Positions 1 through 64,000 of a stretch of DNA of 64,000 nucleotides are shown one piece after another. Below the pieces are notes generated by a model that was not told the origin of the DNA, made no database searches, and was given only the letters and a program-made list of their open reading frames with translations. A program made the position numbers and the translations under genes. This DNA comes from Ginglymostoma cirratum (lineage: Eukaryota), in contig JAHRHZ010000016.1 of NCBI GenBank assembly GCA_024137785.1, positions 33,817,339 to 33,881,338 on the forward strand. The letters run 5' to 3'. Within the stretch, counting starts at the first letter, position 1. Each line of letters starts with the position of its first letter.

Positions 1-914
1 GTGGAACGAAGAAGGGATCCTCTACCTCGAAAGAACACACAAACTGGACAAAGCACATAAATGAGCGTGTACTCTCACATGTGGTGTACTGTAATGGAGA
101 CAGGAACATCAACAATGGATCAGTATCTCTCCCTCTCACACACACAGACACAAACACAAACACAGAGACACAGTGAGAAAGGAGCAAACTGAAAAGCCAA
201 GCACAGCACAACATAGACTCTTACAGAAAACAAGTGAAAGCGCACATAGGGGTTGTAGGTGGGTGGCCCCATAGTTGGTATCTGTACAAAGAAGGGTTTG
301 GAAAGGAATATTTTGGAAGTGCATTGCTTCGGAGATCCCCTGGATTTCAGAAGCAAATGTGTCATACGATGTGGCACCTAGTATTGAAGAATTGATCATT
401 AATTCCACCCTAAAACTGTATTGAGTTACCTGATTCTCGGCAAGGACAATTCCTATTAACCATTCTTTCCCTATGGCTGGGAGAGTTAAAACTCTCAGGT
501 AAAATTCTGCTCCCGAGATCAATAGCACTCTTACTAGAACATGCACACAAGAAAACCTTTCAGCAAGGATAGGTTTGGGCTGTAACATATCAACTGTGAA
601 ATTACCACCCAATAATTAATGTCAACACTCAAACATGAGGAATGCTCAACAAAGTGAGGTACCAGATGGGCCCATGGACCTGTACTCCTTTAAAAGGGAG
701 TAAAGAAAATTGGATGGCATTAGGGAATTTTAAAAATAAATCTTACTCATGTTTTATATTTGCACCATTCTTTGGCCCTATTCAACACTATTTTTATTTA
801 AGCTTATCTTCTACAAGGTTTGCACATACAGCAATAAATTAGAGGAAAAATGCTGACCACTCAGTGGCAGATGGAAGTAATTCTTCTGAAGCCTTACACC
901 AGATATTTACTTAC

Positions 915-957
915 ATTGCTAACAAAACACAGAGTATTAGAGGGCCCCATAGATCCC
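915..957 (-). CDS. YIPF6: YIPF6 coding exon 4 (WDLWGPLILCVLLA); gene continues beyond the left edge
   Basis: TACAG| acceptor, |GTAAGT donor, 43 nt; phase matches exon 3; Yip1 signature WDLWGPL. Confidence 0.95.
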
Positions 958-1530
958 CTGTAATGGAAAAACATAAGAATTATTCACATAATCGTGCAAA
1001 ACTAGTCTATGCCTCAGGGAGTGGTCAAGCACAGGGACTGGTTGAACCATCACCAACAGGCTAGGCAAGCAGCCAAGTGGATAAACTCAAACCAAAATCA
1101 AAATTCTATCAATTGTGTTGTACAAATTTTGTTGTAACCTCGTCTGCTATTGTGTTATCATCTGTAGTAATCTGACACTACAAAAGACACGCTATATCCT
1201 TTGTTCTGAGAATCAGATGAGAGATTTTGCTTTATCCTTTGGTTCCCCTATATATGTTCGGATAAAGAAGACTGGTAAGAGACAGTCAAACGTCCAAACT
1301 GTTACTCCTATATGGCACTAATGTTACTTGCTACATGTTTGACCAAGCCTGGATGTTATCCAGGTGCAGCTGCACGTGACCACAGGCAGCTGCAGTATTG
1401 TAGGAGTCAGAAACAGTGCTGAACATGGTGCAATCATCAAAACACCCCCATTTTTGACCACAGGATGGAGGGAAGTTAATTGCTGAAGTAGCTAAAGATG
1501 GTTGGGCCCCTGAAGAACTGCTGTGATAAC

Positions 1531-1715
1531 AGGAGGCCTAGGTGTATTAATGTTGGACTGTCAATCCAGAAACCCAAGTAACGTTCTGGAGACTCAAGTT
1601 CGAATCCCGCTATGGCAGACGGTGGAACTCGAATTCAATAAAATTTTGGAATTAGAGTCTAATGATTACCATGATTGCATTATTGATCCATCTGCTTCAC
1701 TAGTGCATTTAGAGA
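1531..1715 (+). mobile_element. SacSINE1-like SINE 5' half, within an old CR1 fragment (~1340-2060)
   Basis: GTTCGAATCC B box; GAATTCAATAAAA..GTCTAATGAT shared with 47851-48204. Confidence 0.7.
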
Positions 1716-2199
1716 CAGGATTGAACTCCAATGACCAAACCATCTTCCTTTGTGACTCAATCAGCTGAGAATTTTCCCCCTAGTTCACACTGACTTCAGC
1801 TTGCCCAAGAATCATTAATGTCACATTCATACAAATGCATCTTTGATGGGAAGTTTTAAGGGCAGTTATCCTTGCCTCGTCTTTTGAGTTCAGCTCTTTT
1901 GTCCCTATTTGGATGAAGGTAGGTTAGGAACTACTTGGCCCTGGCAGAAGACAAACTGAACAGCAGTTAACAGCTTGCTTCTCAGCATGTTTTGCTTGTT
2001 AGCACAGCTGATGACCCGTTCTATCATTTTGCTAAAGATCGAGAGTAGACTGATTGGCAGGATGCCTGCCAATGTTGTAGACAACTTTGCATACATCACT
2101 AACAAATAAATGCATACCATTGTCAATCATAGAATTTCATAGCGCATAATACACCAGAACAGGCTGTTCAGTCTAACGGGTCTGTACTAGAATCATAGA

Positions 2200-2554
2200 A
2201 TTGAAATATAGAATTCCTACGGTGTAGAAGCAGACCATTCGGCGCAAGGAGTCCACACCAACCCTCTGAAGAGCATCCCATCCAGACCCAATCCCCTACC
2301 CACCCCCATAACCCTGCATTTCCCATGGCTAATCCACCCAGCCTGCAAATCCCCGGACACTATGGGTAATTTAGCATGGCCAATCCACCTAACCTGCACA
2401 TCTTTGGACTGTGGAAGGAAACCAGAGCACCCAAAGGAAACCCACGCAGTCACAGGGAAAATGTGCAAACTCCACACAGACAGTTGTCAGAGGATGGAAT
2501 CGAACCTGGGTCCCTAGCACTGTAAGGCAGCAGTGCTAACTGTTGAGCCACCAT
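2200..2554 (-). mobile_element. HE1-like SINE
   Basis: Same head, body and tail as 5608-5929; B box GGTTCGATTCC. Confidence 0.88.
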
Positions 2555-3313
2555 TGGTATAATAAAATAAAGAACTGTGGATGCTGGAGATCTGAAACAA
2601 AATAAAAAGGTGTTGGAAAAATTCTGGAGGTCTAGCAGCATCTCTCCACAGATTTCTGTTGTGGTCTGTACTTGTGTTTGTCGATGCATCTGGGGGAGTA
2701 CTGCACAAGGGCCTCTGGAAATACTGCTTTGGAGAGACTCTCAAAAAATGACAGAGAATATCCTGCATGTTTTCACTTCCACATTTTCCTTAAACTCTCT
2801 CCTGCCCACCCTATAATATTATCCCACTGTCACAAAGCATTCTGCTCCAAGATATTGCTATTGGACACTCAGGTATTACAAAGATGCATATGTAATTCAT
2901 GTCTAACAGCAATTACCTGTACAATACAGCAAACACTGACATTTTTTAGCAAGTTTAAGCCTTCTTGAAATGAATAATTTTGTGGGCACTAGCAATGTTC
3001 CAATAGCTTGTTCACTGCCGTTCTTAACTGAAATCCATACAGGCATTTTCTAGAATGGGTCACTGAAAATAATTTAAGAGGAAAACCCTATTGCTTCTGT
3101 CTTGACTTCCCCTGCCTACTAGCCCATGGTCATGAAGATAAACTGTAAGCTCCTACCAGTATCTTGCCAAGATCATCCGAATCAATTTAGCCTAGGAATT
3201 AGACCTCATTGAATAACTAAACATTAAATTTATTCTCAGACATGAAGAAAATCCCTTTCTGTAAGGTATTTTCCATTCAACATGTCCTTGAAATTATGTT
3301 CAGTTGTACTTAC

Positions 3314-3392
3314 AATCTCTGAGAAGGCTGCTGCTCTTTTTAGGGTACATAACATGAACAAACTTCTTTCCAACAGCCTTCAGATCTCGTAT
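3314..3392 (-). CDS. YIPF6: YIPF6 coding exon 3 (IRDLKAVGKKFVHVMYPKKSSSLLRD)
   Basis: TTTATCAG| acceptor, |GTAAGT donor, 79 nt; closely matches vertebrate YIPF6 RDLKAVGKKF..VLYP. Confidence 0.95.
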
Positions 3393-4429
3393 CTGATAAA
3401 CACAAAGCAAACAAAGAAAAGGATGTCAGAGAAAAGAATACTTAGTTGTCAAGGAATGTGTGGAATCACACCAATATACTTAGACCAAATATAGTTATCA
3501 ATGGGTAAGAACTGACTAAGATGATAAGGAGGAACTGTTTGTGGTTGTCACCTGTTTTTATGAAGAAGAAAAACACTTCAGTATATGGGAAGCACAGTTT
3601 CAAACACCTTATTGGTGCAAGATGATCAGTAAATTTGACAGTTTTTATCCTACTTTACAACAAGGACCCACATAACAACTTTAAAAACCAATTCCATTTC
3701 TCCAGGTTGACTCCAAAGTTATTTTCATACTGGGTTTCCTTTAGCACATTTTGAAGTAATATTGACTTCCAATAACTCAACAGTAACAAAATGGAAGTTG
3801 TACTACCTCAGTCTTTGGTAAGTGTCTCCAGCATGATTTAATGACGTTGCTTATTCACGTCAAATCTGAGTACACAGTGCATTTTTAAACAATTTCATGA
3901 AAAATAACTGCAATTAACCATATACTCAATAGGTTAACAAAAACACACTAGTTTTGGCTACTGATTCTTGCTATTCCATTTAAATCCTGTAGTTGACAGT
4001 CACAACCTGTAAATTATTCCCATGTTCCACGATTGTTGATAAATAAACCATCTAACAGTCTTCAGAGTTCCGTTCTGCATCCTGTCCAATATGTCTGCGA
4101 TATCTTTTACTGTGTCAAAAGTCAATACTTGAAATTGACACTCATTCGTTTGCTCCAACTCTTAAGCCATTAAAATGAGATAAATGCAAAACAGAAACCG
4201 TTGTTTATTTAAGCAGTAACACAAAACAAGTATAAATGCACTATCTTGCATGTGACACCTGGTCAAAAGTTACAACTTGAATTACTTTAGAGAATTTTGG
4301 GGCACGGCTGTGGGGAGGATGGGGAAGGGGAAAGCGTATGGAAGCAAAAGAAGAAAACCATGCACTTTACGTAGACTGATTAATTATTCCAGAATCATAG
4401 TCAATATCTAAAAACTTTAGATCAAATAC

Positions 4430-6220
4430 AGTCATATAGTAATACAGCATGGAAACAGGCCCTTTGTCCCAAACTGGTCCATGCTGACCAAAGTGCTCAG
4501 TCAGCTAGTTCCAACTGCCCGCATTTGGTCCATATCCTTCTAAACCATTCTCATCCATGTACCTATCCAAATGTTTTTTAAATTTTGCTATTGTATCTGC
4601 CTCAATCACTTTCTCTGACAACCCATTCCAAATACGCACTACTCTCTGAGTGAAGAGGTTACCCCTGAGGTCCTTCTTAAATCTATCCCCTCTCACCTCA
4701 AACCTATGCCCCCTAGTTTTCAATTCCCCATCCCTGGGAAAAGAATACATGCATTCATCCTATCCATGCCCCTCATGATTTTATACACCTCAATAAGGTC
4801 ACCCTTCATTCTCCTACGTTCCAAGGAATAAAGTTGTAGCCTGGCCAACCTCTCCCTATAATTCAGGCCTACCAGTCCTGGCATCACCCTCGTAAATTTT
4901 CTTTGCACACTCGCCAGTTTAACTGTCTCTTTCCTATAATAGGGTGACCAAAACTGTACACCATACTCCAAGTGCGGCCTCACCAACGACTTATACTACT
5001 GTAACATAACATCCCAACTCCTATACTCAATGTCTCGACCGATGGAGGCCAACATGCTAAATGCTTTCTTCACCACCTTGTCCACCTGTGACACCACTTT
5101 CAACAAACTATGCACTTGTACTCCTAAATCCCTCTGTTCCATAACACTCCTCAAGACCTTACAATTTACTGTATCAGTCTTACCGTGGTTTGACTTTCCA
5201 AAGTGCAACACCTCATACATATCTGTATTGAATTGCATTTGCCAATCCTCATCCCATTTCCCCATCTGATCAAGATCCTTCCGTAATTTTTGAGAACCTT
5301 CTTCAATATCAACAATATTTCCTAATTTTGTATCGTCTGCAAACTTACTAATCATGCCTTGTATATTAACATCCAGATTATTTATATAAATAAATAACAA
5401 ATAACAAAAAAGGTCCCAGCACCAAGCCCTGTGGCACACCACTAGTCACGGGCCTCCAGTCCAATAAACAACCTCCAACCATCACGCTCTCTTTCCTACC
5501 ATCAAGCCAATTTTGAATCCAATTAGCCAGCTCTCCCTGGATCCCATGCGACCTAACTTTCATGACTGGACTACTGTGTGGCACCTTGTCAAAGGCCTTA
5601 CTAAAGTTTCATAGAAATTCATAGAATCCCTACAGTGTGGAAACAGGCCCTTTGGCCCAACAAGTCCACACCAACACTCAGAGCATCCCACCCAGACCCA
5701 TCCCTCTAATCTACACATCCCTGAACACTACGGGCAATTTAGCATGGTCAATCCACCTAACCTGCACATTTTTGGATTGTGGAAGGAAACCGGAGCACCC
5801 AGAGGAAACCCACATAGACACGGGGAGAATGTGCAAACTCCACACAGACAGTCACCTGAGAGTGGAACTGAACCCAGGTCCTGGGCGCTGTGAGGCAGCA
5901 GTGCTAACCTCTGAGCCACCGTGCCGGCCCTAAAGTCTACATAGACAACATCCACTGCCCAACCCTGATCCATCCACCTGGTTACCTCTCTGAAAAATTC
6001 TAAAAGATTTCAGACCTGACTTCCCGTGCACAAATCCAGACCTTGACTATCCGAATGTTGGTCAATCCTGCCCCTCAGCATTCTCTCCAATAACTTGCCT
6101 ACCACTGATGTCAGGCTCACTGGCCTGTAGTTCCCTGGCTTGTCTTTGCTACCTTTCTTAAATGATGGAACAACATTAACCATCTTCCAGCCTTCTGGAA
6201 CTTCACCAGTGGCTAAAGAT
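4430..6220 (-). mobile_element. CR1 LINE (HER1-like), 5'-truncated and frameshifted
   Basis: RT peptides VDVVYVDF/SKAFDKVPH, SGVPQG, KFADDTKL, VRPHLEYGVQFWSP, TRGHRF; CR1 3' UTR. Confidence 0.92.
5608..5929 (-). mobile_element. HE1-like tRNA-derived SINE nested in a CR1 LINE
   Basis: Head GGCACGGTGGCTCAGAGGTTAGCACTGCTGCCTCACAGC; LINE-derived tail; 7-bp target site duplication CTAAAGT (5601-5607 and 5930-5936). Confidence 0.9.
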
Positions 6221-6932
6221 GAAATATTTTAGGAAAAGTTATTTGTGGAAGGTTTTAGAAATGACAGCGTAACTGGGAACCTTTTAAGTTGGACATATTA
6301 GCTTCTCTTGCATGGCATGACAGAGCTTGCAATTATACATGGACATTATTTGCTGATGTCAGGGTATGATACAATAAAGGCAGTACAAGGAGTAAAGCAG
6401 GCAGTTGTGTACTAAAAAATCAGAGACAAATTACCCACAATTCTATAATTCGCCCTTGGGTGACAAACACCAAGTATCGAAGGCAGATCTTGTGAGACAG
6501 ACAAGGTGAGATTTCACTACACATAAAAACATGTACAGAAAGCTTCCCCTCACAATTACTCAGTTCACAAAGTTGAATGGAATGATACTAATGCAGACCT
6601 GCAGGGTCCCAGTTTCAACTATTGGTCCATGCTGAATTGTGACGTCAGTGAGAATAGTAATTGCAATTATTTAACTGGCCTTGGCAGCCATGGAACAGAA
6701 TGGAGAACAAACAAAACCAGCCAGCCAATCTCTCCCTGATTTAGTCCCAGTAACCACGCTAGGAATTGTATGATCTGGTGCCGGGTAAGTTTTCATGTTT
6801 TCCATGGTTACAACCAGCTCATCACTAGTTGCATAAAATACGAGACACACTTAACACTATGTGGAACAGTACCCTAGCATGAATTACTGTCCTCATGAGA
6901 ACATAGATTGGGGGATGTTCAACAGTACTTAC

Positions 6933-7061
6933 AATTGTCTCCTTGACAGGTTCATCCAGTGTGGAGTAGTCATCCTCCTGTGACTGAGAACTGACTGGAA
7001 CTGTAATTTGTCCCTCAACAGGGACATCATTTGATATCGACACATCAGCCAAGTCTGAAAA
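6933..7061 (-). CDS. YIPF6: YIPF6 coding exon 2 (FSDLADVSISNDVPVEGQITVPVSSQSQEDDYSTLDEPVKETI)
   Basis: TGTAG| acceptor, |GTAAGT donor, 129 nt; Yip1-family STLDEPVKETI motif. Confidence 0.95.
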
Positions 7062-7589
7062 CTACAGTGCCAAAAGACATTAGATTACCTGGTCATTATT
7101 TATTTTCAACTGAGTTTTCTATTTTTCCTACTCTGTCACCCACAGCCCCATCTCCCAATCTCTACGGCAGTATAGGTCCTAGCACATTGTCTGTTCCCAA
7201 TCCTCCAATGATACCTCTCTAAAGAAGCACATTAAGCCACGAAGCACATCCCAACCTTCACTCCGCTTGATCCAGTCTCATTCACATTGGACATGTTGAG
7301 ACTTCAGTATTCTATAGCATTTTTCTCTATTTTGGGCTTATAGTTAGATTTAAAAATATGATCTACAGTGAGAATTTTCTTTATCTTTACATAAATGACA
7401 CTTGTAAATTGCAAGAGCCTAACAAAAATGTTTAAAGACAATGTGCTCAAGGCAGGTAAACAGGAACTGGATGGTAGCATTGTACCTGCAGTTCCAATTC
7501 TTTAGTTGCTCAGTTAGGCCAGCCAGTTCAAGACTACCATTGTAACGGTCCTAGCTGATGGTAATATTGTGTTAAACAGAAGAGGTTTC

Positions 7590-7850
7590 AAACAGAAGGC
7601 ACGGAGGCCAATACACTGAATTTTTCAAGAATGGAGTTAAAAATATTTCTTAGGGCTAAAGGCATCAAAGGATATGGAGAGAAAGGAGGAACAGGGTAAC
7701 GAGTTGGATGATCAACCGTCATCATACTGAATGGCAGAACAAGCTTGAAGGGCTGAATGGCCTGCTTCTATCTTCCTGCATCTATTTTCTACATATTCTA
7801 TATATTACGTTCTATAATACATAAGATATACTATATATTCTATTCTGTAC
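7590..7850 (+). mobile_element. CR1 3' end with degenerate (TTCTA)n tail
   Basis: GATATGGAGAGAAAGG..GCTTGAAGGGCTGAATGGCCT followed by TTCTA-like repeats. Confidence 0.7.
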
Positions 7851-8309
7851 ATCCTGCTTCAATTTTTTATGATTAAGTCTATACATGGGTTATGTAAACT
7901 TGAGAACCCAAGTATCCAAATAATCATGATACGCTATGAACTTTTATTCCACCTTGTTTAAGTGCTACATTTATTTGCATCCAAGTTTTTCCTCAAAGGA
8001 TCAGATGAGCCCTAGGTCAATTAAGTGAGTTCCCCTTCATTATCACTCCCAAATACAGTTTGCAAACATGTTCTCACTCTATCACTCTTAACCTCCATCC
8101 AATAACTATTACGGAATTTCAAATACATTAGAACAGAGTTAAATCTACATAGTTGTGTTACAAACTGTAAATACAACAGCACAAACATATGTTTATCTGG
8201 TTGCATCAAACAGGTGAACATCACAGCCAAGTTTGATTCTTCTGACACGAGCACTTTCCAATAGGGAAAACAGGACAGCAATAAAGTAGTATTTGCTGAT
8301 TTTCCTTTA

Positions 8310-8630
8310 CTACAAACATCCCCATCCTCAATGATAGGAATGCCCACCACAGCCATACAAAGGATAAGGCTGAAGCATTTGCAACAATCTTAACATAGAA
8401 ATGCCGTGAGGACGTTCCATCCTAGACCCCCGAGGACCACAAACGTCATGGCAGTCTTCAGCCAATTCAGTTCACTCTATGTGCATTTTTGAAACTGCTA
8501 GGGGCACTGGATACTACAAAGGCTCTCGGCCCTGACATTCCAGCAATAGAACGACTATTTGTAGTTTTGAATTGTCATGCTTCTCGCCATGCTGCTCCAG
8601 CACAGCTACAACACCAACATCTACTTGGCA
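8310..8630 (+). mobile_element. Old CR1-clade ORF2 fragment
   Basis: NIPILND..KDKAEAFATI..LDTTKALGPD decayed peptides. Confidence 0.55.
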
Positions 8631-8859
8631 AATAGATTTTCTGCTTCGCACACTGGAATTAACAAAACGCACTTTACACAATTTAGCACTTTGAACACTA
8701 GCAGTAGGGCAGAATCTGCAGGAATTGATTATGTGGAATTGAAGGAAGTCAGTCAGGGTCCTGATAACAATCCAACGATTCCAGGTGGAAAATGTGCGGA
8801 AAGGACAGCTGCACTCAAGTTCTGTTCTGCTGACAGAAGAGGTTTACACATGACGGCGA

Positions 8860-9330
8860 TACCAGTGTGACAACCCTCACAACAACAGGCAACACCTTCG
8901 GGGTGTGAACATGGAGAAGAAGGGGGGGGGGGAGGTCCAAAGCTTCTCCTTCACTGTCAGTCCCTAGGCCCGCAGGAACACAATAATTGTTTCTGTAACG
9001 GTTAACTCACCAGCGGTTGTCGAGATTCACTCTCCACCTCCGCCATCTTCAGCCCCGCTGACGTGGAGAACAAACATCTGACCTCAACCCCGCGACAAAT
9101 ATCCCACCGTGGCGCACCCAATGTGCGTCACTGATGGGCGTTGCTCTTTTCACACCCCCATCGGTACCTGTTCTGGGACTGTTTGTACTTTTATGAAAAT
9201 TTACAGTCTCAAAGCAGTGCTGAGACTCCTCTGCGTTACATAATAGAGTCCAATTGCTACGCCACCTTGTCCCCTGTCTTCTTAAACATCTCTGCCAAAC
9301 GTTGCTTTCCCTTTCCAGTACTGATATCGC
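8860..9330 (-). promoter_or_regulatory. CpG-enriched YIPF6 promoter / first-exon region
   Basis: Locally raised CpG density; YY1/TISU-like GAAGATGGCGGA over the ATG; TGACGTGG at 9059-9066. Confidence 0.7.
9011..9046 (-). CDS. YIPF6: YIPF6 coding exon 1 (MAEVESESRQPL)
   Basis: ATG at 9046 in context GAAGATGGCG; 36 nt; donor CTG|GTGAGT; CpG-rich surroundings; joins exon 2 in phase 0. Confidence 0.88.
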
Positions 9331-11489
9331 TGCGTTCTCCACAATGTCCTTTTTAAATGTGATCCTCTCCGCACTTTCAATTCATCTCTTTCGAAGTATT
9401 GCCCTTCCCACGTCCTCTCAATTTCCTTTTTCCACACATCCTCACCTCTTCCGTCGCTGAACTACATTTTATCACCAAAGTGTCGTCCTATCTTCTCCAA
9501 GTATTCCCTCACTTCCCAGTGCCCCTTCTCAGATATCAAAATATTTTGACAACCGTTAATCAAGATTGTATGGGCTGTTAACTCTCTAAAAAATATTGGA
9601 AATCTCCACATTTTGTCACAATTTTCCACTTATATGAATGACAAAATAATGACTGTAGCATAACGTGGCAGGGTGACACTTCGCTAAACTTTCAAGGTAG
9701 CTAAAACAGACTACCACCATTATTTTTAAAGGTTGTATCGTAGAAACACCATCTGTGACACAAGGAGATACAGAATGTTCACCTGATATGCTACGTCACT
9801 GTTAAACAAGAGGTAACTGCCTTCACACTTTTATTTATCCAGCCTTTTGGCATTTACTGAAGTGGTGGCTACTGAGTGCCAGGTGGCAGTAAAGTCATTA
9901 TTGACACCAGGACTCTTCCCAAGTCCAAATTTAGTCTGGAGGTGCACTATTTAAAGCCAATGCTACCTTACCACCTTTGCCTCTAATCCTGGACTTTGCT
10001 CTTACTCTCCGATTCTCAATTCCAGGTTCCACCAGACGTACATAAATTTAGCTTCAGTAGGCTACCTACACAAGCATAGACAGTGACGTTATTATGCACA
10101 TAACGTAATAACATCAGCTACATATGTAGACACATTCTAGTTTAGGAACATGTCGCCAGTAACTGACATTATTATACCTGTTTTCACATGTGCAGGTGTC
10201 TACTTTGATGGCCATCTTTGCGTTTGAGCCAATGACTCAATTTTGCCTTAAATGATCAGCCTTTAGCACTCAGTTTCTTTTACGAAGACCATCTCTCTAG
10301 CATCGTGGCATTTTACTCCTTTTTTTTAACGCGTAAACCAAACTTTTCCAATTCCAACACACTACAGGCTGGCCACCCACACTCTACCTTCAACACACTT
10401 GAAGTTCCCGTATCCCTATTTGCCCCAAATCCTATTCATTCGTTACCTGTCTGCTCAATTGTGTACATTGGCTCACTGTTAAATGATAGCTTGGTTTTAA
10501 CATTCTCATCCTTGTTTTTAAATCCCTCTATGACTACCCATAACCTTTTCTATTTCTATAACCTCCCCCAATTACGAATGTTTTGCAACTTGAACATTGC
10601 CTATTTTAATTGCTCCACTATTGGTGTCATGTCTTCAGCTTCTTGGGACTGAACTCTGGAATTACTTTCCTAAACCTTATTCCTCCCTATCTATATTTTC
10701 CTTGAAGCTGTTACTTAAAACTTTTTGAGCAAATCTTTGAGCATTAAGTTTCCTCTAATTTTCATGCCTGTTATTCAGTAATAATTTTTACTTTATGTAA
10801 AATGCCCCAGAATGCTTTAACATGTTAAAGGCACCATTTAACGGTACAGCATAACTTAGTCTGTCGTGTTTGAACGTGAGATATGATGGTATTGGTGTTT
10901 ACTTTCTCCACTTTGCTTTTAAGGTATGAGGAGAAGGCAGGAGCATGCCTTTCAGGTCAAAAAAAAATCAGCCATGATCGTATTGAACGGTGTATCAGGC
11001 TCAATGCGTACAATGGTCTGCCCCGGTACTATTCTGTATGTTACTACCTGGAGTCAAGTGGCTTATCTAGAAAATAAAAGTGACGAAATCAGAGGTAAAT
11101 AAAATTAGAAAAGGCAAAAAAGTTAAAGAAAGGATAAGTGTATTATGATCTTTATGTGGCACTAAATATGTATATTCAGAATAATGGTGAGTGCTATCCA
11201 CTGGCCTCCTACTGACATGTTTAAATATAAAATTTACAATATTTTAGTTAGGAAAGGTTCTTTTTCTTGATTGTGAACCTGGAAGACCGAAATAGAAACC
11301 GTTCCATTCCTCACCGTTCACACCAGTCAGGAGAAAATTCACGAACATCAGAAACATTAATAATTTGGCTGGTAACATACGTGAATAAGTATTTCAAAGA
11401 GCTCCAATTTCTGAAAGTAATGTGATTTCAACGTAATGTAATCCAATGTTATTCGATTTTGACAGTTTTCATGTCTATTTTATATTAAG

Positions 11490-12140
11490 AACACTCTATC
11501 TAGGTGGCAGCAAAGGGACGACAAGTAGTTGTGGCGGCCGTAGATTTTGTGTGAAAACCAGAGCTACAAAAAAACTGCGTGCATTGCGTGGTTGTTTGTC
11601 AAATGATTGCATCAATTCATAGCACTGCACGTGGTGATTTATTTTGATCGAGCTACGTTCATGGTATTTACTGAAGCATTTCTTCTTCAACAAACGTCGT
11701 AAAATACACATCAAATAGCCCCTAAATGAAGAAACCTCCTACGTAAAATCTACCATTTTGTTCAGACGCGGCTAGAATCACGTGATGTAACACATCGTCA
11801 ACCAATGAAATCGTTCTCAGCGATTTATTTGTTTAAATTAATAAATTTTCGGCCGATAATATCTAAATGTTTGACACAATCCTGAAATAGTTTAAAATTT
11901 GCACTATCATAAAATTGACGTGGCATTTTTAGAGTGTCGTTCAAGTCACCCTAAATCTGAAGTGGTTCAGTTTATGTAGACTTTATAAGGCTCTGGCTGT
12001 GCACAATCTAATCCGGTTGTGGGGTGAAGCTCACTATAGAGGTCACGTGCTGAGTGCGTTATCACTCCTCATGCCCTCGGGGAAGGTCTGAGACAAGAGC
12101 CAATCACTACCCTTGCAGGGTATCACCTGATTCAGGTGAG
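11490..12140 (+). promoter_or_regulatory. CpG-enriched promoter-like region, candidate distal SLC7A3 promoter
   Basis: ATTGCATCA 11606-11614, TGATGTAAC 11783-11791, E-box TCACGTGA 11778-11785, CCAAT, TGACGTGG ~11916, CTCF-like 11499-11512, donor CAG|GTGAGG at 12135. Confidence 0.55.
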
Positions 12141-12860
12141 GAAGTCACCAGGCATCTGGTCTGGGCAGTAGCAGAAAGCAGAAGAAGCAGTTCCGAGACA
12201 AACTTGGATGATGTGGATGCAGCTTCTACCCAGAATGGGAAGGGCTTCTGGCTGGCCATATGAGTTCAATGTGTGAGATGAGTCAAACAAGATTCACAAC
12301 CCAATTCAGACTACTCTCACCCCACACAGTTTTTAATTCAACAGACATGAAAAAAATGTTATGCACTTATGAAAAAAGTGTTCTGTATTGGAGGCAGGAA
12401 ATGATGCTGAGTGAGATGGTTGTGATACTGACTATACTTTTCTGACAGGTTCTTGTCTTGAACAGAGATTGCTCTGTGTCAAAGCAAAGTACTGATTTCA
12501 ATATGTAAACATGAAATATGTATCAAGTATGTATTCGATACAATTTCTTTCCCTTGTTGGTCCTTCATTTATTCTATTTTGTTTCCTTCTCCAGAAGGTA
12601 ACATGGCTGGTAGGTGTAAGCATGGTAAGTCAGGAGATAGAACGTTCAAGACAGCTTATTTTGTGAAAGTGTGTAAATATAAATTGTTTTTGTTATTCTT
12701 CTGCAATAGTGTCCAGTCACCAGAGATCCTAATTCTACACTGGTATTAGATATGAGATGTTTGAGAACTTCTAAGCAAATGATAGGATCATCAAATTAAT
12801 CCAGAGTTGCAAATTGAATTTCTTTCTTCAAACCTCCTCTTGGCCAAGAATACCATAGAT

Positions 12861-12995
12861 AAAAACCGAAAAAACTATGAATGCTGTAAATCAGGAACAA
12901 AAACAGAAGTTGCTGGGAAAGTTTAGCAGGTCTGGCAGCATCTGTGAAGAAAAATCAAAGTTAACGTTTCGTGTCCGGTGACCATTCCTTGGAAG
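12861..12995 (-). mobile_element. Short Penelope-derived repeat with degenerate hammerhead
   Basis: Minus strand CCAAGGAATGGTCACCGGACACGAAACGTT followed by CAGATGCTGCCAGACCTGCT. Confidence 0.6.
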
Positions 12996-13044
12996 AAAAT
13001 GTGTGTAGAAAATGTTGGAAATCATTTGAGGGAATATGAGCTTA

Positions 13045-13770
13045 GTTAGCTGGGCCAGCATTTAATGCACAAATCCAATTGGTCTTGAAGAGGTAGTGGT
13101 GAGCTGCCTTCTTGAACTACTGTAATTCATTGGTTTAGATACAAACATAATGCTACCAGCGAGTAAGTTCCAGGATTTTGTCCCTGTGGCACTGAAGAAA
13201 CAGCAGTATATTTTTTAGTAAGGATGGTGAATGCCTTGGAGGAGAATTTTGGTGGTGTTCCCATGTATCCGCCACTTTTGTCCTTCTAGATTGTAAAATA
13301 GTTGTGGATTTGGAAGGTTCTGTGATGAAGAACCTTAGTGAATTTCTGCAGTGCATCTTCTAAGTGGTACACACTGCTGTGTCTGAGTGTCAGTGATGAA
13401 GGGTGTGAATGTTTGTAGATGTGATGGTAGTCAAGTGAGCTGCTTTGTCTTGGATTGTGTCAAGCATCTTCAGTGTCATTGGAGCTGCACTCATCCAGGC
13501 AAGCGGAGAGTATTCCATCACATTCCTGAGTTGTACCTTGAAGACTGTTAGCAGGCTTTTGAGAGTCTGAGGTGAGATATTCACTGCTGGATTCCTATCC
13601 TCTGACATGCTCTTGTAGCCACAGTATTTATATGGCTAGTTCAGTTCAATTTCTGGTCAATGCAAACCTTCATGGTGTTGATAGTGGAGGGTTTAATGCC
13701 ATTGTATGTCAAGGGATAATGATAAGATTCTCTCGTTGGAGATAGTGATTGCCTAACATTTGCTCAATAT
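13045..13770 (-). mobile_element. CR1-clade LINE 3' fragment (same family as 23940-25080)
   Basis: MEYSPLAWMSAAPMTLKMLDTIQDKAAHL peptide; shared 3' UTR. Confidence 0.8.
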
Positions 13771-13779
13771 GTTGTAAAG

Positions 13780-14770
13780 GGAATAAGGCACCACAACTCT
13801 CCGGCAGGGACGCTGAGGAGCAAAGGAAATATGTCCACTTCCCAAAGAAGTAGCAGAGAAGGCCACACCACGAGACACTGGCAGACTGGTCCGAGGCCAC
13901 CACCTTGGTCAGTGCAGTCCGTGATCTTCTCTGTTCACTCACATAAGTGACATATTCTTCTCTCTGTGATGTCACATTCTATCTCTGCTTCTGCACCTAC
14001 CTCTAACATTCTTACTATTGCTCACTCTGTGCCTCTCAACCTCCTACACACCAACCCTGCATAGCCTCTACATTGCCTACTCACTCCTCAGAACATCTCA
14101 TTCCCATTCCCCTACCACACAAGCATTAACAGCCATGCCGCCCACTTTCACTTCACTCAAGTCTCCCTTTCTCTCATTCCAGGAGAGCTGAGTCCACAGT
14201 AGGGCAGATGGAGGGTTGGCTGACATTAGACCCCTCAGCCTTTAGGAATGAAAAGAGAATTTTGGCCCTTGCATTCAAAGATCAGGACTGTTCCTGCAGA
14301 GATGCTTAAATATCCACGTACCACCAACTGAATAAGTCCACTCTTCATTCCACTGCAACTCTCACAGTAATTTCAATCATTGCACAGCAGTTCTAAACAT
14401 TGGATGCGATGTTTCTCTCCTGTGTCTTGCAAGTACAGCTGGGACATCCCGTGGTGAAAGGGCTGAGTCTACCAGAAGCTACTTCCTCGACCTCTGAGAG
14501 TGCGAGTACTGAGATCTCAGAGGAAGCGTCAGCAAGGCTACATCCTGTAACACATACCAGCCCAGATACTTACACCTCATTAGCTTTAGAAAGTATGGGA
14601 GCACAGTCTGGTGAACACCTAACTGCAACAGCTTTGCAGGTGGCAGAGAAAGAAATGTCGCAGGCTGCTTGCATTTAGAGGACTGCAGGAGCCCAGAAAC
14701 CTGCTCAGCCCCAGGTAGGTGAGGACCCAGTAGTATTAACAGTTAGGGACTTGAACCACATACACAGGGA
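13780..14770 (+). mobile_element. Probable PIF/Harbinger transposon remnant (spliced Myb/SANT-like gene)
   Basis: RRPHHETLADWSEATTLVSAV; after acceptor CATTCCAG| (14182) ...DGGLADIRPLS; then a Ser/Glu-rich segment; stops present. Assignment from recall. Confidence 0.45.
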
Positions 14771-16344
14771 CAGACAGGAGTGACAGACAGTTATGTGAAA
14801 TGCAATGGCCCTCATTGCTCAGAACCTGCAATATATCTTTTTTATTTTTCTGTGGTTTTGATTGGGAATGAAATGGCAAGAGAACTGGCTTCAAAACCAA
14901 TGATTGTGGAAGGATTTCTATATTTTTTCAAAGCAAGTTACTTGATAGTCATTGTAAGTGTATTTAAACAGCTCTAGGTTCAAGCAGTGGGGAATGCCTA
15001 ATCATAGACCAGCTGGAGCCAGGGAACTGTATGAATGGAGCTTCGGCCAGCAAAAAGTAGCTGAGTGATCTGTGGAATAGTGTCCAATTATTGATGTCAA
15101 AGGCTTCCTGCCTATTAACAATTATGATTGGCTCCCAGTAGCTGAACACTTTGGGGTTTGGATGTTCAGGGCAAAACTCATCATCCATCCAGAAGGGAAG
15201 CACCTTATACTTGAAGATAGCTCATTTATTTCCCATCACCAGTTGCTGTGAGCAATGACTTATAAAGGTCTCTGACTGTTAATTAAAAGTGTGGTAAGTT
15301 ACCCTGTGCCTCCTGCAAACAAGTGAAATACCTGTTCAAAACAGCAGCATTCTAGCTACCCTACTGGCAGGAACCACTGAATTGTCTTCCTCATCTTTCC
15401 TTCTGGCAATAACACTCATTTTTTTTGTATCTCCAGTATATGCTTGTGTGTGAAGAGGGTAAATTTTACAAAGACATTAGAGTTTTAATTAGCAGAGCTT
15501 CACAATTATGTACCTTCATCTGGAGTCTATTTATTTGAATACATAGTAATTCCTGTAAAGTACAGAGATTTGGTCCTTGCTTTCTGTCAACCTAGACCTA
15601 AAACAAAGGCAAATGGAGAAATTCTGCATGCCTTTAAAAATGCTTGCCAAGCAGGGAGTCAATGCATTTGAATTATCGAGGATGAGGAACCCTGCTGATT
15701 GACCTATGTCCTATATACTGCATGGGCCTGTGGGTAATGCTGACAGTCATAATGGTTTACCTCCAGCTAGAATCTATTTATTTATCTGTGAGTCCTGAAG
15801 CACGCTCCTTCACAGGTTGAGACACTTATCTTGCCAACTCCACATTTGTTTGCACATGTGTTCTTTCTCATTGCGAAATAGTCACTTCTATGTCTGTAGC
15901 TCTAAAACAAGTTTTGCAAGTGCATTCACAGGCATACAAACCAATCCAGTGTGAAAAGTATATTATGCCTTAACAGAAACGTTTTAAAAGTGAGATAAAC
16001 TTACAACCAAGTGACTTATCGTTTAGATATTACTGTGCATCAAAAAATGGATGAGTGCTATAAATACAAGTTTATAGTTCCCACGTTTATGGTCTTAAAA
16101 GAATGCCTGGGGGATGAATTTTCAGGAAGAAGCCCACAGCCATTTCCACCAGAAGGATGATAGAAGCTCGCAGATGTTAAATCGAGGCCTGAGCCATACT
16201 CTCTCTGCACAGCTTTTCCAGATCTGTTCCAGCCTAATCACCGGTTCCTAAAGGGACTGGCAGCAGCTGCTGTCAAACTAAAAGTAATTAATGCCAGATC
16301 TAGCCTTGCCATCTTCCCCCCTTCCCAACATTCCCAAAGGACCA

Positions 16345-17200
16345 AAGTGGACATGTATGTGTGGAACCGCAAGAGATGGGCAAGATCCTCAATGAATACT
16401 TCTCCTCTGTGTTTACCGTAGAAAAGACATGGAGACTTGGGAACTTGGGGAAGTTAGTGGTGATATCTTGGGGACAGTCCATATCACAGTACATGAGGTG
16501 CTGGAAGTATTAGAATGTACGAAAGTGGATAAATCTCCTGGTCCTGACCAGATATATCCAAGAACCCTGCAAGAGGCTAGGGAAGAAATTTCAGGGGCTC
16601 TGACTGATATATTTGCATCATGGTTAGCCACGGGTGAAGTCCTGAAAGACTTGAGGGTAGCAAATGTTGTGCCCTTATTCAAGAAGGGTTGCAAAGAAAA
16701 ACCTGGGAAAAATAGACCAGTAAGCTTAACATCTGTGGGTAGATAAGTTACTTGAGAATATTCTGAGGGATAAGATCTACATGCATTTGGAAAGACAGGG
16801 TTTGATTAGGAATAATCAGCATGGCTTTGTGTGTGGGAGATTGTGCCTCACAAATTTATTAGAGTTATTTGTTGAAGTGACCAGGAAAGTTGATGAGGGC
16901 GTGGCAGTAGACATAGTTGATATGGATTTTAGTAAGGCAACATGGAATACAGGGAGAGGGAATACTGGAAGAATGCTTGTCTCTCTGGAGGCCTGTGATT
17001 GGTGATGTGCCTCAGGGATCGATGCTGGGCCCATTGCTGTTTGTTATCTATTTCAATGATTTGGATGAAAACGTACAGAGGCATGATTGGTAAGTTTGTA
17101 GATGACACTAAAATAGGCGGTATCGTGGACAGTGAGGAAGGTTATCAGAAATAGCAGCAGGATCTTGATCAGCTGGAGAAGAGGGCTGAGAAAATGGCAA
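16345..17200 (+). mobile_element. CR1 LINE RT fragment (HER1-like)
   Basis: [48 protein letters not shown]. Confidence 0.9.
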
Positions 17201-17209
17201 ACGCAGGGT

Positions 17210-17237
17210 CTGAAGAAGGGTCTAGGCCCGAAACGTC
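17210..17237 (+). ncRNA. Minimal type-I hammerhead ribozyme motif in a Penelope-derived short repeat (17201-17337)
   Basis: CTGAAGA-A-GGGT-CTAG-GCCC-GAAAC-GTC: both catalytic boxes, a 4-bp stem II, palindromic ACGT stem III and a GUC cleavage triplet. Confidence 0.7.
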
Positions 17238-18659
17238 AGCCTTCCTGCTCCTCTGATGCTGCTTGGCCTGCTGTGTTCGTCCAGCTCTACAACTTGTTAT
17301 CTCAGATTCTCCAGCATCTGCAGTTCCTACTATTTCCGAACTGCACTGTTGGCAGTAAGTTTGTCTACTGATGAAGTGGTCCCTGAATGAATTCATTTAC
17401 TCCCAGGGTCTGTGTATATTCCCTGTTTTGTCTGCATTATAACATCTGATTTTAAATTCAGTTGAGAACATACAGAACTGTATCATCAACAATGTGTAGT
17501 TTCTTTGGAGAATGCAAATTTCTTGTTATTGTTATTGCAGTATTTACCATTTTCATTTGTATTAAACATCTATGCATGATCTTGGAAGTCCTGTTAGGTA
17601 TAGTATTGAATTATTCTTAATAGAATTATAATGGAATAACAAAGAAATCAAAGAATATGTGCATTTCGACAGCACTTTTCAATCTCAGCATATTACAAAG
17701 CACTGTCGAATTGTCTATGTTATTAGAGTACTGTGATATATGCCTCTAACAATTGAGACTTGGATAAATTTGCATTTTCTTCCCCCAAGGACTATACTGA
17801 TCTAAAAGGACTACTGTGATCCTCTGATAAGCCCAGGAAACCCATATTATATGGCTGCAAAGAATTATTTTTAATCAAGAAGTTCTGAAACTCAATGAGG
17901 CATCAAGAAATTGGCATCTATTGCTTTACTCACACTTGCATGATAAATTCACATAGGAAGAGATGAATGATTGTCTACAACTACCCAGCTCAGAACTAAA
18001 TGATGACACAGACATTAAATCAGCAAGGGAATAGTATGTCAACAGTAGTCTTTGGGCTGCAAAGCTGAGAGAAGTCAAGATAGATTAATAAAAGAGGACA
18101 TCAAGAGCTCTTTTCTCCCTCTCTCAATCTCAAAAACCAACTTGGAAAAACCACTCACCAAGTTATCTGCATGCTACATGTCCCTCAAGGAAGCAGGAGA
18201 ACAGCTGAACTGTTGACACTTAGGTTTCACTCTCAGCTCAAGAACTCTAAAACTTTTAAAATGCAACTGCTTCTGTGTTCCTCTCTATGCAGACATTTCC
18301 CTACATCATCTTTTTTATTAAGCTTATTACGTGTATTATATGTTATATTATCTTCTTTTTCCTCAGGTTAAATAGGAAATAAAACTGCGCTCTTGTTCAC
18401 TCAAGGGAACCTTGAAATTGGTTCTCCTTCATTCTTGATCTGAATAACCAAGTTTTATCGGTGTGCCAGTTACAAAATAGAAATATTTGTTGCAACTGAT
18501 GAAGACAGAGTTGAAAAGAGGTAGGCAAATTGCCCTGTTTAGCTAGTCAAAACAACACAACTTGTTTGTCATATACTCAAATACATTGGTTAAAATTGTA
18601 CTCTATGTAACAACCACAAAAGCGTGATGGATTATGTCAGTTGGATGTAAGCAAAAGTT

Positions 18660-18980
18660 CTGTACTTTATTTTCAAAAATATGCTTGATTCGTAAATTAT
18701 CCATTAGTAAATACAAGTACAAAACAGGTCTGTGCAGGCTTTTTGGAAAGTACAGTGGAATTTTGACATTCCTAAGCAGAACTTCAATCCAGTTGTAACA
18801 AAAAGGCATTTCCCTAATCATGAAAGGAAACTACTTACTTCCCATTGAGGCTACAAGGCCTTAAGAGACCCTCAGATCCTCATTATATTTTGATGGAGAG
18901 ATCTTACACTGTGGTCTTTCCCACAAAACCTAACAGCAGCTGCCCAAAGCTTTAGTGCGTCCCTCAGCACATAGTGCCTG
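18660..18980 (-). mobile_element. Second, shorter L1/Tx1 3' end
   Basis: GTGGTCTTTCCCA...AGTGCGTCCCTCAGCACATAG shared with 21500-21565. Confidence 0.65.
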
Positions 18981-19374
18981 TCTGCAGTACTCAGTCGAGG
19001 TCAATTCTTTGACTAACAAATTCTCTACAAGTCTCATTTTCCAATACAATTCGTCCAATTGAAAAAGCTGGGAAAGCTTCATCCTATTTGAGGGTATGAT
19101 GAATGATTATGAATGAGGAAAGTCCCTCCCTTTAGCATTCAGTTCCACTGTTTTCATTTTACTGCTCCTAGTCATTGAGCTTTGGATCTTTTTGTTGGAA
19201 GAATATCTCGATCAGTCATAAATTTACCTTTCTCTGATTTCAACCTGTAACAACCTGTCTTGCACTTAGTTTAATTTGAAAGAATATTAGGCACCCCTTT
19301 CCTCACCTCTGCAGTCGTACTCATGATCTACAAGTTTTTAGATGTTTCTAGTTCTTCTATCTCATTGACCAGTG

Positions 19375-20950
19375 TTGGATACAGAGGGTGGTCGTAGAAG
19401 GTTGCTTTTTGGATTGCAGGCCTGTGACTTGAGGTGTGACACAAGGATCGGTGCAGGATCCACTGCTTTTTGTCATTTATACAAATGATTTGGATGTGAA
19501 TATGGGAGTTTTGGTAAGTAAGTTTGCAAATGACACCAAAACAGATGGTGTAGTGGACAGTGAAGAAGATCATCTGAGTACAACAGAATGTTGATCAGAT
19601 GGGCCAATGGGCCAAGGAATGGCAGATGGACCTTAATTTAGATAAATGCGAGGTTTTGCATTTTGGTAAGGCAAACCAGGACAGGATTTACACAGTTAAT
19701 GGTAGGGCCTAGGGAGTGTTGCCAAACAAAAAGACCTAGGGGTGCAGACGCATAGTTCCTTGAAAGTGGAGTCACAGGCACGATGGTGAAGAAGGCATTA
19801 GGCACGCTTGCCTTCAGATTAGAATAGAATATCCTTTATTTAAATAAGTTCAGTGAAAAGTTTTTACAATGGCTGCCTCTAATGGCGCCAAAAACTGAGG
19901 TACAAACCTTCGATACAAAGGGGAATAAAAGGAAAAGTAGTAGCATTACTTAGTGTCTAAAAAATAAGTTAGAAACAAAATAGTTATAACATAGTTAAAG
20001 GATTGACATTAAGTCTGGTAAAGAATTTCACATAGACGTTACGTTTCAGCACCTCAGTGAGTGCCCGCACCCTGGCTGCCCCCGCCAGGCCCCAGTCCAA
20101 TAATTGTCCCACTCTGCTCCAAGCCTTCAGTCCACTCCACGCTGGGACTCAGCTGCACCAAGGTACGTTGCACTGCTCCAGGACCCGCTTCCTGTCACGC
20201 TGTTCGAGGACTTCTAAAAAGAGAGAAAAAGAAAGAAAAAGAACAGGTAGAGCAGAGGAGCTCTGGGTGGAGCATCCTACTCTGCTGCCATCTTGCCAGA
20301 AGTGGGCGAACATTGAGTATCGGAGTTAGGATATCACTGCTACGGCTATACAGGACATTGGTTAGGCCATTTTTAGAACACTGTACAATTCTGTTCGCCT
20401 TTCTATAGGAAGGATTTTGTTAAACTTGAGATGGTGCAGAAAATATATACAAGGATGTTGCAGAGACTGAAGGGTTTGAGCTATAGGGAGAGGCTGAATA
20501 GGCTGGGGCTTAATTTTCCCCCTGGAGCATTGGAGGCTGTCGGGTGACCTAGAAGTTTATAAAATAATGAGGGGCATGGATAAGCTAAATAGCCAAAGTC
20601 TTTTCATAGAGTTGGGGAGTCCAAAACTAGAGGGCATAGGTTTAGGGGAGAAGGACCAAAGGGCAGCTTTTTCATACAGAGGTCATGTGTGTATGGAATG
20701 AGCTGCCAGAGGAAGTGGTGGAGACAGGTACAATTGCAATATTTAAAAGGCATCAGGATGGGTACTTGAGTAGGAGGGGTTCAGAGGGATATGGGTCAAA
20801 TGCTGGCAAATGGGACTAGAGATAACAAGGTGTGGAGCTGGATGAACACAGCAGGCCAAGCAGCATCATAGGAGCAGGAAAGCTTGACATTTCGGGACTA
20901 GATTTACTTAAGGTATCTTGTCGGCATGGACGAGTTGGACTAACGCTGTA
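19375..20950 (+). mobile_element. CR1 LINE 3' portion interrupted by two insertions (19817-20303 and 20821-20902)
   Basis: KFANDTK, CEVLHFG, RTLVRPFLEHC peptides; CR1 3' UTR resumes after each insert. Confidence 0.88.
19817..20303 (-). mobile_element. Unclassified ~490-bp non-coding retroposon-like insertion
   Basis: Cleanly splits a CR1; minus strand begins ACTTCTGGCAAGATGGCAG and ends AATAAAGGATATTCTATTCTAATC. Confidence 0.55.
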
Positions 20951-21249
20951 TGAGTTAAGTCGAACAAAGAATATCTCTGTTTAAAAGTCATTAGAACGTG
21001 AATAATCCAACCAGTAATTATTGTAAATATATCTAGCAAAATAGCTGTGAAATGGGACAAACGTATACTAATCTCATTAAGTGGTTATTCTGGATGAACA
21101 ATCAGGGAGCTGGAGCCCAACTGAAAGGCACTGACCTAAACCAGGTTCAAGGTATCACAATGCAAAGACAGTTAGGTAATGACTGATCATTCAGACAGGC
21201 AGAAAACAGAGTTGATGTAATGTTCATTTTCCAGCCAGTAAAATAAAGG

Positions 21250-22430
21250 TTGTTTTTTTTTTCATTTCAAAAATATACTTTATTCATAAATATATCTTTA
21301 TATACACACAGGCACCTAAACAGTTCAGTTCTGTACAGACTTAGCATATTGCAAACAAACATTGGAGTCTGACTTTCCCGAAAGTTCCAACAACGAAAAT
21401 TTTTTTACTTATTAACATATTATTTGCATATATTTGAGGCACTGGGAGGGTCTTCTAACTAAACAGACACCCTTTTTTTTTGGCAGAAAGCCCTCAGACA
21501 GTGGTCTTTCCCAACTGCTTCTTGGCAGCAGCTACCCAAGCTACAGTGCGTCCCTCAGCACATAGCCCTGGACTTTGGAATATGCCAGTCTGCAACATTC
21601 AGTCAAAGTCAACTCCTTGCTCTGGAAGGCTAAGAAGTTTCAGACCAACCAAAGAGCATCTTTCACTAAGTTGACGGTCCTTTGGGCGCAGCCAATGTTT
21701 GTCTCTCTGTGGTCTGGGGAACAGACTGTAGAGCAAAGAGTCCTGCTTTGGAGCTGCTCAGGATGAACCTCGACAAAAACCACTGCATCTTTCTCGAGAC
21801 TTCTTTTGCAAAGGCACATTCCAGAAAGACATGTGTGACAGTCTCTACCCCCTCACAGCTGCTTCAAGGACAGCGTGCAATAGCGCAGAGAGTCCAGGTT
21901 GAAGAAGGAAGTAAGCATTAACCTTTAAAGAGACATTAACTTACTGGTAATGGAGAGAGATCAACAACACAAAGGACTTTTAAATTGAACTTCACACAAT
22001 CAAGGTGAAACATCCGTCGAAACAACGAATCCCGTCCTGACAACAATGGAAGTGCTAGCCGTCACCGCTTCGCAAGGTGCCAGAAACAGATTAACGAACT
22101 GAGTACACGACTTGTGGCGGGGGGAAGGTTGGCACGTGGCAACGAATGTATATCATCTTTGAAATCGTTTGTAAGAGCTGAGAAGTTTGGTGAGGCCCCT
22201 TTGAGGTCCCTGCTTCTCCCAAAAGCTTTTGTTAATAAAACTGTGTCTGATTCACTGCAGAATTGTACGTGGTAATATTTTACCTGCAACAAGGTTACAT
22301 GAAGGATCTCACCACCAGCCAAGCGATGTCTTGGTGCTCATTACCTCAACACCAGAATGTTGCATTCTGCCTCAGGAAACAGGATCCACCCAATCCTTTT
22401 CCCGCAGGGTCTTGAGTACAAAGATTAGTA
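21250..22430 (-). mobile_element. L1/Tx1-clade LINE 3' fragment
   Basis: ARCP*SSCEGVETVTHVFLECAFAKEV zinc knuckle; KDALW..TECCRLAYSKVQGYVLRDAL..GKTTV*; AATAAA and poly(A) near 21253-21285. Confidence 0.8.
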
Positions 22431-22839
22431 AGGTACTAAGCTTTCATTATCGTGAAGAAAATGATAGACCTCAATCAATAGACAAGACACCAAGTCAACT
22501 GGAGGGTAAGGACTGGCCATGTGAATATGACTGCTGATCTCTGCTCTTTGCTTTGCATCACAATTTTTGTGCTCATTTTCAAAAACTTAAAATTTATGAA
22601 GGTTATGAAAACAGTGTCAAACCCATATTGTTTTGCAGCTAATCTGACTTGGAAGACACTTTTCATTAGCTGTCCCAATTTAGCCTGTAATTGTAATTGA
22701 CCAAAGTCTTCCAATTGAATTAAAGCAAGCACCATATCTTTGCAGTCAATTACAAACCATTATAACGTAGAAAACAGCAGCCACACAGCAGTGATCCACA
22801 AAAGCAATGTGATACTGATCGGATAATCTGCTTACAGTA

Positions 22840-22935
22840 ATAGAAATTGCTGGAGAAATTCAGCAGGTCTGGCAGTATTTATGGACAGAAATCAGAGTCA
22901 ATGTTTTGAGTCCAATGACCCTTCTTCATAACTAC
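22840..22935 (-). mobile_element. Short Penelope-derived repeat with degenerate hammerhead
   Basis: Minus strand ATGAAGA-A-GGGTC-ATTG-GACTC-AAAAC-ATT-GACTC. Confidence 0.55.
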
Positions 22936-23619
22936 TCAGAATCAGTGCTTTTTTTAAAAATCTGTTTTACAGTGTTGACTGAGGGATAAGCATTGCCCAG
23001 AACACCAGGGAGAATTTTCACATTTCATTGAAATTGTGCTACAGAATAATTTGAATTTTGGAATGGTTGTATCATTCAGGCCATTCTGCTCATTATGCCC
23101 ATGCCAACTGTGAAAACAGCTCAGCTAATCACATACCCTTTTTTGCTCACAGGCATTAATTTTTTTTCAGGTAACTTAGACAAAGACACCCAAGCTGTAT
23201 GCTCTGTAATTCTCATTCTACATCAGGATTTATTTCCAAATCACTACTTTAAGGCACTCCTAAAATACTGCCTCTTGTGATGCCGTGATTGTGTCCTTAC
23301 CTCTGAACCAGACAGCCTGGGTTCAAATACCAGAGGTGTATTATGTTATGTCTGAACAGTTTGATTAAAAACCCACTACTTTGATCAAGTAGTCACACAG
23401 AATGCCTGGATATATTAACGCACTCATCCCACAAATAGCATGCAATGAAATATATAATTGTTCTGTGTGTGTGTATATTATATATAAAATTGTTCATTTC
23501 TATGAAATAAATGAGAATGCACCTTAATTTACAAATGCTTCAAAAGTATTTTAATTGTAAAAAAGCTTTACATATGCAACCCAATTAGATAGCGTCCATA
23601 ATAAAAATGCTTCCTCACA

Positions 23620-25805
23620 TCCTTATTATAAAAATTCCAGTTTCTCCATTACATCTGTTCTGATGATATTACATAGCATGCCAATGCTTTTGACATGTCT
23701 TCTTTTCTCCTCAATAAAGAATTGCCACTGAGCAAGGTTAATAAGGTCCTCCCACTTCATGCACCTGTTCTCACCTCTTACTCTTTCTCCTAGAACCATA
23801 AGGTTCCTGTCCTCACCTTCCACATAACTAACCTCTATATTCAGGGCATCTTCTGTTATTTTCCCCATACCCAATGAAATTCATCACCAAATATCTTTCC
23901 CACCATCCCCTTTTCCCTATCTTTAGGGATCATTCTTAGGTGACATGAGAGTGACAGCCCTTGACAGCAAGGCCACATTCAACCGAGTGTGGCATAAAGG
24001 AACCCTAGCAAAACTGGAATCAATGGGTATCAGGTGGAAAACGCTCCACTAGTTGGAGCTATATCTGGCACATGTCTGGTTGTTGGAGATCTGTCATCTC
24101 AGCTCTAAGACATCTCTGCAGGAGTTCATCAGGGAAGTGTCCTAGGTCCAACCATCTTCAGCTGCTTCATCAAATGACTTTCCCTCCACCCTAAGGTCAA
24201 AGGTGGGGATGTTCCCTAATGATCGCACAATGTTCAGTACCGTTCATGACTCTTCAGTACTGAAGCAGTCTAAGTTCAAATGCAACAAGATCTGGACAAT
24301 ATCCAGGCTTGGGCTGACAAATGACAAGTAATGTTCACACCATACAAAAGCAGGACAATGGCCATCACCAATAAGAGACTATCTAACCACCATCCCTTGA
24401 CATTCATTGGTGTTACTATCACTGTATCCCCTACTATCAACATTTAGGGGTTATCATTGACCAGAAACTCAACTGGATTCATCACATAAACACAGTGGCT
24501 ACAAGGGCAAGTCAGATGCTAGGAATACTGCAGCCAGTAACTCACCTCCTGACTCCCCAAAGCCTGTTCATCGTCTACAAGGCATAAGTCGGGAGTGTCA
24601 TGGAATACTCCTCATTTGCCCAGATGGGTGCAGCTCCAAACACATTTGCTTGACACTATCCGGGACAAAATAGCCCACTTGATTGGCACCACATTCACAA
24701 ACATCACTCCCTTCACCACTGTCACTCAGTAGTACTTACTGCTGCTATCTACAAGATGCACTGCAAAAATCAGACAGCACCTTCCCAACCCACAACCATT
24801 TCTATCCAGTAGGACAAGGGCAGCAGATACACAGGAAAACCAGCATCTACAAGTTTCCCTCCAAGTCATTCACTGTTCTGACTTGGAAATATATCATCAT
24901 TCCTTCACTGTTGCCGGGTCAAAATCCTGGAAATCCCTCCCTAAGGGCATTGTTGGTCAACCCGCAGCACGTGGACTGTAGTGATTCAAAAAGGTACTAT
25001 CTTTTCGAGGTCAACTAGGGACAGGCAGTAAATGCTGGCTAGCCAGTGACACTCATTTCCCATGAGTGAATTTTAAAAAATTCCTTCCACAACACCAGAC
25101 ACCGGTCCTCAGTCACCTCTTCCCATGGCACCAATCTGTGCAAACATAGGTAATGCACCTTTCACATTCTCCCCTCTCGTTGATTTACTTGTACTTCTAT
25201 AAATTTAGTATACTTTATTCTCTGCTGATCATGTGGTCACTTCTATACTGAGGAGACCATAGCAGAGTGAGTTACAGAACGCTTCCGTTCTGTCTGCAAG
25301 AACAATTTCCTGAACTTCTAGTTATGTGTCAATTTAATTCTCCACCTTGCTTCCATGCTGGCCTCTCTGTCGACGGCCTTCGATGCTGTTCCAGTCAAAC
25401 TCACAAGCTGAAAGAACAATGCCTTATCTTTTAACTCAGCACTCTACAGCTTTTTGGATTTAACATTAAATCCAAGAACTTTAGACCATAACCTCCATCT
25501 CCATTTTGTTCTGTTATTCTTTTGTTCTTCCGTTTTGTTTTGATGGTTTGGTCCTTGCTTTCTTAATATTAAATTCAAACGGATTTTATGCATCAATTAT
25601 GTTTTCACAAAACATCTTTTTTCTTTATTGTATACACTATTGTTCTTTTTGGCTGTTGCATCTTTTGTAATTTAACCTTCCCTGGTTTCCATCTTTACAC
25701 AAGTCTTTTTCTTTGGTTTTCATGCCCATCCTTGCTTCACTGGGTTAAAAAATCTTTCATATTTCTCTTCAGTTCTAATTAAAGGGCATTGACTAGAAAT
25801 GTCGA
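23620..25805 (+). mobile_element. Decayed Penelope-like retroelement (RT C-terminus, GIY-YIG endonuclease, 3' repeat), interrupted by a CR1-like LINE
   Basis: FQFLHYICSDDIT*HANAFDMSSFLLNKELP (~23635); FTCTSINLVYFILC*SCGHFYTEET (~25184, GIY-YIG); TLQLFGFNIKSKNFRP* (~25441); degenerate hammerhead at 25775-25803. Confidence 0.75.
23940..25080 (+). mobile_element. 5'-truncated CR1-clade LINE with intact 3' end, nested in the Penelope remnant
   Basis: Decayed RT motifs (VTALDSKATFNRVWHKG; QGSVLGP; MEYSS); 3' tail AAATGCTGGCTAGCCAGTGACACTCATTTCCCATGAGTGAATTTTAAAAAA. Confidence 0.8.
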
Positions 25806-27419
25806 GGAAAAAAAACATAAAAATAACTTATATAGATCTGAATGATGTGAGCTATGGTGAGGTTGTAGCAGGATTAGGTGAGAGGACTGGTGAGGCCAAT
25901 CGGTGTCTTTACTGAGCAGTGAAGCAAATTTTTCACTAGGCAGGGGTGAGTTGCCAATTAAGCAGATATATGGCTTGCTCAACACCTTACTAACGGCACA
26001 ACTTGCTTCATTAATATTCGGTTTCCTATCTTACCAAATGTGCTGAACAATCTAGATCGCAAAAATTCTCAACATGAACGTCAAAGAGGATACCAGGCAA
26101 CTTCAGCTCAATGCTTGTTCCAAAGGACCTTCATGTTGGACATTGGTGTCCAATGTCTCAGGGCAGCTCCAAGGGCACAGATCACATATTACCCCATGTT
26201 CATGGATCTTGGCATGCCACATTTGCCATGAGGCTGCCACATCTCTGAACCACTGACATGATGCTTCTGCACTTTAATGCTGTACCTCAGCATCCATCAT
26301 TGTAATGTTGCAGCAAGAACACTGTGCTGTCAGGGATACATGCCCAACTCATGAGCTGAGCTAGGCTGCATCTCCAGCCAGTTATTTTGCAGTCATTGCA
26401 CTCACTCACTCTAAGACTACTTGGATCCCTGCCTTGCCTTGCTTTTTGCACATTGTTTCCCCCGTCCAGAGATACCATGCTCACAAGACTGCTGTATTTC
26501 CTTGCTGTTTAGCGCAGACATGCAAGAAGTAAGCTTTTCATGATTGTCAGCATTCAACTGTCATGTCAAAGGACATAGCCTTCATTCAGGTCCTGGCACA
26601 GTAAGTCAAGGATAACGTCTAATACCTGTCCCAGAACTTGGATATGGTCAGTCAGCCACTCTAATTGGTCAGAGAGAGGATCCTCTCCACACAAACCTAA
26701 AGAATAACATTCTTCGTAACTTTATGTTGAGCTGTGGGAACCTCATATATGGTCAAGAAATCAAGAAAACCCACTAGGCCTTGTGGAAACAAACCCATCA
26801 AAAGACTCAATGCAACTTACACTGAGCAAAGATATGTAAAATTCAGCCAATTAACTGTTTTTCTCTACATAAGCTACCTAATCTGTTTTTTTCAGGTATT
26901 TTTAAAAAGAGTTAAATATCTTTCACTGTACTTCATTTTTAAATTCTTAGGTACAGTATTTTATTGAAATTGCCACTTTTATTTTGAAGTGTTACAGGTT
27001 ATACCCCTGTCCCAGCCAATATTTGTCCATCAATCAACATTATGAAAACAGTTTAACTGGACTGGGGAGCTTGCCGCATCCTAATTAGCTTCTGCATTTC
27101 TTCAGTTTACAACCATGACTATGTTCAAAAAAGAACTTTGTTGACTATAAGTAGTTTTCATTTGGTGAAAAGTAACAACTGACTGCAAATGAAAACAGAA
27201 AATGTTGGAGAACGTCGCCAGGCCTGGCAGTGTCTACGGAGAGATGAACAATTAATGTTCTAAATCTAAAGTGGCTGTTTCTTTCTCTCTCCAAAGATGC
27301 TGCCAGGCCTGCAGAGTTTCTCCTGTACCTTTTTGCCTTTATTTCAGATTGCCAGCATCCATAATATTTTGTGTTTATATGACTCCAAGTCTTTTTATTT
27401 CTTGTTTCAGTTAAGGATG

Positions 27420-27985
27420 TGAATAGGTGGCTGTATAAGACATTGGTTAGGCTACTTTTGGAACACTGTGTTCAATTTTGGAATACTATGTTCAGTTTTG
27501 GTCTTCCTGCTATAGGAAAGATGTTGTTAAAAGGGTGCAGAAAAGATTAACAAGGATGCTGCTGGGGTTGGAGAGTTTGAGCTGTAGGGAAAGGCTGAAT
27601 AGGCTGGGGCTATTTTCCCTGGAGCATGTGAAGCTGAAGGGTGAGCTTAGAGAGGTTTATAAAATCATGAGGGGCACGGATGGGGTGAATAGCCAAGGTG
27701 TTTTCCCCCAGTGTAGGACAAAACTAAGGTGAGAGGGGAAATTTTTAAAAGAGACCTAAGGAACAACTTTTTCAAGCAGTGTGTAGTGCGTGTGTGCCAG
27801 AGGAGTTGGTGGAGGTTGATACAATTACAACATTTAAAAGGCATCCGGATGGTATATGAATAAGAAGGGTTTAGAAGGATATGGGCCAAATGGTGGCAAA
27901 TGGAATAAGGTTCATTTAGGATATTTGGTTGGCATGGACAAGTCGGACCTAAGGGTCTGTTTCCGTGCTGTACATCTCTTTGACT
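27420..27985 (+). mobile_element. CR1 (HER1-like) 3' fragment
   Basis: EYYVQFWSSCYRKDV..RLNRLGLFSLE; 3' UTR GGTCTGTTTCCGTGCTGTA. Confidence 0.88.
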
Positions 27986-27999
27986 TTGTAAGTACTTAA

Positions 28000-29500
28000 A
28001 GGAAATGTGGGCGTCAATGGGATGTCGATAGCCATGACGTGCTTTCTTCACTCGGAAGGAGGGGTCTCAGTGTTCACAGAGAGACAGGACAAGGCGGATT
28101 CGAGTCTACTCCGGAGATTGTCCCTGGCTACTTCAACCTAGGAAACCCAGTGAGTTACTTACCGGCCGCCGAAATGCGGATTATTCCTTGTTAATTTTTG
28201 TCTTGACGCTGGAGTCATGTTAACCAAAATCATAGTTAGTTATAAGACATTATTATTTTATCAAACTGGATGAAACGTGGTTTACCGGCTACTTGTAAAT
28301 AGGTAACACAATATTTAAAACCGGACACCGATTACAGATCGACCCGGGAGCAGAAACGCGCGGTTTGATCTCTTAAAAATCTGAGGATCTTCCCGTTTTC
28401 GGAGATCGCCGTGTGTTTGGCGCCTACATGTTGTTTTATTGTTTCGGTAAACGTGTTTCTACATTGTTCCATCGGTTCAAGAAATCCGGTTTATATTAAA
28501 AACATTTGGATGACCCGGGAGACTTAAAGAGGTTTCAACTTAAGACGCACTATCAGTCAAATTTTAAGAAAAGTAGGTGGCGAGACCGGAGTGGAATTGA
28601 AATTCACGCGCTGCGCCGGCTGGCCGTGTAGTACTAACATTTTACACGTAACAGACACATAAAATCCAATTTGGGTCACTTTTACCGGCATGAAGAACGA
28701 CAATTCCCCGGTCCGGAGAAGGGATCGTAAACCGTGTGAGAGGTTTGTTGATGGTGTGTGGTGGGAGCGGGGGAGGGGACGGCCATCGATGTGAACATTG
28801 CATCAGCCACCAGCTCAAACTTTGGCCCACTTTCCGCGTTGCCACGAGCAACCAACCGTCTGTCCATGTGGTCTCGCGCAAACCCCACTACCCGCCTTCA
28901 GTCCTCATAAACTCCCGGGAAAAAAACCTAATTAATTCTTCATTTCGCATCTTTCCAACTAAAACCCGAATATGCGTATGTGTGTGAGTTTTACAGACTG
29001 CGGGAAGGGGCAGGACATGACTGTTCTAGGACATGGGCCACTAAAAGGAAATCAAACCAAAAAAAACCCTTAAAAATAAAGAACTGTGGTTGCTGGAAAT
29101 CAGAAGTTGTTGGAAAAACTTCACATTTGTGTGGAAAAAGAGCAGAGTTCACGTTTCAGTGACCCTTCACGTTTAGCTTTCCAATGAGATGATTCTTTAA
29201 ACCAGGCGGATGCCAAAAATATGACGAGAATAGCAAACGTCGAATTGTTCATTCTGTTCCAACTTTTTTTTTAAAAAAATTAGTCCCACTGGAAAGGAAA
29301 CAGTGTTGGGTCCATCTGGGGGGAAACCGTTCAAAAACAACCTGCGGATGATGTCGTTTGTGCAAAATTGGCCCGAGTTTCCTGTTCCGAGTGTGCACTT
29401 ATTTTTTTTAAATGTTCTGTGCAAACCGCAACAGAAACTTACTGGTTTGTGCGACCGGATAACAGCGTTTATGACAAGTTACGCTTTCAGCAAATGTCAC
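28000..29500. promoter_or_regulatory. CpG island-like region, probable promoter / non-coding first exon of SLC7A3
   Basis: Much higher CpG density than the background, little repeat content; AACATTGCATCA at 28794-28805; donor-like CA|GTGAGT at 28149. Confidence 0.6.
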
Positions 29501-29903
29501 CCTGTTGGATTATTTAGTCTCTGTTAAAAACTGGCATAAGTCGAGCAGAATTCAGAGTAAGCAGCTAGACCAGATAGTGTGCATACGAGTGTTTCTTATG
29601 TATCAAATTTAAAGTTTGAAGCCTTGCTCATTAGGCATGACGTCTTCAAAACAAAACAGTTGTGGAAACTTTCCATTTTTAAGGCAAATTGTTTCCAATA
29701 TAAAGGTACAGTGAAAATACATTAAAAGCATCTCCAGTCTCAATGACGAGGTTTTTTTAAAAAACCATGACGAAATAAAAATATGACTTCGATTCTGCTG
29801 CACTGTTACTGGAGGATGGAAACCATTTAATATTTTGCAGAATCAATTGAAAGGATTAAACAAATCGGAATGTGAACAGGCATAACGTGCCTCTATCTTT
29901 TCC

Positions 29904-30436
29904 GAGATAGTGGGAACTGCCGATGCTGGGGAATCTGAGATTACAAGGTGTAGNNNNNNNNNNNNNNNNNNNNNNNNNNNNNNNNNNNNNNNNNNNNNNN
30001 NNNNNNNNNNNNNNNNNNNNNNNNNNNNNNNNNNNNNNNNNNNNNNNNNNNNNNNNNNNNNNNNNNNNNNNNNNNNNNNNNNNNNNNNNNNNNNNNNNNN
30101 NNNNNNNNNNNNNNNNNNNNNNNNNNNNNNNNNNNNNNNNNNNNNNNNNNNNNNNNNNNNNNNNNNNNNNNNNNNNNNNNNNNNNNNNNNNNNNNNNNNN
30201 NNNNNNNNNNNNNNNNNNNNNNNNNNNNNNNNNNNNNNNNNNNNNNNNNNNNNNNNNNNNNNNNNNNNNNNNNNNNNNNNNNNNNNNNNNNNNNNNNNNN
30301 NNNNNNNNNNNNNNNNNNNNNNNNNNNNNNNNNNNNNNNNNNNNNNNNNNNNNAGGAAGGGTCCAGACCCGAAACGTCAGCTTTCCTGCTCTTCTGATGC
30401 TGCTTGGCCTGCTGTGTTCATCCAGCGCTACACCTT
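29904..30436. mobile_element. Penelope-type element termini in inverted orientation flanking the assembly gap
   Basis: 29904-29953 matches the reverse complement of the tail of the 17201-17337 repeat; 30354-30436 is the same repeat forward, with AGGAAGGGTCCAGACCCGAAACGTC. Confidence 0.65.
29954..30353. other. Assembly gap (400 N)
   Basis: Run of N. Confidence 1.
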
Positions 30437-31344
30437 CTAATCCCTTCATCTTTTCCAGCAGGTTTTGACATAGAAATGTTGTTGCTATATCATAGGTTTT
30501 CAGGAATTTCCAGGTCTATATTCTCCATATGTTTATAAATGTAAAGGTAGCAAATGGTTTAGGGAGAGTTTCACAGTTCAATTGATATGAATGTATGGCT
30601 TCGAGTGTGGGGTGTAGCAAACCACAAACTGGAGGAGAATTAAGAATTTGGGCTTGTATCAGCAGTTTGCTTAATGATGCGGCTCACTGGGGTAGTGCAT
30701 TGAAATAAAGACAGCTGTTAAAATGGCATATGCTATTTATACCATGTTTATTTAAACTTTGCTTATTGTGTTGCTTCTCTAAGCTAACAATTATTCTGTT
30801 CTCTGATTTTTTTTTACCTTAATGGATTGCATAAGGATGAATTTTTGAAAACTATTAAATTTAAATCACTGTTCCCAATACGTTGCACACATTTCAAGCT
30901 GCTGATAATCAGATCTTGGTGTTCTCGGATATGATTTATCCCATTTAATGAAGCAACAATGTAAGAACAATCTGTTCTGAGCCTCCAAGTGAATAAGAAA
31001 TATAACATGTACCCCGAGAGCTTTAGATATATACAGCTTGTTATAATCTATATTTTTTTTTTAATTCTGCCTGGAGAATAAATTTGGTATTTGATTTGGT
31101 TTGCTTTTGCACAAAATATTTAAATTAATTCCAATACTAATTCCATTTGAGATAGGTGAGATTATGTATCTGTCATTTGATTGGAGTAAATACTTGATCA
31201 GTTTGTTGCATGAGTACTATGGGTTACTGTCACATGTCAGATTAGAAACTCCCTACAATATTTCTATGCCTATCACCATTAAAAACAATGTTGGACAAAA
31301 AAATCCACATTTTTCTGCCCCTGCCTATGCTGTCAAGCCCTTAG

Positions 31345-32330
31345 ATCCATAGTGAAGTTACAGCTCAAAGAGGCCATTTAGTCCATGTCTGAACCAACTG
31401 AATATACTGGAAACCCACTAATCTCACTTTCCAGGACATGTCCATAGTCTTACAAGTTATAGCCCTTCAGGTGCAAATCCAAATTCCATCTAAACAATTG
31501 GGGGCTTTCCACCTCAGCCAACAAACTGTGCCGCACATTCTAGTCAGCTGCCACCCTCTGGATGAAAAAAAAATCCCTCACATTGTTCCATCGATCACCT
31601 CAAATCTATGTCCCATTGTAATTGTCCGCCCTCCATGAGGGGAAACAAGTTTTTCCTGTCCCCTCTATCCAAGCTCCTCATTATTTCGTACATCTTAATT
31701 AAATCACCCCTCCGCCTCCTTCATTCTAAGGAAAATAACCCTAGTCTATCCAATCTGTCCTCATAGCTGCAACTTTCAAGCCCTGACAACATTCGTGTAA
31801 CTTTAACTTTTTCTAGAGCAGTTGCATTCTTCCTGTAATTTGGTGACCAAACTTATTTTGTACACACAACCCTTGTTGATTAACCAATGTCTTTATACAG
31901 TACTGATATCACCTCTCCTGCTTTTGAATATATTACCCAATGAAGGGAGGCATTCCATATTCTTCTTTTACCACCTTTATATACCTGTCCAGCTGTCTTC
32001 AGAGACCTGTGAACATTCACTCAAAAAGTTTGCATTTCCTCAGTTCACACCCATTATAAATCCCCACGCTATCTTGAAATGCATAACCATGCACTTCTCC
32101 GGATTTTATTTCATTTTGCATTTTAATGCTCACACAACCAAACCATTGATGCCATCCTGCAGCTGACAACCATCCTCATCACCAGTAACTACCCAACTAA
32201 TTTGTGTTTCATCCAATTTTCTAATCCAGTCTCCCATATTTAATTTAAATTGTTAATACATACCACAAACAGCAAGAGACTGATAATGAGCCCTATAGAA
32301 CACCACTGGAAACTACTGCAGCTAGTCAAC
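31345..32330 (-). mobile_element. Older CR1 3' fragment
   Basis: Reverse complement shows the CR1 layout seen in the other copies (..GGGTTATTTTCCTTAGAA.., 3' UTR). Confidence 0.7.
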
Positions 32331-32602
32331 CATTATCCTGTAATACAGTTAACATAGTAGAAATACCTATCAGTTGTCACCAATCAGCTTTTCTCCCTCT
32401 GCCAACTGCAGGAGGCTAAAAGCAGTATAATAAGCAGCACTTCCTCCTATGCTTTTTTGAACACCCTGATACTCACAGACCTCCTTTATCACACTCTTGT
32501 ACAACCAAAGCAGCAATCAATGCACAGAAGGTAGCCCTGATGGAGGCCTCTTGTATTTCCTGAAAACAATTGATTGAAGTTTTAGAAACAGATTGACTAT
32601 TT

Positions 32603-32998
32603 ACAGCTCCTTTCAGAGCTTGTAATTCCCAAATTAAGACTGCAATAGACCTTAACTTCTCTTAACTTATAGTGCTTAATTAGTTGCAAATTCAAGGAAA
32701 AGCTAGACTTCAAATTTAATAAAATCTTTAAACTGTCACACTCACCATCTTCCAAAACCAACAAGACACCTTAAAGGGAGACCTCAACTTATACCTGAAA
32801 ATGATGAACTCAAGCTTCACAAACCAGTTTAAACCAGCCATTAACTAGCTATAGCTCCTCTCAGAGTTTGTATATCCCTGAATTAAGGCTGCAATAAAGC
32901 TCAACTTCTCTGAACTTAAAGGCTAATATTTAATTAATTGCTAAATTAAAGGAAAAAACTAAACTTCATTTTTTTTAAAACCACCTAAGACACTCATA
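32603..32998. repeat. Diverged direct repeat pair (~145-bp similarity blocks, period ~250 bp)
   Basis: AGCTCCTTTCAGAGCTTGTA..AATTAAGACTGCAATA..AACTTCTC..AAGGAAAA..CACTCA recurs at ~32853. Confidence 0.7.
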
Positions 32999-35739
32999 AG
33001 CAGCTTCCAGCCTTTGTTACCTCTATTTACCCCAATTGCCTCCCACATTCTAGCCTCTGAGATGTTGAGTTTGTCAGAAACTCTGCTGCATGTGACCCAG
33101 CTCACGGTTAGCCCCATTCTCTGATCAGCTTTTGCTTGCTAACCGACGTTGGCTTTCCCATTTAAGCAATGTCCTAAATGTCCCTCTGACTGGCTTCTTG
33201 AGCAACCCTGATTTGAATCTTTTCCCCACCCGTGCATTTAGTCGTTAAGGTCCCAAACTCTGAAATTCACTCCTCTCTACCTCTATTTCCTCCTTTTTAA
33301 GGCACAGTTTAAAAAATACTTTATTGACCAAATGATTGGTTATCTGCCCTGATGTTGCTTTTGTGACATTCAAGAGTCCTGTGAAGCTTCCTTGGACATT
33401 TTACTGCACAATGTTGTAGCTGCAGATTTTCTTAAGTTTAATCCTGTAAAATACTTATCACAGAATCAGTTCATTTCTTCGATCTATTTCAGGACTTTTT
33501 TTCCATTAATGCAACAGTTGATCTTGGTGCCACTGGGAAAATGTCAGACATGATTTCTGCTGCTGATGGCTATGGAGTGACTTCCAGTGAAAAGCGCACA
33601 AACAAGTGCTGACTGAGTAGAGGCTCGGATTTGGCTATGAAACTTTCTAGTTGAATAGGTGTCCTAACAGGAAGGAATCTTGTACCTTTTCTGTGGTGGG
33701 TGTTTATTCAGATGGAAGAAAAGCGGATATGCACCCAATGCTTTTTCATCTCCATCCTATTTAACTCTGTGGTAGGAAGGGTGATGGGCAGTTTTCTTGC
33801 CACCAGTTGACACCTATAATGTTCATTTAAGGTCGTCATTGCTGACTCCAATAGAATTAATCAAGCAGTAGGTAGAAGCTCACAATGGCATGTTTATTTG
33901 TTGGCTCCCAGGGGGTATCGTAGTAGAAAGCAATAGAAATTCTCTAGTCATCCACACAACTATGTCATATCTCTCGGTGACCAGCTGATCCGAAATACCA
34001 GTTTTTAGGCTCTCAGCTGGAAATATTTGAAACTCAAAGAGAAATAAAGATGTGTTGTATAAACAAAAACCAATGTATTTGGGAATAAGGATATAGAAAC
34101 ATGAAATATTAGGGAATCTGAAAAAAAGTGGAACTTTTTTTCAGCGTCTGAAAGGGAAAAAACAAATTCTTATTATTTTGGGTGAGAGCACTCAAACTGT
34201 TTACACTTGGATTAAGCAAGGAAAGTGGTTTGGTCCAACAAAATTCCTTTTTGGGACTAGCTATCAATTCTATTTTTCCATCCGTTTTCTCTCCTTTCCA
34301 AGCCTTTTGCCCTGATGGTGCTGATTCATATTAGAGTTCTCTGATACTTAATTTGGCCATTCCTTGTGGGAGCACTTAATTTTTGCCACAGCAATCTGTG
34401 TGTTCCTGCTTTCTAATAAGCTTTCTAATAAGATATTAGTTGTGACTAAAGTGTGTTATATTTTGTGGCAGAAGCTGCAGTAGCTTACTGGCTTATGAGC
34501 ATTTTTAAATTCATTGCAGCACTTCAGTTAAATAAGAGGTAACTTATTCAGAGTCATGGATAAAGGAAAGGAGAAACCAATTGATTTTTAAATTTACTCA
34601 AGCAGTGTCTTCTGTAGGATTGAAATGTTAGTCACTTTGTTTACTGTGGTAACTTCACTGAGCTGTTTAATCAGCTTTGTAAGCACTTATTGTATTCCAA
34701 ATTTTAAAAAGATTACCACAGTAATATCAGCATGAAGTTTAACCAGGAGTTGTTTTTTTTGTGTGTGCGCAGGCCATGCAGTTGAGTTCAACACACCCAG
34801 AAGTATAGGTTTCCAAAATTTCCGGAGGTGTATAACAGCAAAACCTCTAAATGTGGTTCCTGCCGTTAGGGGGCCTAGTTAATATTTTGGTGGGAAGCGT
34901 GCTTTACTGGGCTGGAACCTGCAAGAACACTTGATGAATTAGGGAAGTTGAAAACACCTTCAGGCAACATGGTGGTCTACTGCCCCAATCAGGGGGAAAG
35001 GATCAGATAGTGTTTTGGAGGTTCTGATTGCTGGATGGTGGTCCTGGTTTTGCCAACAGACAAATTGGATGTGTGAGGGGAAAATGTGGAGGTTGTTGTT
35101 TTATGGTTAGCCTGTTTGTGTCTGAAGGAAACATTGCTCCTCTTGGCCCCGTGCAGTGTTATAAAGGCAGTTAACCTCATGGATTCCTTTTTAGACTACC
35201 GTATTTCCTGAAATCTGGATACTAGTTAAAAATATAATGATTGCTGAACTGAAAGCTCAAAGCCTAATTGTAATGTTTAAAGTATCTATTCAACTTCTTC
35301 TTGTCCTGCCTTTGTTAAAACAAGAATTGGATGGGTTTAGTTCCCACCCCAGAATTGAGCTTATTTTCTAATGTGACCCAAGCAAACCATTTTTGAGAAT
35401 TAAGCCCATTACATCAGAAGATGATTTTCACTTGCACTGACTGAACGATGACTTTAACATGGCCTTTGCTATCCCTGACCTAAGGAATCAGGCAGCACTC
35501 CTACATTAGGTCAGATCAGATTTAGACTGAGCATCCATTTGATTTACAGCATATTGCATTATGTGAACTTCCAAATTTAAGTATAACAGAATAACTTCTC
35601 AATCAAAATACTACACTGTTGCATAGACCTTTGGAAGTGTAAATGCCTCTATCCTGAAAGGAATAATTGCACAGACTCTGCTTGCTTTAAGTGCATATGA
35701 ATTTTAATTTTTAAAAAAACTTTTAACTTGCCGCGTGAT

Positions 35740-36310
35740 ACAAGAACATGAGAACAGAAAAAAAAGGAGCAGGAGTAGAACGTACTCCCCATCTGGCCTG
35801 TTCTGCTGTTCTACATGCTCATGGTCAATCCTCTGCTTCAAGCCCACTCTCCATGTCTCTTAATTCCCCAAGAGACTAAAAGTCTATCTGTCTTAAATGT
35901 ATTCACTGATGGTGCATCCACAACCCTGTGGGGCAGAGGGATTCCAATGATTCACCGTTCTTTCAGTGAAATAATCTCTCCTAATCTTAGTCTTATAGCA
36001 TCAGGCCCTCTTGAAACTCTGCCCTGATTTGTGGATTCCGCAGTCAACTGAAACAATTATTATGTCTCCCTGTTGAGCCCTTTCATGATCACCACTCATT
36101 CCATTAGGCTCTAAAGAATATATCCCTAACTAACTAATATGATCCCTAATCAGCCTCTCATCATAGGATAACTTCCTTATCCCAGAAACCAATTTAGTGA
36201 ACCCTCACTGGACTGCTTTAATCCACGTTATCCTTTCTTAAATACGGATTCCAAATTACACACAATATTCCAATTGTGATCTCACCAAAATCTCCTTGTA
36301 GCAAGACTTC
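35740..36310 (-). mobile_element. CR1 3' fragment
   Basis: GAACATGAGAAC..AGGAGCAGGAGTAG is the reverse complement of a CR1 3' end; decayed ORF2 follows. Confidence 0.7.
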
Positions 36311-37149
36311 TTAACAGGAGTCACCGGAGTAAAGTGAACTATCAAATTAAAGAAGTCATTTTTGACTCTTAAATGTTGACTGTTTCTCTCTTCACAAATA
36401 CTGTTTTAATCAATAGATTTTTTTTTTGAAACATACCTGTTGACCAACTCTTGTTCTGTGGTATGCTGCTTCAGTGAAAGAAGTTTAGTTTGGATTAGTC
36501 ACTGATGAGGTGTTTGTTGTACTAATGTCAACACTGGCAGCCACTTTTGGCAGATGTTGATTCAAAAAGTTAAATTACTACTGGCATAATGAAGTTTGAC
36601 AAACTGTGAAACAGTTGGTGTTGCCCAATAACTTCCTTAAAGGAAATCTTTCTGTCTTTCATAGAATGTGCCTTAAGTTTGTTATTCTATGAGTGACAGA
36701 CAATTTGGGGATCACGCCTCCTATTCTTTATCCAGTAACTTCACATAGACACTTCCAAGATTACACAATTCTGTTTTTGTAGGACAAAGTGTTATTTTTA
36801 TGTCTGCTTCTTCCCCAAGGAGAGAAACAGTGTAAAAGGTTAATACCTTAGCTAATGTCTTTTAAGTTTAATGCACCACCTAATACATTAATGAACTGTA
36901 AAGACTAGAAGGTCCCAGTCAGTGTTAGATGATCTTTGGTTTCAGAATCTAAGTGGAGGTGCCAAAAATAGGAGCCAGTGTTTTTATTCCTGATTGGTTT
37001 CCAGTACATTGTAATGATATTGAAAAAGAAAAGGATCATGCCAAAGGTTAGCTATTGACAATTTATCTACCAGTGGACAAATGAAAAGGACCACCAGAGG
37101 AAACTTGTGATGAGAGAGAGAGAGAATTTTTTTTCTCTCTCTGGGTTAA

Positions 37150-37970
37150 TAAGGCCTATGGAATGCTAGGCTTCATTAATTGAGGTGTAGAGATCAGAAG
37201 CAAGGAAGTTGTGAACCATTATAGTGTCACTTTAAGGGTTGAGAGTCTTTGGAACTCTTTGCCACAGAAAACTATGGGGCAGAGTCCTTGCATATATTTA
37301 ATGCTGAGATAGATCCTTGATCAATAAGGGAATTGGGTTATGGAGAAAAGGCAGGAAAGTGGACGAGGGGAATGTCAGATCAGCTGTGATCCTATTGAGT
37401 GGCAGAGCAGATGTGAGGAATCAAACAGCCTACTCCTTTCCGATTTCTTATGGTCTTAATGAAAACAGTGCTTCAGTTTCACTTGGAACATTGTACTCTA
37501 TTCTGGGTACACGTTTTAGGAAGGAAGTGGTGGCATTGCAGAAGTTGCAGAAAAGAATCACAAGATGGCTCCAGGCCTAAGAGACTTGTAGATTGTCAAA
37601 ACTGAGGTTTTTCTCTATGAAGAAAAGAAGGATGAGCAGGTAATTGATAGTAATGTTCAAAATCATCAAGAGTCTGGAGATTGTAGATTGAGAGAGACTT
37701 CCCATGAGTGAGTGGTTTGAGAACCAGAAGGTACTGGGGATAAACCTTTTTATGCAGCGAGTGACTAAAACATGGAATGCATTGGCTGAGAGGATGGTGG
37801 AGGCAAACTCAATTGTGCTTCAAAAGACAATCAGATAATTATGTGAAGAGAAAAGATTTAAAGGGCTGTAGGCAGAAAGCAGAGGAGTGGGCCTAACTGA
37901 GAGGCTCTCACAGCTGATAAGGAAATGTCAGGCTGGATGACCTTCTTCTCTGCTGTAACCATTGATATGA
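37150..37970 (+). mobile_element. Two interleaved CR1 3' fragments
   Basis: FRKEVVALQKLQKRITR peptide; two CR1 3' UTRs. Confidence 0.65.
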
Positions 37971-38044
37971 CAGAATTTTTTTGTCTTTTTTTTTATACAA
38001 AGTATTATGGTACAAGATTGTATTAGCATGACAACAATAACTTA

Positions 38045-38595
38045 TATGAACATATGGATCAGGAGCAGGAATGGCCATTCTGCCTCTTGAGCCCACTTTG
38101 CCACTTAATAAGTTCATACCTAATATGATTACATCCTGAATCCACATACCCACCTACCCCAATAATCTTTCACCCCCTTGCTTAACCAGAATCTATCTAC
38201 ATTAAAACAGAAAGAACTGCGGATGCTATAAATCAGAAAATCTACCTCCGCTTTAAAATTATTCAAGGACTCTGTTTCCTCCACCTTTTTCAAATTGAGA
38301 GGTTGAAAGATACATGACCCTGTGAAAGACGGCCATCACTTCCTTCCTAATCTCTGTTTTAAATGGGCGACCCTTGATTTTTTTTTCAGTGACCCCTAGT
38401 TCTAGACGCTCACACAAGAGAAAACTGTTGTTTCTATGTGTACCCTGCCAAGACCCCTTGGGATCTTGAATGTTCCAATCAAGTTGCTTTCCACTGTTCT
38501 AAACACCAGTGGAAACAAGCCTAGCCTGTCCAATCTTCCATCTTAAAGACAACCCTCTCATTCCATGAATTAGCCTAGTAATCCTCTCTGAACTT
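38045..38595 (-). mobile_element. CR1 3' fragment, with a ~40-bp Penelope-repeat piece at ~38200-38240
   Basis: AGGAGCAGGAATGGCCATTC 3'-end signature; AAAGAACTGCGGATGCTATAAATCAG insert. Confidence 0.65.
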
Positions 38596-40254
38596 GTATT
38601 TATACAACACTTTCTAAAATTTTAAAACATTCCAGGCATTTCAGAGAAGCATAACAGGGATAAAATAACACCAACCTAAAGGAAGAGACATTAGGACAAG
38701 TAACCAATAGCTGTGTATCCCAATGACTGTTTGAGTTTGTACGTACAGAACAGCAAATTAGTGTTTGCAGCTAGCAAATTGTTTATTTGGGGCTTGATTT
38801 TCAGTCCCCACTAGGGCCTGGCTTGGAGGTGGCCAGTTGCTCGCACTAGAGCTGCTGGCTGGTGCACTGGTTCCCCAGTTCCAGATTGTGCCCAGGCCGC
38901 TTTTGCAGAGGGGGAGTAGGAGTGGTGGTGGTGGGGTGTGGAGGTGGTGGTAGGCCACAGACAAAACTACACAGGTACACTAGCTGACATGTTTATTAAG
39001 AACCAATGGAGGCCAGTCAAAGAAGGCTGATTGATGTTGTCAAGTCCCTCTCCAAGTTCCTCCGGGTCACCGGGACCAGTTTCGGTGCCTGAATATGGCA
39101 AACCAGAGTGGCGGGATGCAGCACATGAAGTATGCTTTGGTGCTCTCCTACCTGGATGCTATAGTAGTAGTGGGCCACTTTGCCAAACGGTTACCTATCC
39201 ATCCCACATCAGTGATGGCCATGCTGCAATTTTTTTTAGTTTAAGTTGAAAAAGTTTTGGGAAGAGTCTGGTCATTTAAAGCTGGAAGCCTCTGATCCTC
39301 TAGCTTTGAAAGACTGTCTTGGTATCCTAAATTGAATAGCAAACCTGCCCTCTAGCCATTTGTTGGCTGTCCAGGAAATATCAGAATGTATGACTGTCAT
39401 GCACAGTGTGGGTTTTGACCCAGATTTCAACTTGGTTTCTCTTTTTTAATCTATATTTCCTGTTTTCTTTGGTTCCTTTTTAAGCAATTGTACAGTCACA
39501 GCCCCAGATATTTCCATGATTTCTTAACCATGTTGCGAATGTCTAAGTAATGTGAAAATCTGGACACCCGGCTTTTCCAGTTTTTCCTTTGGAGAGATAT
39601 TTCATTGCAATTTTTTGTTATTAATTCTAATAATTGATTAACATTAACAAGGTTTGAAGCACCATCTTTATTTTAGTGATGGCTTTTCCATCTTAAACTT
39701 TTGAGAATGGCTACTTGGGCCAAGTAAATTAGTATGTCAGCATGATTCAACATCTCTGGGAGAGAGAAAAGTAGGAGGAGAAGAAAAGATTAGATGACTA
39801 ATCTTTCCTGTAATTGAATGAGCCTGTTGTTCAAGTGCAACTCTAATTGAACTCCTCATGACTAAATACCAAAAGTGTTTCCTGTGCTGGAAATCTTTCA
39901 GCATCAGTAAATTAGTTCTGAGAATGTAGGAAGGGAACTGATTTAATTGGAGACTGACAAACTTCAAAATATTTCCTTAAGGCTGCTGTGCATCGTCAAG
40001 GAAACGAATGACATGCAGACAGAGAGGTTGTACGGAAAGTACACCATTTGAAATTAATACTTATAGTTCTCTGAGTGTTTTAGTGCCACATTAGTGTTGC
40101 ATGTAAAAAAGCCTCTGTATTTGTGTTTCAGATTTGGAGTTAATCAGTTTTCTTTCCACTTCTTTCCAGTTGTAGAATCACTGTATTTGTATTGCAGTCA
40201 AATTACTTTACTTGCTTACAAATTACTTATTAAATGACATTCTACAGACTTGTC

Positions 40255-41305
40255 ATGGAATCATAGTTATACAGCATGGAAACAGACCCTGCAGTCCAGC
40301 TTGTCCACGCCAACCAAACATCCTAAATTAATGTAGTCCCATTTGCCAGCATTTTGCCAGTATCCTCCTCCTTCATGTGCCCATCCAGATGCCTTCTAAA
40401 TGTTGTAATTATACCAGCCTCCATCACTTCCTCTGCGCTCTAGTTTTGGACTCACCCACCGCAGAGAAAAGACCTTGACCATTCACCCTATTCATGCTCC
40501 TCATGATTTTATAAACTTCTATAAGGACACCCTTCAGCCTCCGATGCTCCAGGGAAAATAGCCCCAGCTTATTCAGCCTCTCCATATAGCTGAAATCCTC
40601 CAACCATGGCAACGTCCTTGTAAATCTTTTCTGAACCCTTTCGAGTTTCACAACATTCTTTCTATAGCATGGAGACAAGAATTGAATGCAGCATTCCAAA
40701 GTAGCCTGATCAATGTCCTGTATGCCCTCAACATGACCTCCCGACTCTTGTACTCACTGTACTGACCAATAAAGGCAAGCATACCAAACACCACCTTCAC
40801 TATCCTGTCTACCTGCGACACCACTTTCAAGGAACTATGAACCTGCACTCCAAGGTCTCTTTGTTCAGCAATGCTCTCCAGGACCTTACCATTAAGTGTA
40901 TAAGTCCTGCCCTGATTTGCCTTATGAAATTGCAGCACCTCATATTTATCTAAATTAAATGCCTTCTGCCACTCCTTGGCCCATTGGCCCATCTGATCAA
41001 GATCCCGTTGTACTCCAACATACAACGCTTTCTTTGCTGTCCACTACACTTCCAATTTCAGTGTCATCTGCAAACTTGCTAACCATGCCTCCTATGTTCA
41101 TGTCCAAATCACTTTATATAAATGACAAAAAGCAGTGGATCCAGCACCAATCGTTGTGGCACACTGCTGGTCACAGGCCTCCAAATCTGAGAAGCAACCC
41201 CCTACCACCACCCTCTGTCTCCTAGTTTCAAGCCAGGTCTGTTTCCAAATGGCTAGTTCTCCCTATATTGTGATCTAACCTTGCTAACCAGTCTACCATG
41301 GGGAA
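40255..41305 (-). mobile_element. CR1 (HER1-like) 3' fragment
   Basis: QRDLDQMGQWAKEWQ, EQRDLGVQVHSSLKV, ERVQKRFTR peptides. Confidence 0.9.
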
Positions 41306-43087
41306 TGAATATTAAAAACAAAAGCTAATTTTGAGATGGGTCAGAAAATGGGACTCACAGTTTTAGATTCATAGGGCAGAATATTCCAGGCCTGCTCAGA
41401 GCTCCTAGAAGGGTAGTGTAGGAACTTGATTGGATGGGAGACAAAAATTCAATTTCCCAGTGTCTGGTTTAGGGTTTACTTTTGAGTGCTCAAACTTTTT
41501 GGTGAGGGGGTGGGTCAAGGTTCAGGAACATGTTTTGCATTCACTCGCATTCTGACTGCAATCTTGTTAGTCAAAGTGGGAAATACGTGTTCACAAATCA
41601 GAGTCCATAAATAAAGTGCATACCTACCTGGGTACTTTTTTTTTCCTTTAAGCTTCAGTGACTATAAACTTCTTCAGTAACTTGTCTCCTTCATAACAAA
41701 GCCGTTTCTTTATGCAAATGCTCAGAAGTATTATGAGTTAAGCCTCAATGGATCATTCAGCTCATGACAATATCTTGTCTCGCTTGTGGTTCTTAAATGC
41801 TCACAGTGTAAAAGGTAAAGCCTGGCAACGCGAGGCACCCACGCTATCTGATGCAAGCAGATCTGTCAAAGGCGGACAAGGGAGCACTGAACTGGAAAGG
41901 AGGCTTTACGTAGGGGGATCAACAGCAAATATACACAGGAAACATGGACAGCAATTATAGTGAATACATTTAAAGGGTATTGTTATTGGGGACACAGAAG
42001 GATTCAAAGGAATGAAATGAGCAAAGCGGGTTACCGATGAACAGGTTCATTAAAAATATTTATCACTGACATGTAGATAGGTGATGGACATTGACTCTAG
42101 AAAAATAAACATTTAGCTTCAGTTCCCACTTTCCAGAGGTTAGGATAGCAGTGAATGAGAGACTCCGCACTGTTTGCATTGCTACGTATGATCATATGAG
42201 TTGTCTGCATTGATCATCCTCCCCTCAAGCTAATCCAGAAGGAAAATTTACATCGTCAGAAGTCTTAACAGATTGTACGAGACCACAGGACTGTTGTATG
42301 AAGTGCTGTATTTGTTTCAGGTCTACTGCTGTACAAAAGCTTGATACCAATGTGCTGAAAGTGACTTCAGTGCCCTTTAATCTCACCTTTCCCAGTGCCA
42401 ATCTCCAGATATCTCCAATTTTCTAGGAATCCTGCACATTGTTTCTATTTAAATAATGATTATCCTGATAGGGTAATTATTTTTTTCCTGTACTGTTTCT
42501 ACATGCTCAGCACTGTAGAAGCTCTGCACTATCAAAGGAACAACTGTCTAAGGATTGATTTAATAACCAACACATCCATAACCAATTTACTCTGGTTGTA
42601 ATATGTACAATCTATAATAGCGGTTCAATGTTCCCTCTCAGCTATATGAGCATGCAGCAGCTCCGATGTTTCTCACGTGGCGATCAACGTCAGCACCTCA
42701 ATCGTGGCTTTGACTTCTGGGTCTGGAAGTCGCAGCCATGCATGGGTCTCAGAGGCTGCACGGCCTGTAAGAAAATTAGAGGGAACGCTACAGTGCTTCC
42801 CAACCTTTTCAGTATCACGGCATACTTCAATTAGACACAGTTCTACAGCACGTCGCTCTTTTTAGCCAAATTCAGTGGTTATAAATGTTGCATTTTATTT
42901 GCATTTACTGTGATTTAGAGAAGTTTGCAACATTGTGCATATGATAGGCTAAAGATGGATCAAAAGCATTAAAGCTTCAAATCCACCGACAAAAGTACCA
43001 TGCTGTTTGTGTCCTTTTCTTGAAAGTCATTCTCGTGGAACTCCCATCACCTTCGTCAGGAGAGTAGCATTAAGAAACATTAACGAC

Positions 43088-43192
43088 AGGAACAAAAACA
43101 AAGTTGCTGGAAAAGCTCAGCAGGTTTAGCAGCATTTGTGAATAAAAAGTCAGAGTTAACGTTTTGGGTCTGGTGACCCTTCCTTAGAACTC
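43088..43192 (-). mobile_element. Short Penelope-derived repeat with degenerate hammerhead
   Basis: Minus strand GAGTT-CTAAGGA-A-GGGTC-ACCA-GACCC-AAAAC-GTT-AACTC; stems I and II are perfect, with two G>A changes in the core. Confidence 0.65.
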
Positions 43193-46100
43193 AGTTAAGA
43201 AACATTAAAATGGCTACATGTGTACTTTTGATAAACACAAATAGAGATGTCAATCCCCAAAACTGTGATTAAGAAGAATGAGGTACAGGGGAATTTAGCA
43301 GTTAAAAAGGTGACTCCATTTTGACGAAGAGCTTGAGTTGATGCAACAATAAAGTATTATGTGATTTGTGTGCCTGAGATGTTCATCCCAAAAACAGTCT
43401 TTTGTGATGTTGTCCTTGTCCCAGGCAAGCCTTTGAAGAGCTGTCAGGCATGCATGTTCTTCTAGTTGTGAGGAAAGCTACTGCTGCATGAGCTTCTGGG
43501 TGTTGTGGCTCCTTTTTATTGATTGCTGCAATGAAGTGACAGATGTTTGATTGTATATGAAAACATTTTTAAAAGCAAATCTGTATAATGTGGGTGATTG
43601 AAAGTTAAAAGATCTGAGTATATTGCTGCTTGGAGTTCTGTTCTTAACATTATCTATTTGTTCATTTCCCTGAAATCATTTGCCCAAAGAAATGGCCATT
43701 GCACAGTTGATGGGGCAGGTGATAATCTCAAGTCAGTTTTCTTCCAGAGTTGCAAAACAGTTGTGTAAACCTCTGATGTCTTTTATGACTCATGGATGAA
43801 TTTTCCTGCAGAAAACCAGAGGAAATCACAGCTTGTTGCAGTCACTGTTTTGATTTGAAACTAATGATCATGCTCATAAATCTGAGGCATTAATTTCCTG
43901 TAAGTGATGTAGCATGCTGGAGAGATACTCGATCATATTTAGAGACTGCCATTAGTGCAAACAAACCGAACCTTTGTTTTTAAAGCAACGATGCACCCCT
44001 AATCCTACTTCAGTGATCCAAAATGATGAACGATTGATGTGACTTAGAAGTTTTCACTTCCACCTCAATGTGCTTTTGCTACCTGGTCTTTATGTCTGAA
44101 TCCATGTTGCCAGGAGCTAATTTGAGACAGCTCTCTAGCAGCTTTAGCAATGTACAGTTGTCCAATCAGAAGAGCACCTGCAGTCACTTTGTGTCTGTTT
44201 CACAAACCATCTCACTCTCGCTCTTGCTCTCTCACTCGGAACAATTTAGATTTTTGCCACTTCCACTCGGCTTTTCATCCTCTACTTTTTCGCACTTCAT
44301 TCTCCAATTTAAAGCTCGTTCGTTTTTATATTTTGTTTTGCCTCATTTGAACTTCAAATGTTATTTCAGATTTGAAATTTTGATTTAACTTTGTACAATG
44401 CAACAATATAATTCAGCAAGGCACGCAGTGAATATTAATTATATAAGAAAAATACAATAGCACTGAGTGTCCCCACATTGCCGCAGTTTAGGAAGGCAGC
44501 TCACCACCCTCTCTGGGACAACTAATAGGCAATAAGTGCTGACCTAGCCTGTGATTCCCCTATCTCATCAACAAATAAAATAAATGGTGTGATAACTCCT
44601 TTTAATTTCAGGATGTGATGCATCAGAAGTTGGTTGCATTTCTTATTCTTCCATTCAAAATAATTAAATAATTTGTACAATAAATAACTGGAAGGTTCTC
44701 ATGTACAAGTTGCCCACCAGTTATGTACTGATATTTAAAGGCTTCAGCTTCCAGTTTTTCTAACTCTTCTTCATGTAACTTGCAGTGATCTGATTCTTGA
44801 CTGTACGAATGAGCTTTTGCTGGCAAATAAAAACCTGCTTCTGCAGCACAAACTTCCACACTGCATTTTTGTTTGGTTGGAGTTCTTGAATACATTCTCT
44901 GGTTGCCATCACAACATTATGACAACTGTCTTCAGCAAAGCCGTAAACACGTTCATTTAGAATAACTTATGATTTCAGTAGAAATAGTCGATATAAGAAG
45001 CCCTGCGATTATATTTGACATCTGACCAACACACAGTAACCAGAATATCTTTTCCTTCCAATCTCATAGAGACAAACCTGTCACAGACAGACAACATCCC
45101 TGATTTCCAAGCCTCTGCAACCCTGTCTCACCAAAGGGGCAGTCATTTACTATTTGTTGAAGACTGTTCAGTCACAGGGCAAAAACACTTTACCAGCAAG
45201 ATCTCTGTGGAGATATATGAATTGTATTTCTTTACTAATGCGTTGCCTGTCCGTGGCAGATATCAAGAAATCACAGTGCCCATGCTATACTGTTGATGAT
45301 TTTTCTAATGTGTGTTGTAAGCTGGCAGTCAAGGAAGGCATCCTGTGCTATGGAAAGCATTGGTTAGTATTGTTGTCGGTGCAAAAAAAAATTAATAATT
45401 TGGCTGGTTCCTGTTGAGATAAAGATAGAAACAATCGCCTTGTTCCTTCCCAAAATAAATCCTTCCAGTATTAATGGCATGCTGGTTCAGGGCAGTTTTA
45501 ATAAGTGAATAAATCTTGTCTAGCGTAGCAGGTTTCGTTACAATGATGAGGTTAACTCAAAATGGAACTGTTTCTCTTTCTGTCTTGTCATGTGTTTACA
45601 ATATGATTTTTTTTGTTAAGTGAAACAGTGTCAACCTTGTAGAAAAGACCAATAGCAAAGCAGTTTCTGTGTAATTGGATCTAACTAATTATTATTAGTA
45701 CGCTGTTAGAGGATTATGAAATCTGTGGAAGGTTTTTGAATGAATTCATTGTTCTTGTGCATATTTAGCCCAGTATTGTAGAAGTAGATGGACTTAAATG
45801 AGTCAGTACTTCCTTCTCTGTGTAAGTATAAACAGACGGCTAGTGTTACACATTACGGTTAATTTGGAGCGTGAAGGTAAGAACAAGGACAGCAATACTT
45901 AGCCTGTATTTCATTTGCTTTCTATGAGATGATAGAGAAGTAAATGTAATAATTATTTGAATACTAAAATGATGGTCTTATTTGTATAGGGAAACAGCAG
46001 CTGGTCTGTACAGACCATAGTAATAGGCTCCTCATTTTGAATTTAAACTTGATAGGGAGATACTGCACATTTCCTGTGGATCAAATTGACAGTTGAAGAT

Positions 46101-47850
46101 TTTTGTTCAAATTGTGAACAGAATAAAGAGACTGAGAATGTCAGCGGTCAAGATCATATTTTTAAATGCACCAGAGACAACTTAAAACTAGCAAAGACTG
46201 GCGGATGGTGTTGTCAGTGGCAACTTTTCACCTGGTGAAAGATCAGTAGCGGACTTAAAGAAGTGGTATGAAAAAGCTGAAAATTCTTAGAGAAATACAT
46301 CTGAAATAGCTAACTGTCAGTTTCATGTGCTACAATGTAATTTTCCTCACAGGAACTACTGGATTACTGTTTAAAGTGCATATGGAGGTTGTTTTTATAG
46401 AATGGATTTTCTAAATGCTTCCCCACCACACTCCGCCCCCTCAAAATCAAGCAATGACAGCTGAGTGGTGCAAAATTATTATTGGTATGATTGCAAAATG
46501 ATTTTTTTTTTGCTTCTTAAAAGATGTTTGGAGTTGGGCAGGATTTAAAAAGCTGCGATCTAAGTATATAAACTGTTGAATTTCATCTCTGGTTTCTAGT
46601 CTTCTGATTGAATGCAGAGTAGGATTGGGGGGGCACCATTAAATTGTTCATTTAAATGGGTCACTACTGCAAAGAAAAAGTTTTGAATGGCAGAAAGTTT
46701 GTTTTTGTAGTAACTTTGGCTTTATCAATTCTAATAAAGAAACCACAAGGTTAATGTTCCTCTGCTTTTCACTGTCTTGTTATGGTATCCTCCTTCTGCC
46801 CTTTGTATTAATGATTAATCAGAAATTCTGCAGTCTGTCAGTTGTTCTGTAATTTGAGGATTTTTAATTTTGCTGTTTGTAGTTAAACACTTGCATTGCT
46901 TCTGTGTGCTAAAATAAACAGATTGACCATAGCGTTAAAAGTATAGACTAGAATTGTTGTGAACACGTAACACACGCAAAGAATAAAACCATTGAATGTT
47001 AATTAAAGTGGTGAAGAATGTCATGTAGGCAGGCGCTCTCATGCTGAAACTATATACCGTACTGTATTGCTCATCTTTCACCTCTTAGCAATGAGACTCT
47101 TTTAGAAACCAACATTGGTGACGAGTGCTGTGAACTTTGGCTTCTCAATTTTAAACAATAGAACTTTTATCCAATGTGATTTAACCAGTACCCATGTCTT
47201 GACATCACAAGTAGCATTACCAGACCCTTCCCATGCAAGTTTTCCTGTAAATGATGATTAGCTTATTCCAGCCCTGCCTTTCTGCTAAATAATTGGTTTG
47301 AGTTTCACTTTTTGCTTTTCTCTGGTTGTAACAAGTATCCTCTCATTCATGCCTTTGCTCTAAATTCACTTTAGTTTAACTTTTATTTTCTTTGCAATTT
47401 CCTCATAGCTAGGCTTATACACAAATCTAACTTGCCTACAGCTTTCCAAAGCACAGACTGCCCTATTTTGTGACTAATTTCCTTTTTCCTATCAACTTGA
47501 AATGCTTGCCTGTCCTTTTTCACATCCCATAAAAAGTGTCCTTCATTAAGAAATATGCCCATGATGTCATAGTAACATTATTGCTACAAATTTCTTCAAC
47601 ACTTCCTTTTCAGCTCTTGCCCTCTATTGCTCTGAGTAAGAACTACTGTGCTTCTTCTCTGAATTTGTCACTAATCATCATGACTAACATGTTTTCAACT
47701 TTTCTTTGTCCTTCTGTTTTTTTGATTCTTTTCATCTACCTCTCAAGGTTTACCTTCAGAAACTTCTGAAAACAACCTTAATGACTGTTCTCCAGTAACA
47801 TCACCTAACATCTCTCTAGTCCTGCTTGCTGTTCCATTATTCTTTATTCT

Positions 47851-48204
47851 TTATTCATTCACGGAATGAGGGTGTCGTTGGGTGAGGCAGCACATATTGC
47901 CCATCCCTAATTGCCCAGAGGGCAGTCAAGAGTCAACCACATTGCTGTGGGTTCTGGAGTCACATGTAGGTCAGACCAGGTAAAGATGGCAGCTTTCTTC
48001 CTGAAAGGGCATTCATGAACCATTTGGGTTTTTCCTGACAATCAACAGTGGATTTGTGGTCATCATTAGATTCTTAATTCCAGATATTGATTGAATTCAA
48101 ATTCCACCATCTGCAGTGGCAGGATTCAAACCTGGGTCCCCAGAACATTATCTGGGTCTCTGGATTAACAGTCCAGCAATAATACCATTAGGCCATTGCC
48201 TCCC
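47851..48204 (-). mobile_element. Full-length SacSINE1-like (DeuSINE-type) tRNA SINE
   Basis: Head GGGAGGCAATGGCCTAATGGTATTATTGCTGGACT..GGTTTGAATCC; central CACAGCAATGTGGTTGACTCTT; tail shared with the LINE 3' end at ~25020-25080. Confidence 0.8.
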
Positions 48205-48307
48205 CATGATGCACTTTGAAATGTTACAACGTGTTATGGATGCAGTGTAAGTTTTAAACATTTTACAATGATTTTATTTTTCTTTTAAAATACAGCACTT
48301 CCATCAA

Positions 48308-48677
48308 ATGCCAAGTAAGATAATGGAAAGCTTTGGAAAGAAGTTGATTCGTAGACGAAATGTTGACTGCAACACAGATGAAACCCGGTTTGTCAGATGC
48401 CTGACAACAATAGATCTAATTGCACTGGGGGTCGGCAGTACTCTTGGGGCAGGTGTGTATGTTTTAGCAGGTGAAGTAGCCAGGGACAAGGCAGGTCCTG
48501 CTATTGTCCTTTGTTTCTTGATCTCTGCTCTTGCCTCAGTACTTGCTGGCCTGTGCTATGCTGAGTTTGGTGCCAGAGTTCCCAAGACTGGATCTGCTTA
48601 CCTCTACAGCTACGTGACTGTGGGTGAAATATGGGCTTTTATAACCGGCTGGAATTTAATCTTATCATACATGTTGG
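48308..48677 (+). CDS. SLC7A3: Cationic amino acid transporter 3, coding exon 1 (exon begins 48296)
   Basis: MPSK...[28 protein letters not shown]...ELWAF-like [15 protein letters not shown]; 370 nt CDS; acceptor TACAG|, donor G|GTAAGT. DKAGP and linkage to YIPF6 favour CAT-3 over CAT-1/2. Confidence 0.93.
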
Positions 48678-50364
48678 GTAAGTTTCAGTTTAATTTTATC
48701 TTGCTTTTCAAGTTTGTGAAAGGGATAAAAAGTAGTTTTTGTGTTTCTTTTTGATTAAATTTCATTGCACTTTTGTTATTTGCTACTAGAAATAGTTTGA
48801 AGCAGTAACACTAAACTACTTAGGGCTTTTTCCCCAGTCATCTACTGTATCTTCAGAAACTACATAGATAGTAGGTTATGCTAGTTAATCAGAGGTCCTG
48901 CCACAAATGCAATTTAGTGATCAGGAGAACTCCTGGAAAACTCTGCACTGAGGTACTCATAGTGGACGTGTCATGTTTGATTTATTAAAATTCTAGAGTA
49001 CAAATGAAAGAAGAGCAGCAAGCTGTCCCAACATCCTCGCCAATATTTATCATTTAGTGAACACCACTAAAATCAAATAAACTAATCATGTTGGACTTGT
49101 TGTACAGAAATTAGCAGCTTGTTTTAAAAAAAAAACTAATCAAGTATTGTACTTAATTGATTACGAGACATATCGGACATCTTCATGATTTGAAGTGCAT
49201 TTTAAAGAAAACAAGCATTTATAATCAAATGAGTGGAAATGCAAACACAATTTTAGGGTGTATACGTGGGGAAGTTGACCATTAAGACTCCAGGTGTATG
49301 ATCAATTTGTACTTACATTTGGAGTACTATCTATAATTTGAATCACTCCTGCAGTGGAGATATCCTGGCAGTGTAGAAGAGAGCAGCTATACTAATGTCA
49401 GTACTTGGTGCCCTGAACTACAGAGAAACTGTAGAAAATGGCAATATTCATACTGTAGAAGTTCTGCATTTTTTGAGAATGTATTACATTTTTCATAGTT
49501 CTGACGGTTTATGATAAATTGTTTGACATTACACGCACTTTGGGCTATATTATACCCTCCTGCACTGACAGGTTAAAAGATGGGAAAGACTTGTAAAATT
49601 CAACAGGTGGCCTATCCACCATCCAAAACACTTGCGCTTGCCTCCATCCTAATCTTATGAGTGGCAGAGTTATCATTAGGCAGTGAGATGCTTAAGGTGG
49701 TAATTAATATTAATTTAGGAGATCCTTTCATTGACAGGACTTAACCAGCAGAAGAAGAGGCTTATGCCAAGCAAGCAGGAAATTGTAGAGAAACATGTAG
49801 GGAAACTAGCCCTAAATACTTACTAAGTTCTGATCCAGTGCTGAATGGCTGTGTACGATAACGGCGGTGATCATGTCTACTGCTAATGACTAGACAGCTG
49901 CAGACTTCTAGCTGGTAGCTGAAACAGAATTTCTTGTTCTTTAGGGGTGGAAGTATGGTCAACTGGTTGATTACTTAATGTGGAGCAGCTGTCCCAAGTG
50001 TCCGTGTATCTGTACTCTTCCCCACCCAAACTTCATAGTTAGGGTACAAAGGAGCAGTGTTTACAGTGCCTAGTAAAGTCAAGTCATGAGGGTTAGGTAC
50101 TCAAGAAGGGAATAGGTGTACAGACAGTTTAGATTTAACTACATTGTACAGAGGACAAGCATGTGTGACTAATTGCCCAAGAAAATCATGGAGGCAAATC
50201 CTTTGAATAGGCTAAACCTGGCTGGGTAGTTTGTGAAAGAAATGATTGAGAGATACCAGATTCGGAATTTTTGACCCGGGTCATCTGTTTCTATTGGTAT
50301 GTTTGTGATACTAAAGATTCTACACACAAAATATTGTACATGTTTGGAACTCACTTCCATAAAT

Positions 50365-50560
50365 GGAAGCAGGTGATGGATTATTTGTTAATTTCAAATC
50401 TGAGATAGATAAATTTTTATTAAGCAAAGGTATTATGCGATATGGGCCAAAGGCAGGTATCTTGAGTTAGGCCACAGATCAACCATGATCTCATTTAATG
50501 GTGGAATAGGCGCAAGAGATTGAATGGCCTACTCCTGTTCCTATGTTTCTATGTTTAATA
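50365..50560 (+). mobile_element. CR1 3' end
   Basis: GAATGGCCTACTCCTGTTCCTATGTTTCTATGTT tail. Confidence 0.7.
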
Positions 50561-50857
50561 TAACAGCCCAAGGAAATGGGAGGTCACATTAAAAAGCAAC
50601 ATTTCTTTACACCTCCAGGTCAAATTTTGTAAAACATGAGAAGTGTGGGTTAAAAGATAATATTCATGTTGCTCACCCAGAAAGAAGAGTATGACTACTG
50701 GCAAATGGAACTCTACTTTTCATTTCATTTCACCTATCCATGTCCACATTGTGGTTCCAGGTTTATTTAGACATTAATACGGAAGAAATAAATAAAGTGT
50801 GGTCCCTTCTCTCCCAGCTGAAATCCTTCTGAATTAATATTTGCTTTTATTCCTCAG

Positions 50858-51016
50858 GTACAGCAAGTGTTGCTCGAGCTTGGAGTTCTACATTTGACAA
50901 TCTCATTGGTCGGAAAATTTCAATTTTTTTTGAAAGCCACTTGAATATGAATTGCCCTGGTGTGCTTGCAACGTATCCAGACATATTTGCAGTCATCTTA
51001 ATCTTGCTTCTTACAG
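50858..51016 (+). CDS. SLC7A3: SLC7A3 coding exon 2 ([18 protein letters not shown]...[14 protein letters not shown])
   Basis: CCTCAG| ... G|GTCAGC, 159 nt, phase-compatible; not in the ORF track. Confidence 0.93.
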
Positions 51017-51324
51017 GTCAGCAAAAAACATAAATACTAGTTATGAAAATTAACTGAACAATCAGTGGAGCATGAGTTTTAAGATCATTTTGCCCATGTT
51101 AAGGGCATAAAATGAAAGTTAAATCAACAGTTTAGCAGTGCAATGGCCCATGTCCAAACCACAAAACTGTTTGGGGCACTTGTAAATTGGTCTGATCCTC
51201 TTTTAGGCAGCAGCTTAGACCTCATTTCAACCTTGAAATAACATTTATGCTAATTTCAGGTGCAGACTTTAGAAGTTCATACTTGTCTGAGCTGACTGTT
51301 CGCTTTGGTTTGATCTTACAAGTG

Positions 51325-51650
51325 GGTGGCACTGGCTAGGCCCAGCATTTATCAGTTATCCCAGAGGGAAGTTAAGAGTCAGCCACATTGTCGATCATTG
51401 TGAGTCTGGGGTCACACATAAGGCAAACTTCCTTACCTATGCATTAGTATTGTTCTATAAGTAGCATGACCTGTACTGTAAACTGTACTTCAGATGTGAT
51501 CTCATCAATGCCCCTATAACTGAAGCATAATCTCCTAATTACTTGCTGTTCCTGCATACTAAATTTATGCAGTAGGAAACACAGATCTCTCTGTATCCCA
51601 AAGCTCTGTAACCTTTCACCATTTAGATAATAATGGCAAGAGGCTGCCTC
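51325..51650 (-). mobile_element. SacSINE1-like 3' fragment plus adjacent CR1 fragment
   Basis: AAGAGTCAGCCACATTG block; peptide YYLNGERLQS..QRDL. Confidence 0.6.
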
Positions 51651-51919
51651 TGAAACGCTGAGGAAAGGAAGGAAAAATAAATAAAAACCAGTGACTCTGG
51701 GAATTTTTTTTCTCTGACTCCATAAGGCAACCAAGCAAACTCCCAAATAGTGATCACTTGATGTATCATTAGAAGTTGGTAGGACAGCATATGCAGATTA
51801 TCTGTCTTCATCCATCATAAATTTGTCAAGCCCATCTAAAAAATTATAAGTAGCAAAATTAAAAATGCAATTCACTTATAAGATCCCTCTGTTTAATTGA
51901 TTTGTGCTTATCTTTATAG

Positions 51920-52082
51920 GTCTTTTGGCATTTGGAGTGAGTGAGTCAGCACTAGTAAACAAAATCTTTACTGCCATAAACCTAATGGTCCTGTGCTTCG
52001 TTATTATAACGGGCTTTGTGAAAGGTGACATCAAAAACTGGCAGCTAACGGAATCTGACTACAATGAGACCTATATCAACAG
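51920..52082 (+). CDS. SLC7A3: SLC7A3 coding exon 3 ([18 protein letters not shown]...DYNETYIN)
   Basis: TTATAG| ... AG|GTTTGT, 163 nt; N-glycosylation sequon NET in the extracellular loop. Confidence 0.92.
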
Positions 52083-53098
52083 GTTTGTACATAGTTCTTT
52101 ACTCCTTTCAAATTGTCTTGGAGTTTTTCATTTTGCATCATCAATGGGTTTTTTTCCCTCCAACCTTGTTTCCCATCATTCGAAAGTGCTAGTTCATTTT
52201 GGAGGATGGTAAACTTGAGAAGCTGTTAATAATGTGATTCACATTTTCCAGTTGATGCTTTTCTAACTCTGGCATTAACCTTTTTAGTCAAAATGGATGA
52301 AAGCCAGTGTTAAAATAAAACCAAATTGGATATTCAGTCATGTGATGTCATGAGAGCTGAGTAGATCATGCCCCCGACTAGCGTCAATTCATGCGCTATT
52401 TCCAGCAGGAGTTACTGTACAGGAATCAGAACTTTCCCCTCTTCCTTTTCACATGTACTGAGGGTTGCTAAATCTGCCAATACCAGATATGCAATTGGTG
52501 TGTGTAGGTGTGAAAGGACTAAACTTAAAACAGAATACGTGTATTAAGGTGTAGGATATGAGCACTTGGGTTGGTGCTCTTTAACTGAAGTAAAACTCTA
52601 TCAGAAGTATCCAATACATATTTCAGAAAAACATTATGGATTGGATTAGATCTCACCTGAGTTGGAGTTTGGAGATGATCATGAGTTATGTAAAGAGATA
52701 GGCTTTGGGAAATACTTAGCCTTTTGGCTCTCAGATATTATTTTAAAAGTGTTTGACTTATGCACCTGGCCCTGTTTCATTCATTTTCCCTGCCAGTAAC
52801 CCAACCCCAACGATCCTTGGCCAGCGCTAGTTTACAAATAAATATATTAGTGTGTGGCATGTCGACTCTTTAAATAATTTTGGTGATTAGCATTTTTCCT
52901 AAAAATGGAATGGTTGAGTGCTTCTGTTAAGTTTTGGAAGTGGACGGATTTGGAATTTTTAACATTTTGATCTTGGGGGTTTAAATTATTTCCATTGTTT
53001 GAAGAGATGACTTTACATCTCTGAATTTTCTATTTATTTGGCTGCAACAGTACTTGTTAACTGATCATTTATGTGGATTGTGTTTGTTTCTGTCTCAG

Positions 53099-53223
53099 TA
53101 CTGAATCAAAAGCAGGAATGTTTGGTTCTGGTGGATTCACTCCTTTTGGATTTTTTGGAGTTCTAACAGGAGCTGCAACTTGCTTCTATGCCTTTGTAGG
53201 GTTTGATTGTATTGCAACTACAG
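53099..53223 (+). CDS. SLC7A3: SLC7A3 coding exon 4 ([31 protein letters not shown])
   Basis: TCTCAG| ... G|GTGAGA, 125 nt; CAT signature [14 protein letters not shown]. Confidence 0.95.
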
Positions 53224-53599
53224 GTGAGAACACCGCCTTCTTGAAACAAAATTTTAATTTTCTGCTTTATTTTGAAGGTGCTTTTTCATCTTTATTGTTC
53301 TAATGGAGTAGGTCAGCCTCAGTCAAGCACCGTTTATTTTTCCTTTACATTATGGGAATAGATAAAAGTGAAAAGGCTGGAGAACATTCTGGTTGATCAC
53401 CTCGAACTTGTGCAGTTTTAGTCTTGATGCACTCCTACAGTGATTAAAGGGAGTCCCAGCATATTGACCTAATGGTAATGGAAGAACAATGGCTTGTATC
53501 CCAAGGCCAGATAGTGTGTGCTGTTATGAGAAATTTTAAGGTGGTAATGTTTTTGGAACATTGTCAATTTTGTCTGCCTTGGAAGTAGAGGTTACAGGG

Positions 53600-53820
53600 G
53601 ATAGAGGTTCTTTACACAGAGCGTGGTGGGCGTGTGGAATGCGCTGCTGGCAGTGGTAGTGGAGTCAGATAATTTAGAGACTTTTAAGCGACCCTTGGAT
53701 AGGCACATAGAGGATAGTAAAATGTAGGGTGTGCAGGGTAGATTGATCTAAGTAGGATAATAGGTCGGCATAACATCGTGGGCCAAAGGGCCTGTACTGT
53801 GCTGTACTGTTCTATGTTCT
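53600..53820 (+). mobile_element. CR1 3' end
   Basis: FFTQSVVGVWNAL; GGGCCAAAGGGCCTGTACTGTGCTGTACTGTTCTATGTTCTA. Confidence 0.8.
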
Positions 53821-54669
53821 AAAGGAGCAACTTCAACCACATGTGACCTACATTAGGTTCACTGTTCTTGACTAGTTGTGTAAAGGCTGCAGACATTATT
53901 CCGATCTGTTAACTATTATAGCACATAGTTTATTTTGGTGTTTAGCATGTAGGTGCCTCTGTGTTGCAATTTTTGATACATTTGCATCATTCTTTAGTGT
54001 CTAGTGCCACTCCAGTATGCCGATCAGTCCTCTGCTTTAAGCCAGGATTTATTTGCTGATCTCATAGTGATCAAACTGTATGGCGTATGCAAGGTTGTGA
54101 AATAACAGATTTTTGCTGTATACAATTCTGTTACTGCTAGCCCACAGTGCCGTACCAAAGCCCAGTTTTGGGCTACTAAATCGGTCATTAGTCTTCTACA
54201 CATCTCACAGTGATAGTATCACCATGCACAAAGGAGGGAGTCCTCACAGTGAAAATGAGAGTTTTTTTAGAACGGTGCAATGATCATTTAAATCTGTACT
54301 TTCTCGAATAAGTATGATATCAACTAACTCAGCTCAGATTAGACATTGAACGTGGGACCTAGTTAATCTACATGATGAATTAAGCCTTGAGCTAAAATTG
54401 CACTATGCCTCATAATATCTTATATAACATTCATTTTTTAAAACATTTCTCTATTGTCATTTTCTCACTGCCATATTTTATTATAAATTTGTTTGATTTG
54501 TTCTGTTCATAGAATGTGTACAATTGAGAGTAGATCAGGGAACATTACTTCGATAGAAAATGGTAGAAAGGTAATGGCAAGCATCTGAAGAGTGCAGGAG
54601 TGAATTGTTCATTCCTGTCTGGTGCATAACAGGAAATGTGACCACACCATGACTTCAAGAGAAATTAGA

Positions 54670-56620
54670 GATAGTGTTAGATCCAAGGAAGACGCATTCA
54701 AATTGGTCAGAAGAAAACAAAAAGATCTAAGGAGTGGGAGTAGTTTAGAATTTAACAAAGGACAAAGGTTTGATTAAGAAAGGGAAAATAGAATACAAGA
54801 GTTAGCATGCAGGGAACATAAAAACAGATTGTAAAAGTTTCTATGGCTATGTGAAAAGAAAAAGATTGTTGAAGACAAATGTAGGTCCCTTACAGTCAGA
54901 AATGGGAATCTATAATGTGAAGCAAAGAAATGGTTAATCGATTAAATACACATTCTGTACTCACAAAGGAGGACACAAATAACATACCAGAAATGTTGGG
55001 GAACAGAGTTTCGTGAAAGGAACTGAAGGAATTCAGTATCAGTGCTGATAAAATAGACGGGATCGAAGGCTGATAAATCTCCAGGGCCTGATGACCTATA
55101 TCCCAGAGTACTAAAAGAAGTGACGCTGGAAATAGTGGATGCATTGATGGTCATCCTCCAAGATTGTATACACTCTGGAATAATTCCTACAGATTGGAGG
55201 GTAGCTAATGTAGCTCCTATTTTTAAAAAGGGAAATAAAGAGAAAAATGGGAATTTTAGACCATTCGGTCTGACAACAGTAGTGGGGAAAATGATAGAGT
55301 CCGTTATGAAAGATTTAATAGCAGAGCCTTTGGAAAGCAGTAGCAGGATTGAATAGTCAGCAACAATTTATGAAAAGGAAATCATACTTGACAAATTTGC
55401 TGGAATTCTTGGAGAATGTAACTAGTGGAGTTGAGGGAGAGCCCCTGGATGCAGTTTATTTGGATTTCGGAAGGCTTTTGACACAAACCCAATAAGAGAT
55501 TAGCATGTAAAATTAAAGCTATGTGATTGGGGATAGTGTATGAAATGGATGGAAAACTGGTTGGTAGACCGGAATCAGAGTAGGAATAAATGGATATTTT
55601 TCCAAATGGCAGGCACTGACTAGTGGAGTACTGTAGGGATCAGTGCTAGGACCCCAGCTATTCGCTATGTATCAATAATTTAGATGAGGGAACTAAATGT
55701 AATATCTTCAAATTTGCACATGATACAAGACTGTAGTTTTACAGACGACACAAGGTGGGAGGGTGAGCTGTAAAGAGGATGCAAAGATGTTTCAGTATGA
55801 TTTGGACAAGCTGAGTGAGTGGGCAAATGCATGGCAGTATAACTTGGATAAATGTGAGGTTATCGACTTGGAGAGCAGAAAAAGGAAGGTGGATTATTAT
55901 CTCAATGGCCATAAATTGAGAGAGGGCAATGTACAATGAAACCTGGGTGTCATTATATACCAGTTAATCAAGCTAAGCGTGGAGGTGTAGCAGACAGTCA
56001 AGGAACAACTGGTATATTGTCCTCCATAGCGAAAGGATTTGAATATAGTAGCAGGGAAATCTGGCTGCAATTAAACAGAACCTTGGGGCCACCACACCTG
56101 GAATATTGTGTGGAGTTTTGGTATCCTTATCAGAGGAAGAATATTGTTGCTATAGAGGGAGTGCGGCAAAGGTTTACCAGACTGATTTCTGAGATGGCAA
56201 GACTGATATGAGGAGAGCTTCTATCAGTTAGGATTATATTTGTGGCGTTCAGAAGAATGAAGGGAATTCTCACAGAAACCTGCAAAATTCTAACATTACT
56301 AAACAGGCTAGACGCAGGAAAGATGTTCCCAACATCAGGGGAATCCAGAACCAGGGGTTGCAATCTAAGAATAAACTATTTAGGACTGAGATAAGAAATT
56401 TCTTCTCCCAGAGAATGAGGAACCTGTGGAATTCAATCAAGGCCAAAATATTGTATCATTTCAAGGAGTTGAAATTAGCACTTTAAGCTAAAGGGATGAA
56501 AGGATATGAGGAGAAAGCAGGAACAGGCTACCAGGTTGGATCATTAGCTGCAATCATATGAATGGCAGAACAGGCTTGAAATTCTAATGGGTGTCCTGTT
56601 GCCCATATTTTCTAAGTTTC
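54670..56620 (+). mobile_element. CR1 LINE ORF2 remnant (~2 kb) in an SLC7A3 intron
   Basis: KSPGPDDLYPRVLKE, DWRVANVAPIFKKG, HLEYCVEFWYP; many stops and frameshifts. Confidence 0.9.
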
Positions 56621-56793
56621 TCTGTATCTGAAAGAACAAAAGGTAATATCTCTGAACAGAACCTAAAAGATTGATCTGTCTTTTCAGATGTTGGCAGTCT
56701 ATGTATTTTCATCACTTCTTGTTTTTTAGTTTCTGATTTACTGCATTTTTGTCTGTTATTTAATATTTCTTTTTGGTTTTCTGTTGGTTTCAG

Positions 56794-57016
56794 GAGAGGA
56801 AGCAAAAAATCCTCAGAAGTCCATTCCTATTGGGATTGTGGTTTCCCTGCTGATCTGTTTTGTGGCCTACTTTGGTGTATCTGCTGCTCTCACACTTATG
56901 ATGCCTTACTACGTACTGAACAAGAAAAGCCCACTACCCGAGGCTTTTAAATATGTTGGCTGGGAACCTGCTCACTACATTGTGGCTTTTGGCTCTCTCT
57001 GTGCTCTCTCTACCAG
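56794..57016 (+). CDS. SLC7A3: SLC7A3 coding exon 5 ([16 protein letters not shown]...GSLCALSTS)
   Basis: TTTCAG| ... AG|GTATTT, 223 nt. Confidence 0.95.
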
Positions 57017-57741
57017 GTATTTTGAGTTTTGGTTCAAAAGAATTTTTCTTTTCTTCGGGAAAAAAAAATTTAACTAAGTCTCTGATGAAAACTCTTTAAT
57101 AAAGAGTTGAACTGTACAGACCATAAAGGTCAAATAATCAAACTTTTTTAAGCTGACAATATTCAGCTATATTGTAGGACGCAAACAACTACTCGGGACT
57201 AAGACTGTGAAGAAATCTGGCAGAGTTTCACTTCCTGATTTCATGTGTACATCTCTCATGTGAATACGTCGGTATTGTACAAATAGGTTTGAGTTAGACT
57301 GATGTCCCCTTTTTGAGTTGTGTTCACCATTACTTGTTGAGTAAGTTTGTATGTGAATGATGTTCATTTGGATCGTTATTTGAAAACTGTCAGCATCTCT
57401 TTGTACTCCAGTAAATCATCAGCACCTTTGCAGGGGATGGAAAAAGTGTTACAAAACTAAACAATACAACAGGAAAATTTTACAAACAAGAACTGCTAAG
57501 GAACCATGAACAATATATTGGTGTTTTTCAAATGATAATGAAAGCACTGATTTCAGTCAGAATATCTAGTGTTAGTAATGCAGTTAGTAGATGTGGAACT
57601 TAGCAAAAGATGCATAAAGTCATGCTGAAGCCAGCGAGATTCATAACTCACTCTACACAAAAAACGCTTGAGGGACCAGAAAGAGAAATCAAGCTAGCTC
57701 CTGGTGGTTCCTAACCAATTGTCCTTTTCCCTTGTATCCAG

Positions 57742-57881
57742 CCTGCTGGGCTCCATGTTCCCTATGCCTCGTGTCATATATGCAATGGCTGAAGATGGAT
57801 TGCTTTTCCGGTTCCTGGGGAACACGCACAAGAAAACCAAGACCCCAGTGCATGCGACCATCGTATCTGGCATTGTTGCTG
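57742..57881 (+). CDS. SLC7A3: SLC7A3 coding exon 6 ([46 protein letters not shown])
   Basis: ATCCAG| ... G|GTGAGT, 140 nt. Confidence 0.95.
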
Positions 57882-57989
57882 GTGAGTACCATTTGTGACC
57901 AGGTTGCAAGTCTTTATTTTATTGAGATCTGCTGCTGGTCTGACAATTTGCCTCTTTTTGAATTCAGAGTATTAGAAACTTTCAGCTTG

Positions 57990-58395
57990 AAGGTCATTTA
58001 CTCATCATCCTGAGCCAGCCCAAAAGAGCTATCCGACAAATCTGTCCTTCCAGCTCTTGGTCCATACCTTTGTAAAATAATGGCTCTTGAAGTGCATATC
58101 CAACTACTTTTTAAATGTGATGATTGTTTCTATTTCTATCTCTTCTTGGTAGTGAATTCCAGGTCTTAAACATCCCAGAAGTGATTTTTAAAAAACTCTC
58201 CTCCAGTGCTTCTAACAATCAATGTGATTTTTCACCTCTTTGCTAAGGGGAATATGTCCTTCCTATTTACTCTGTCCAAGCCCCTCATAAGTTTATCAAA
58301 CCAAATTAAATCTTTTCACAGTTCCTCTTTTTCAAAAAAAACAGCCCCACCTTGTCCTCATAGCTGAAGTATGTAGGCCTGGCAAAAATCTCATA
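57990..58395 (-). mobile_element. Old CR1 3' fragment
   Basis: Reverse complement resembles the other CR1 3' ends (..AAGCCCCTCATAA.., ..CTCATAGCTGAA..). Confidence 0.55.
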
Positions 58396-58412
58396 AGGTT
58401 TGCTGTAGTTTA

Positions 58413-58577
58413 AGGGAGGCGACAACCTAGCGCTAGTATCACTGGATTATTAATGCTCAAATAATGTTCTGAGGACCTGGATTTGAATCCTACCACAGCA
58501 GATGATGGAATTTGAATTCAATAAAAATCTGGAAATAAGAATCTAATGATGACCATAAATCTGTTGTCGATTGTCAG
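58413..58577 (+). mobile_element. SacSINE1-like SINE 5' half
   Basis: GGGAGGCGACAACCTAGCGCTAGTATCACTGGATT...TTTGAATTCAATAAAAATCTGG. Confidence 0.75.
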
Positions 58578-58579
58578 GT

Positions 58580-59410
58580 AGTTATTGAGGAAGCAGGGAA
58601 GCTGCAGAAGGACTTGGACAGGTTAGGAAAGTGGACAAAGAAGTGGTGGGAAAATGTGAGGTTGTTTACTTTGATAGGAAGAATAGAGGCATGAACTATT
58701 TTCCAAACAGCGAAAGGCTTTGGAAATCTAAAGCACAAAGGGACTTAGGAGTCCAAGTTCAGGATTCTCTTGACGTTAACATGCAGGTTCAATTGGCAGT
58801 TGGGAAGGCAAATGCAATGTTAGCATTCATTTTAAGACGGCTAAAATACAAGAGCAGAGATGTACCGCTGAGGCTGTATCTGGCTCTGGTCAGAACACAT
58901 TTGGAATATTGCAAGCAATTTTGGGTCCTGGGATGGATATGCTGGCCTAGGAGGGCATCCACAGGAGGTTTATCAGAATGATTGCAGGGATGAAAGACTT
59001 GTTATATGAAGAGCATTTGAGGACTCTGGGTCTGTACTCGATGGAGTTTAGAAGGATGAGGAGGGATGTTTGAAATTTACAGAATCCTGAGAAGCCTGGA
59101 TAGAGTGGACGTGGAGAACGTGTTTCCACTAGTAGGAGAGACTAGGACTCGAGGACACAGCCTCTGATGACCCTTTAGAAGTGAGATGAGGAGGAATCTC
59201 TGCAGCCAGAGGGTAGTTCATCTGAAGAACTCATTGCCACAGAAGGCTGTGGAGGCCAAGTCATTAACTGTAAGTAGGACAGAGATAGATAGGTTCTTGA
59301 TTGGTAAATAGATCAAGTGTTACTGGGAGAAGGCAGGAGATTGGGGTTACAAAACATAACAAACCTGACTGAATGGATGGGCTAAATAGCTTAATTCTGC
59401 TCCTATATCT
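58580..59410 (+). mobile_element. CR1 3' fragment
   Basis: KCEVVYFDRKN..QRDLGV..LYLALVRTHLEYC peptide. Confidence 0.88.
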
Positions 59411-59941
59411 TGTCTAAGGCTGCTCTATCGCCCTCTACAGCATTCACATTTTCTGTAACGTCTGAACAAAACTTGCACAGTATTCTAGCTGTAACATTAT
59501 TAGACTTTTATCATTTTAGCATCCTCAGTAGTGGAAGTTATCCCATATGTCGTATTTGCCTTACCTACCTGTCTGCTATCTTCAAGGATTTATGAATAGG
59601 CAGTGTAAGGGCCCCCTACTTCTTGCAGTACATATTTTTACTCTTACACAAATCACTGTCACGAAGAGGTGAGGGTACTGAAGAAGAAACGCTTCTAATG
59701 AATCTAACCCCTCTGGAGCAAAGGGAGAAATGAACTGAGTTGGACATTTCATTTTGTCCCAAAGAGATTTTGAAAACGCTCTTTGGTTTCAAATGAAGGA
59801 GGAAAAGAGTGACATAAATAAACTGAACTGCAAAACTGGTTTTCCTGTGGACTGACCTCAAGTTTCAGGAATATAATAGAAAGTTGAATTGATGTGTGGA
59901 GTGCTTTGTTTGTATTCACATATTTTTTTTTTTTGGTTCAG

Positions 59942-60044
59942 CTATCATGGCACTACTGTTTGACCTGGATGTTCTGGTTGACCTCATGTCTATTGGTACA
60001 CTACTTGCCTATACCCTGGTGGCAGCTTGTGTTCTCATCCTCCG
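59942..60044 (+). CDS. SLC7A3: SLC7A3 coding exon 7 ([35 protein letters not shown])
   Basis: Poly-T tract GGTTCAG| ... CG|GTGAGT, 103 nt. Confidence 0.95.
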
Positions 60045-60414
60045 GTGAGTGAAGTTTCTCGATGTCACTATGATTATTATTGTAGTATTTCAGCCAAGGT
60101 CACAGACTAGTGACTTATTGCCGTAGCAGTGCTAAAGCTGTGGGCTGATGTACAGTGAATTCAGGGCCCAGTTAGAACAGCCTTGTTGGTGGGATGAAAT
60201 TGTTCCTTTCCTGCTCCACCCATTCTTTGTAAAGTCAGTGTACTGATGTACCACAATGCTAAATGATGTCCTTGATTTGATTTCTTTCCCACCCAGTAGT
60301 TTTACATTGCATAAAGATCTGGATTGATTTATCATACCATCTCTGCCTTCCGTGTTCCTGACCTGAGTTCAACACATTGCGCAAAACTTTAATCTTACCT
60401 TATTCTGTCTGCAG

Positions 60415-60620
60415 GTACCAGCCTTCTCCAAAAAAATGTGATTTGTATGAAATGACTGAATTTGGGGAAAAGAAGAGCAGCCTGGCAAACCAAATGAACA
60501 GTGAGGATTATCAGGCTGAAGAAAATACCTCAGTGAGCATAAAACTGCTGTTCAAACCAGAACGACGTACCCCAACTAAATGTTCGGGATTAATTATTTA
60601 TATCGGTGTTGGAATCCTCT
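60415..60620 (+). CDS. SLC7A3: SLC7A3 coding exon 8 (YQPSPKKCDLYEM...GLIIYIGVGIL)
   Basis: CTGCAG| ... T|GTAAGT, 206 nt, phase-compatible. Confidence 0.92.
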
Positions 60621-60894
60621 GTAAGTATCTTGGATCTAATATATTATGAAACAACTGCTGTGGTGTGTGCAAAAGACGCTAGACTCTGTTAATGCTTATC
60701 TTGTCAGTGGTGAAGGTTGTACTTTTTTTAATATGATAACTGCCAGAGAAATTAAATTAATTCCTTCCTTGATAAACATGACTTGTCCTACTTCAAATTA
60801 TTAACTGCTCAGATGTTTTTTGAGTGATACCCATAATAAGGAAACAACTAATCAGAAATTTAAGTGAAATACACTAAGGAAACAGTTGCGGAGT

Positions 60895-61070
60895 AAAGGG
60901 GCGGATTTTGTTTTTACAAAGTCGCCAATCACCTCCTGACGTAGTTGTGTTGTACAAAGATATTGCAATGTCCTGATTGGCAGGTGTTCTACTATATTTA
61001 CCGTTAAGGTACCCTCATAATGGCTGTGCACATATAGGAATTGATACTTATGAGCCAAAAGGGGGCGGTT
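60895..61070. promoter_or_regulatory. Intronic GC-box / CCAAT / CRE-like motif cluster
   Basis: GGGGCGG 60898 and 61062, GCCAATCA 60924, TGATTGGC 60974, TGACGTA 60937. Confidence 0.4.
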
Positions 61071-61438
61071 GTACAGTAGCTTTTGGGGCCTAATGAAAAC
61101 CGGGTTATGATTGCACTATTTCAGGCTGGGCTTTTACAGCTGCCACAGTCTTGTACTGCTTATGGTTTGAAGTTTGAGTCTGAAACCATGCGATCAGGTA
61201 GAATGTAAGTAAGCTATACCTAGTGCAGAGGAAGAGAACCTTTGTATAGCAAGAGTAGAAATTGGAGCTTAATTGAGGAAGCATATCTCTGTGTCTCAGT
61301 AGTGCCTTACAAGAAAATAGGGGACTTTAATCTGTTTAGCTTGATCTAATTACAAAACAATGCCTGTTGCTGTTTTTCTTTTAATCAAATACAGTTCATC
61401 TTAATTTCAGTTAATTATTTTTTTCAATTCTATTCTAG

Positions 61439-61605
61439 CAATTGTTTTGACTTGTATTTGCATTGTACTGGCGAAATGTCTCGAGGCGTTATTCAATGGG
61501 CATGTCATTTGGATGACGGTACTTGTGATGCTGTGCATCGTTACTGCTATTATTACTTTCATTATATGGAAACAACCACAGAATGAAACGCCACTTAGTT
61601 TTAAG
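61439..61605 (+). CDS. SLC7A3: SLC7A3 coding exon 9 (SIVLTCICIVL...IIWKQPQNETPLSFK)
   Basis: TTCTAG| ... AAG|GTAAAT, 167 nt; WKQP..LSFK motif. Confidence 0.93.
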
Positions 61606-62481
61606 GTAAATCTTTGATTTCAGAATAAGTTAGAAACAGAGAGAAAATTTCCAATTCCCTTTCTATAAAAGAAACTAAATCCTTCAAGAGTACAATTCCA
61701 TCTCTATTGGCTAAGATTCACTACCTCAAGCATACCATACCACATCCCCTTTTATTTGGGCCTGATTAGCATGTAATTAGCACGTTATTTTACAATTTTC
61801 CTTCACTTTGCTTAATTCTTTGTATTTTTCAAAAAATTATTTGAGGTTTGGGGATATTTGCACGAGTAACCAGCAGGCACCGACAACCAAGTTGTTGTTA
61901 GGTTCTTCCCTGCAGCCACCCTGTCCAAATATAGAATGCTGTTGCATTGTCCCACAGGCTGTTCAGATATTAGAATTCTCAGGGCCTGAGAATTCAGACA
62001 CTTAAAAATAGTGATGAATTTTACATTGTTATTTACCTGTCCATGCTTGATCATACATCCTACAAAGTTACTAGATCCAGTCCTTTCTTTGATCTCTGCA
62101 GGAGCAGCTGAGATCAGTTGACCTTGCTAGGTTAAGTTGACCAGGTTAGGGAGAGGAAAATAGTTTATCAGTCTTGATCATCCTTCACCAGCTCCTAATG
62201 GAGTCTGCAAACGTCAGGTGAAGTTTGGGCCTGTGACATCTGTAATGGTGGACAGTCAGCCGGTCACAGTCAGTGTCTCTGTCAACAAAGCATGGCTAGT
62301 TGGAGGACTGTTTCATGCTTTGAAACTGTCTCACAGAAAATTGTGACGCCCTCAGGAAAATTGAAGAAATTGAAGAATGATTTTCATGGATGATCGATAG
62401 AACAAAAACATCAAATGTGTTTGCAGTTTAGATATGCACCAAGAGCGCAATATACTGACAGATTCCTTTTTGTCTTTTCAG

Positions 62482-62590
62482 GTACCACTCCTTCCTTTCC
62501 TACCTATTGTCAGTATGTTTATAAATGTTTACCTGATGGTGATGTTGGATTTGGGCACCTGGATCCGGTTTGGAATTTGGATGTTCATAG
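62482..62590 (+). CDS. SLC7A3: SLC7A3 coding exon 10 ([36 protein letters not shown])
   Basis: TTTTCAG| ... G|GTAAAT, 109 nt; amino acid permease C-terminal domain. Confidence 0.95.
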
Positions 62591-63875
62591 GTAAATATAC
62601 ATCTACAATTTTGTGCCTGCCCTAAAATAAAACTGGTAATTGTACACTTAACACCTCAATTAAAATAGTGGTTAAATACAAAAAGCAGAGAATACAAGTC
62701 TCCCTGCTGCCACTCGGCGCAATCAGTTCGGTCTTGAATAATGTGCCTTATTGTACCTCTTGATAAAACTTGTGTTCAAATCTCCAAGTTTATCGAGCAG
62801 AACTCCATAATACTTTTTCATACTTGCACCTCTATGCATCATTGTTGAGGTCTAATCCACTTCTTACTTGCAATTCACCCAGAACAAAAGATAAATCATT
62901 GTGGACTATTTGATCACCCCTGAAGTCGAGGTTAAAATTCACCTTCAGTCTTTTCCAATTCAACTGTACTAATTTGATTTCAAAGACCAGAAATTCTTCA
63001 ATTAATTTATATTATTTTAGTTAAAATTGGATTTACTTCACAATAGTTGTCCATGCATAGTTGAATAACTTGGTCAAGTGGCCTCAGGTTGCACACCATT
63101 TTTCAACTAGCTGTTTGGTTTGATTGGATGCTTTTAGTGATGGTCAGCAATCATACCCAGACTTTTGCTTTTATGATCATGATTACATAATGAATTTATA
63201 ACATTTCACTTTAATTTATATATTGCCACTGAAACAGCAAATTAAGTAGGGCTGGGGAATGTGTAAATTCAGATTGGGGACAGGATGCTAGAAGTACTGA
63301 TGCACATCAATGATTCCAAACAAACGTTATACTTTCAATCTCCCCTGGACTCCATTGACTTCCAACATCACTGTGGCATCAGCATTGGTGCCGTGAACCT
63401 CAAATGTAAAGCAGTCACCTGCTTCCTAAAGATGGGTAACATTTCTGTGCTTGCTCTTAATTATGATGATGAGGGATAGAAATTCACCATAGCTCCTATC
63501 TTAAACCCGCTATTCCTATGGGGAAAGGGAAAATATTATTTACCCCTTGTTCTTCGGTGTATCTTCCTGTTGCTGTAAAGTGTTGCGGGATGTTTTATCG
63601 GAATATCAGGAGTACAATATACATACAAGATGTTTGTGACATTGAGGTTCTGGTAAGATGATTTATGTTGCTGATGTGTTTTATCTGTAGATAGAATTTT
63701 TTAAATAAATATCAACTAGATTTGCATGAAGCACATGTCCTTTAAAAATATATTTTCATGCTTTATAATTATTTGGTATTTCTCCATTAAAATTCTGTAT
63801 TTTGACATCTCCATCTGAGAAAGCGTCTGTAAAATTTGTACTGTGAAATTACATTTATCTTTTAATTTTCCCTAG

Positions 63876-64000
63876 GTTTTGTCATCTACTTTGGTTATGG
63901 AATGCGGAACAGCTCTGAGAACCAGCGATCCTCTTTCACTCCTGTAGACTCGGATAGTCAAGAAAAAATGGATAAAATGCTTGACTGCAACATTTTACTC
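63876..64000 (+). CDS. SLC7A3: SLC7A3 last coding exon, truncated by the window end (GFVIYFGYGMRNSSENQ...)
   Basis: TTTTCCCTAG| acceptor; IYFGYG..S motif; open to the window end; spliced total 1890 nt = 630 codons. Confidence 0.93.

Follow-up and report, generated by a model that had tools for sequence, protein, structure and literature searches.

A minimal hammerhead motif in the genome of the shark Ginglymostoma cirratum lies in a repeat that is very probably the solo pLTR of a Penelope-like retrotransposon

Minimal hammerhead ribozymes (min-HHR) have been described in the pLTRs of metazoan Penelope-like elements (PLEs), including Xena, Poseidon and Neptune of fishes, and their activity in vitro is low (PMC4209133). 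Helix I of the PLE minimal hammerhead is usually 3 to 5 bp long. A CX2-5CxxC linker between the reverse transcriptase (RT) and the endonuclease (EN) marks the Neptune and Nematis elements, and the role of the hammerhead in PLEs is regarded as an open question (PMC8557442). A tail of 30 to 40 nt has been described for Penelope elements (PMC8557442, PMC3846280, PMC11167929), and the Penelope of D. virilis has an internal promoter (PMC2377424). For PAc, a Poseidon element of Anolis, work in vitro revealed internal priming, a tail, insertion without cleavage and a protein-assisted cleavage, the protein being required by the hammerhead; a transcription start at the hammerhead is not mapped in the sections covered (PMC11167929). 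Animal non-LTR retrozymes have been reported from one chondrichthyan genome (bioRxiv 10.64898/2026.07.22.740005). There is no shark entry among the supplementary rows of PMC4209133 that were examined, and a search of the open-access literature found nothing specific on PLE hammerheads of sharks or other cartilaginous fishes or on a start site at the hammerhead.

The window, i.e., the whole stretch of 64,000 nt of the G. cirratum assembly analyzed here, contains a minimal type-I hammerhead motif on its plus strand at 17210-17237. The string read there by an earlier note, made from the letters alone, is found exactly: AGGGT (17205-17209), CTGAAGA (17210-17216), an extra A (17217), a stem II of 4 bp made of GGGT and GCCC flanking CTAG (17218-17229), GAAA (17230-17233), a palindromic ACGT (17233-17236), C17 at 17237, after which the cut is predicted, and AGCCT (17238-17242). 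The motif fits the min-HHR consensus (PMC4209133), with which it shares the core boxes, CUGANGA plus one extra nucleotide after A9, the G10.1-C11.1 pair, GAAA, the palindromic 15.2-16.2 pair, an NUH site and the lack of a helix III, besides the location in a pLTR and the prevalence of solo truncated copies. It differs from the published set in a stem II of 4 bp, the helices there being typically longer, and in a native stem I of only 2 bp, as in D. virilis (PMC4209133). The two boxes by themselves match 6 times in the window, no more than expected by chance (shuffle mean 5.78). A complete minimal descriptor, comprising the boxes, a stem II of at least 4 bp, the palindromic pair and UH, matched 23 times in stretches of the genome picked blind (451,854 called bases), against 0 in each of 20 dinucleotide shuffles. 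The motif is present and is not a product of chance. A scan of Rfam at E<=5 gave no match to a hammerhead family, and the window monomer folds no better than its shuffles (z -0.40); in its minimum free energy structure CUGA is paired with a UCAG that spans the cut site. Any self-cleavage by the window hammerhead would probably be weak, dimeric or assisted by protein.

The earlier note had placed this Penelope-type hammerhead in an abundant repeat, and this holds: a DNA search of the same genome listed 2737 candidates at first look, and among those scored, the 39 full matches other than the window copy were 96-98% identical. The stretch 17209-17338 is very probably what a Penelope-like retrotransposon, autonomous and of the Neptune type, left here as a solo pLTR with its tail. 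It bears the minimal hammerhead motif known from such elements and is likely to be a dead stub of an insertion. It consists of a pLTR of subfamily A running from the 5' hot spot described below to a first 3' end point (17209-17303, plus strand) and of an optional 3' extension of ~35 nt, the Penelope tail (17304-17338, plus strand). The identification as a solo pLTR derives from its match to pLTRs found behind EN/RT ORFs at four loci (L002, L009, L025 and L077), to which 124-126 of about 128 nt are identical (97-98%). In three of 30 loci (L002, L009 and L025), the pLTR is preceded by ~1 kb of shared sequence, which in translation is the end of a GIY-YIG endonuclease. L025 has an inverted RT piece as well, with 19,609 candidates in the genome search. 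Pfam found RVT_1 and GIY-YIG above cut-off in two of four ORFs (L067 and L070) and both below cut-off in L079, with no match for the L077 ORF piece or for short fragments. The L067 ORF has a DKG motif and a CX4CxxC linker at residue 662. The parent family thus has the features of an EN+ PLE, i.e., RT and C-terminal GIY-YIG in one ORF, pLTRs, an inverted 5' copy and a tail of 30-40 nt. In near-full-length copies picked by their ORF start, the pLTR and tail are followed by ~36 nt and then by the ATG. This full-length layout was observed in the sister subfamily B only, the pLTR of which is ~85% identical, and no full-length master of subfamily A was found. The pLTRs of a related second Penelope family (D) follow RT/EN ORFs of ~55-65% amino acid identity.

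The described Neptune and Nematis EN+ PLEs have RT, the CX2-5CxxC linker, C-terminal GIY-YIG and DKG in common with the shark family, together with partial tandems, inverted 5' copy, a 30-40 bp tail and solo pLTRs (PMC8557442, PMC3846280); the position of the ATG here, ~36 nt past the tail and outside the pLTR, is a difference. The putative Neptune-type label follows the match in the linker. One locus, L079, was rejected as a full-length copy, being two separate insertions. At L068 (G000:C20, about 2396890-2396930), 6-7 telomeric CCCTAA repeats link an inverted pLTR to the ORF start, possibly by telomerase healing at the insertion; telomeric repeats before the ORF were rejected as an Athena/Coprina-type trait of the family, since L068 was the only case among 30 ORF-start copies. 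Five ORF-start copies (L174-L176, L179 and L180) carry a second direct pLTR 600-770 nt behind the first, giving recurrent internally deleted units. In the L067 and L068 ORFs, the N-terminal domain is separated from the RT by tandem repeats of a 27-nt unit (ADADxTPPT), the number of which varies. A GATGCTG/CAGCATC helix, formed in the window by 17252-17262 with 17311-17321, flanks the first 3' end point on both sides and is conserved in A, B and D; it is a candidate RT-binding stem.

The window holds several other copies. A second pLTR of the same family, shorter and without tail, lies on the minus strand at 20819-20902 (90% identity over 84 nt), and a head-to-head pair of the same family surrounds a 400-N stretch at 29900-30460. 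Family D is represented by pLTRs at 12892-12989, 22844-22933 and 43086-43191, all on the minus strand. To survey the genome at large, we took 130 stretches blind, each of 10 kb and placed at a round coordinate on a large contig, which is not a strict random draw; 52 stretches were all N, and 750,826 bases were called. The sample contained 135 A/B/C fragments in 95 clusters, 55 nearest to A, and 57 fragments of family D. Extrapolation to the 4.36-Gb assembly (N counted) gives a rough figure of ~4.5 x 10^5 fragments. The 3' ends of 133 copies are bimodal, with 61 at +90 to +102 and 61 at +121 to +135 (element positions are numbered with C3 as +1), ~34 nt apart. Inverted head-to-head pairs are frequent (20 in the first 90 blind stretches). 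The core was intact in 36 of the 82 blind copies that cover it, so an intact core at the window copy is to be expected and is nothing special. There are other hammerhead-like repeats in this genome. On the minus strand of L116, at about 2526 of that strand, a different minimal hammerhead with stems I and II of 5 bp each and a palindromic ACGU sits in an unrelated insert of ~150 nt within a LINE, and the minus strand of L036 has, at about 2230 of that strand, a third family of hammerhead-like repeats, starting with CTGATGAAGGAGCA.

Directly in front of the insertion, a LINE RT fragment on the plus strand (16396-17201) comes to its end; it has RT-like ORFs and repeats elsewhere in the window and is presumably CR1/L2-like. 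The LINE homology ends at 17199-17201, and no clear target-site duplication was seen around the window copy (best 5 nt). Between both lies a junction filler (17202-17208, plus strand) ending in AGGG, and it is this filler that supplied the 5' arm of a stem I that had been read with one mismatch. That reading could not be kept. In best-hit loci, which were selected by the query, the AGGG arm was found at 13 of 36 core sites, versus none of 56 blind-sampled sites; it is no part of the element but a by-product of the junction. The filler probably arose when RT slipped at the 5' end and copied a few nucleotides of the element, GAAGGG, once more, and its length differs among copies, as is expected of a short re-copy. 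The native sequence upstream of the core is CCCCATTT, and in native context stem I (55 parsed of 59) has 2 bp in 18 cases, 3 bp in 13 and 4 bp in 24. By group, the subfamily of the window copy has 2 bp, while B has 3-4 bp and D has 4 bp, one pair changing by structure from U.G in B to G-C in D. Over 60 aligned cores, the covariation score was 0.170 versus 0.169 in shuffles, 214 of 500 of which scored as high, the rows having been pattern-selected, nearly invariant and with the stem I of family B out of register, a set too uniform to speak for or against the fold.

As to the host locus, the element had been thought to lie in sense orientation within an SLC7A3 intron, provided that transcription started near 12 kb. 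At that place, 12019-12325 on the plus strand, there is instead a nuclear RNase P RNA gene (202 bits in the Rfam scan). This gene is ~3 kb from the ATG (about 9046) of a gene on the minus strand that presumably is YIPF6-like (one of its exons had no Pfam match). Pfam gave no name to this upstream gene or to the LINE fragment. The first coding exon of the amino acid permease, labeled SLC7A3 by the earlier note, is 48296-48680. In one RNA contig, this exon is preceded by 80 unplaced nt. From the same RNA run, the loose end of a second contig matches about 28090-28120, just upstream of a splice donor (28150), where the DNA is rich in CpG. The first exon of the transporter probably lies at about 28070-28149. 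The element would then be ~11 kb upstream of it and probably in intergenic DNA, a further upstream exon being possible. That this copy is a co-opted, active ribozyme regulating the SLC7A transcript is extremely improbable. Its core is intact and, with the junction AGGG, the dimer as drawn folds at -14.1 kcal/mol versus -1.9 with the native arm; however, alternative dimer folds are far more stable (-43.0 kcal/mol), there is no tandem partner at the locus, and the intact core is shared with the many blind copies counted above.

The repeat had also been taken for a non-autonomous, retrozyme-like family. It would then be a SINE-like unit derived from the pLTR that spreads by its own short, self-cleaved circular RNA, and there are reasons to consider it: animal retrozymes have been proposed to derive from pLTRs (bioRxiv 10.64898/2026.07.22.740005), and solo pLTR sequence far exceeds ORF sequence in number, with an RNA-seq depth of about 17,000-24,000 over the pLTR versus 270-960 over the ORF start. 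A type-I HHR, the relation to pLTRs and the non-coding nature are indeed common to both. However, active retrozymes are defined by a tandem arrangement of two or more HHR units (bioRxiv 10.64898/2026.07.22.740005), and the family here is dispersed and contiguous with an autonomous ORF. Among 50 core sites, there was one same-strand pair at less than 1 kb, its members coming from two different families, and there is no tandem at the window locus. Besides, the window copy is nearly identical to the ORF-linked pLTRs, and the 5' ends in the blind sample grade into the ORF and are not placed at the cut site. Without tandem units, and with a parent that encodes its own RT and GIY-YIG, the window element is not a retrozyme, and the spread of the family in such a way looks very unlikely.

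The 5' ends of the copies offer a clue to the parent element. Of 120 unmasked 5' ends in A/B/C, 81 fall within -40 to +60, and 34 of these 81 lie between -7 and 0, with the mode at -2 (p 6e-17 versus uniform). Family D has the same hot spot and the same mode (23 of 50, p 6e-13). In both, this is just before the CUGA box and away from the cut site, which suggests that uncleaved RNA was the template. No enrichment of 5' ends within 1 nt of the cut was found among those at +13 to +60 (1 of 21 in A/B/C, p 0.74; 1 of 17 in D, p 0.67), a sample size compatible with a share of a few percent. In 30 copies picked by ORF start, the 5' pLTR begins at -5 to -2 in 11, much further upstream in 4 and at +29, the cut site, in 1. 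PolyA RNA-seq mapped on a full-length 5' end has its joints clustered at the hot spot; no pile-up of read starts or ends was seen anywhere in this fragmented library with many read-through copies (run X22 had only 18 reads), nor a footprint at the cut site, and in such a library this says little for or against a start there. Both families have at the hot spot an initiator-like motif (CCATTT and TCAGTT), with its A at -3. We infer that the -3 A is the transcription start and that RT runs off uncleaved RNA there. In the same element, the hot spot might instead mark where RT stalls or switches template, at the folded hammerhead or at the small TTCT-GA-AGAA hairpin, rather than the start of the RNA. 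Many inverted partners join at the hot spot, and a shoulder of ends at +1 to +12 (21 of 120) falls inside hairpins, as stalling would have it. However, family D, with GGA for AGA, a weaker hairpin and no ATT, keeps its mode at -2, both families share the initiator-like motif, and copies that span the whole ORF also end at the hot spot. We regard stalling as rather unlikely, though a serious contender.

Under the reading we favor, that of a transcription start at the hot spot, transcription of the parent element would begin at an initiator, the start being the A that precedes C3 by four bases. RT would prime internally at the tail, near the RNA 5' end, and copy ~130 nt to the 5' end of the uncleaved RNA, the shortest product being a copy of the window type; a slip of RT at that end would add AGGG. 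Cleavage by the hammerhead would be no more than weak, in a dimer or aided by protein, and would be dispensable for making such copies. With PAc, this scheme has in common two RT start points that define the tail, an uncleaved RNA template and the lack of RNA-seq ends at the cut site, while PAc belongs to the Poseidon clade and its ORF starts inside the hammerhead (PMC11167929). We propose, tentatively and at somewhat less than even chances, that the hammerhead is the first structure of the transcript, the RNA starting at the A that opens stem I, and that the stubs of 95 and 130 nt, which number in the hundreds of thousands, arose by integration of "strong-stop" cDNAs primed internally at the tail of uncleaved RNA.

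The window ribozyme is of a published kind, the minimal hammerheads of Penelope pLTRs, and one of very many copies. The value of the finding is mechanistic and modest. A vertebrate family that is young, has a very high copy number and ends at fixed points on both the 5' and the 3' side provides support in vivo for an internal-priming model known so far in vitro, and its fixed 5' end point amounts to a precise prediction of the start site of a Penelope element. If the proposal were true, the genome of this shark would be a fossil record of the Penelope start site, of both priming sites and of a productive template that is hardly ever cleaved, and the ribozyme would be a decapping brake and not a processing step.
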